NCBI GenBank assembly: GCA_023645945.1
Contig: JALAIB010000012.1
Coordinates: forward strand, 1 to 51,521
Direction of reading: 5' to 3'
DNA length: 51,521 bases
Source of the DNA: Diploschistes diacapsis
Taxonomy: Eukaryota
Shown here: piece by piece, positions 1 through 51,521 of the stretch
How the letters are laid out: each line of letters starts with the position of its first letter
How positions within the stretch are numbered: position 1 is the first letter of the stretch
Made by a program: the position numbers and the translations under genes
Notes under the pieces: model-generated
The model's database searches: none
What the model was told of the DNA's origin: nothing
Seen by the model: only the letters and a program-made list of their open reading frames with translations

Positions 1-63
1 GTAGGGGTGGGGGAATGGGTTTTTCGTTTCTGGTGGGCTCGGTACTGTGGGGTTTTCTACCAT
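1..63 (-). CDS. 5' end of a probable ATP-dependent DNA helicase CHL1/DDX11 (runs off the window)
   Basis: ATG at 63 reads MVENPTVPSPPETKNPFPHPY to the edge. F-x-HPY resembles the N-terminal F(H/Y)HPYxPYDIQ motif of fungal Chl1. An ACGCG element lies upstream at ~318. Only 21 codons are visible. Confidence 0.45.
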   Translation of the reverse strand, partial: MVENPTVPSPPETKNPFPHPY

Positions 64-699
64 GACAGGTCGGATGATTGCCAGGGGGATGTGGATGGAT
101 GGGAAGGGCGAGTGTGCCCTATGTCAAGCCACTTGAGCAGTTCGGTGCATGGAGAGAGTAGGATCTTTGTTGATTACTTTTAAGCACAAGAGGTACCCCT
201 TTACGTTTTAGTGCTGTCTTTTGGTTCGAGGAAAGTGCCCTGTCTATATGGTACATATTCTCTGACCAGGTTGCATTGCGCTATTGGCCTGTACTGGGGA
301 TTGAGCTATAATAATATACGCGCCCCTTTCTCGTCGTAACTGCCTGTCCTGCCGTAGGACCATCTGTCCATCTTACTACTATCTTCCTCGCCTTTCTTCT
401 TTGTTCGTCAAACAAGCTATGCAACTTCGTATAAAATCAACAGATAGCCAGTTATACTTTATACTCCTAATGCGATGCATCATCCGACTTACCCACCACG
501 CAAAGAAAAACCAAGGAAAGCCCGGAGTGCTTCAAAGCCGCCACTTTTGCTGTGTGTATCCTCTTCAAAAACCCCCATCCGCATCAATCTCGATGCTAAC
601 CGCGTAGACAAAAGCGGACACACATGACGTTACTATGATCTGGCCTGGATGCCATTTACTGTAATCTATAGGCCGCCTACCGACCCCCTTCCCCGGTAA

Positions 700-1163
700 C
701 TATCCACTAGAGCTCCAAGCGCACCTGCGAAGGTTGTTCCTGCTGGAGAGCTCTATCACACATGGTCGTGTGAGCGCGGCACGTGTGGCGATGTTCGATG
801 ATATCAAGAAATGCAGCGTCTTCCTGTCGTAATCTGGTTTGGGCTGGAGGGTATTGACGATGGTGCCTGTTTTGTCCATGTTTGGGTCTTCAATGCTTTG
901 ATTGTTTTTGGTACATTCTCCTAACCACTCTGTCTTACAGACTGTTTTCACGTTTCCCGCGTGGAATAATCCCCATTTGAGTATGATTTCCAAAAAAAAA
1001 ACCCCCCAAAAAAAGGTCTCTTGAGCGCTATTGAACACTGCCACGATTCCCCGTCCGGATATAGTGTTTCTATGGGATATACTACGGCTCTTCTCTCCCG
1101 AGTAGGGTATTGAGTCCGACTAGTCGTTGTAGAGCCGTTTGAATGGCGTTGAGAAGAAGGCAT
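700..1163 (-). pseudogene. Frameshifted small coding relic, weakly retropepsin/aspartyl-protease-like
   Basis: ORFs 948-1163 and 700-1044 join across an A10-C6-A7 homopolymer tract (992-1014). The C-terminal GTIVNTL...HFLISSNIATRAALTRPCVIEL loosely resembles retropepsin ends, but no intact DTG motif is visible. Confidence 0.25.
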
Positions 1164-2299
1164 AGTACGATGTGTAATATAAACCAGGACTTCGATTACA
1201 GATAGCTATGGCCATGCCGAAAGAAAATCACGAAAATTGCAGATATATAAAAGTGGTGACAAAGGAAGACCGAAAGCGTTGAGTAATTTTTTTCTACCTC
1301 CCGAATCTTGGATGACGCCGGCACACCTGGCTACTGGGAATTCCGGGAGGAGTAGACAACTATCTTGCTATATTTAAGGATTTCTCACACCGGAACAGAC
1401 TGCCAGCTACCCTGCCGTGGAATATTCCCATCTCATGAGCATACTTCCTTTGGGCGATGAGAATGGGCGAGCAATTTTCGTACAAATCTCGATCCACGAT
1501 TCTGTAATCGCGAAAACTCCTATGAGCCATCTTGTCTAAGTTTCAAGTTTTGACACCGCCTTGGCATGCTATGGTCATTCGGGGCAGGCTCACTACAATA
1601 TGTTGTGCCTCTCAAGCTTGATGCTTGTCTCCCTACATGACTACGCTAGGGCGTTTTTAAAATGTGTGGATGGAGGAAGGTCCTAGTAGCTAGCGAGTGG
1701 TACGTCTGGCTCTTGCGAAAGCTATTTCCTATTCCAGATGGGACGACGACACCTGGCTTTGTAGGAAACTTGGTATAGGGGATCCGGTCGTTCTTTTGTA
1801 CTGTGCCCTCTTATATAGTGAGGCGAAACTTCTTTCCCCAAAGGCTTCCGTCGGTCTATCGCTCTCTGTGGTATATCTGAGGGTGGTAGTAAGCCATCAC
1901 CATCTCTACTCAAGCTCTGCGAGGGTTTCCTGTCCATAACTTTCTGCCAGTTCCTTTCTCCTTTCGAATTCTCTAGGGGCATTCTGGGATTTCGAAATGC
2001 TGCCCATTTGCCTGTGAAGTAATGCTTGTTTGGAAGGTTGATGTGTTTGACGAAACCTACGTAGGTTGCGATGAACGGTTGCGTAACAGTCTGAATCCTT
2101 TGCGGCCTTTTCTGGCCTGTCTTTGATGTATTTCATAACTGGGGCTCAGCTTCTTCAGCCAAAGGCTAGTCAGTCTGGTCGAATCGTTCAGTCCCCACCT
2201 ATCTTATCTTCTTGATTGAATTTGAGACTTGTAGCGATTCCGGATTGGGATTTTAAACGCTAACCTGCTCTGATTATCCCTGTTCAATTGACCTCGAGC

Positions 2300-5200
2300 G
2301 GCCCTGATTCGAGTCGGAGAGACACACGCTTCTTGAACTGGTCGTGTCCTTTAGACACGGCTTGTAACGATTTAGATTGACGTTGCCAACGCAGTAGATG
2401 GTTAGAGCGTTGATATGCACCTCATCTGCCCGAACCTCGCTTTCCCGTCACGGTGCACTCCGGTCGACGCTGCCAGACGCTACCAAATGCGTCCACTAGG
2501 TACTCCTTGGAGTCCACGACTCCCTTGACGTTGTCACAAACCCAGTCTAACAGCAGAATTGGAAGGTTGAACTTGGAAACGTGTCTACAACTTCATTCAG
2601 CTTGCGACCTTTTCCCACATCGCGAAACATCCTGCAATCGAATCACGGTGCCACTATCAACCTGTGCTGATGTTTAAATTTTCTTATTGATTGTACGTAT
2701 CGGCATCACTGCAATCTTCGATTCCTCTGATTTCCCAGCAGATTCAGGTTCTTCCTGTTCCATTAGCTTTTGCGATATACCAAACAGTCTAAAAAAATAT
2801 CCTTTATGGCCTCGGCGATCGCGGAAGAAGTAGCGGAAGAAAGGAGAAGAGTCCACCAATCCTTGTATACTAGAATCACAGAAATTAAAGCGGGTCGAAT
2901 CAACAAACCTATGAAACATAATGAGTGTTGGTAGAGAGTTGAATGAGAAGAAGCCTGCCATTCTCCAGGAAATTGTTCTTCGGAAGACATTTCGATGGTT
3001 TTGTGAATACGCGCGAGTATATCTATCTCATCTTCCTTAAAAGCTCGGTCGAGTTAATTTACCATATGTAAACATCTGGAATTGCATCAGATGCAGGAAA
3101 TAGCCTCCCTCTTTCGTCCATATGGTCATTGGCATTAATCAATCTGTCCCCTTATAAGATCACCCGCAACTCTTCTATTGGCTCGAAATTTTCACCGAGC
3201 CCTGGATTTAGAGGTAGAAGGCTTTAGTAGACGCTTGGGAGTTTTAAAAGGAGAAGGGTCTTGCGACTCATCTGAAATGCCTTCCTCGAAAACTCTTTTA
3301 ACAGTCGCGCACACACGGGATGTGGATGCAGGTATAGATAATCCGCGACTTGTCCGCAGCACTCATGCTACACTTCCCTGTCGAGGCTTTTAGAGATTTG
3401 GCAGGATTCGCTCTCCTTATATATTCCAAGGATCGTATAAGGTGCAGCCTGGAGCGACAATCCTTTTGGTTGTAACAGCTACTTCATTCCATTATACGAC
3501 GGTCCTATATGGTGTACAAGTTTGGCGGCGAGTCGTAAATATGGTATCCCCCCTGCCTTTTAAAGACACATAACAAATAAGAAGCTCGTTGCTATCCGGG
3601 ACAATATTGATTCGAACAGAGTGGCATTCGTTCATCTGTGAATCAGGTTGCTGCAGTCTTCGAACTCTCGATTCGGTCTTGGTCCTTCAGCCAATGTGGA
3701 ATCAGCTTGCTCAGCCCGCTGCGAGCGGTAATGTCTTCGACAGCATCATGCTTGAGCGCTTATGGTACTCAAGCCTCGATAGAACCGACGCTTATCCCAT
3801 AGTTACAGACGAGGTAACGTATCTTCTTGTCTTTGATCGCAAACGTCCCTCCGGTAATAGAGAGGGTTCCGTAAAGGGCAAGACCTCAGAGACAAAGATT
3901 AGCGATGCTCATGAAAGGCAGATGATGCGGCACAACGGTCTAGGTTCCTCGTCTTTTTCAATTTGCCCCTTGTCGCTCTTCATAGTAGTAAAATCTATGC
4001 TGTTAAGGTGCGGGAGGCCCTCAGTATTGACCAAGCCGGGACATAGAGGGGATGATTGAGCGCGAAAACGTTTATGACATCTTCTGGCTAGTGTCAACGA
4101 CCTAGAGGCCATCCTCTCAATGCCACTCCTTCAAAATACGGTTGCAGTCGAACGCAGTAGAGTCTGTCACTTCCGTTTATACCGACTAGGTTTTCGCCGA
4201 TCTTGTGCTGATATGATCCCTACTGAAGTTCGAGATCTTGAGATTCAGATCTCTTAGTACAGTATAGCGGAGTGGCCTATGAAGAATATGAAGAGGCAAA
4301 AGCTCTCTTATAAAATGCCGTCTTTGGTCTTCTCTCCCGTGGTATTCTTAAGGTGGTTTCAGGCCGACATACTAATAGCTTTTTCTATTTTCTCGCCTCA
4401 GCAGTTCCATTGTCTGAGTGTGTCATAGCTTTTGCTTGCCTTTAAGCTTCTAGAGACTTTCTGTAGGGTTTTGATGTTCATTAAAGCCCCAATTTTTGCG
4501 GTATTCTCCACGAGTCTTTCTGGTTCTACCTCCTCTCTCTAAATCACGGAAAGTTTCTACATCGTTCTCTATGGTATAGAGGCGGTGGCATCTCTTAATT
4601 CCTTCCGTTTGTCCAATAGTCAGATTTTTGTGCAGCTCTTAGAAAATCTGTGTATTATAATCCATCGTCTTGTCGCCCATCGCACTGAGCCTTTGGTTGA
4701 CAGATAAAGCAACATAACCTTGAGCCATTAGTCGCAGATCATCGTGAGTAAAATCGAGCTAGGGTTCTGTACTCTCCCACGGTTTTGAGGTAAAGCTCGA
4801 TTTCGATCTGAAAATAGAGTTTTTACGCGATGAGTACGTAGAACCATCCCATCGGTAATTATTGGATTTGAAAGAATGATTTGATAAAGACACAATATAT
4901 CTAGAGCGGAGGGATGGCTAAAAGGAATTGGTGAGCTGAGTGAGACGAGAGCTTCCTAGGCTGCCAATTCTGAGCTATTATTTCTTGCTGTACGTTTTCT
5001 GGAAGCTATTGTGCTAGATACTCCTGGGTATCTGCAATTGCCGTTGGTGGTGAGCATCTGTTCAGGGTTTATTCGAGGGTTTATTCCTCTAGAGGGTCTA
5101 TCACAGGCAGAATTTATGTAAAGGGGGCTAGGGCCCTCACTATACCAGAGTTGCGAATTTGGAGGCCTAGTCCATCTTGCAATTCTCTTATAGCGCTATG

Positions 5201-6700
5201 GGTAAGATTGGTATTCTGATATTATAAAACCCCTCATCTCCTTATCCTCCTGCGTACAAGCACCTTGGGAATTGAAGAAAATCAGCCTGACGTATTCCCC
5301 GAGCGCCTCATTGATTTCTCTGTGAGTCGGATCCCAGTCGAAGACGAAGGTGACATAACTACCTAGGGACGGGGAGTTCATTAACAATATCTAGTTACCG
5401 TATGTTGTCGCTGGGAGCAAACTCTTTCTACTGCATTCCTGTTAGGACCAATTTCTTTGTTATAAAGCTCTTCATCGGAAACTCCTTTCCGTATAACTAT
5501 GTGGTAGCTTGAAAGCGAACAGACTAGACTGTCTCGTAACACATTCCTTCTGGAGCCAGGTTTGAAATCTGATTTTTTATATGATCATGTCCAGGACCCA
5601 CTGAAAATGGCCGGCTTTCCCCGTGCTCGTCAATTCTGCATATTAGACTGAATCCTCTGTGTCATCCCCAAAATCCTGCTTAAGATCAACTCCAGCCTCA
5701 GCTTCAACCCGAAGCTTTGGGTTTAGCATAATACTGTGATAACTGGAAATAGTTCAAAGAACTACCTCCACCACTTGTTCCATTTCTGCAAGACAAGTTC
5801 AAACCCCTCCGCTGCTTTGAACATGCATTTTTGCAACTCAGTAACTATTGCATGAAGGTATACTCATAGCTGAGTGAAAGAGAGGGTACACGCATTCTGT
5901 AGCCTGTCTTTTCAGAAGTCCATCAGGATCTTGTATCATCATGCTGCGCTGTTCGCTGATTTAGTGATCAGGTCATTCGGCTTAAAATAATCGAATCTTT
6001 CAGTAAACGATTTTCGAATCTCACGAGGCCTATGCCCATTACAGCGATGCGTTCCATCTCTGATATATCTCGTATACCCCTTTGAAGAAGAGATCTGATC
6101 TCTCTTCCTCCTTAACCTTGTGTACTCCTCGTGTAAATGCCGACTCTCCCTCCTGTATATTTGCAAAACTTGCTCCCTTCTCCAATCTCAACAACAAACC
6201 TGTGAAATTGTCAAGTTTATCGGGTGGCTCCGTGCCATTGCCTGAAGTCGAAGGTGCGATAGTAGATTATCCTATCACAGGAGCTTCCTGGCATCAACAT
6301 TCCCTGATGCTTTCGTTGTCGGTGAGGGGGCATGAATATCATAGTTTTGTTGAAATATTCCGCGCTTGTTCTAAAGCGAGTAGTTCGCTTAGATGGCTAA
6401 TTTTGGGGAAATTCATGCCCGCACTTCTCTTGTCTCTTGCAGGCGCCACTCTACTCACAGCCTCTATTCGGTTCGATCCATCAGCCCACTTTCGCTTCAT
6501 AGTAATGTTAACGTCCACGAAGCTTAAGGGTATTGAGACTAGAGTAATGGACGGTATCCTCAGAAATGAGCGTTTTGTTTGGGCCAAAGTTCTTGATCTC
6601 ATCCTCTTGTTCGGTCCTGTTTGGGTTTGCCGTTAGGACTATACTCACATGTGTATACAACACGGAGCCGTTATTGAGAAATCCTAACATATTCTTAGTG
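2300..6700 (-). pseudogene. One or more decayed multi-exon genes of unknown function
   Basis: Long protein-like minus-strand frames with sparse stops, e.g. ~4918-4425 (..PWESTEP*LDFTHDDLRLMAQGYVALSVNQRL..TQIF*ELHKNL..ESL*KLK), 5196-5387, VYLHAIVTELQKCMFKAAEGFELVLQKMEQVVE near 5770-5860, and LDRAFKEDEIDILARIHKTIEMSSEEQFPGEW near 3050-2960. No family recognised. Confidence 0.45.
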
Positions 6701-7399
6701 TTGTTGGAAGATAACTCGATTATCCGCCTTCAGAAGCTCTACATCAATGCTCCAGTGCCATCGGCGACATTTTTACTACTCACCAAGCCACGTCAAAATT
6801 TATAGGAGGTGTATATATCTCAACGACTGCAGCTCCACTGCCCAGGCGTGTGCCCGGAGGCCATGAAATGCCATTGCAAGCCAGACATCAACTATCCTAT
6901 TTAGCGGTGAGATTAGTGAGCGTAAATATTTTCTATCCAAGATACAGGAAAGGTCAAAAAGCCAAGAGAAATTATATGAGAACTACCAGAGCAGCCGAGC
7001 AGCAATAGTCCAGGGGCCAAAGTGTACTATGGCTGCTGCCCTAAGTTTCATCTAACCGTTGGGTACCTGCGTATTGTATGATATGCTTGCACAATAATTC
7101 CTTAGTTATGTGGTGGAATCATTCAGAAAGGCGTCTGCGGTTCCTGCCGCAACCAACTTTGAAAGTGACTTACTTAAATCATAATATGCAGTGGTCTCAT
7201 GTCCTCCATTTCCTTAGCTGGCCACATTTCAAATTCTTTCGACTCATTGACCGTCCTCTGGGTTCTGGGGACTCCCACGTGATTAATGATCGAGGCTCTA
7301 AAGTGCCCCACCTTCATGGTCTTTTCGTTATTCAAAAAGTGCTGGCACAAAATCCAAAGCGAAATCTTATCGCGAGAAGTGAGTGTGGATAGTCTGAGC

Positions 7400-9780
7400 A
7401 AAAATCCTACTTATGCAAAGCCATGCCAAGCGATATATCGTCATAGTCGCTGACGCCGCCATGGCAGCGACCTCGGCGCCAGCTGCCAGCCAGCAATCCG
7501 TAGTAGCTACCCTTAGCTACTGCAATCTTCCCCTATCTAACTATGCTCATGCCTCATAAGCAATGTAGCTAGTCCGCCCTTTCAGCGAAAAGTGATCCCC
7601 CACGTTCCTTACTCGATATTTCTTCCAATAGCACAGAAGCCCCGACACAGGCCAAATACTTTCAAGTTTTAGTTCACACTTGGCTCCTTTATAGAGACCA
7701 GTAACATATTCTCGTCCATGCTCCTTTTCTCTGGATCCCTTATCGTCCTGTCTCCATAGCTCCATATTGCCTCGCTTCATACTCAGCTACGGTCGGTTGG
7801 ATGTCTTCGTAGCTCTCTTTCGGATATCCACATGTCGTCCGTAGCGTCGCATTCTGGCCATCCCACAAGGTACTGTGTACTCATCAAATCCAGTACACTT
7901 CACTATTCAGATCCATTGAACTAATCTACTAAAGGTGTCCTGGGAATCCTAGAAGACGTTATACGCATTTCATAAATAAGATCGAACGATGGTTGAGATT
8001 AAATATGTCTCAGTTGATATTGACTTCAAAATAGGTATCTTCTCCGATGGCTTGTTGGCTGCAAGACTGGCTGATTGATTCTACCAGCTATTGGTACCGT
8101 ATTATTCTGGTATCTTGTGTTTCGTTTGCCTTGATGGGCATGTACCTTTTCAAGGAATCTGACTTCGGAAGCTAGAGACACATTATCGGCGACTGACGCC
8201 AGAAGAAAGCGCAGATGCGTCGATGTCGAAGCTCCTTTAGTTTAAGATACCGCAGTAATATTTGCTCAGCCTCAACTATGTTGTGTTACTCTAAAACCAG
8301 GTATGAAGTCGGAGGTCTTCAGCCTGGTCTTGTATTTCAGTGCATAGTGGTACGCAACTTATCGCCCGCAGTCCTGGGCAAAGAGAACAAGGTTCAGAAA
8401 GTCGCCTAGCAAATGCTGTAGGGAAATCCATCCCGTTCATATAGCTTTCTTAATGCTGCTCTTAGATGATCCGATCTCTCTGGTACGGAGTCGCCATCTC
8501 ACTCTGTATCGAGTTTCTCCTTCTGAGTGTCTTTTTGGGTAGTTGTTCACACTGACTAAGAGTCGCAGAGCCCCAATCATGCTTGTTGATTATATTTGGC
8601 ACATGTATGGTTCGTAGAATATTAGTAGTATACAGCTGGTTTCAGGCCTGGCAGTCTTGCCCACGGTTCTGCAGGTAGCAGGCGAGCACCTGAAGAGTTT
8701 GTGAATCGTCATTGCTGTGTTTACTCTTTCTTAACAGATTAGACCTATACTAAGCGTTTTTCATCCATTAAACCTAGCTTGCCAGTTGTAGCTTGTTGCA
8801 TTTGCCCTCTATTGTGTATCTATCCAAACTTGGGCCCATTAGTTGGATTGAGCAGTACTAGTGTGATTTCTCTTTCTTTCTGTAAAGTAGCTTTGCGCTT
8901 AGTGATTAGTTCTTCCAGGAATTTATTTCAGTGGTTCAAGTAGTTAATTGTAATCCTGTCTTGACCGGTGGGAGAACAGCTTCTTAACTGCTCAAAAGCA
9001 TTATCTCGTTCCTTGGCCCTCACATGAATTATCCACCCCAGGAGCAATTGCATGAATGCTCAGCACTTGTCGTACCTAATATTGATGGATTCATACATGG
9101 AAACTACTAGCAACCCTGAATTCGCGCAATCTCTAAGATAATGGCCCTTCCTTAACGAACTAGTAGCGGTTCCCCAGTAACTAGAAAAGCGGCTCTTGTG
9201 CCGCCTGATCATTATCGATAGCCAAAAGCCCTTCCGTTACTAATTTATGGCGGGTCTTGAAACAACTGCTCCTCAGAACTGGACTAAGGTTAGATTGGTG
9301 GGTTTAAATACGTTCAAAAAGACTGACTGTTTAGTGGATGTTCCAAATCCTTGGTTTGTTCCCTGCGTGAATTTATCCAGAACAAAGCAAACTTCTTATT
9401 GGAGATCTTGGTATTTTTAGTAGGCTTCTCTTCATGCTCTAATAGCTAGCGTATGCAAACGCTTTTTGTCTTTAATTCATTCTTCTATGGTTCCTTTTGC
9501 GTGCGTGAACGTCCTCTTCTTTTCCAAAGCAAATTGTTGGTAGGCCTATATGAGTCTACCTCTAGACGACAATGGTCAGTTTATTATTTTAGCCAGAAAT
9601 ATAGCCTGTCTTACGCGGAAGCATATTCTTGAAGTCATTCTTGATGCTTTGTATCTTTGTATTGAGCGCCGGTTTCGTTTAGTGTTAGTCCATTTAGCTT
9701 CCTATACTCCATGTAGCGCCGGTGCAGTTATACCATTGTCTTAATATTGGGTAAACCATCAAAATAAAAATTGCCTCGCG
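7400..9780 (-). mobile_element. Highly degenerate Ty3/gypsy (chromovirus-like) pol relic with chromodomain, PPT-like tract and possible 3' LTR start
   Basis: Minus-strand 7878-7762 reads TQYLVGWPECDATDDMWISERELR/(frameshift)DIQPTVAEYEARQ, a chromodomain pattern (YLVxW...D.W.SE.EL...V.EYE). Downstream is a purine-rich stretch and then TGTTAC at 7706. Upstream are faint RT/RNaseH-like words (ERDNAFEQLR, LRTIHVPNIIN). Confidence 0.5.
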
Positions 9781-9926
9781 CCTTTCCCATCGCAGTGACA
9801 AGAGAGCGTAGAATTTTCCTCTTTCAAGGTTTCTCTAGGGTGGTTGTAGTTGAAGTTCCTCATAGCTCCTTACCTAGATAGGCGTAAAAATTAATAATAA
9901 TAATGCGTCCAAATATTTTAAACTTA

Positions 9927-11197
9927 CTACTTTACCCGCTTCCGCTTCTGCTGGTCTACATAATCCGGATCCTTCTCCTCGGACTTCTCATCGTCCCAGT
10001 CCGGATCCTTCTCCTCCTCGGACTTCTCATCGTCCCAGTCCTCTCGTGCTTCCCAATTCACTTCGTCTTCAGGTATAATTTCCGCACCAGGCGAGGGCAC
10101 TCTCTTCTGCTTCCTTGTGCCAGGCTTCATGACCAGGTTCTCTCGAACATTTGCTCGACGATCCACTTCCTTCTGCCGCGCAAATAACGTCCTCTTGCCC
10201 AAGGCCCTGTATGATATGAAGATCGGCTCGAGGAATGCATCAGGGTCGGAAAGGACAGATTTGATGGCAGCGAAGTCGCGTAATTGGAGGCGGAGGCCTT
10301 GCTCTTCGTCCGCCAGAACATTGCCATCTGAATCAACTAAGTCCTGTTCAATCATATGTTAACAGCTAACCTACTACAAGGAGGAGATGGATCCTTGCCT
10401 GATGCACCGTCCTTACACAGTCAAAATCATCGATCCCATCAGCCCCGGTCGTAATGACTGGACGCCAGACAGATAAGCTCGCCCCCTTGTCACGGTAATT
10501 CAAGTCCAGACAAACAACTGCCCGTATCTCCCCGTTCGAATCATTCACATAGTCCCATGCGAGACGGTCCAAACCCTTTGAATACTGTGAGAAGGCCACC
10601 TCTATCAAAACACCTGGCCATGTCGCCTCCGAGTGCCAAAAGCTTACGTCCGGAGAGTGTCTGTCGACATGTCCATCGTCATCAGGCGGGAACTTAAGAT
10701 TCGGAGAGCCGTAGGGTAGCACCTCCTTCGCGAAAGCTTGACTCTTTGTATTGCCACCCACCCGATACTGCCTCAATTGGCTGTCGATCTCCCCTCCGAG
10801 GTACCACACGCAGATTTCATGTGTAACCGAGTTCATTCGAATGACGAATCGCTCGACTTGAGAAAAGTAGTCGTACCTGTCAAGCACACACATAATCAAT
10901 CAAAGTAGATAGGGTAAGCGATGCGCGAGGGAGTGTATACCGAACTTTGTCCTGGAACCACCCCCACAACGACTCATTGAGCTGCAGTGCGTTGAATAAT
11001 TCGTCGAGAACCGGGAGATGAAATGATCTCCGCTCTATATTGTGCGACGATCCCACGTGCCGGCCCGAGCGCCAGCAATGGAGGAACTGGACGATTCTCT
11101 GGACCTGTGAAGATGGCTTCTTTTCGTCGGTCGGCGGAGGGGTGATAGGCGCTTCGCAGAAGCTCTCTGGAGGAGTGATTTCGGGGTGATCTGACAT
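9927..11197 (-). CDS. Putative PD-(D/E)XK (Uma2/restriction-endonuclease-fold) nuclease, 3 exons, 383 aa
   Basis: Exons 11197-10941, 10876-10399 and 10343-9927 splice in frame (GT-AG 64-nt intron, GC-AG 55-nt intron; total 1152 nt). Motifs: IRM..THE, HSPDVSF, PGVLIEVAFSQ, LDRLAWDY, IRAVVCLDL. Acidic repeat and basic KKRKRVK C-terminal NLS-like tail. Confidence 0.8.
9964..10038. repeat. Tandem duplication (36 nt + 39 nt copies) encoding DWDDEKSEE(E)KDP in the nuclease tail
   Basis: tccggatccttctcctcggacttctcatcgtcccag at 9964-9999 repeats at 10000-10038 with only a 3-nt indel. Confidence 0.95.
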
Positions 11198-11719
11198 ATC
11201 GAGTGTTATTTATTGACGCCTTCTGTTGCTAGAAGCGAATCGATCGGTGTTGTTCGACAGCTTGGTTGTTTCGGTTAAGAAATGGAATTGATTCAGAGCG
11301 GGGTGTTGAGGTGAATACTGGTAGACTAATTGTTATAGAATTCGTCCGTTCTCACGATTTCAGGATTTCAGGAAAAACAAAGAATAGAAGAACAAAGAAT
11401 AGACAATCACGGTTGAGAGCGGCAAAATGTGATTTCTTCGCACAGCCCAACCTGCAAAACTTTCTTGCTCTAGTATAGCTGAATCTCTCGTATTCTGGTT
11501 TCCCACTTCGATTGTTTCAGCACTCTGTTCTCCATCATTGTATGTTACCCTGTCTGATCTGTTTATCTGTTTGATTAGAACGCCATTGAATCGTGGCTTA
11601 TTTCTCGATCAAGCCAGCTTTTTTGCTATAGAATTGTCTTTCACAAATGTACTTTGCCTCATTCAGCTGTCCTGGTCATGACTTGAGCAAGAGAGTTATT
11701 ATGTATAGGTATGCCAAGA

Positions 11720-12750
11720 CTCTATATTTGTAATTTACCCTCGTTCCTTTGTCCCGCTTTTAGATCAGAAATAAAATCTTTTCCTATCCTTATACTCGCG
11801 TTTGAACGTAATGCGCCGCCCGTAAGCTTGATTCGTTTGTCTCTGTTAAAGGTTAGTCTATTACTGCTGGCCGGTCTGACTCCAGTGCTCGTCTGTTTCC
11901 CGGTCTTGACGCAGGTTTCTCCGGCTCTACAGATACATTTAGGAACTCTAAAACCCATATAGAGGATATTAACCTTTTATGTCCCCGGGTTTGTCTCGGC
12001 TTCTGGCCATGTTTTGCGCTCGTCCGTACTACGCGAATTTAAGTTAAGACTTTAGCATTAAGATCTCTCTCTGTTGCCCTTTTTGAGAAAGTGAACATGA
12101 TATTGCCTGAAAGCGATCGAGCTAAACCGGCGCGGCCCCGAGCCATAACTAGGCCGATAATGAGCAGAGAAACCGGCTTTGACAGGCTGGTTTATCCGGG
12201 GAGTAGGTAGAGGAGCTGGCGCGGGAACAGGAGAATCAGAGGCAGCGACAGCCGCAGATCCATGTCGAGCCGTTCCAGGAGACAAGCCGGGTGAGCCGCG
12301 GAGAGAGTGAGCTATTTTTGTACTGCCTAGGACTTTAGCTATCTTTTTTAAGCTTTTAGCTTGACCCGCTAGGTATCATTAGTAACCTGAGACTCCCACA
12401 GCTACAGCCTCTTGAATCGGACGTGGTTCTAGGGCTATAAATTATATTAGTTATCATCCTTAGATTGAAGTGGGCCTATTGGCCCTATAAGTATTCTCAC
12501 GGGCCTGGTACCGTTTCCAGTCCGCTTCCTAGGTGCCAAACTATCTAAAGTCTTTTAAACAAAGGCCACATTTCGGTCTTAAGCCGTCTTGGACTCGAGC
12601 ATGAGCTCTCGGAGCATCGGCGTGAACAGTCCGGGTACCTATCAAGCATGCGCTCTCATTTGGCCTCAACGAGAATGGCCTTGCTCGGTCTAAAACGGGC
12701 CTTCGTCGCAGACACGTCGCAGGTCTTATAGTCTTGTTCAGTATATTTGC
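11720..12750 (-). mobile_element. RIP-like degenerate retrotransposon gag-like relic
   Basis: Minus frames read KDFR*FGT*EADWKRYQARENTYRAN..LII*FIALEPRPIQEAV (retrotransposon-gag-like spacing), followed by a Pro/Ala-rich stretch and a Gln-rich frame whose stops are nearly all TAA/TAG (SQTGQQ**TNL*QRQTNQ). The sequence is TpA-rich. Confidence 0.4.
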
Positions 12751-13333
12751 CATTTAGGCCAGTAATTGCTCCCATAGTTACGCATCAAGCCCAGGGCTTT
12801 TATGTGAGGTTGTCGGAGCAGTGCTACTGCTCCACACAAGGCTCGTAAGTGTGAGAAACAGATGTTTTTCGCATGCCCAGCCGCGGTAAACCCATTGTAA
12901 AAGAGAAATACTTCTGTTGACATTAAGTGTCAATCAAAATGAACTCATGATAGCGGTCAATCTTTCCATCACACTTCGTGATCTGCTTATCAAATTGCGG
13001 CAGCAACTCTCAATATCGCCTTTGGTGGATCTTCCCACATGAGATCACAGATAAGTGGCGCTAGAAAACACTTTCAATAGCCACAACATAGCAGTATAAC
13101 GCAACGGGCTAGATAGAGGTGCTATTGGAACCTGAAATTTTGAAAATTAATTTCTCAGCTTCTCGCATCTAAACAGAAGAGGGCAGAGGTTTGTTGTCGG
13201 CCTAAGGATTATCAAGAGGCTCGATGGCTAGGGATATTGAGCTTTGTCTGAATGTTTGGGTTAGGGACCCAGCTCCTGCCCACTCTTCTTCGTAGTCTCT
13301 CTCTGTAATGCCAGCTGTTTGAGGCTGAAGCCA

Positions 13334-15685
13334 TTAGTCGTTCTCTTGTCGATATTCGATAGTAGTGAATTGAGTTTCGGTGTCTTCCATAGGCGTGGCT
13401 AGCCAAACACTGGCACTTCCTGAGGGAACGACTTCATAGCTGCTGGACTCTCCGATCAAACGTTGATAGTAAGAGTTCACATTTGAAACCCCCCGCAATG
13501 AGGTACAGTCGTCCTGATTTGCGATATCTCGAGAGAGCTTGACAAGCCACGAGAGCTGTAAGTTGATCAGTGCCTGTAAAAGGTCTCTGAAACAGAGATA
13601 TCGATGCTTATGACACCACAACATCCTATTAGCCTCTCTTCTAGCATAATCTTCAGTGTTTACAAGTAGCCGCTTATACTCATCGGTATTTTGGAAGGCC
13701 TCATGATAGTGGGACAGTAAGCGTGAAAGAGATTTGAAGCATCTGAGCTTACAGTCCCGCTCCTAATTCCGCCACCAGAAGCTGGATGTGTGATTTAAAT
13801 CGTGCATATACGTAAAGTATCCTGTTATCGTAGCTAATAATATATACTTGAAGTTCTCAAGATCTCTTCCACTTTCGCAGTGTAAAGTGCCTCACCCCTC
13901 TTAGAAAAGATATGACACGCTCTTGTAAGCTTTTGCACAACAAGCTTGAATAGCAATTCTCTTTGGTCCATGTGTACCGTTTGCAGTCCCTAAGCTATCT
14001 ATGTGGTCAGAGGCTTGAGAGTTTCACTGTCCTCTGCTGGCGTTCCTGTTACCGGAGCGAAGAAGCACTCTTTTATCCACAAGCCTATGTGTAACTTCAA
14101 AAATAAGACATGAAAGTTTGCATATTAACCAAGTGTTCCATTCGATATCCAGATTATGGACGATGGAGATGGAGATGGAACACGTTTCTCAGAATCTTTT
14201 TTCAAACCTCACAATATTCTGTAAGTCGGTACTTCTTTATATCACATCAGGTCATTTAATCGTAGATTCGTGGGTTCCTCGCGATCCTTGATCTGGTAGC
14301 GGTTTCCTCGATTATCCTGCCGGAGACAGTCTTGTTTTCTTAAAGTGCCACTGTATTGATTCCTTGAGAGTTGGTGGCCCAGATATGGTAGTTTACTATA
14401 GTGGGCTTGGAATTACCAGACCGAGACTGTCCATAAGTAATAGCGCCGTCAGCGGAGAACCTAGTACCTCTTCCCTTTCGAGCAAACCCATAACAAGGCT
14501 TGCAGTAACCAAGGTTCTAACGTTCTTGAAGCGCCTATAAATTTTGAAAGCTCTGCAACCGAAGGTACAAAGTGCATTCGCCATGGGCTTACCATATTCA
14601 CAGGCAGTCAATATATATACGGATGCGTGAGAATACATAGGAGCAAAATAATCATGCCATGGACCTGCAAAAGACGTGAAGTGTCTGTACACCAACGTTG
14701 TCAGGTTGTCCGAAAGAAAGATTAGGGGAAATTTGGAAAGTGTGAGGCTTATGTAGTGCACACGCGCGGAGCAGATATTGAATTCTGGCTTCTCGATGTG
14801 AATATGCCTTTACCCGCTTGCCGCCCATGGTGAATGTTTTGCGCTGTACATTAGTAGCCAGGTGAATCCAATGTTCTTGTCAGTTCTCGACTAGAAGTCT
14901 GGTGTAACGCGAATCGCGGTTTTGACTACTTTATACGTTGAGCGAATACTTCGAGTAGATTGGTATCGGAATGCTTATTCGAGCTTCATCTGTAGCGAGC
15001 TCGGGAAGACCAAGCAGGTTTGATAGTAAGCGAGATAAAAAAGCAGCAGATCAGAACTAAAAGTAGATGGTGCCTTTGCTAAGGTTTGGGGTTGAAGGAT
15101 TAACATGTTTTCAGATGATCGTATTTGTAACAAACTGCAATGCCGGCCTACACCTTGGTCAATTCAAGGTAGCGAGAATCCTGGCCCAACAGCAATTGTA
15201 TTGATAGTTGTAGGGTCCAATAAACAAGCGATTCTGAGAAGACCAATCTGATAGATATTCGGTGAGATTGCCATTGCTTGGATAAGGTGAGATAGCAGGT
15301 TTTGAAAAGATAAATAGAAACTGTGAATATCTATGGTAGAACTTGCCTGTATTACGGAAGGGTTGACTCCGCGGATTCTAAGCATCCTCAAGTCTTGGGC
15401 CAGAATATTGTAAGAAAACGGACGTCTTATCAACATCTCCAAAGCGAAGTATTTCTATGCATCGCAGAGGAGCTGAGGAACAGATCATCACAAAGCTGGG
15501 ATGTGTAACAAAGAACACCACCTACTGCTCCTCCACAGACAAAAGGCACTGCCATTGCCATTGATGAGTGTTTCGTAGCCTTGATCTTCTAGCGTAATGT
15601 GTAAATTGCCATGAATGAACTGCAGCGTTCGAAGCTTCCTGTGCTTCTTTTCCCACGCAGTAAGGGTCTCCACTGTGCTCATCAT
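13334..15685 (-). pseudogene. Long decayed gene, faintly ankyrin/helical-repeat-like
   Basis: ORFs 15488-15685, 15164-15442 and 14396-14761 (and 13334-13624) share one reading frame, interrupted by scattered stops. Words such as LRMLRIRGVNPS and DKNIGFTWLLMYSAKH weakly resemble ankyrin repeats. Confidence 0.5.
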
Positions 15686-15935
15686 TTATATCTACGGCTT
15701 CGTCTGTAGCCTCGTACCTCGCTACTGCTTTAAGTGCGGCTACAAGATATGCAGTTTTGTTCGCGATGCCACTTGCGCTGCATCTTTCCTCCTAGAGGGA
15801 ACAGTCCCCCCATAGCATTTTGTTGCGACAATATAACCCAGCAGCGACTTGACGGTATAGTTTTCGAAGTCCCTGTCCCCATGACTTAAGTTGTCATTGA
15901 AAAGGTCTATCTCACAGGGGACTGACGCTAATCAG

Positions 15936-16279
15936 GTTCCTTTCAATCCCAACAGCGGGGTGAGCAAGAATTGGAGCTGCTCGAGGGAGAGATCGATAAA
16001 GGTTTGTGGCGGCAAGCCGATCAAACGAAAATGGTTCGGAAACCACTCAATCCGAATAAGATACGGTTCTCACAGGGCTCTAAAAAGCCTGGAGCTAAGG
16101 AGATAAGCGAGTGACTGCCAGCACGCAAGGGGTTCCTGGAGAGAATCAGATCTATAGCACAGCGTATTGAAACTGCGTTGCTCTACAAAGATCCCCATGT
16201 TGAGCAAGTCATATATGGATATGGAACTCAGATCGCAGCATCCAAGTAGATCAAGATCGATGTGGCATTGGGAGATTGA
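15936..16279 (+). pseudogene. Plus-strand exon relic of unknown protein
   Basis: After a branch/acceptor (ACTGAC..GCTAATCAG, 15921-15935) the frame reads SFQSQQRGEQELELLEGEIDKGLWRQ...EISE*LPARKGFLERIRSIAQRIETALLYKDPHVEQVIYGYGTQIAASK*IKIDVALGD*. Confidence 0.35.
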
Positions 16280-16350
16280 TATCATCTATTGGGTCTCCGG
16301 GTCTATCCAAACAACACGTAGGTGATATCCAAAAATTGATTGGCCCGTGC

Positions 16351-18146
16351 TTAGGAAATGGTTATGGATGGATCGTTTTCCGTAAAGACTTTGTATAGAC
16401 GCTTGCTTGCCGCTGGCCCGATCCTTGAATCCTCATTACCTGAAGTCGAGAGTTTCTGTATGGGTGTCAGCATCATATTCGGTTATCAATCGAGTGTTTT
16501 GATTGGACTTGCAGGTACATTCTCAAGCACTAGCGGACCATGCTGCTTGAAGGCTCCAACTAGGCTCACGATGTTCGGATATCGCGAAGCAATCCCGTGA
16601 GCCTCCTTATCCGTGATACGGGTGAGCTGCTTCAGTATTTTCAAGTAGGTGTCCTCATTGTTTTTTCCTGAATGCACCTGGCCCGTCTCCATGCAGAAGG
16701 ATGCATCACCCTCATATACTCTGTGAAGGATTAGAAGTTTGTAGCAATCTGGGTTGTGACCGCTCACCCATGTCGAATCAGAGAGATCTGCTGTGTGAAA
16801 CCCAGTATATATTCTGCCGTTTCGGTTGGATTCAGCGTTTGCTGCACCTTGCACCTATGCGTGACTTGTAGTTCGAGCAGTGCATCTTCCACCGCCTCTT
16901 CGTCTACCTGAACTTCCGTTTTTTTCCGTCGTCTTGACTGAGTTTGTTGCTGCTGGGCTTGATCCTCCATTCGACGGACTGCAGCTTGGTAGGCTCTGTT
17001 CTGAGCGCTCCTACTTCGCCTTATCCACGCTTCTAGGCCTTCGATCAAATAGATTACTTGACACTTCGGATACAGGGTTTTGGTCCTGTTAAAGTGCATT
17101 TCAATATTCTCGTCCTCCTCGTCTGCGCCAGACACCAGGTTGCAAAACTGTTCCCCTGACAAAAGGCACATAGCAAAATTGTTCTCATCGACTCTGGCGG
17201 CACGAACCCAGTGACTAAGCTCTTCGTCAAAGTCTCTCGATACCCTCTGTTTCCACTTCACGAGACCCGGAATCGAACTTTCGAATACTTTGACCTCCGC
17301 GTTGGCCCTAGCCAGTAGCTCTCGGACCTGATTATTGATGCTTTTGCCCTCGATCGATTTGGGTAAGTACACGATCATTTCCGGGGTTGTGATCTTCTTG
17401 TCAACCTTTGATTTGTTGACTTCAGCTAGATCGGCGGCTTTTTTTTTCTCCTGCACCCTCAGCTCCTTTTCTTGTTTCCTGTTCTCTTTCTCAGCTTCCC
17501 TCGCGATCCTTCTCTTTTCTTTTTCAGCTTCTTTGGCCCTTATCCTCTCCTGCTTTGCGCCATCTTTTTCTGTTGCTCGCAATTCTCGTTCTGCGCTTGT
17601 CAGACGTTGCCTTTTCTTCGCTGTAGCAGAGCTAGACTGTTCGACCGAGTTATGGCGATTGCCATCAATGTCTTTTGCTGACAGCTTACGCTTTGGGGAA
17701 ACCCTGCCCGTCGAAGCTCGTTTAGAAGACACTTGAGTGGTTATTTCCGCAAGTATTGCAGCAGTCCGTGTCGAGAAACTGGCGCAGTTTCGCACCAAAG
17801 TCCCAGGTTCAGGTAAGTTGTCCTCGGATTCCTCTGGGTCGCTATTAGGGAACTTGAAGGCAGATTTAGAGAGTCTTCTCTTCCTGACGTGGTTGCGATC
17901 GGTTTCTCTTGGAGAAGAAGTGAAGATAATTGGATCTATCGATCGATCCTTTGTCGCTGCCGGTCCATAGCCCTTACTGCAGTAACCTCCGTTCGTTGTA
18001 GGCTTCGATTGCGCAGGCTGATGCGCGTGAGTTGTGCCTCTAGCAGACAACGTAAAAGAGCCTCCGAGTGAAGGAGAGTCTCGTTCTTCAGCGTCAGAGC
18101 TGCACAAATCCACTACCTCGCGCAATTTCCCACCTCTTTCAGCCAT
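16351..18146 (-). CDS. EME1: Crossover junction endonuclease EME1/MMS4 (ERCC4-like domain), 3 exons
   Basis: Charged coiled coil, then VNKSKVDKKITTPEMIV, VIYLIEGL, VEDALLELQV, SFCMETGQV, YLKILKQL and C-terminal RIGPAASKRLYKVF. Introns near 16767-16721 and ~16513-16456; stop at 16351. Confidence 0.92.
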
Positions 18147-18367
18147 CTTGCAGTCTGCGTTGGTTATTGAAGGGGTTAGGATCTATTGTGTTCCCTTACG
18201 CCAGGAGAACCTGTCTGCATGATGCGATCTCCTCCTACGCTTCATGGTTGTATTGTCCAGAGCGGGCTGCATCGTGCCACAATTGACTATGCGGCAGTGA
18301 CCTCGAAGTTTGCGACCCATGCCACACCTTCATTATTGAAAGTCAAAGTCAATAACGTAAGCGAGCC

Positions 18368-18391
18368 ACGCGGAATACGCGATGCGACGCG
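18368..18391. promoter_or_regulatory. Cluster of three ACGCG (MCB-like) elements upstream of EME1
   Basis: ACGCG at 18368, 18377 and 18387, about 220-245 bp upstream of the EME1 ATG. MCB-like boxes are typical of fungal DNA replication/repair promoters. Confidence 0.5.
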
Positions 18392-18689
18392 CCATCCCGA
18401 AGCGGAAAGCCGTTAAAGGGGCCGCCGAAGATCAACTCTTGAGAATTTTTCCCAACCACCAGAGCCGATAGCCTCGGAACTTTACTCATGTTGAGTCTGA
18501 GCTTCGCTGATCTTCATGGCCAAGGCTTAAAAAACAAGCTGAGATAAGTTTTATAACGCCAGAAGCCGATTGAAGACATGGTGGCTGCTTTCAGAAGCCC
18601 CTTGCCGCACTTACACGAGTCACCAGTCTCTTACCACCTCGACGAACAATACAGGAACTCACAGAGGCGTCGAACTGATATTCAACTGT

Positions 18690-19813
18690 AAGCGCTTCGA
18701 AAGACGGCTGGACGCATGGCTACTTAGGAGTAATGGCTCCCAGCGAAGAAAAGAGTTGAAAATCTGTACAACGGGCAGCCCTGGAAATGTTGCCCATGCA
18801 CTGTAGATAGGGTTTAGGTTTTCTATTTACCCCATATACTCTGTTGAATATCTTCTCCATTACGGAGTAGACGGCCAAGGCTGGACGCCCACCATTCTGG
18901 CTACTCGACGAGCCTTTTCATGATTGCAAGTACGGTAGGCAACAGCCCGATGCAGCCCTGAACGTAATGCAAGGAACTTGGAGTGCGTGTCACCAAAAGG
19001 GCGCTGGGCGTCCAGATCGTGAGCATGTGCCTTTCAGGAGGCCCTCAAAGCAGGTTAAGATCTCGGACCATGCCCACCCCAGGGGAACAATCCGGGAACT
19101 CGCTCTCATCATGGTACATGGATACGGTTGAGAATCCCACGAGCTATGCCCGGCCCAACCTTACGAGTTCAGTAATATAGAGTAATCTATTACTGCGGTC
19201 CCAGATATTTCTGTGACGGATGTGGAGTACTTCGGCAACCCGTGTGACCGGTCCTACAAATGGTGCCAGGCCGCGGACATGAGCAATCCTAAAATGCTGC
19301 TATACTAGGCAGTGAGCCATCCATCCGCGGTTATGTGAGGCGGTAGTCAATCAAGAATATCGACAAAATCCCCAGTTCCACCGTCATGCAACTTCTCCGC
19401 TCCACCCGTCGCTGACATGACTCCATAAAAATCGGCACGAATGACGCAGCAACACCAACAAAACCAAAGTCACGCGCGGGCGGCCCACTTCATCGCTGCC
19501 TATAACGGCCTTATCAAGCAGGTACAGACAACCTGACACAACACGCAGAGCCATCATCCTCTCGCTCCGAAGCCTACTGATAACGGACAGCAGAGCTCAG
19601 GCTTCTACGACGAGATCCAAGGCCTTGTCTCACACTTCACTAACAACGGTGGCGGCGGTTCGTTTGACTAGGAGGATGGGCAGGGCTTCGTACAATATTC
19701 CAGCACGACTGGCATTAGGCAGCGCAATAACAGCGACCCGGCATACCATCCTAAGGATATTTAGCACATTAAGGGTGAGAGCCATGGCATGCGGCAGACT
19801 TTAAGGGATTTAG
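18690..19813 (+). pseudogene. SGNH/GDSL hydrolase (CE2-like acetyl esterase) pseudogene
   Basis: Collinear but frameshifted blocks: YGVDGQGW, GVQIVS, GNSLSS (block I, ~19094), E*SITAVPDISVTDVEYFGNPCDRSYKW, IKIGTND (block III, 19425-19445), FIAAYNGLIKQV, GFVQYSSTTGI and DPAYHPKDI*HIK (block V, 19735 onward). Several stops and indels. Confidence 0.8.
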
Positions 19814-20276
19814 CGTATGTATGGAGATTAATATCATTGTTTCTCCATTTTCCTGTATGTATACCTGCAGCTACCGAGCCCAACAAGTACAACTGGCTCA
19901 ATTCGCTATTGCCCCCATCCTTCTCATGATGACCCCTATCTTTGTCGCTCCCTAAAGGCGGGGATCAGGTATGGATAGAACACTTATCAGCATTCCCAGC
20001 TGTAAGCGGGCTTGCTTGGCCCTCGGCTTAACGCAGCCTCACAGCTTCCATCCAAGATACGAAGACATGGATGAAATCTCGTAAATTCATGCTAGTAGGT
20101 ATTGAATTTTGGGCATGCTTCCAGGCATACTCATTCTACTATTCCCGAGCTATCTGGTCGATCTATAACTTTGCCAGAACTCCTTTGTCGCTTGATGTGC
20201 TAGAAGGAGTAATGGACAGATAGGGTGTTTTCGGTGTTTAAGTGACCGTAGTACCAACCACATGGCACGAGCATTC

Positions 20277-21820
20277 CTAGAAGATTGTTCTTGGATTCCA
20301 TCCAACAGCGAAGCCCCTGGCCAAGGTGTAGCAACACAGCGCACCAACATAGGAGACACCCGCGAATATGATGAGGCCATAATAGGCGCCATTCGTTGTG
20401 CTCAAAAGCTTGCCGCCAATAGGAACGCTTGATAGTGTCCTGAAAGTCGAATTAATACGCAATAGAATGTTAGTAGATCAGCAAGTGTGCTTACCCAAAA
20501 CTAACCAGAGTGAAAGCAGCAGCAAAATCGCGCCCATAGTGCTCAGCGCGACAGAGCTGCGAGAGGCACACAGGTATAAGGCCCAAGTTGCTACCACTCA
20601 CGAAACCAAAAGTGACCGCAAAGACAATGACAAGCGCCTCAGAGTTGCCCGTTGGAAGCCAAAGCCCGAGGACCGCAATAGCACAGAATGCTATTGTCAC
20701 GATAATCACATTGAATCTTCCATATTTATCTGCAAGAATCCCTGGCGCCCATCGACCGAAGAAACTACCCGCATTGAGCAATGCGTTAATCGTAAAACCG
20801 AAGGATACGTCTTGGCCATGCTCCGTGACGTATGAGCTCAGGTAGGCTAGTGCTACGAACAAGCCCCATTCCATGAGGAAAATGCCAAAGGTGCAGAACG
20901 CGAAGCTGGTATTTTTGAAAGCAGTCAAATCAGGAAAAACGCGGAACGACTCCTTGGAAGGCGGGAGTCTGGCCGTGATGAAGAGATTCGCCGGTATCGC
21001 AAAAACGAGCAGGAGAAAGCCAAGGATTCGGACAGACCACCCATAATCGATACGTGGGAGAAGTCCTTGCAACAGGAATGGGATGACGATACCGCCAATT
21101 GATCCAGCCGTGGTGGCAATCCCCGTTGCTACGCCACGGCGCCGCTTGAAGAAGTGACCAATGGCGGCGTATGCGGGAGTGTAGAGAAGTGCGCCACCGA
21201 TACCGCCTAATATGGAGTAATCGAGGAGGAAATGCCAGTACTCTGACAAAACATTACCGTTATGCCGGATAAAAATTCAGCCTGCTAGACCTACCAGTAC
21301 ATAGACTCAGCAGCATTATCGACAAAATCAAGCAGAAGCTGCCTAAAGCAACAAGCTGCCGTGACCCATGTGCATCGAAGACTCCCCCAATATAGATTCC
21401 GCAGAAGAAGACCATGAATAGGTTCAAACTGAAGATCCAGGCGACCTGCTCCGGTGGGTTCTCGCGTAGCTGATTCGATATGAGATAGGCCTGAAGCGAG
21501 CCAGTTGAGTTGATTATTCCAAACATCATGAACATGGCAGAGAATGAGCCAAAGACCACCAGCCAAGCTTGAACCCCACCTTCAGGGAAATAATCATCAT
21601 CGTCTTCGGGAGGAGTCTGTGAGGTTGGCTTGTTTTCTTCAGCGCCATCTCCAGTCTTGCTAATTGAGGTCCCTTCGGCGTCTGTCGCATTCTTCTCATC
21701 TATTGTTCCTATGTTATCGAAACGACCTTCTCCGCTTCCTGCGGGGATCGAGGTATTTCCACACACATCTTGGGTTTTTAGGCAGGTGTCCTCTGCATTC
21801 TTAGCCACTGTCGCGGTCAT
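20277..21820 (-). CDS. MFS monocarboxylate-transporter family protein (MCH5/riboflavin-transporter-like), 3 exons
   Basis: FPEGGVQAWLVVFGSF, GGVFDAHGSR, IGHFFKRRRGVATG, GRWAPGILADKYGRFN; about 12 hydrophobic segments. First ATG at 21820; GT-AG introns near 21294-21243 and 20494-20438. Confidence 0.92.
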
Positions 21821-22188
21821 ATACTCGCTCTTGGGCACGAATGGATGGATAGGGCACTAACACAAGATATCCCTAATAGAGATAGGGAAGACAAGAACTT
21901 CAACGAATTTGATACTGACTAAGCATTTCCGCTGAACTAAACCCAATTCTCCCTAGCCTTCCGTGCTCTCAGCTACGGAATGACGCAGCTAGCACATGGC
22001 CAGCCCCTTTGAAGAATCACAGACCCCTGTGTTCAAAAGCGGCTCCTCTTGCTGTCCGCTAAAACAACAATGGCCTTCTAAATGATCACTTCGTCGAGTC
22101 TTTGTGCATAGCCACTCCTTTCCTGTATACTAGCAGTACTTTTCTTGTATATTCCTTTCCTGTTCTCGAGTCATCGCTAAAGGCCATC

Positions 22189-22887
22189 ATGCCTGGCAGC
22201 ATTCACATTCTCTATCTGCTTGCCCTAGCAGCAACAGCGCTGGCTGCGCGAGGCGGCCGCTTCGGGCAGAAGCCACCTGAACTCACCGTAGAGACAGATT
22301 GGGCTCTGAAGCATTTATCAGGTACATCTCTCTCCTCTACTCCACCTTCTCTCCCCTATTACCCTGTCCTTCACTAACGCCTTTCAACAACAGAGGAGCA
22401 CCACCTCGACAACTTCGACTCCGGTGCCTTCTTCACTCTCCACGACTTCGACTCCTCCGGCGGCTGGACGCCCGAGGAAGTGCGGCGTATGTACGGGCTA
22501 GAAGACGAATCACAACATGGCCTGCCCACGGCGAAGCGCGAGGAAGTCACGCGCGAGGTCTTCAAGCTCTACGACATCGACCACAACGGCGTCATCGAGA
22601 AATCCGAATGGCACCAGAAGGTCGACGCCGAGGGTGTGCGGCTGCCGGATTTCGGACTGGGACCGGGACACCATGGTGACGACGAGTACGAGTACGAGAT
22701 ACACCACTTTGAGAAGTTCCACGGCGCGGACGCGAAGGAGGAGGATCTGACGCACTCGGAGGATATCGCGCACTTTGCGAAGCATGACCGGGAAGATGAG
22801 CAGGCGGAGAGGTTTGAGAGGGCGAATCAGAAGCCGATTGTCGAGGCCAATATTCCGGCTATGTTCAGGAGGCCGAAGGCGGCGTGA
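22189..22887 (+). CDS. SSP120: Secretory pathway EF-hand protein Ssp120, 2 exons
   Basis: Signal peptide MPGSIHILYLLALAATALA; DWALKHLS|EEHHLDNFDSGAFFTLHDFD (intron 22322-22393); EF-hand DIDHNGVIEKSE; LPDFGLGPGHHGDDEYEYEIHHFEKFH. Confidence 0.9.
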
Positions 22888-22977
22888 TGGGTGGCTGGGT
22901 TGGCATAAATGGAGGATCTTTCTATATAGCGTGTTTAGATTTCCTATGCTGAGGTCACGAACAAGCGTAGCGTTCAA

Positions 22978-24588
22978 TTAGGATACCTCATTCGGCTGAA
23001 TATGTATATCGAAGACGCAATGGATCACGCCGGGCGCGTACGACTTGACCTTCTCCACATGCTCGCACGCCACTTTTGCGCCTTGTTCAAATTTTCCCTC
23101 CGCAAGCTTCGCAAAGTCGCGCTCGATCTCTCCTTTCCGCATCGCAATATCACCCTCTCGCACGTTCTCATGCGCATGCACCCACCCACCAAGTTTCGGA
23201 TCCATACACCTCACAGCCACGCCCCAGCTCCCCTTTGAGGTCGGGAGATAACCGCAATTCACATGCCTGACCGGCGGCACTCCGTGCCTCAGCCTTTCCA
23301 CGCGCCGCGCAGCATTCTCGTTGCTCTCCTCGAACATAAGCAAGCGCGGCTTCTTCCCCCCACTTCTCTTTCCCTCTCCCCTCTCTCCGAATCTCCGAAA
23401 CTCCAGCAGCCATCCATTGACTATATCCTCCCCGTTACCACAGCCTCCACCACTACTGCTGTCGCCACCTCTCACAATCTCCATCCTCCATCCATTCCTC
23501 TCCGCCCCCCTCCTGGCCCCCTCTACGGACCAGCCATTGATCTCCCACCCCAGCACCGCCCTCGCCCCCGCCTTAACATATGAAAAAGCAAAGTACCCGA
23601 TACCGGCGTAGAGATCCACCACGGTGCAAGGCGCCGTCGCGTCTCGCAGGCCCGGAAACTCGAGAACGCGCGCCTTTTCCTTGATATTGCCGCCCGAGAA
23701 CATGGTATGCATGGGAGCGAAGACCTGGGTGAGGCCGTTCTGACGCGCGGTGGCCCAGAGCGCGGTGGAGAAGAATGCGGGGGTGGCAGGGGCGGTGGGA
23801 GAGCCGAAGTCGCCGTGTAGAGGCTGCAGGGCGAGGGGAGCGCGGAGGATGTTTTCTCGGGTGTCGTGTGCTGTTGGGAGGGTGTCTGTGGCTGCTGGTG
23901 TCAAGGTGTTGATTGAGGTTCCGGTTGGGGGAGGTAGTATAGCGGGGATGGGTTTGTTGATGGCAATGTGCGTTACGCCCATGCTCGCGCAGAGAGCATC
24001 CATTAGGTCGTGGAGGGGCTGGCCGCGGGGTGCACGGTGGAGGAGGTCATGCCACTCTGGGGAGGCGAATGTGGAAGGGCCGAGGAGGAGAAGGGGTGGG
24101 TAGACTTGGTACGAGCAAGACTCGAGGTCCATCATGTTTCGAATCGAACGGGGTAATTGCGCCTGGACATCTTGAGGAAGGGAGGAAAGCCACTTACGGA
24201 GCGTGACTGCAAAAGGATTGCTTGGTTTAAAGATACCCTGTTCCGAGCTTGCGTCTATTTCATCTTCTACTTTGAGCATTAGAACCGCCATGTCGCTAGC
24301 TCTGGCAAGCTCCCTGATTCTTGCGAGACGCTCGTTTCCGACTGGTAAGAGCCCATCATACTGACTGACTGGCTTTTCTACTTCAAGCCTAGTCAAGGTA
24401 GGGAGAGCGCAGCTATAGGTAGGTGCTATCCCATCTTCGTGGCTTATGCATACAAAGAGAGCGCTCACGGCGTCATCGAGCTTGACGATCTTTTTGGTGC
24501 TATCGTATGCGGAAGATGTTTTTAAGATTTGCCGGGTTTTCTGAACAGCTTCGGGTCGGACAGCGTACCATATTTGCCTGTTGTGCAT
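22978..24588 (-). CDS. TYW2: tRNA wybutosine-synthesizing protein 2 (TYW2/TRM12)
   Basis: 536-aa ORF with WATARQNG, APMHTMFSGGNIKEKAR, SAM motif VDLYAGIGYFAFSY, HVNCGYLPTS, GGWVHAHENV and VKSYAPGVIHCVFD. Confidence 0.92.
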   Translation of the reverse strand: MHNRQIWYAVRPEAVQKTRQILKTSSAYDSTKKIVKLDDAVSALFVCISHEDGIAPTYSCALPTLTRLEVEKPVSQYDGLLPVGNERLARIRELARASDMAVLMLKVEDEIDASSEQGIFKPSNPFAVTLRKWLSSLPQDVQAQLPRSIRNMMDLESCSYQVYPPLLLLGPSTFASPEWHDLLHRAPRGQPLHDLMDALCASMGVTHIAINKPIPAILPPPTGTSINTLTPAATDTLPTAHDTRENILRAPLALQPLHGDFGSPTAPATPAFFSTALWATARQNGLTQVFAPMHTMFSGGNIKEKARVLEFPGLRDATAPCTVVDLYAGIGYFAFSYVKAGARAVLGWEINGWSVEGARRGAERNGWRMEIVRGGDSSSGGGCGNGEDIVNGWLLEFRRFGERGEGKRSGGKKPRLLMFEESNENAARRVERLRHGVPPVRHVNCGYLPTSKGSWGVAVRCMDPKLGGWVHAHENVREGDIAMRKGEIERDFAKLAEGKFEQGAKVACEHVEKVKSYAPGVIHCVFDIHIQPNEVS

Positions 24589-25166
24589 CTCAAGGATTAG
24601 AGTAAGTGAAACAGGTTCTCTATTACGATACGTCCCGTTATGGAGTTACGTATTCTAAGCTTACTAGTAGCACAATAATGGGTGCCAAAACGTGACCAAG
24701 TCAGGGCTTCACATATTTTGTTAGCAGGGTTGGGGGTAGATATTCCATTTCAGAGCCTTTATGTATCAAGGGATACTTTTACTAAACGATCTAAAGTTCA
24801 TTAAGAGTATGTACATTCTCTATATAAGACGTAATGTTATCACCTATCTAAATGATCGGAATGTTAGCCCGTCCTGGTCCCCAGAACTAACTTTCTATTG
24901 AGTTCTTTACTGACGATTGGAAAGGGAGCTCCCTTGGGGCAAGGACACCCCTAGCACAGAAGGTTTTCCTTGCTACCTGGGAAAGAACTACTTCTACCAA
25001 TGGCACCTACTTCGCATCGCATCCTCACGTTTCGGCATGACAGGGTACACTGGCATTCACAAAAGCAGTTTTTCGCGTAATCGTGTGTATCTGCCCAAAA
25101 CCATAGTTGAAGTGGCGTGATATTCGCACAAGTCAAAAGGGTTTTGAAGAGCCAAGGCCGGTGTAC

Positions 25167-27021
25167 CTAGGAATGCAGCCCTGAGTCTATTCCCAGACCA
25201 ATGAGCTGGAAAATGATAGGAGCTCCTTCCACGGAAATCCAAGCAATTCCTGATACAGATTAGCGTGAATCAAGCCCAGTTGGTAGATTCCCACCTGAAT
25301 ACACAATCAGCTTCGTAATGACTTCGACGTCGTATCGCACCCGTGGCTTTGGCACTAGAGAGAGCATCTCTCGTTCTTCCTTCTCATTCTGCCGACGATC
25401 CTGAGAAAGGCTTCTCATAGGAGCAATTGAACTTTCCGATAGATTGTCTACTGGAATTATCGGCTGTTGAAGGGTATCAGTAGATCGCTCATGGTCTACC
25501 GATAAAAGATCCGGGATGGTGCCGTCTATCGAGTCGACCTTTGATTCTGACTGATGCCTTTGATCTTCGAGGAATCCTAGTCTACTTAAACCAGTAGCAT
25601 TTATCTCAGTGGTGGCACCACTCGCAAATCCTTGCATTTCCTTGCGCATTTCCCTGCGAAAGGCCAAGGCTTCGTAAGCGTCTGCCGCTGATTGGGGTCC
25701 AACGGAGATCGAGCGACTTCTACGTGGATGACGGACTCGAGATAGGAAATTCGGCAACTCCGATACCGAGGGTATAACGTTATCAGTCCTAATATGCCCA
25801 GGTACATGATCGTACTCTCTGTAGTTGTGTGAGTAGTAGTCTTGCGAGAAATAGAAAAATACTGACGTCGCAGGTATGAAAAACTTGCGAGGCAAGGTCA
25901 GACCGAGCCTTTCAACAATTCGGAAGATTGGTGGCAGTATCATGAGCAGAGCTGGTTTCATGATACCCTTCCATACAAAGATAAGTAGCACACCGAGACA
26001 GACGCGCAGCACGGTCTTTGGCCAGCCTAAAGTTTCGAGATCGTATGGTACAGTAGCCGGCACAGGGGCATCCCAGGAGAATGGCGTCTTAGCGTAGTGG
26101 TACAGCCCAAACTCAACTCCCATAAAGACACCTGCGAAGGCGACACTATCGTCAAAGCATGGGCAATCGTCTGCCGGCTCCGGATGGATCCGAACAAGAA
26201 CAAGAATTATTAGTATTACAATGATTACAGCCTTCAATGATCCTTCACCAAGGAACCGTTCGTATGCCTCAATGTAATTTACCTCGATTATGGAGAGGGC
26301 CGCACCCAACAGACTACCGATGATAACATCGAAGATACCGTGCATGCCACAGTAGACTCGTCCCGCAACGATCGAAATAGCATAGAAGTAGGCACCGACT
26401 TCCAGCATTGGCTTGACCATAGGTGAGAAGGTATCGGGCATGGACCGAAGGCACAATATAGCATACACAGCAACAGATACCGCATTCGTCGAATGTGTCG
26501 AAGGAAACCCGTATTCCAATGCCGCAGATCCAGACATAGTTATTCTGTGTAACGGCGGCGACAACGGCCGTGGCAGACACAGCAGATCTTTCACGAATCC
26601 ACTAAAGAACACTCCGGAAGCAAGAATATGGATAGCTCTATGAAGCTCTTAGTATGTAATGTGAGTTCTGATGGTCAAAACCACCTACCCTCGACCAAGC
26701 GACGTGTTACCGAACCAGAACAGAATCGGCAGAAAGACCATAAAGAAAGTATGCGTACCGAGATTGGCGATGAGGGCGAAATAGGTGTCAAGGGTCGGGT
26801 TGCGGATGCGCTTTTGGAGGGCAGCAAGGTACGGCGTCTCCCAGCGCAGCAGCGGGATCAGCCATTGTCGAGGATAATAGCGCCAGAAAGGCAGACGAGT
26901 CTTATCTACACGACGAAGCTTCAAGTTAGCAGTTGCCGCCTCAGAGGACCATGAGGATTACGAGGACAAGGGGAGACTGACAATGATCCAAGCCTCTCAG
27001 GCCAGCGTCCGGCTTGTCCAT
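25167..27021 (-). CDS. LCB3: Long-chain-base/sphingosine-1-phosphate phosphatase (PAP2 family, Lcb3/Ysr3-like)
   Basis: MDKPDAGLRGLDH|Y start; ETPYLAALQ, ANLGTHTFFMVFLP, KDLLCLPRPLSPP, EYGFPSTHS, GRVYCGMHG, PADDCPCFDDSV, RVRYDVEVITKLIVYSG. Four GT-AG introns; stop at 25167. Confidence 0.92.
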
Positions 27022-27522
27022 TTCCCCAATGTCAGGCTGGCGACACGGATGGATTCAAAGCCACCCCGCGTCGCCCTTGGTCAACTCATACCATTGAGAA
27101 TAGTAGCTTGTGTAAAGAACGACTGTTACGTTGGCGCCAAAAAGGATTATTTTGAGGAGTAATGCAATCGAGAAACGGGCGCGGTTTCAATGTGGGCTGT
27201 GAAATTGCGGCTTAATAATGCGGACAATCTTAATTGCCGAGAAACATCCAAGTCTACGATCATCTTATAGAAGACACAAATCTACATAGTTAGAGCCTTC
27301 TTGGGAAACAGGCTGGAAAACAAGTACAAGTGTTGTTGAACAGAATCACCAGTACGTGGGTATACTAATACACACTCCAATGAACCGGTCGTCATCACCT
27401 TATTCAACGTCCAAACCCCCCGTAGTTTTCCTTCATAACTTCGTGACAGGAGAAAAGAACGTAGTGTGAGCACCAAGGGGACGACAGATACTCGCAAGAC
27501 AGTTCAAGGAATCGAAGGACAG

Positions 27523-30500
27523 TTACGAAGCGCGTAGTTCGCTTCCAGCCCTTCCAAGCTGTATAACTCCCAATTCCACAAGCTTTTCCCAAACGCCATC
27601 TTTTGCGAGAACTCTTTGCCCATCCACAGGTAGACCGTCTAACTTAGTTATTGACCTGCTGCCTTGTAAAAGCATTAGCTCATATACGCGTCTCCTTATG
27701 CGAGTACCAAAGTCCAGTTGCTGAAGGTAAGGCTCGTCGGCAGTGCCGTCCGCGTCTGGAACAATGTATGCTGTAGTGTTGAAACAATCTTCACGGTTTC
27801 CGTCTCCATTCGGGAGACGTTCATTGGGCTTGAAGATAAGCTTTTGGGAGACCGTTTCCAGGTGCGGTGCCAAGTAAAATCCCGAAGAAAATTGGTTGTT
27901 CCGACAATCCAGTATTCGCAAGTGCTGGCCTATCTTGCAGATAACGTCCATGGTTCGACGGAACCGAATAATGCGGTTCCCTGCAATATGCAGTTCCTGG
28001 AGCTTTCTAATGCCCAAGAGTGGCCTTATATCTTTCAAAGCGTTATAGTTCAGATTCAGATGGCGAACGTTAGGAATGAAGGTTCCAAAGTCCTTGACAA
28101 GTGAATCTAGCCCACAAGAAGCGAGATCAAGGCGTTCCAAGCTGAGGAAGACGTGAGAGGGATTGAAGTTCAAGAGTCGATTCCCTGCCAAACTAAGACT
28201 TCGTGTTTCTGAGCAACAATTATAGTCTAGAAACGACGCATCGGCGTTTTCGTCTGCCGACGGCAGGGTTTGTGTGCGCCATGAGACACGCTGAATGTTC
28301 GGCCGACCCCCGAGTCCATTTAAGTCTACAACGCTGTTCGAATCGAGGAGTAGATCACAAAGATTTCCCAATTGGGCGACATCGAGGCGCGTGAGCTGAT
28401 TATTCGAAACATCCAGGAAACTTAGACAGGGGTACTGTTCGTTACTTTCCAAGTTCAATTGATGTAGTTTGTTGCCCCCTTTCTTCTTGTTAGCTTGTTG
28501 GCTAGCTGATGCGTAAGCTACGTACGCAACTGAAGTCTCTGCAACGCCACTAGTTGCTCAATGCCGTTGACAGACTCGATCTGGTTGTCATGAAGATCAA
28601 GATCAGTCAGTCGTCGCCTGATCTCTGTTAGCTCGTATAACCATTAAGCTCGTTACCTCTTACAAGTCAGAGTCGTGGAGATTCAATGCCTTAATACAAT
28701 TATTGCCTAGCTGAAGTTTTAGCAGACCATTCAAATGAAGGACCCCATCCAAACTGTCGATCTGGTTGTTCTCTGCTTTCAGCTCCCGGATGTGTAGCAG
28801 TTCCCGAAAGCCAACCAGGCTGTCTATTTCGTTATTCGAGATATCGATGTACTGCAAATTGTAGAGGTGACCCCAAGCAGTAAGGCTAGATAGGCAGTTA
28901 TGCCGGGCATCGAGCACACGCAGGCTTTGTGGAGCACCGTTAAGCTGACCAAGTTCATTGTTCGAAACGTCGAGTTCTTCGATACTGTTGCAAAAGTCGT
29001 CGAGCATATGCAAGGTGAAAAGGCCGCGACCCGGGAGGCTGAGGCTTCGAAGTTGTTCCCAATACGGCTCATATGGTTCGACATCGGCTATCTTCTCCAC
29101 AAGGTCCTTGATCGATAGAGAGAACTTTCCCTCAATCTCTTGAATGGAAGCGAGTCCGCGTCGTTTTGCGAGATACTGCACGTCAAGGTTCAGAGACTCG
29201 TCCGCGTGATGTATCGTGAAATCAGATAGTGGAGTAAGCTGCATCGCAACGTAACTTTTCGCAGCCGATGGTGCCAGCAACATGCCCTTGGCTTTCTTAG
29301 CTACTACTTGAGGAGTAGCTAGTGCAATTGCTAGATCATCGGTGCGATTCCCACCTGAACTTGGTGAAGGCGTTTTCTCGCCTTCATCAATTTTAGGAAG
29401 TATTTGTGCGGATTGAGTGCGTTTGATGGAAGAGCTGAGCCTGCTCCTGGGCGTCCTGCTGGACCGTTCTTCTCCTTCGTTGACATTTTGACGACGCCCG
29501 GCATCCCCTTCTAGGAAACTGTTGGCATCTAGATCCAACCGGCTTGCATCATCCCATTCATTGACCGGACTAACCGGGTGCGGTTGTATCAGAGGCGACG
29601 AGAAAGCGACAGTAACAGCTCGGGCCTGCGTGGGTTTATTTCCTGCCTGGACCAAAATTTGAGCAACCTGGCCCTTTGAGAGCGCGATTTCAACAGCAGC
29701 TTCTTGGGCGCGATTTGAACCATCCAAAGGCCTCGTGGAGGCTATGTGCCTGTCCATTGCTGATACACTTGGGGGAGAGCCTGATTGCCCGATAACTACA
29801 GAGCTTTGTGCGTCTTCGGGATGCGGGTCACAAAACGGGGTTTCCTTCAATGGTTGATTTGGCATTGGAGGTAGTTGGTCCTTGTTTAGCTTTCTAGTTG
29901 ATGTAGGCTGCGATATCGCTGTCCCTCTAACGTTCCTCAATTCGTGGGACTCGTCGATATCAAGATCCGGGATCTCCTTGAAAGGGTCATCCTCTGTAGC
30001 TTCGCTTGCCAGGTGCTCACCCGCCGCACTATGATCTTCAGATGGCTTTCTCTTCACCCAACAACGTTTCTCATAGTCGAAAGTCATGCGTCCCATCTTG
30101 TCCATAATCAAATGCGACACCTTCTCCGGAGCAATGATGGCTTTTGTGCGTGTACCGCTGGACCCAGTGTGAATGGAGCGATTAGTGGATGATTTCGAAG
30201 ATGGGTACGTCTCAGCTATTGCATCTTTGTCCCTTCCGGCGGAGTCTCCTACTCCGCCAGCTTCACCAAACTGTCTATTTCGAATTGGTTCGAGGATTCT
30301 GACGTTCGAGAGCTCACCCTGAGCGGTCTCTGATACGACATCGTCATCGTTATGCTCTCGCCTTCGCAGCCTCTTAAACGATGAGTTGAGTGCTAACCCA
30401 AGGTCGTCTGTATCCTCAAATTTTCGAAGTCGACTTATGACTCGAAAGTCCTTTGGTCCGGGGACTTTTCGTCTTGGAGGACTACCCTCCCTGCTTGGAG

Positions 30501-32718
30501 GCCGAGAAAAGGTATCAGTGCTGAAGACGTCTGCACCGGACTCTTCGATACCTTGGAGACGACCCATATCTGAGCCTAGGACGTTTCTTACGCCGTCCCT
30601 CTGTATGGCATTTGATCTTATATTCTGCATAATCAAGTTCGCCTCGCGGAAAAAATCTGCCGTTGTCACAGACTTCTTCCGGACGCCCTGAGTGATACCC
30701 TCAGCAACGTTGAGAGCAAGATTTGCTAGTTCACCGGCCAGTAGTCCGGTAGCTGTCTCCAGGTCGATCACCGGCTTTTCTGTTTCATCTGAATCGTCTG
30801 TATCCGCCGTCTTTGCAACCGAGATCTGCCTCGACCCTCCAGGACTGTTTTGTTGGCGCACTTTTGGACGAAGCATAGGCCGCGTGGCTATGACTTCAGG
30901 GTCAGCTGTCGGACTGGAATTATTGTAAAGTGCGTCTTTTCGTTTCCTGCCTGCTATAGAATTATTCTGCGATAGCTGCGGTCTTTGTCGCTGCATCTCA
31001 ATTCCAGGGCCGTTTTCCGGCGACTGTTGGATAGTTCGACGTCTTTTTGCGTTCGGAACTTTCTGTGGAGAGCTTCTCTGACGTTTGCCTTCTGGTAGAG
31101 GCTCTGATATCTCTTCCTCCCATGACGTTCCCATTGTCTGCTGTTTCTTTACGACCATGTTAAACTGCTTGTGAGTTTCTTGGCTTTCAACCATACTAGA
31201 CTCGGGAGATTTTGCTTTGTTAGAGGTTGGATCAGAAGCACTTTGCATACGGTTTTCTTCTTCCGGCCACTGTAAAGCGCGCTGGGCTTCTTGTTCGTGG
31301 GTAAAATCGAATTTGTCAAGCATACCATCCCCAAAGCTGCTCATTCTCTTGTTCTGTTTGCGTGCAGGGTATGAATCCTGCTCCTGTGCTTGCTGCTCCC
31401 TTCTCGGTGATGGAGTAGATCCCATGCCATCCTCAAAAATATCGCTTTCGTTTTCGGTTCTGTCGCCACCAATTTCAAACTGGCTTATTCTTCGGTTCAG
31501 TCGGTCATTGGTGAAAGTGTCGTACTTGTCGAAAAGCTTCAATGGGCTCAGTTTCTGTGGACTGCGTGACAGGCGAGGACTTTGTTCTAGTGGATCATTG
31601 TCGCCCTGCGGCTTGTGTTTAGTACGTGGTGTTTGAGGTGTAGAACAAACTTCTGGCAAACGGCCATCCAAAGCCGGTCTGGCTGGTGTCGACTGTGGTT
31701 GAAAGGACGAAGGGCTCAGTGGTTTCTGTTGAAAAGAGCCTTCTGAAGAATATCCGCCTCTTCTCATAGTAACGAAAGCATAAGCCTCTGACTCGGGCTG
31801 CAAGTTTTCCGGTAGCGATGAGCTTGTACGATTTGGATCCACCTGGGAGTCCTCAGCGGATGGTCCCAAGCCCCTGATTTCCAAAACGCCATCACTCATG
31901 CTTGAAGCCGGCCTGGATATATCATGCACGCTCGAGTCCCGGCAAATACTTAGAGATCCACTATGTGAGCGCCTGGTTCGCCTGTTATCACTATCTAGCT
32001 GTACGGGACTAAAGGACTCGTGACGAAGGTAGCTCTTGCCCGACAAAGCGTGGCTTCGAGCCCCGGAAGAATGACGCAAGCTCGTTTGCAAACTTGGCAG
32101 CACTGGAGCGAGGGGTGGAAGCTGCAAAGACTCGTCCGGACTCTGTGTGGCCATAGGCGGTAAGATTCGGCCAGGCAGAACAGGCGGGCTAGATGGCGGA
32201 ATGCTTGTTGTAGGAGCGCTTGTCCTTGCCCTCTTGAATCGTGCCGACATCTCTTTGCGGACGGTGGGAGGCCGGAAGACATTCTCAAGGCCAATGGGGC
32301 TAAACAAGCCTTGTTGATTACGGGCAGCTCCTCCACTATTCAGCAGTCGTCTTTTCCACTCCGGAGTTCCTTGCTTCGCTCCCTCTTGTCCCTTGAGCTG
32401 TACAGTACCCAACAACACCGATCCAAGCTCTTCGGCAGAAGATGCACTTGCTGTCCCTTGTGGATATCCTTTCCCATGCTCTTTCGCTAACGCTCCACTC
32501 TTCTCTACGTTCAATGCCGAGGCTGTCTTTTCTGATAGGACATGGCCTTGGGTCCTTCTTAGCAGGCTAGATGTGGACTGAGATTTAGGCAGAGGAATTC
32601 TGCTTCCGTTTGTTGAGCGCCTCAGTACGGAAGTATCTTCTTGAAGATCCGACACATCGGAAGAGCGTGGCTGAGATATCCATTCTTCCGAAAGCTCGTC
32701 ATCAAAGTTGAACTCCAT
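27523..32718 (-). CDS. NUD1: Septation-initiation-network scaffold Nud1/Cdc11 (SepK-like), C-terminal leucine-rich repeats
   Basis: Starts MEFNFDDELSEEWISQPRS; conserved islands TPEWKRRL, LFSPIGLENVFRPP, SPLKLFDKYDTFTND, MTFDYEKRCW, VEPYEPYWE; many LRRs; RRRVYELML...LDGL. Two short introns at ~28480-28663. Confidence 0.9.
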
Positions 32719-33248
32719 TGACGCTGGAAGCCGGTAACGGTCAGCGTCTTTAATATTTACTTTTGCGGGGATAGCATGCTTGGGTAATGATCGGGAATGT
32801 TGCACGATAAGGATAGCGATTAGAATAATGTGAGTTGTGATGAACAATGTCGTGCGATAGAATTAGTATTCGACCTGCTGCGCTATCAGTCGCGCCCTGT
32901 GTGTGTTGTTCCTGCCAATCTTTGGTGGAAGCGATAACCGAACCCCAGCGCGTCCGGAGTAGCAAAACTTCTGTGACGATATGCCAAGTCTCGCCAAGAT
33001 CCACCTGCTATAGGCTTAACGCCGGTTCGTTGCTACGCCAACAATCGGTAACGTCAACTCAGCGCTTCTTCGCTTCTACCTCGTAAGCTAATAACCTCAT
33101 TGTGCCCAAGGTCCCATCAGATATTTATTCATCTTCTTGCTTTAGCTCTGTCTACAAAGAAAGCACCATAGAGTTCGAAACAGGCACGATCCAGCTGTAC
33201 ATACTTGAACATTCGGTTGTTGGATTTGCCTGTTCCTTCCTCGACACA

Positions 33249-34189
33249 ATGTCTGTCCGAGGTTATGATTCCCTTTCCAGGTCACCAGAGCGTCGAAAAT
33301 CCATCTTAGCAGGCGGGGCCGGCTCTCTATCTCCTCGTCGCAAGCCTATACGGCAACGAAGTACACGAACAAGTAATGCCACCGTCAACTCAACTATGAC
33401 CATGTCATCTGGCAACCTTTCAGAGACCACCGCAGGCACAAGTGCTTCACAGGTCCCATCGTTTTCAAAGAAATTTGTGGTGGTTGGTGATGGAGGCTGT
33501 GGAAAAACTTGCTTCTTGATTAGCTACAGTCAAGGGTATTTTCCAGAGGTTAGTTATGTCAAGCTTCCCTCGCACTTGAATCAATTTCTCACGAGGAATA
33601 TAGAAATACGTACCAACAGTCTTCGAGAACTACATCACTCACAAGCCACATAGGCCAACAGGGAAGCTGGTGGAGCTAGCCCTCTGGGACACTGCCGGCC
33701 AGGAAGAATACGACCGTCTACGGCCGCTGTCATACCCCGAAACTGATCTTCTCTTTGTTTGCTTCGCTATTGACTGCCCCGCCTCTCTAGAAAATGTTAT
33801 GGACAAGGTAAGTTATCCATAGTGAGATTTGCAACAAGGACATGGCTCATTCCGTCTTCCAGTGGTATCCCGAAGTCCTTCATTTCTGCCCTACCACACC
33901 TATCATACTTGTCGGCCTTAAGTCAGACCTCCGCAACAAACGCACATGCATCGACTTGCTGCGAACTCAAGGGCTGACGCCAGTAACGCCAGAACAAGGT
34001 CAGGGAGTCGCATTAAAGATGGGAGCGAGGTACATGGAATGCAGTAGCAAGGAGATGAGGGGCGTCGAGGAGGTATTCGAGACCGCTATCAACACAGCAG
34101 TTGGAGTGGAAATTACAAACCAACAGCAGAGCCATTCCACAGGCACCACCAGCAGCCGGAAAAAAAAGAGATCTTGCAAGCTATTTTAA
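33249..34189 (+). CDS. RHO4: Rho-family GTPase Rho4, 3 exons
   Basis: Long N-terminal extension; [53 protein letters not shown]; polybasic tail plus CAAX (KKKRSCKLF). Confidence 0.92.
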
Positions 34190-34502
34190 GCCACCTTTCC
34201 GCGTGGTCGACGTTCATCCAACATCAACACCCAGAATTTCTCATTTTTTCCAACGAGCATAGCAGGCGTTACGGACTTGGTGCGTACGAGCATACGTTGG
34301 ATGGGGACATCATGAAAGCGGACTTTTTTCTGTAAATTAAGTTTGATGCACGTAAGGAATACTCGGTGTTCATTTTCACTTCTTTTGTGAGCAGGTGCGG
34401 TTGATTGGTAGACCTGCAGGTAATGAGTGGACTATCTTCGTCCGGCAAAATCGTTAGTAAAGGCGCTGTTCATCTACCAGCATGTTGCTTCCCATCGTCT
34501 CC

Positions 34503-34878
34503 CTATTGCGCTGCACTTTCCGAGCGGGCTTTCTCTTGATCGCCGTCCTCCGGGTTCTTTGCCATCACATTCTCAAACTGAGACCAGAGTGCTTCCACAG
34601 ATCCGAACTCATTTCCTACCTGTGACTTGTCAGCTACTCCAACGTAAAACTTAAAAACAAAGGAAATGTCAAAGGTCCCAATCTACATACAGCAATCACG
34701 CCTTCAAGTGACCGGTTCAATTTATTGAGATTCTGTAGGACTTGCTCCAGACTCTAGGAGGAGAGATATGTCCACTGTCAGCATCAAGTCTGTGACTGCT
34801 TAGGTTTGCCATGCGACTTACGACAGCGACTTCTCCAACTAGTGCTTCACGCTGCTTCTCAAAATAGCTCTTCTCCAT
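34503..34878 (-). CDS. DAD1: DASH complex subunit Dad1, 3 exons
   Basis: Spliced product [61 protein letters not shown]...; both introns GT-AG with CTGAC branch sites. Confidence 0.92.
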
Positions 34879-35185
34879 CACGTTCCGGTAGATATAGAAC
34901 CCCGTGAAGCCCCGTGAACAACGTGCGCGCTTTAAGTCCTTGCACGTGATCAAAGTAAAGCAGTTATTGTTATCCAATCACTAGTTCCTGCTACACTTTA
35001 GCACAGCCTGCTACATGAGGCAAACTTACTGAGTACATACTGTAGGTATTGAGATGTTTTCTGGTCTAGCGATATAGTTTTGCCTCAGTACATTGGTGTA
35101 TTAGTGGTGTATCAGTGTTACGGATATGTTCCGCTGCAAAACTCGCTCTGCTGACTCTGCTGCTATGCCTATGGTCAGATATAGG

Positions 35186-35203
35186 TATATATATATATAT
35201 ATA
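35186..35203. repeat. (TA)n microsatellite
   Basis: Uninterrupted TA run of about 9 units. Confidence 0.9.
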
Positions 35204-35599
35204 GTTAATATCCACCTCTCCCACTTGGCCTATCTGAAAGCTACTACACCATTCGCATATTCCTTAAGCCTCTTTGTGCGTCCGCATCATCCGACAATCA
35301 CACGCTTTGAGTCCATGACTAGATGCATGCATCTCGCCTCTCGCAGCATCTTCTTCTACTAGCCATACACGGCACAGTACGTAAGCCCACTTATAAAGAT
35401 ATGACGGCGATAGTAGGGTGCAGGTCGTGGGCTGCCGTATACCCGGTCGACGTTGAAGAGAGCCGGCGAGTGAGCATTCGGCAGCCCCGATCCTGCTGCT
35501 GGGCCTTTCAGGTATCAGGCCATAGCTCAAGCTCTCGGTTTTTGGGCACACACAGCATTCACAAAATGCCTCCCAACATGAGCATTGAATCCACCTCAC

Positions 35600-36553
35600 T
35601 CACGCCCAGTACACTGGACTCCCCTCCGTCCACCTCGCCTCCCTCGTACAAATCCACGTATCTCCCGCCCTACCTCTATTCCCACTCTCCGCCGCACTAA
35701 TCGGCGCACTTGCATACAACCTATATCCATGCTGCTCCAAGACCTCCAGAAGCATAAGCCGCAGCACGCGCGGTTGCTCCGCCTTATCCGGCGGCGCATG
35801 CCACGGCTTACCCTTGAGCCGAATCTTGTAACTCGCCTCACCGACAGGCTTGTTCTTCTGCACGCGCTCGCCCAGCACCCTCACCACCCTCTGCGCCACC
35901 GCCGTTGGCGCATCCACCAGCAGCAGCGTGTCGCCCTCGTAGAAGCTGATGCTCATCCACGCACGCGGCTCCGGCAGGAGGCTCTGATGGCGAAGCACGA
36001 TGGCGGTGCGCCCGTGATGCCGCGGCGCCGGATCAATGGGCCCGACACACGCGACGTAGCCACGGTCAAACAAGCCCTGCAGCGCCAGCGCGCCGAGCCG
36101 CTTCTGCTCGATCACCGCCGCGCTCTTCTTCACGTGGTGCCATGGGTGGCCCTCGAAGTGGATGGTGATGGTTGTGTTGCTACATTTCGTTTCCTTGATG
36201 CCCTTGGGCCACGCACGCTCGAGGACATGCTGGAGCGAGAAGACTTCTTCGCCCGGGATGTTGGTTAAGCAGAGAGTGTTTTTGTCGAAGGTGAGGGAGG
36301 CAAAGCGCGTTTCGATGGCGGAGGGTGGTCGTTGGCCCGTCGTGGTGATGGGACCGAGGGTCGAGGCGGATGGGCCGGTGCCAGTGGTGGAGGAGGTAGG
36401 TGCGAGCGAGGAGGTGGAAAGTGAGAATGGAGGGGTCGAGCTGGGAGCGCTTAGTGATTGAGGGGCCATGGCGGATCGGGTACGGGAGAGAGTAGGGTAT
36501 GGGGGTAAAGGGCCATTGAAGCTGTATTCAAGCGGAGGCTCCTTGGTCTCCAT
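35600..36553 (-). CDS. Uncharacterised fungal protein with N-terminal PY-like motifs and two internal repeats
   Basis: 317-aa intronless ORF. LPPY and PPLEY near the N-terminus; repeated unit (F/W)xxLxF...L.L...P...(I)xFxGxPW (IHFEGHPW / IRLKGKPW). Confidence 0.8.
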   Translation of the reverse strand: METKEPPLEYSFNGPLPPYPTLSRTRSAMAPQSLSAPSSTPPFSLSTSSLAPTSSTTGTGPSASTLGPITTTGQRPPSAIETRFASLTFDKNTLCLTNIPGEEVFSLQHVLERAWPKGIKETKCSNTTITIHFEGHPWHHVKKSAAVIEQKRLGALALQGLFDRGYVACVGPIDPAPRHHGRTAIVLRHQSLLPEPRAWMSISFYEGDTLLLVDAPTAVAQRVVRVLGERVQKNKPVGEASYKIRLKGKPWHAPPDKAEQPRVLRLMLLEVLEQHGYRLYASAPISAAESGNRGRAGDTWICTREARWTEGSPVYWA

Positions 36554-37006
36554 GCTGGATGCTGGAGAAGAAGAAAAAATAGCGGAGGGTGGTTTGGATT
36601 ATGGATACAGTACTTGCTACGCAGAAACAGATTCCGGGTTAGTCGATACATACATAGAAAAACTCCGCGCATAATATTTGATGCAAAAAAAAGCGCCCCC
36701 AGAGAGATGGATTTCACAGCCACAAAGCAGAGACTCATTGATCGAGAGCTGAAGTGACAATGGAGGGCCAGGAAGTGGAATAGACGTGTGGTAATTATTT
36801 CACTATAACTATTCACTTCTCAGTTACAGGCCCTTTACCCTCACCCAAAGGCCATCGAACTTCGGTTATAATATACTCCACGCCCGCCCTAGAAATCCCT
36901 CCCTATATTACATCCTAAACCGAACCCTTACTTACCTCCCACATCCCACTGCGCCCCTCCCTGTACACGACGACTTCTCTCCATCCTCAGCGCACCTTCC
37001 TGGAAA

Positions 37007-37297
37007 ATGCCCCCCTCCTTTCACTCCAAAGAAGCCCAACAATATGTATCCTCTCCCCTCTTCCTCTTCTCCCTTCCCTTCCCCTGTTCCAACTCACCCT
37101 TGGACCCCGCATAGATCCAGCGCAATGTCGTCAATTCTCTCAACACGTGGGGCGAAGGCAGCCGGCAGCACCGCGAAGCCGAGCAATTAATGGCGGAGCA
37201 TGTACGGCGGGGCGAAAAGGATATGCACTTGGTGAAGGAGGAGATCAAGGGGGAAAAGGGAGGCGAGATGAGGTTGGCGTTGAGGATGAAGGGATGA
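37007..37297 (+). CDS. Small two-exon protein (73 aa) absent from the ORF track
   Basis: Exon 1 37007-37045 (MPPSFHSKEAQQY), intron GTATCC...CTCAC...TAG 37046-37114, exon 2 37115-37297 (IQRNVVNSLNTWGEGSRQHREAEQLMAEH...RMKG*). Pyrimidine-rich leader and coding-like composition. Confidence 0.65.
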
Positions 37298-37826
37298 GGG
37301 GGGGGTGAGAGTGGTGCGGAGTGAAGTCCGCGTAGGGTAAGTAGGGGATGTGGAAGGGGTCTCACTGTGGCGTAGAGTACATGGCAAATGGAGGATCTAC
37401 TTGGGGGAAAGCAAAGGAGCAAGCCAAGGGGTTTCTGGGAAAACATGCGACCAAAGTCAAGGTTTGCCTTAAAATTACAGGAGATTGTGTTGAACTGAAA
37501 AAAGCGTTGACCCGAATAACTTCTCAAGACCACGTCCGCCCAGAGCGCAGAGTTTCTCCGCCCTAAGCGACGTGGATATAGCACAGCCCATTCAGTTTCC
37601 ATCCCGTAGGCCCTCCTAGATATGCTAGCAATCGTTAGAGCTATCCCCCATCCCCTTGTTTGCGCCGATAAATGCCTCCGTTGGACACCTTCGCTGTCCG
37701 CGCGCTATGTGAGCTTCAAATAGCATTCGTAGCGTAGCCACGACTTGTGGCTTTGTTATGATCTCTCTATATGAGGACAACATCGCTGTCCACGGAAAAG
37801 GATGTTAAATAAAATACTTGTGCGTA

Positions 37827-39088
37827 TCATTGTATTAGAGGTTTCCGTGAGCCTCCAACCATCGTTATGCCCAGCACGTGCAGGGAATTGTAATCCGTCG
37901 GCCGCACTACTGTCGGTGCCGGAAGCATTGGGTTATCCGGGTCGATCTGCGCCGCGTCTTTGGCCGACTGCTCGATGGCTTCCATTTCGTCTTTGCAGCC
38001 CACGTGATCTAGCGGGCAGACAACGATGGGCTGGCGCAGGAGGATGTCTCTCGCTGACTGCATATGTGCCTATGTCTCTGTTCAGCCCGTGGCTCGGTAT
38101 TCAGGACGCTCGATAACCCTACCTTCACAGTAAGATAATACTCAATCTTGTAGAGACTCGCAGTGGTTGTGAAGCTCCCAACCTGATACGTCGGAAAGGG
38201 TGGCTTGCCCCTCGGCAGTACTCCATCGTTATCCCTTTGGTCCTTTGATGGAAAGACCAGGCCTAGATTCGTGAAGTAACCCTCCGCTGGTAGCTTTACG
38301 CCTACTGCCTGCGTTGTCGTCGATATTGTTTTGATCTTCCGTGATGGCTCGTCTCCCTCATGATTGTAGATGACCTCCTCCTCAATGCTTATCGTAATCG
38401 TCTTGATCGTCACTTTCGTCGCCTTCTTCAGCCAGTCCGGGTTCGGGCTCAGCTTGATATACACGCTCACAGGATCCAGCGGCCCGTATGACCATCTTGG
38501 TAACGATATCCCCAGCGTCACAAGATGGTCGGTTATCCGCTCTGCGGATTCTGGGCGGTTGTACATGCCAAAGGTAGAAAGAGTATCGTAGCGCGAGATG
38601 GGTACCGGAAAGTGATGTTTCCTCTGCTCTGCCGACCCCTGTTGCACCGTAACCACAAGCTCATAGTATGTCTCCGCGGTCCGACTCGGCAGCTGCAGGC
38701 TGGCCGGGGGTACCCGACGCGCTGTTTCCTCGCCCCCGCGCCCGAAAGGAATGAAGAGCACGAACGGCAGGTCCATTGCGTAGAAGTCCTCTTTGTCTCT
38801 GCCAGGCGGAGAGCGCCAGAGCAGCATTTCCCTTCCCACGACATCCGTGAGCTCTTTCCTCGAGGCAGTAAGGTGTTTCTTTGTAACGGAGTTGGCGGAT
38901 GGATGTATTGTTTCCCTGCGCCAGAGGGATATTGTGACAAGGGAGACGGCGACCGGTGCTGATATTCCTGCCGAAGGGCGGACCTCCACCTTACCTTCCA
39001 GTCGCGGCAGAGTTGCGCTAATGCCGGGGAAGCCGACAAGCATATGCTGGTTGGGAATTTGGCTGACGACGCGGACGAATGCCGCCAT
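37827..39088 (-). CDS. Arrestin-fold domain protein, 2 exons
   Basis: VGFPGISATLPRLEGKVEVR, MDLPFVLFIP, PPASLQLPSRTAETYYEL, RYDTLSTFG, YKIEYYLTVK|AHMQSARDILLRQPIVV. Confidence 0.85.
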
Positions 39089-39613
39089 AGTACAATGGAT
39101 GCGAGCTCGTTGTAGCTCCCATTACGGGAGAAGGCGGCGGGCTGCTGCAGCTATTGTAGCAAGTGCATTGGTGGCTATCTTGAGAAGCCGAGACAGTACC
39201 TGGAAAGTTTTTGTTTGTACATGTGCAACAACCAGGAGGATGGCGACAAAGCAAACATACAGGGCTATAGGTATACTACAAGTAACCTAACAATGACAGT
39301 AGATTTGGAGCTCACCACCGTTGTGCATAGACCCGAAACGGCCATCAACTTATCAGCCCGCTCGCCGGATGCGAACCACAGCTTTGCAAAGGCTAGCTCT
39401 AAATCGTAAAACACATCATATACGCTGCACAAAACAAATGTTTCAACGACCTTTTTTTTTTAAACCCCGTTTCTCAATGACTTCAATCCTTCTCTGCACA
39501 TCAGATCGCCAAGAGGGAACTTAGAGACCTGTCAGTGGCCGGGGGACAACCTTGCTTATTATCCTCTGAACTTCAAATACCTCCTCTGCAGAGGTCACAT
39601 ACTGTCAGAAAGA

Positions 39614-40203
39614 ATGTCTGTGACAGTAAGGTTGCACTGAATTTAGCATTAAGTTTTCCTGACTTACAAGCAGCTCCATACGGATCTAGGTGACATCAAG
39701 CTCGAAGTTTTTTGCGAAAGCGTGCCGAGAACAGCGGAGGTAGGTTCTAAGGGCGGTTTATATCATTTATTGGTCTACCATACTGATACGTATAGAACTT
39801 TCTGGCTCTATGTGCTTCTTCTGCCTATGATGGATCACCCATTCACCGTCTGGTCCCATCTTTCATGTTCCAAACTGGATCTCCGGCTTCCGCTGGCCCA
39901 AAGACATCAACTTCAATATGGGATGAACCATTTGAAGATGAGATCAAGCCTTCCTTACGACACAATAGCCGAGGAATAGTCAGTATGGCCAACAAGGGAC
40001 CTATGACCAATGGAAGCCAATTTTTTGTGTGCTTTGCTCCTGCACCGCATTTGGATGGCAAGAACACCGTTTTCGGCAAAGTCTTGACGGGCGATGATGT
40101 TCTTGACAAGCTTGAAGCTGTTGAAACTGATGGCAAGAACCGCCCGAAGCAGAAGGTCGCCATCAAGAACGTGACAATTCATGCCAACCCCCTCGCAGGG
40201 TGA
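39614..40203 (+). CDS. CYP10: Peptidyl-prolyl isomerase-like 3 (cyclophilin Cyp10/PPIL3), 3 exons
   Basis: MSVT|LHTDLGDIKLEVFCESVPRTAE|NFLALCAS, FHRL, SMANKGPMTNGSQFF, HLDGKNTVFG, VTIHANPLAG. Confidence 0.93.
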
Positions 40204-40285
40204 CAGGATGCCCGAGCCACTGTCGCAAGGATCTTATGAATTATTGCAGACGTTGAGGGTAGACCCAATTTCTCGAAGGAAAACT

Positions 40286-41772
40286 TCATCTTCGTGTGCT
40301 TGGGATATTCTGTTTAACGTATTCGCCTTCAGCATTCAGCTCTGTACGCATGTCAGCCAGGCCCAATTCCTCTTCCTCCTCATTTGTCCGTTGGTAATCT
40401 TCTGTGCGAATCTGCGGGTCGGGTTCTGGTGCTGTGTAGCTTTGGACGTAGCTACTAGCCAACGGATCCTCCAACTCGATCGTATAGGATATTTCCGCTC
40501 TGATCGCCTGATTCAGCTTTGAGAAGAATGCATCCCAAGCCGCTCTCTGCCCCGAGGATATGGAATCCCCACCCGCCAAGTCAGGGTCTGAATCCTCAAA
40601 GATAGAGCTGTGAAGATCATCTCGCACCTGAGTTAGAAGGCCTTCTACCGTCGTAAAACGTCCTCCCATACTACCAGGCTGTACTTCGAGCTCGCAGTCA
40701 GGGATCTTTAAACAGCAGCTTTCAGCCTTAAGGAGGTCGCGTTTAAGATCCTCTGGCCCTCTGACATCGAGCCAGATCCTCTGCCCTTTTTCAGGAACTT
40801 CACCACCTGTCTTAACATCATTTGAACGATAGCCGCAGTGTTCGCATGTAACAGCGCTGACAATGACTTGTTTAAAGTACGGGATACTTATAAGAGTCAT
40901 GTTAATTGCCGCTGGCTTGCCGCAACCGGGACACGCTGTTGGGAGGGTGTATGGCTTTCCTTCCACTATTTCCGAGTCTTCTGCACCATCTGTGGCCATG
41001 TCCGAAACGTCTTTGACGGTTGTCGACGATCCATCTTGCGACTCTACCGTAGTCTGATCCGGATAAGGTTGCAAGCCAAGGGTAGCATTTTGCTGGGGCG
41101 TTCTCTTGTATTTGATGCTCCTGTATTTTCCAGCACCATCATGGGGGGAAGGCTGTATTTGCGAGTTTCCGGCAGGGTCGTCAATGCTCATCACAACTGG
41201 GAATAATTTACCTTCCACCATGTCTTGGAGCTTCTGAACGATATCCGCCACTTTCTGAAACACGTCTGGTTGTTGCTCTTTCCTGTGATGTTGCAATTTT
41301 TCAAGATCCTCCATTATATTCGTCAAAAAGCCTTCAACGTTGGACAGCCTTCCGGGTCCTGGCGGAGCTTCAAGATCGAGGCTGTCAACCTTTAAAGTTG
41401 CGGACTCGCTTTTTACAATCTGCCTTTGGAGGTCGTCTGGGCTATCCGCTCTAAGCATGATCTTAACACCGTGCTCTTTAATCTCGCCAGCTGACTGGAT
41501 CTCATTATTCTTAAAGCCACAATTCTCGCATTGAAAGGCCATAAGAATGATCTCATGGAAGAACGGGATTTTTGTCAACAAAAGCCGCGTGATGCCCTAG
41601 TAGGATGTCAGTCGCCTGGCCGCTAAATGCAGCGCAGAGAACCACTAACACTTTGCTCACAATTGACACAGAAACTTTCAATCTCTTCAACGACGCTCTG
41701 ATCTATGGCTTCGTTCGTAGCGTCGATATCGTTCGCTTGGTAGCCAATGGATTGGAACGTTGATTTGGCCAT
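40286..41772 (-). CDS. ZPR1: Zinc finger chaperone ZPR1, 2 exons
   Basis: IESFCVNCEQS|GITRLLLTKIPFFHEIILMAFQCENCG; second finger CPGC...IPYFKQV...CEHCGYRSNDVKTGG; GRFTTVEGLL; DPLASSYVQ. Confidence 0.95.
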
Positions 41773-42304
41773 GTCTTCGGCTAGACAATCTGTCGTGCAC
41801 AGAGAGGCCTAACTTCTGCCTCAGAGCAGCTTAGACCTTGGCCTTGGATCTTGAGTTTTAAAGGTTTTTGATGGCTGGCCTGCGAAATGTCTGATCAGAG
41901 CTGCTCGAGCGAAACCAGTGACAAGGTTCAAGACTGTGCGATAGGGAAACTTTTGGCCTCTGGAAATATACTGCGAAACGTTTCACATAAACGTTGAACA
42001 GATTTTGGTTTTATTCTTGTCGCTCGAATCTTTCTTGCCCCTCGGTGCGTCATCGTGCTTAGCCCCCCACCTACGCGAAGCGCGCTGAAGGGCACTGAAA
42101 GAACGAATTCTGTTGCCGAGATGTTATGTTCACAATCTGCCCATCTCGTAGTTAGTAGATCAGCAGCATGTTTACTATTCAAGCTTAGTTTCACCAGCGG
42201 CATTCACGGCGGTCCAGCAAGCCTATGTCTATGAGTCTGCGCTCGAGGCTTCAACCATTTTTCAGGCCTGGGAGACAAGCGTTACCAAAAGACATCGAAC
42301 TTCC

Positions 42305-42901
42305 TCATATAGCACACATAAAGTCCATAAGATCCAAACTCCTCTCCGCTTTTGCCTTGTCGTCTTCTGCTTTCGCCATGGCGAGAAGACCGCCTTTCTG
42401 GCGCTTCTTGCGGCTTCGAAAAGACGCCGATCTTTTGGTCTGCTTTTCACTCTCTGTGATTACAGTGCTCGACATATTTGCTTCCGAAGTATGATATGGT
42501 CTCGCATTCCGCACCCTCGATTTGGTAGGCAGAGGGTGCACCGTCTCTCTACGGCAGCCAAGGCACTCCTCGATTAGCAATTTCTCTAGTGGACCCCTTT
42601 GAAGCTTGCGTCCTTGGCTCCTTGCTTTCACAGAGGTTTCCGCGGCAGTCCGGTCGTGTGCAGTAGTTTCTTTCGACGTTTGCCGTGACTTGGTGTATTT
42701 GCGGGATGTAAGCCCCGTTACTAGGAGGGTGCCGCATGCTTGACAAGCAGCGGCCGGGTCGGGCTTGGGTTTCTTGTCTAGACTTGAGCACAACTCTAGA
42801 CGCTCTGCCATTAGATGTGCAGAGGTCGAGGGCGAAGTAGTAGCGTAGATACGAGCTGCTGTGGAGAGAAAGCGGGTGCGGGCTTCTACCAGGGAGGCCA
42901 T
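42305..42901 (-). CDS. RNase P/MRP Rpr2/Rpp21/Snm1-domain protein
   Basis: 198 aa; RFLSTAA...SPSTSAHL, zinc pairs ACQACGTLL and CLGC, basic C-terminus and LDLMDFM end. Confidence 0.75.
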   Translation of the reverse strand: MASLVEARTRFLSTAARIYATTSPSTSAHLMAERLELCSSLDKKPKPDPAAACQACGTLLVTGLTSRKYTKSRQTSKETTAHDRTAAETSVKARSQGRKLQRGPLEKLLIEECLGCRRETVHPLPTKSRVRNARPYHTSEANMSSTVITESEKQTKRSASFRSRKKRQKGGLLAMAKAEDDKAKAERSLDLMDFMCAI

Positions 42902-43170
42902 GGTGAGTGAAGTTTATCGCTCACAGTACTTGAATTGGTGTTCACAACTAGAAGGTACCAAAATCGATATGATAACTTAAATGCTAGGTGGCAAGGGAAG
43001 GGAGCGCAGAATTGAACAAATTCTTATTGTAGTTGAAATCTGACCTAGCTTTAGTACGGAATTATTCCCCCAAAATAATTAAAGATATATGCGTTAAAAC
43101 GTGGGCGTTGGAAATATATGAAATCTTACTTGTGAAATTCTATTGTCGCCAGGTAATGTACATTGAGAAG

Positions 43171-44980
43171 ATGGAACCTCCGCCAGAGCCACTTCTGCGC
43201 ACTGAGAACGGAGTAAGGGTAGCCATTGAAGGCTGTGTACGTTATCCAATGAGGTTAAATGCATATTACCAGTAGCTAACACGAATCGAAGGGCCATGGA
43301 ACCCTTACTGCAATCTACAGCTCCGTGGCCAAAGCCTGCGAAGTCAAGGGCTGGGACGACGTCGACGTTCTCCTCATCGGCGGCGACTTCCAAGTACGAA
43401 AGCAGCGTCCTCTTCATATCCTCATGATATCGAGCACCAATTGCCGGTGTCCCCCGAAGATCCTTTCTGAAATCTAGCAGGCTATCCGCAATCCCACCGA
43501 CCTAACCACTATGTCCGTGCCCCCCAAGTACCGCGCTCTCGGCGACTTCCCGTCCTACTACTCTGGCGCTTCTCAGGCTCCCTATCTGACGCTATTTGTC
43601 GGCGGTAATCATGAAGCCTCTTCGCACCTCTTCGAGCTCTACTACGGCGGCTGGGTCGCGCCAAACATCTACTACCTCGGCGCTGCCAACGTTGTCTGGG
43701 TTGGACCACTACGCATTACCGGCCTTTCCGGGATATGGAAGGGGCACGATTACCGCAAGCCGCATCATGAGCGGCTGCCGTATAGCCCGGACGATGTCAA
43801 AAGTATTTACCATGTAAGAGAGTGGGACGTGAGGAAGCTGTTGCTGCTGAGAAGTCAGGTCGATGTGGGGATGAGTCATGATTGGCCGCAAGGAGTGGAA
43901 TGGTGTGGTGATTGGAAGAGGTTGTTTCGGGAGAAGAGGGGCTTTGAGGAAGATGCGAGGAGCGGGAAATTGGGGAGCGTGGCGGCAAAACAGGTGATGC
44001 AGAGGCTAAGGCCAAAGTATTGGTTTTCGGCGCACTTACATTGTAAGTTTGCGGCTGTTGTGGAGCATGGAGAGGGAACGGGCTTGAGTCAATCGGCTGA
44101 GAAGGTTGAGGGTGCAGTCGGTGGTGAGAAAGCAGGGGCTAACGGCGAGCAAACGGAGAAACAATTTGCAGCGAACGAGGAAGAGATCGAAATCGATTTG
44201 GAGGACTCCGACGACAATAAACAGCCCATAGCATCCAGCTCTAAGTCTTCAGCGAATGTTCAGGACCCCAACGGTGTCTCGGGCGTCTCGGAGGACCTGC
44301 GAGCCCAGTTACCGGAATCGTTTCGACGCAATGCGAACCACATAGACAATACCGGGTCCACTGAGTATTTACCGTTCCCTGATGCCATCCAGAACAAAAG
44401 CACAAACTTCCTTGCCCTCGACAAATGCCTGCCAGGTCGGAAGTTCCTCCAGCTTTCGGAGATCTCTCCAATTAGTGAAAGTGGCTCAACTCGGAGTGAG
44501 CGGCCTCTAAGTTTTACTTATGACAGGGAATGGCTCGCCATTAACCGAGTTTTTGCGAATAGTCTTGTGGTAGGAGACGACAAAGCGCGAGTACCAAGGG
44601 ATCAAGGCGAAGCCCAATACAGACTACAGATCGAGAAAGAGGAAAGATGGGTAGAAGAGAGCGTCATCAGTCAGCACAAGCTGGCCATACCACAGAATTT
44701 TCAACACACAGCTCCAATATACCACCCGCAAGGTAGGCAGGCACATCAACAGCAGGCCTTGGAGTACACGAACCCACAGACGAGCCAGTTCTGCTCGTTA
44801 CTCCAAATCCCAAACCCCTTTGATCTCAGTCCTGACGTGAGGGAGGAAAGGATACGGAGGGCTCCAGTCCTTCACTCACAGCAAGACTTATATAGAGGGG
44901 GGAGAGGCGGAGGTGGAGGCCGCGGGTGGCGTGGCGACCGAGGAGGCCACAACAGAGGGCGAGGGAGATCGCGCTATTGA
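43171..44980 (+). CDS. DBR1: RNA lariat debranching enzyme, 3 exons
   Basis: RVAIEGC|GHG, LIGGDFQ|AIRN, MSVPPKYR, GGNHEAS, SHDWP, WFSAHLH, FLALDKCLPGRKFLQ; RGG-rich tail. Confidence 0.95.
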
Positions 44981-45061
44981 TGTTATAATGAGAGCCATCG
45001 TGGGTGTAGCAAACTTCATGCTTATCCAAGAGGCGTGATAATCTGTCCGACGCATAAGGTA

Positions 45062-46256
45062 TCAATAGCAGATGGTTCTTGTTCGATGATGGGGGATCAT
45101 TTCTATGCCTTCCTCCTCCTTCTCTTTGGAAGTATCATAAAGGAAGAAGTCGATCAAGATGGCGTTAACTTGTGAACGAGGATCCAAAAGCAGAATTTGT
45201 CGGCGGATCAACTCAATACACCAAATACTGCAGCCCCTGAGCTGAACCTCCCAGCTATGACCGTGCTCAATTGGCTGGAGTTTTCGAATGCGGTGATTTA
45301 GTGGCGGACTGTACTGGATGCAGCCAAGCATGTGTAACATTTGGGGGACACGATAATCTATGATGTTTCAGTCGACAAGAAACAACCAAAGGAGGGAGGT
45401 TCTCAGACCAGCGAACATGGTTATATTATCTATGTCTCCAAATTGGCCAAAGCTAATACCTTCAAAACAAGCCCAGAGGTCCGCAACAAATATTTGGGCT
45501 CGCTTGTAGAGGCGCACACGCTTCCCATAGAATAAGGCCTCGTCACGGAAAGAAGGAAACTCTCGGACAATGAGATTTACCAAAGCAGCTGCGGAGCCAT
45601 TTGCTTGATTGATGAGCTTGACTATAGAGCATTCAAATCTCTAAAGAGATTAACCTAGCAGAAAACCATGGGTGAAGCGAACTGACCTCGTACAAGATCT
45701 CCCCGGCTTCTCTGAGGATTGAGATTCGTTCGTCAAGCATAGGCATGAGGGTAGAAGTAGAGGAACGGAATATATGTTTCAATATTTCATCGGTACATTC
45801 TTCTCTATCCTGCCAAAAATCTGGGCTCGTGACTGGGATGCCTTCGCTAAGAGCGCGCTGCAAAGCCGCCACCAAGCTCCAGTACCCAGTCCACTGCCTG
45901 CCTTCATAATCTACCGAGTAAGCTTCAGCCAAAGTATCGCCAGACCAGAATGAGAAATTCAACAGATCCATTGTGAAAATGAAGTTGACAGTGTCCTCAG
46001 TCCTAGCCTTGGGGTGCAATGGATGCGTGGACCATGTCTTTGAAGAGTATCCCTTTTCCTGCATCACCTGCCATATCATAGATGCTGCTGCTTTCGTGTT
46101 AAACGAGTCAATAGCAACATCAATGGAATTGTCATAGATGTATTGCGCATCTCGTAGAACCTTTGTATCTGCTGGCTCAGCTTTGACGGAGCCCTTGAGG
46201 CCGAGAGACTGCTGCAGAAGCTGGAGAAGCTCTTTGTCTACTTCATCATCCGACAT
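45062..46256 (-). CDS. QNG1: Queuosine salvage protein / Q-nucleotide N-glycosylase (DUF2419), 3 exons
   Basis: MSDDEVDKELL, WSTHPLHP, FIFTMDLLNFSFW, TGYWSLVAAL, FPSFRD, YKRAQIFVADLW, ITMFA|DYRVPQ, EVQLRG, PHHRTRTICY. Confidence 0.92.
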
Positions 46257-46729
46257 TCTATGCGAAATATAGATGTTCCCATAAAGTATATTCCCTAAGC
46301 CCAGATCGGAAATGAAGGAAGAATGTTTCCAACCATGTAGAGCTGGGGAGGAGCAGGTTATACGAATCACTTAAGAGATTTTAGTTGTTAAAGTGATCAT
46401 CCGAGCCGGCCTTACAAGGCTGTGTTGCGCTCAGAAGCTAAACCTTAATTCCATGCAGGCTTTTCCTGAAAACTAAAGTGGTCGCAACGCCCGACACCCG
46501 TTCCTCGCGCTGCCGCTTCTCTTTCAACATCACCACGCACTACTCTTTCTTCCACCACCTCACGCGGCTGCCAGCATTTTCTCTTTTGTGATAGCAATGC
46601 AATAGGCCTTTGCTGCATGTCGCGGTCTCACTCACTCACTCAGTCCCCATGCGCCACTTCTAATCCGCTAGCCTTTCCATCACTTTGCGCTCTCAGCCTC
46701 TTAATCACCTATCCAACACTTCCAGAAGT

Positions 46730-48712
46730 AATGGCGCGCGACCGCTTCATGGCCCAGTCATTGGGCGCGTTTCAGCGTCAGATCAAAGGGGTAAGTGTGC
46801 AAAAAGTTATCCGAAACCTCGTTTACTGAATTGCAAGTTACGCATCCTCCTAGTCGGAGCCGGCGGCATCGGTTGCGAGTTGCTCAAAAATCTAGTTTTG
46901 TCTGGCTTTGGAGAAATACATATTGTGGACCTAGACACTATCGATCTAAGCAATCTCAATCGGCAATTTCTCTTCAGACATGAGCACATCAAAAAGTCGA
47001 AGGCGATCGTTAGTGTGAACTGCAAACGGCGGTGGCTTGGCGCTGATAGTTATAGGTTGCAAAAGAGGCGGCGCAGAAGTTCAATCCCAGCGTGAAGCTA
47101 CAAGCTCACCATGCGAATATCAAAGATTCCCAATTCAACCTATCCTGGTTCCAAAGCTTCAACATCGTCTTCAATGCGCTCGACAACCTCGACGCGCGAC
47201 GACATGTCAATCGCATGTGCCTTCTGGCGGATGTGCCTCTTATCGAAAGTGGCACGACTGGTTTCGACGGTCAGGTACAAGTAATCAAGAAAGGGAGATC
47301 AGAGTGCTACGACTGCACGCCCAAGCCAATACCCAAGAGTTTTCCCGTGTGCACAATCCGGAGTACACCGAGTCAGCCAATTCACTGCATAGTATGGGCT
47401 AAAAGCTATCTACTGCCAGAACTGTTTGGGGAAAGCGAAGTGAGTGATGACATGGATGCTTCGGAAGATGCGGAGAATGCGGAGGAGATCAAGCACCTGA
47501 AAGAGGAGGCGTTGGCGCTGAAGAAGATTAGAGAATCCATGGTGTCGGAAGAATTCCCTAAGTTGATATTCGACAAGGTGTACAAGCAGGACATCGAACG
47601 ACTACGGAGTATGGAGGACATGTGGAAGACGCGAAAGCGACCGAATCCGCTGGATTACCAGACAATTTGTGCTGAAGCCAACAGCATCGATGCGAGCATA
47701 TCAAACAGCGATCAGATAGAATGGTCGCTGGCTCAAAACCTAACCGTCTTTTCGGACAGTGTCAAGCGACTGAGTGAGCGATACACGTTGCTGAGAGCTG
47801 CAAATGGAGAGAGCGGACTGGGACCGACAATCGAGTTCGACAAGGATGACGAGGACACGCTAGATTTCGTCGCGGCTGCCGCAAATCTAAGATCACTCGT
47901 ATTCGAGATGCAGCCAAAGTCAAAATTCAACATCAAGCAAATGGCGGGTAACATAATACCGGCTATCGCAACGACCAATGCCATGACTGCAGGATTGTGT
48001 GTACTCCAGGCCTTCAAAGTCCTGAAGGGCGAGTACCACAAAGTGAAAATGGTAAGTTCCCTATGCGTCATCTACTTCAGAACATCAATCTAAGCTGCAT
48101 CAGGCATTCCTAGAACGCTCGACAGCCCGCGTCATCAACTCCGAGCCTCTCCGCCACCCCAACCCCGACTGCAGCATCTGCGGCGTCGCCAGCACAAGCA
48201 TCCACGTCGACCCCTCCCGCGCCACGCTCCACGACCTCGTCGAAGACGTCCTCAAGCCTGAACTCGGCTACAGCAGCGAACTCAGCATCCGCAACGACAC
48301 CGGCCTCCTCTACGACCCGGACTTCGACGACAACCTGTCCAAGAAGTTCAGCGAGCTCGGCATTCGGAACGATAGCATGCTGGTCATTGTCGACGAAGAC
48401 GATAGCGACCCTCACGTCAATTTGTCCCTTGCCGTCACCGAACAGACGTTACCGCAGGACTCGAAACCGGTAATTCTCGAGACGAAGATAGAAGTTGCGC
48501 GCAGACCAAAGGGTATTAGTAACAATGACAACGGGAACAGGACGAACGGTCATGACGACAGGATGGCGTCCAGTGCGAAGCGGAAACGCAGCGCGAGCCC
48601 GCCACCGCAACCGGTCGAAAAGAAAGGGCGTGTCGAAGGGAAGACTGCGAAGGGGGACGCTGTGGTTCAGGTCGACGATTCACATGAGGGAGCTATCATG
48701 ATCGACGACTGA
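46730..48712 (+). CDS. UBA2: SUMO-activating enzyme E1 subunit Uba2, 4 exons
   Basis: [70 protein letters not shown] (catalytic Cys), [22 protein letters not shown]. Confidence 0.95.
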
Positions 48713-49429
48713 GGAAATGCACGTCTCCTACACTGTATTCTTCTCTAGCATTATTCACGAGGCACGGTATCCACAGCGCGTAATCAGCGCCTCTTTGGAT
48801 AACTTCGCAGCTCAAGAATTCGCTACGGCACTTAGATTCCCCAGGCGTTTTTGGCTGCATTGGCGTTGACGGAAATTCGAAATTCGGGACACATTGAGTG
48901 GGAAGTAATGCGGCGTTTACACCGGACATTACGGAAGGGAGAGGTGATGGCATGTTAGCATATACGCGATGGAAGGATCTGGCGCTGCCTGGCTGGTTGA
49001 GCGGCTGAATGTGGATCTGGCTTGAGATGGCTATGGAAATCAGACGAGTAAATATTACCCTATTACGAATGGCATCTACGTGAACTTCGCAATGTGATCT
49101 ATCACATGCTATTTCATTATGGATCACCAAAGGGTTGGGAATCATAATCACATTGGTAGTAGTATTTGTAGACAGAATCTTGGTTGGTAGGAGAGACGTC
49201 GTACCATCGTTCTCTCTCGTAGCAGATAGAATGCAGTCAACCCTACATGGCCAGTTCAATACGTTGGACGAGGTAGGAGTACTTCGAGTCCATGTGCCTT
49301 ATGCCCACATGGTGAAGATGCCGGGTGCACGGACAGCAAGATGGGAGCACTCCGAGATGGAGGACAAAAAGTCCTCAACGAATGCGGCCGAAGAAGTGTA
49401 TCCTAAAACGGGAACTTCCTCGGGCGATT

Positions 49430-50124
49430 TCCTACCGCAGGGGCCCCCTTTTCCTCCTTTTCCTTCCCTACTTTTCCGCCTCACCTCTTGACCCTGCCCC
49501 CCCTTTACGCATACTTCTACTAAGCTTTCTGATTTAATGGGCTTGTCTCCATAGCAGAGCCAAATCCTCCTTTACCAGATTGTGAGCGACTATCCCTTCT
49601 TTGCTACAGCGCTTCTAATTTTTATTAAAATCGGGTAGATTGAGCTAGCACCCTCCTCCATTTTGCACTAGCCTCAACTTTCTTTTCAAGAAATCTGATT
49701 CGGAATCCAGCGTTGTGACAGGTTAGTGGGCCCCTAACTCTTTCGGTTCCTTACACCTGACCAGTACCGATTAGGGCCTATTAGACACACTGCCAATCAA
49801 CAAAAACCGGGATGTGTCGAAACTCCTGTTTGGGGGAGAGAAGGGCGGAGAAGTAATCGAGTTTTATAGGGTTGATCGGGCCGGAAAGAAGGTTCGTAAA
49901 GCCTACGAAGATTAAAAGATTAAATCATAATAACCCAAGGGAAAATAAAAGGTATATTCCAAGCTGGGGTTGGGGGGTATACGTTTCGGATAGAATCTAC
50001 TTCAAAATTAACTTAAGTAAGTTGGTTGCGGAGATGGCAGCTAGAGCTGACATTATAATCGAGGATGAGGACGAGTAGATCCTGCTAGACTTTATTAAAA
50101 GGAATTGAATCGGAATTCGTGACT
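49430..50124 (+). mobile_element. Short truncated, RIP-like degenerate LTR-retrotransposon (copia-like) relic
   Basis: AT/TpA-rich insert between UBA2 and ELC1. ...TTGTGACA (ends 49720) is directly followed by GGTTAGTGGGCCC, close to the copia-type PBS GGTTATGGGCCC. A stop-interrupted frame follows (EMAARADIIIEDEDE*ILLDFIKRN*). Confidence 0.45.
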
Positions 50125-50297
50125 AAATTTTTTTTAAAAAAAATCTTACGTTTTGTCGCTGCCTGGCTTCATATTTCTGTAGCAAAACCACATTAATGAG
50201 CGGTATTTTGACTGCCGCTCGTACCAATTCATCTCTTTTACATACAAATTCTCCGATTCCTTTGCTCCGACACAGAATTGTCTCCAGTAAACGAAAA

Positions 50298-51112
50298 ATG
50301 GCAGCTCCAAACCCCCAAACTGCGGAATTCGTAACTCTGATCTCCAGCGACGGTTTCGAGTTTATTGTCCCGCGGAAAAGCGCGTGCGTGGCGGGGACCA
50401 TCAAGAAGATGCTGGAGGGGGGGAGTAAGTACCCTTTTCAATATTTCGTCTAGCTTTGTGTTTCACGTGGCAAAATCGTGAAGTGGCGGCGGTACAGGCT
50501 CGATATACTGCTCTGGAAGACAGAAAGAGTTGCTTTGTGAGATGGTGGGGCAAATGAAGAAGAAGAAGAAGTTATGCGGTCAGGAGGTAGAAAGCGTTGG
50601 AGAAGAATAAAGCTATGAGGGAATTTGGGGGGTAGGAGGTGAATGGGAGATGGGCCGTCTGAGAGCGATAGGGGCTGAGCATTGTCGAGCACCCTGGTGC
50701 ATGCGCCGGAGCAATGATTCAAAGGCCCTTGTTGCATCCCGCTTCTCCATCGCTTCGCTCTTTGCTGACAATCGTCCCCCCCTGTTGTCATCTAGGCGTC
50801 TTCTCCGAATCCCGAACCGGCCGCTGCGAGTTTGAGAACATCAAGTACTTCTCCACCTTCTTCTCTCCAACCCCTCTCCTCCCATAGCCTTCCCGAATCT
50901 ACTAACGAGGCGGGAAATAGCGGCGTGGTCCTCGAGAAAGTAGCAGAGTACCTCTGCCACAACGCCAAGAACAAGAACGTTACCGGCGTGGCGGACATGG
51001 ACATACCGCCCGAGCTGTGTTTGGAGTTGCTGATGGCGGCGGACTATCTGGACGGTGGGTGCTCCGTTGGTGATGCTGTGGGGAGGGAAAAGCTAATGGA
51101 GGTGCAGTATGA
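50298..51112 (+). CDS. ELC1: Elongin C, 4 exons
   Basis: FVTLISSDGFEFIVPRKSACVAGTIKKML, FSESRTGRCEFENI, VVLEKVAEYL, DIPPELCLELLMAADYLD|V*. First intron 50425-50795. Confidence 0.93.
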
Positions 51113-51488
51113 GCATTGGGCCCAAGTCGAATAAGAGTCTGGACCTATCGGTGATCGCAGAGGAGAAGTCTGTGATCGCACCAGTATCTGCCTCTAGGGA
51201 GGCAAGGGACAGCGCGTTGGGGGGCCGGTATCAGTGGGATAGAGGATGAGCTAAGGGGATGCGGTGGATGAAGATGAATCGCCTGATGATCGCTGTGCTC
51301 CGCCAATGACTGCAAGTGCGTTCTCAGCTTGGGCATATAGCTTTGACAATTCTCGAAGCCAGACATGAGCCCATTCAATCAAATGTCTAACATGACAACA
51401 TGCTCTGCAACTCTATAGACACAAGGCTGCCTTACAATATCATAAGCCGATTTCTACGATATCTCTTTACCCTCTACCACTATTCGTG

Positions 51489-51521
51489 CCCCTCCCTCTC
51501 CCTCTCCCTCTCCCTCTCCCT
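51489..51521. repeat. (CCCTCT)n simple repeat at the window end
   Basis: Consecutive CCCTCT-type units run to the last base. Confidence 0.85.

Follow-up and report, generated by a model that had tools for sequence, protein, structure and literature searches.

A predicted Uma2-fold nuclease relative from Diploschistes diacapsis, retained amid decayed DNA and perhaps engaged in genetic conflict

The only recognisable gene in roughly 16 kb of decayed DNA from the lichen-forming Lecanoromycete Diploschistes diacapsis encodes an intact protein of 383 amino acids, which structural models assign to the Uma2/DUF820 fold of the PD-(D/E)XK nucleases. The gene lies in the window, by which we mean the whole 51,521-nucleotide stretch analysed (all of contig C224 of a 29-Mb, 4361-contig assembly). 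On balance, and with caution, we favour a joint reading in which it is an accessory birth-and-death gene for a stand-alone protein of a Pezizomycotina family, a tightly dosed nuclear nuclease acting in genetic conflict and not mobile by itself; of these steps, the nuclear location, nuclease activity, dosage and conflict are inferred.

Gene structure and predicted fold

The gene occupies the minus strand, with its ATG at 11197, three exons and no internal stop. Its features, in window coordinates, are as follows.

10941..11197, minus strand: exon 1, with the ATG at 11197, a low-confidence N-terminus carrying TPPES and TPPPT and then the first helices; it ends DKV-R
11162..11176, minus strand: TPPES, a match to the Cdc4/Fbw7 phosphodegron consensus; a second TPP lies at 11143-11129
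10877..10940, minus strand: intron 1, GT-AG, 64 nt, exactly missing from contig L034
10399..10876, minus strand: exon 2, the predicted Uma2-fold nuclease core (H105, PD161-162, E178, SQ182-183, K186)
10645..10659, minus strand: HSPDV, with the predicted first catalytic acid (D in 103/103 rows)
10585..10605, minus strand: IEVAFSQ, with the predicted second catalytic acid and SQ (E 101/102, S 85/102, Q 88/102)
10344..10398, minus strand: intron 2, non-canonical GC-AG, 55 nt, exactly missing from L034
9927..10343, minus strand: exon 3, which completes the fold and adds long helices, a basic+SP motif, an acidic tail and the stop
10089..10115, minus strand: RKQKRVPSP, the form taken in the window by an NLS-like family motif, a basic cluster with [ST]P after it
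9972..10041, minus strand: in-frame tandem duplication of 39 nt, private to the window allele; L034 and contigs of runs X2-X5 skip it

A preliminary description, made from the letters alone, had proposed an intact spliced gene of this length, and the comparative evidence bears it out. The alignment of contig L034 spans 11299-9709 and lacks precisely both predicted introns, and the annotated proteins of Lasallia and Chlorociboria have their exon joins at the same residues. L034 is most simply the spliced transcript of a relative, although it may instead be a processed copy; it would thus attest expression at most for a relative. The donor of intron 2 is GC in the window, GT in the related loci L035 and L037, and apparently GC in P0004. 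All four coding indels relative to L034 are in frame, and the gene carries no RIP skew (TpA/ApT 0.53). The C-terminus reads QQKRKRVK rather than the KKRKRVK first reported, and this tail is not kept in named homologues. A public model of the gene, 281 amino acids long, uses a different donor for the 10398-10344 intron and starts at the second methionine.

The suspicion of a Uma2-like fold was well founded. The predicted model of the window protein from its second methionine onward (pLDDT 89, 76 sequences) found its best match class in 1wdj (TT1808/DUF820), with Z 13.3 and rmsd 2.1 over 132 aligned residues, while the model of the homologue P0007 (pLDDT 88, 103 sequences) reached Z 13.7 and rmsd 2.6 over 170. 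The three top structural neighbours, at Z 12.7-13.3, are all Uma2/DUF820, the first enzyme of another type follows at Z 7.6, and Foldseek gave E 1.6e-5. Both models contain the alpha-beta-beta-beta-alpha-beta core of PD-(D/E)XK enzymes in agreement with solved members, and on these models the window protein is a Uma2/DUF820-fold relative of such nucleases. Sequence profiles barely register this kinship: Pfam returned no family for the three window exons, its Uma2 profile (PF05685) matched only 2/103 relatives, both at E>=0.0013 (best E 0.0013), and a search of PDB sequences with the family profile gave no meaningful match. In the protein atlas the nearest named cluster is 23% Uma2 at a score of 0.91.

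Both acidic motifs named at the outset, PD in HSPDV (10659-10645) and IEVAFSQ (10605-10585), are present. His is kept in 101/102 relatives, and K/R stands in 94/101 at column 185, three places past the Q. The lysine usual at E+2 is absent, S or A being found there; candidate substitutes, in P0007 numbering, are Q182 (88/102) and K185 (K/R 94/101). At the helix position that we take to be the Uma2 lysine site, Leu occupies 93/103 rows. The conserved D/E/H/Q/K core, set against the absence of the usual lysine, makes catalysis likely but inferred, and it may differ or have been lost given that Leu. A distant paralogue in the same genome (G000:C252:2368-3000) has a lysine in the helix after EVAWSQ, where the main family has Leu.

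The Uma2/DUF820/TT1808 proteins (PF05685; PDB 1wdj, 3ot2, 9y1l, 6okh) share their fold with the window family at Z 12.7-13.7 and rmsd 2.1-2.6, and the two groups have the helix-1 His, PD and E in common. Unlike Uma2, the window gene is spliced and has a TPPxS N-terminus, a long C-terminal extension and an ExxxSQ motif, falls below the Pfam profile and presumably lacks the Uma2 lysine. In PMC3424549, Uma2/DUF820 is listed as a bacterial family with predicted endonuclease function and links to mobile contexts.

The locus and its flanking DNA

From 16764 on the window carries ordinary genes (EME1/ERCC4, MFS, PAP2, LRR, arrestin, ZPR1, DBR1 and a UBA2-like gene). Over 1-16400 no other recognisable gene was found, as the preliminary description had stated: the stop-as-X frames scanned (over 7400-12800 those of the minus strand) and the seven longest other open frames gave no Pfam family at E<0.04. 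Apart from weak unrelated matches, chromo at E 0.078 was all that the flank frames yielded, and searches for tRNA and Rfam families gave no match. The pieces around the gene are listed below.

7343..7882, minus strand: decayed chromovirus-type 3' end of 540 bp, with chromodomain, 3' region and LTR-like start
7890..9708, no strand assigned: decayed DNA earlier called 'pol', no match in searches, TpA/ApT 0.99
9709..9926, minus strand: ancestral 3' flank, 198/218 identical to L034; homology breaks at 9709
11198..11336, minus strand: ancestral 5' flank, 93/102 identical to L034 over 11198-11299; homology breaks at 11336
11333..11671, plus strand: putative copied host intergenic DNA of 339 bp with two internal deletions, outside the nuclease unit
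11690..12800, no strand assigned: decayed DNA earlier called 'gag', no match, mild RIP-like skew (TpA/ApT 1.27)
9799..9806 and 11688..11695, plus strand: 8-bp direct repeat at chance level, not a target-site duplication

The gene had been placed between a gag-like relic at 11720-12750 and a pol/chromodomain-like relic at 9780-7760. The chromodomain stands, since the relic at 7878-7792 matches three own-genome copies at 52-57% (E 1e-6 to 5e-5), and its 3' region is common to the window, C335 and C968. However, the pol-like part at 9780-7890 has no match, and its first bases, 9780-9709, are the gene's own 3' flank (82/90 identical to L034). Nor did the gag-like stretch find a match in Pfam, in 34 own-genome loci or in four related copies. 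In tblastx against those 34 integrase/chromo loci, matches were confined to the chromodomain and the sequence following it; gag and pol (RT/RH/IN) gave no match there or in Pfam, and heavy decay could hide them. DNA alignments of the two stretches with the four related copies stayed at shuffle level, the single 105-aa open frame among them has no homologue in the protein collection, and a search for a 5' LTR partner in 9600-16700 scored 32 (shuffles: mean 31, maximum 47). Short chromovirus 3'-end fragments also lie beside host genes elsewhere in the genome, at C615 (about 1860-2300; L066), C968 (L064), C3336 (L067) and C335 (L016); they carry the integrase tail, chromodomain and 3' region, and their mutual similarity stops 100-190 bases upstream of the chromodomain.

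Relatives define a different set of boundaries. Past 9709, L034 and run X3 carry the same continuation, and past 11336, X3 and X4 share another; both are missing from the window, and none of 13 metagenome loci shares the window flanks beyond 9709-11299. The segment at 11333-11671, which begins 140 nt upstream of the nuclease start, matches G000:C53:3074-3461 at 77% over 397 columns, has two copies in the genome and corresponds to the gap between genes for ATP-citrate lyase and a DHO-dehydrogenase-family protein. Captured host DNA is the preferred interpretation of it. We rejected a small transposon, as the counterpart on C53 takes up the greater part of an ordinary intergenic gap and the segment occurs in two copies without terminal repeats. 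The DHO-dehydrogenase-family gene at the source (C53:1991-2977) sits beside the ATP-citrate lyase pair and SEN54. The flank breaks in relatives and the copied C53 DNA show that the gene is the older resident of a 1.6-kb island and that unrelated DNA has overwritten its original flanks piecemeal.

These boundaries bear directly on the proposal that 9799-11695 is a self-mobile nuclease unit whose clean insertion separated the gag and pol of a gypsy element. In its favour, the genuine 3' end of a chromovirus lies 1.8 kb downstream in the same orientation, the interval is framed by an 8-bp repeat, and two diverged copies in run X3, with RIP-like differences, hint at duplication elsewhere. Yet such repeats are as frequent as chance predicts (2 8-mers observed, 2.6 expected), and the downstream one lies inside the conserved 3' flank, which can be followed in L034 over another 90 bases. 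At four boundary pairs no terminal inverted repeat of >=8 bases was found, the true ancestral ends being missing from the window. Only one copy of the gene exists as DNA in its own genome, a lower bound given the fragmented assembly and the search used. Relatives' flanks break at 9709 and 11336, not at 9799 and 11695, with no gag, pol or 5' LTR detected and host intergenic DNA apparently captured at 11333-11671. The flanks thus belong largely to unrelated sources (captured intergenic DNA, decayed DNA and the 540-bp chromovirus end), and the gene holds the same position in run X2, largely as a single-copy gene at a syntenic position would. A self-mobile unit within one gypsy element is therefore largely refuted, and we regard it as highly improbable.

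Family, relatives and selection

At E<=0.001 (HMMER) the family comprises 1052 clusters at 50% identity, with named members in the Leotio-, Dothideo- and Lecanoromycetes (Pezizomycotina) and unnamed ascomycete clusters as atlas neighbours, which agrees with the earlier idea of an expanded, poorly characterised fungal family. It is large, unnamed and without a Pfam model, and we found neither a description of it nor a function for it in the literature searched, although Zhang et al. 2016 or its supplements may already include it. Six family loci were found in the own genome, 25-46% identical in the core and one with stops. Gene neighbours differ at every locus examined (CDC23/DUF7025, DUF7924, SET/PDDEXK_12/DUF3632, DUF7587/IBR) and are, at own and metagenome loci, mostly of accessory type (unnamed DUF, ankyrin, SET, PDDEXK_12), with no recurrent partner gene among those examined. 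PDDEXK_12 is a different family and has no BLASTP similarity to that of the window gene.

Two motifs recur across the family. An N-terminal TPPx[ST] is found in 43/64 full-length relatives (shuffles 1.0, maximum 4), and 37/65 long relatives (shuffles 1.6) have a basic cluster with [ST]P behind it. A signal-like stretch occurs in 0/64 full-length members. The Cdc4/Fbw7 phosphodegron consensus is given as S/TPPXS/T/E/D in PMC5069553, which also treats TPPxS degrons as typical of short-lived nuclear regulators. By motif match the TPPxS is degron-like, and an architecture with degron-like and NLS-like elements is apparently kept across the family. At three loci that are 96-98% identical (L035:9492 against L037:1811 and L038:4885), sequence 200 nt upstream of the homologous gene's ATG has been replaced, much as in the window; the replacement is AT-rich in L037 and L038. 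L035 has a late, premature stop codon absent from L037, and a PDDEXK_12 gene 3 kb upstream.

Run X2 comes from a close relative (191/256 contigs at >=95% identity). Its depth covers 30/30 window bins, EME1 included, with no single piece spanning the locus; depth in all bins implies that the arrangement was inherited, and it indicates that the gene is already at this locus in X2, with the same flanks and EME1. One X2 form tentatively skips 8843-10062 (1220 nt), which would remove the last ~44 codons; the short side of its 8842-10063 joint has only 29 letters, and it is backed by a fall in depth to ~25 in two bins. X2 apparently holds two forms of the region, with several deletions of 0.4-1.2 kb and an extra piece of 691 nt; they differ at window 8843-10062, 9312-9319, 11798-12221 and 15407-16109. 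Run X3 holds two copies over 9709-11336, at ~80% and 92% identity and ending at the same base. Among the differences of the X3 copies, 163/259 are C>T or G>A, RIP-like. In X3, X4 and X5 the gene with its introns and flanks is covered at about 80-92%; 24-26/30 bins are uncovered, EME1 included apart from tiny pieces, but these runs were selected by means of the gene itself, and their coverage holes prove nothing. A tree of 54 rows chosen from the top matches joins the window, Umbilicariales and Chlorociboria in a 100/100 clade, and identity across classes is 60-64%; with neither identity nor clade calibrated against core genes, horizontal transfer of the gene is a lead only.

The preliminary description held that the gene is either under selection or younger than the decay around it, inserted into one gypsy element. 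Selection is the part that stood. Against L034 the gene has dS 0.077 and dN 0.101 (flanks differ at 28/319 sites), and the overall dN/dS of 1.3 does not differ from 1 (P 0.37). However, the suggested dN/dS comparison does reveal constraint in the core: sites invariant in outgroups have changed at 9/163 and variable ones at 56/190 (P 2e-9), with dN 0.024 at 127 outgroup-invariant and 0.14 at 231 variable codons. The core is, by this contrast, under purifying selection, and variable codons change faster than synonymous sites do (P 0.035; 0.017 when the flanks are included).

Change is concentrated on the window lineage. The 69 amino-acid differences comprise 44 that arose in the window, 3 that arose in L034 and 22 of ambiguous origin; the tree end branches measure 0.41 and 0.012. 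Polarised changes, window to L034, are 57:9 nonsynonymous and 5:6 synonymous (Fisher P 0.005), the synonymous polarisation resting on an outgroup at dS 1.1-1.2. Placing 9 synonymous changes on the window branch gives P 0.09 and placing all 18 gives a ratio of ~1, so that, with that placement, the branch ratio lies anywhere between about 1 and about 3. The other clade evolves under ordinary constraint (dN 0.10, dS 0.60). The window allele has also altered the highly conserved sites P101N, G208C and F247L, a pattern that decay would also produce. These comparisons show a shift specific to this lineage, with the core retained, and they favour positive selection without proving it.

Possible roles and comparison with known systems

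In the account that we favour, the protein would enter the nucleus through its basic motif and nick or cut DNA using a divalent metal, its dose being held low through TPPxS phosphorylation and SCF-Cdc4 turnover. The nuclease would act in genetic conflict, either by attacking invading DNA or in the role of a killer or self/non-self factor, and such conflict would explain the retained frame together with fast change outside the core. The gene itself would change locus only when larger rearrangements or elements carry it along passively.

Several other explanations must be weighed against this account. Constraint may mostly have been lost in this lineage after the promoter region was overwritten, so recently that the gene is still intact. 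An overall dN/dS indistinguishable from 1, changes at conserved sites, the replaced upstream flank 140 nt before the ATG, the truncated form in X2, the stop in L035 and the lack of any RNA seen from this species would all be expected of such early decay. We nevertheless consider it unlikely, given that invariant codons are still constrained, variable codons run above the synonymous rate, every indel is in frame with no stop and the gene is free of RIP skew. A catalytically altered pseudo-nuclease, binding DNA or chromatin as a short-lived regulator, would account for the missing lysine at E+2, the Leu at the presumed Uma2 lysine position and degrons of a kind typical of short-lived nuclear regulators. 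However, D, E, H, Q and K/R are kept at ~30% identity, as expected of an active site, and this reading seems very unlikely to us.

The gene could be a single-gene killer or meiotic driver of the Spok kind, damaging DNA in spores or nuclei that lack it while degron turnover protects carriers. The nuclease fold, the NLS-like and degron-like motifs, and a patchy, fast-evolving, multi-locus family with loss alleles would suit a driver, and PMC9972908 reports that Spok killing requires a restriction-like nuclease domain. Nonetheless, the 383 amino acids form one fold and hold no resistance domain or Pfam match, and the neighbours include no recurring partner gene, which leaves a driver of this kind distinctly unlikely. 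We give similarly little credence to a broader proposal, that of an unrecognised class of single-gene selfish nucleases passing between lichen, soil and wood fungi, limiting themselves through a Cdc4 phosphodegron and promoting flank replacement and host-DNA capture through their own breaks, with the window allele in an arms race. If it were true, killing would be limited by a phosphodegron and not by a kinase or an antidote gene.

Known systems offer partial parallels. Spok genes of Podospora are accessory ascomycete genes with a restriction-like nuclease targeting DNA (PMC9972908), and the window gene would resemble them in this. Spok proteins have three domains including a C-terminal kinase-like resistance domain, whereas in our model the single fold is followed by no more than a pair of long helices and an acidic tail. 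PMC5289972 presents the Crinkler/CR-REase effectors as eukaryotic domains with a restriction-endonuclease fold that act in the nucleus and are connected with transposons and conflict. The window family shares the eukaryotic setting of this fold and, as proposed here, conflict and nuclear action. Unlike Crinkler (CRN) proteins, the window protein has no ubiquitin-like/LXLFLAK header, no NTPase or kinase partner domain and no signal-like stretch family-wide, its N-terminus being a low-confidence TPP-rich tail without a Pfam match.

The gene now provides a testable handle on a family of >1000 clusters without a Pfam model, with a fold assigned and one allele that has undergone a sharp burst of amino-acid change. 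If its proteins are active and limited by a degron, they would form a compact conflict system beside Spok and CRN-type nucleases and could help to explain unstable accessory regions in fungal genomes. According to PMC13486527, lichen Starships can leave behind a lone intact gene where the DNA around it has degraded, and the homologues of the window gene resemble Starship cargo in their company of unnamed DUF, ankyrin, SET and PDDEXK_12 genes. Over 1-16500 of a contig that begins at base 1, the Pfam frames scanned showed neither a captain recombinase nor an element boundary. Elsewhere in the window, decayed gene fragments at 2287-2628 and 12819-13375 have single relatives on G000:C4045 and C3891, and a stop-free frame at 6064-6636 on the plus strand, without a Pfam match, runs to 190 amino acids against 178 for the longest in 30 shuffles.
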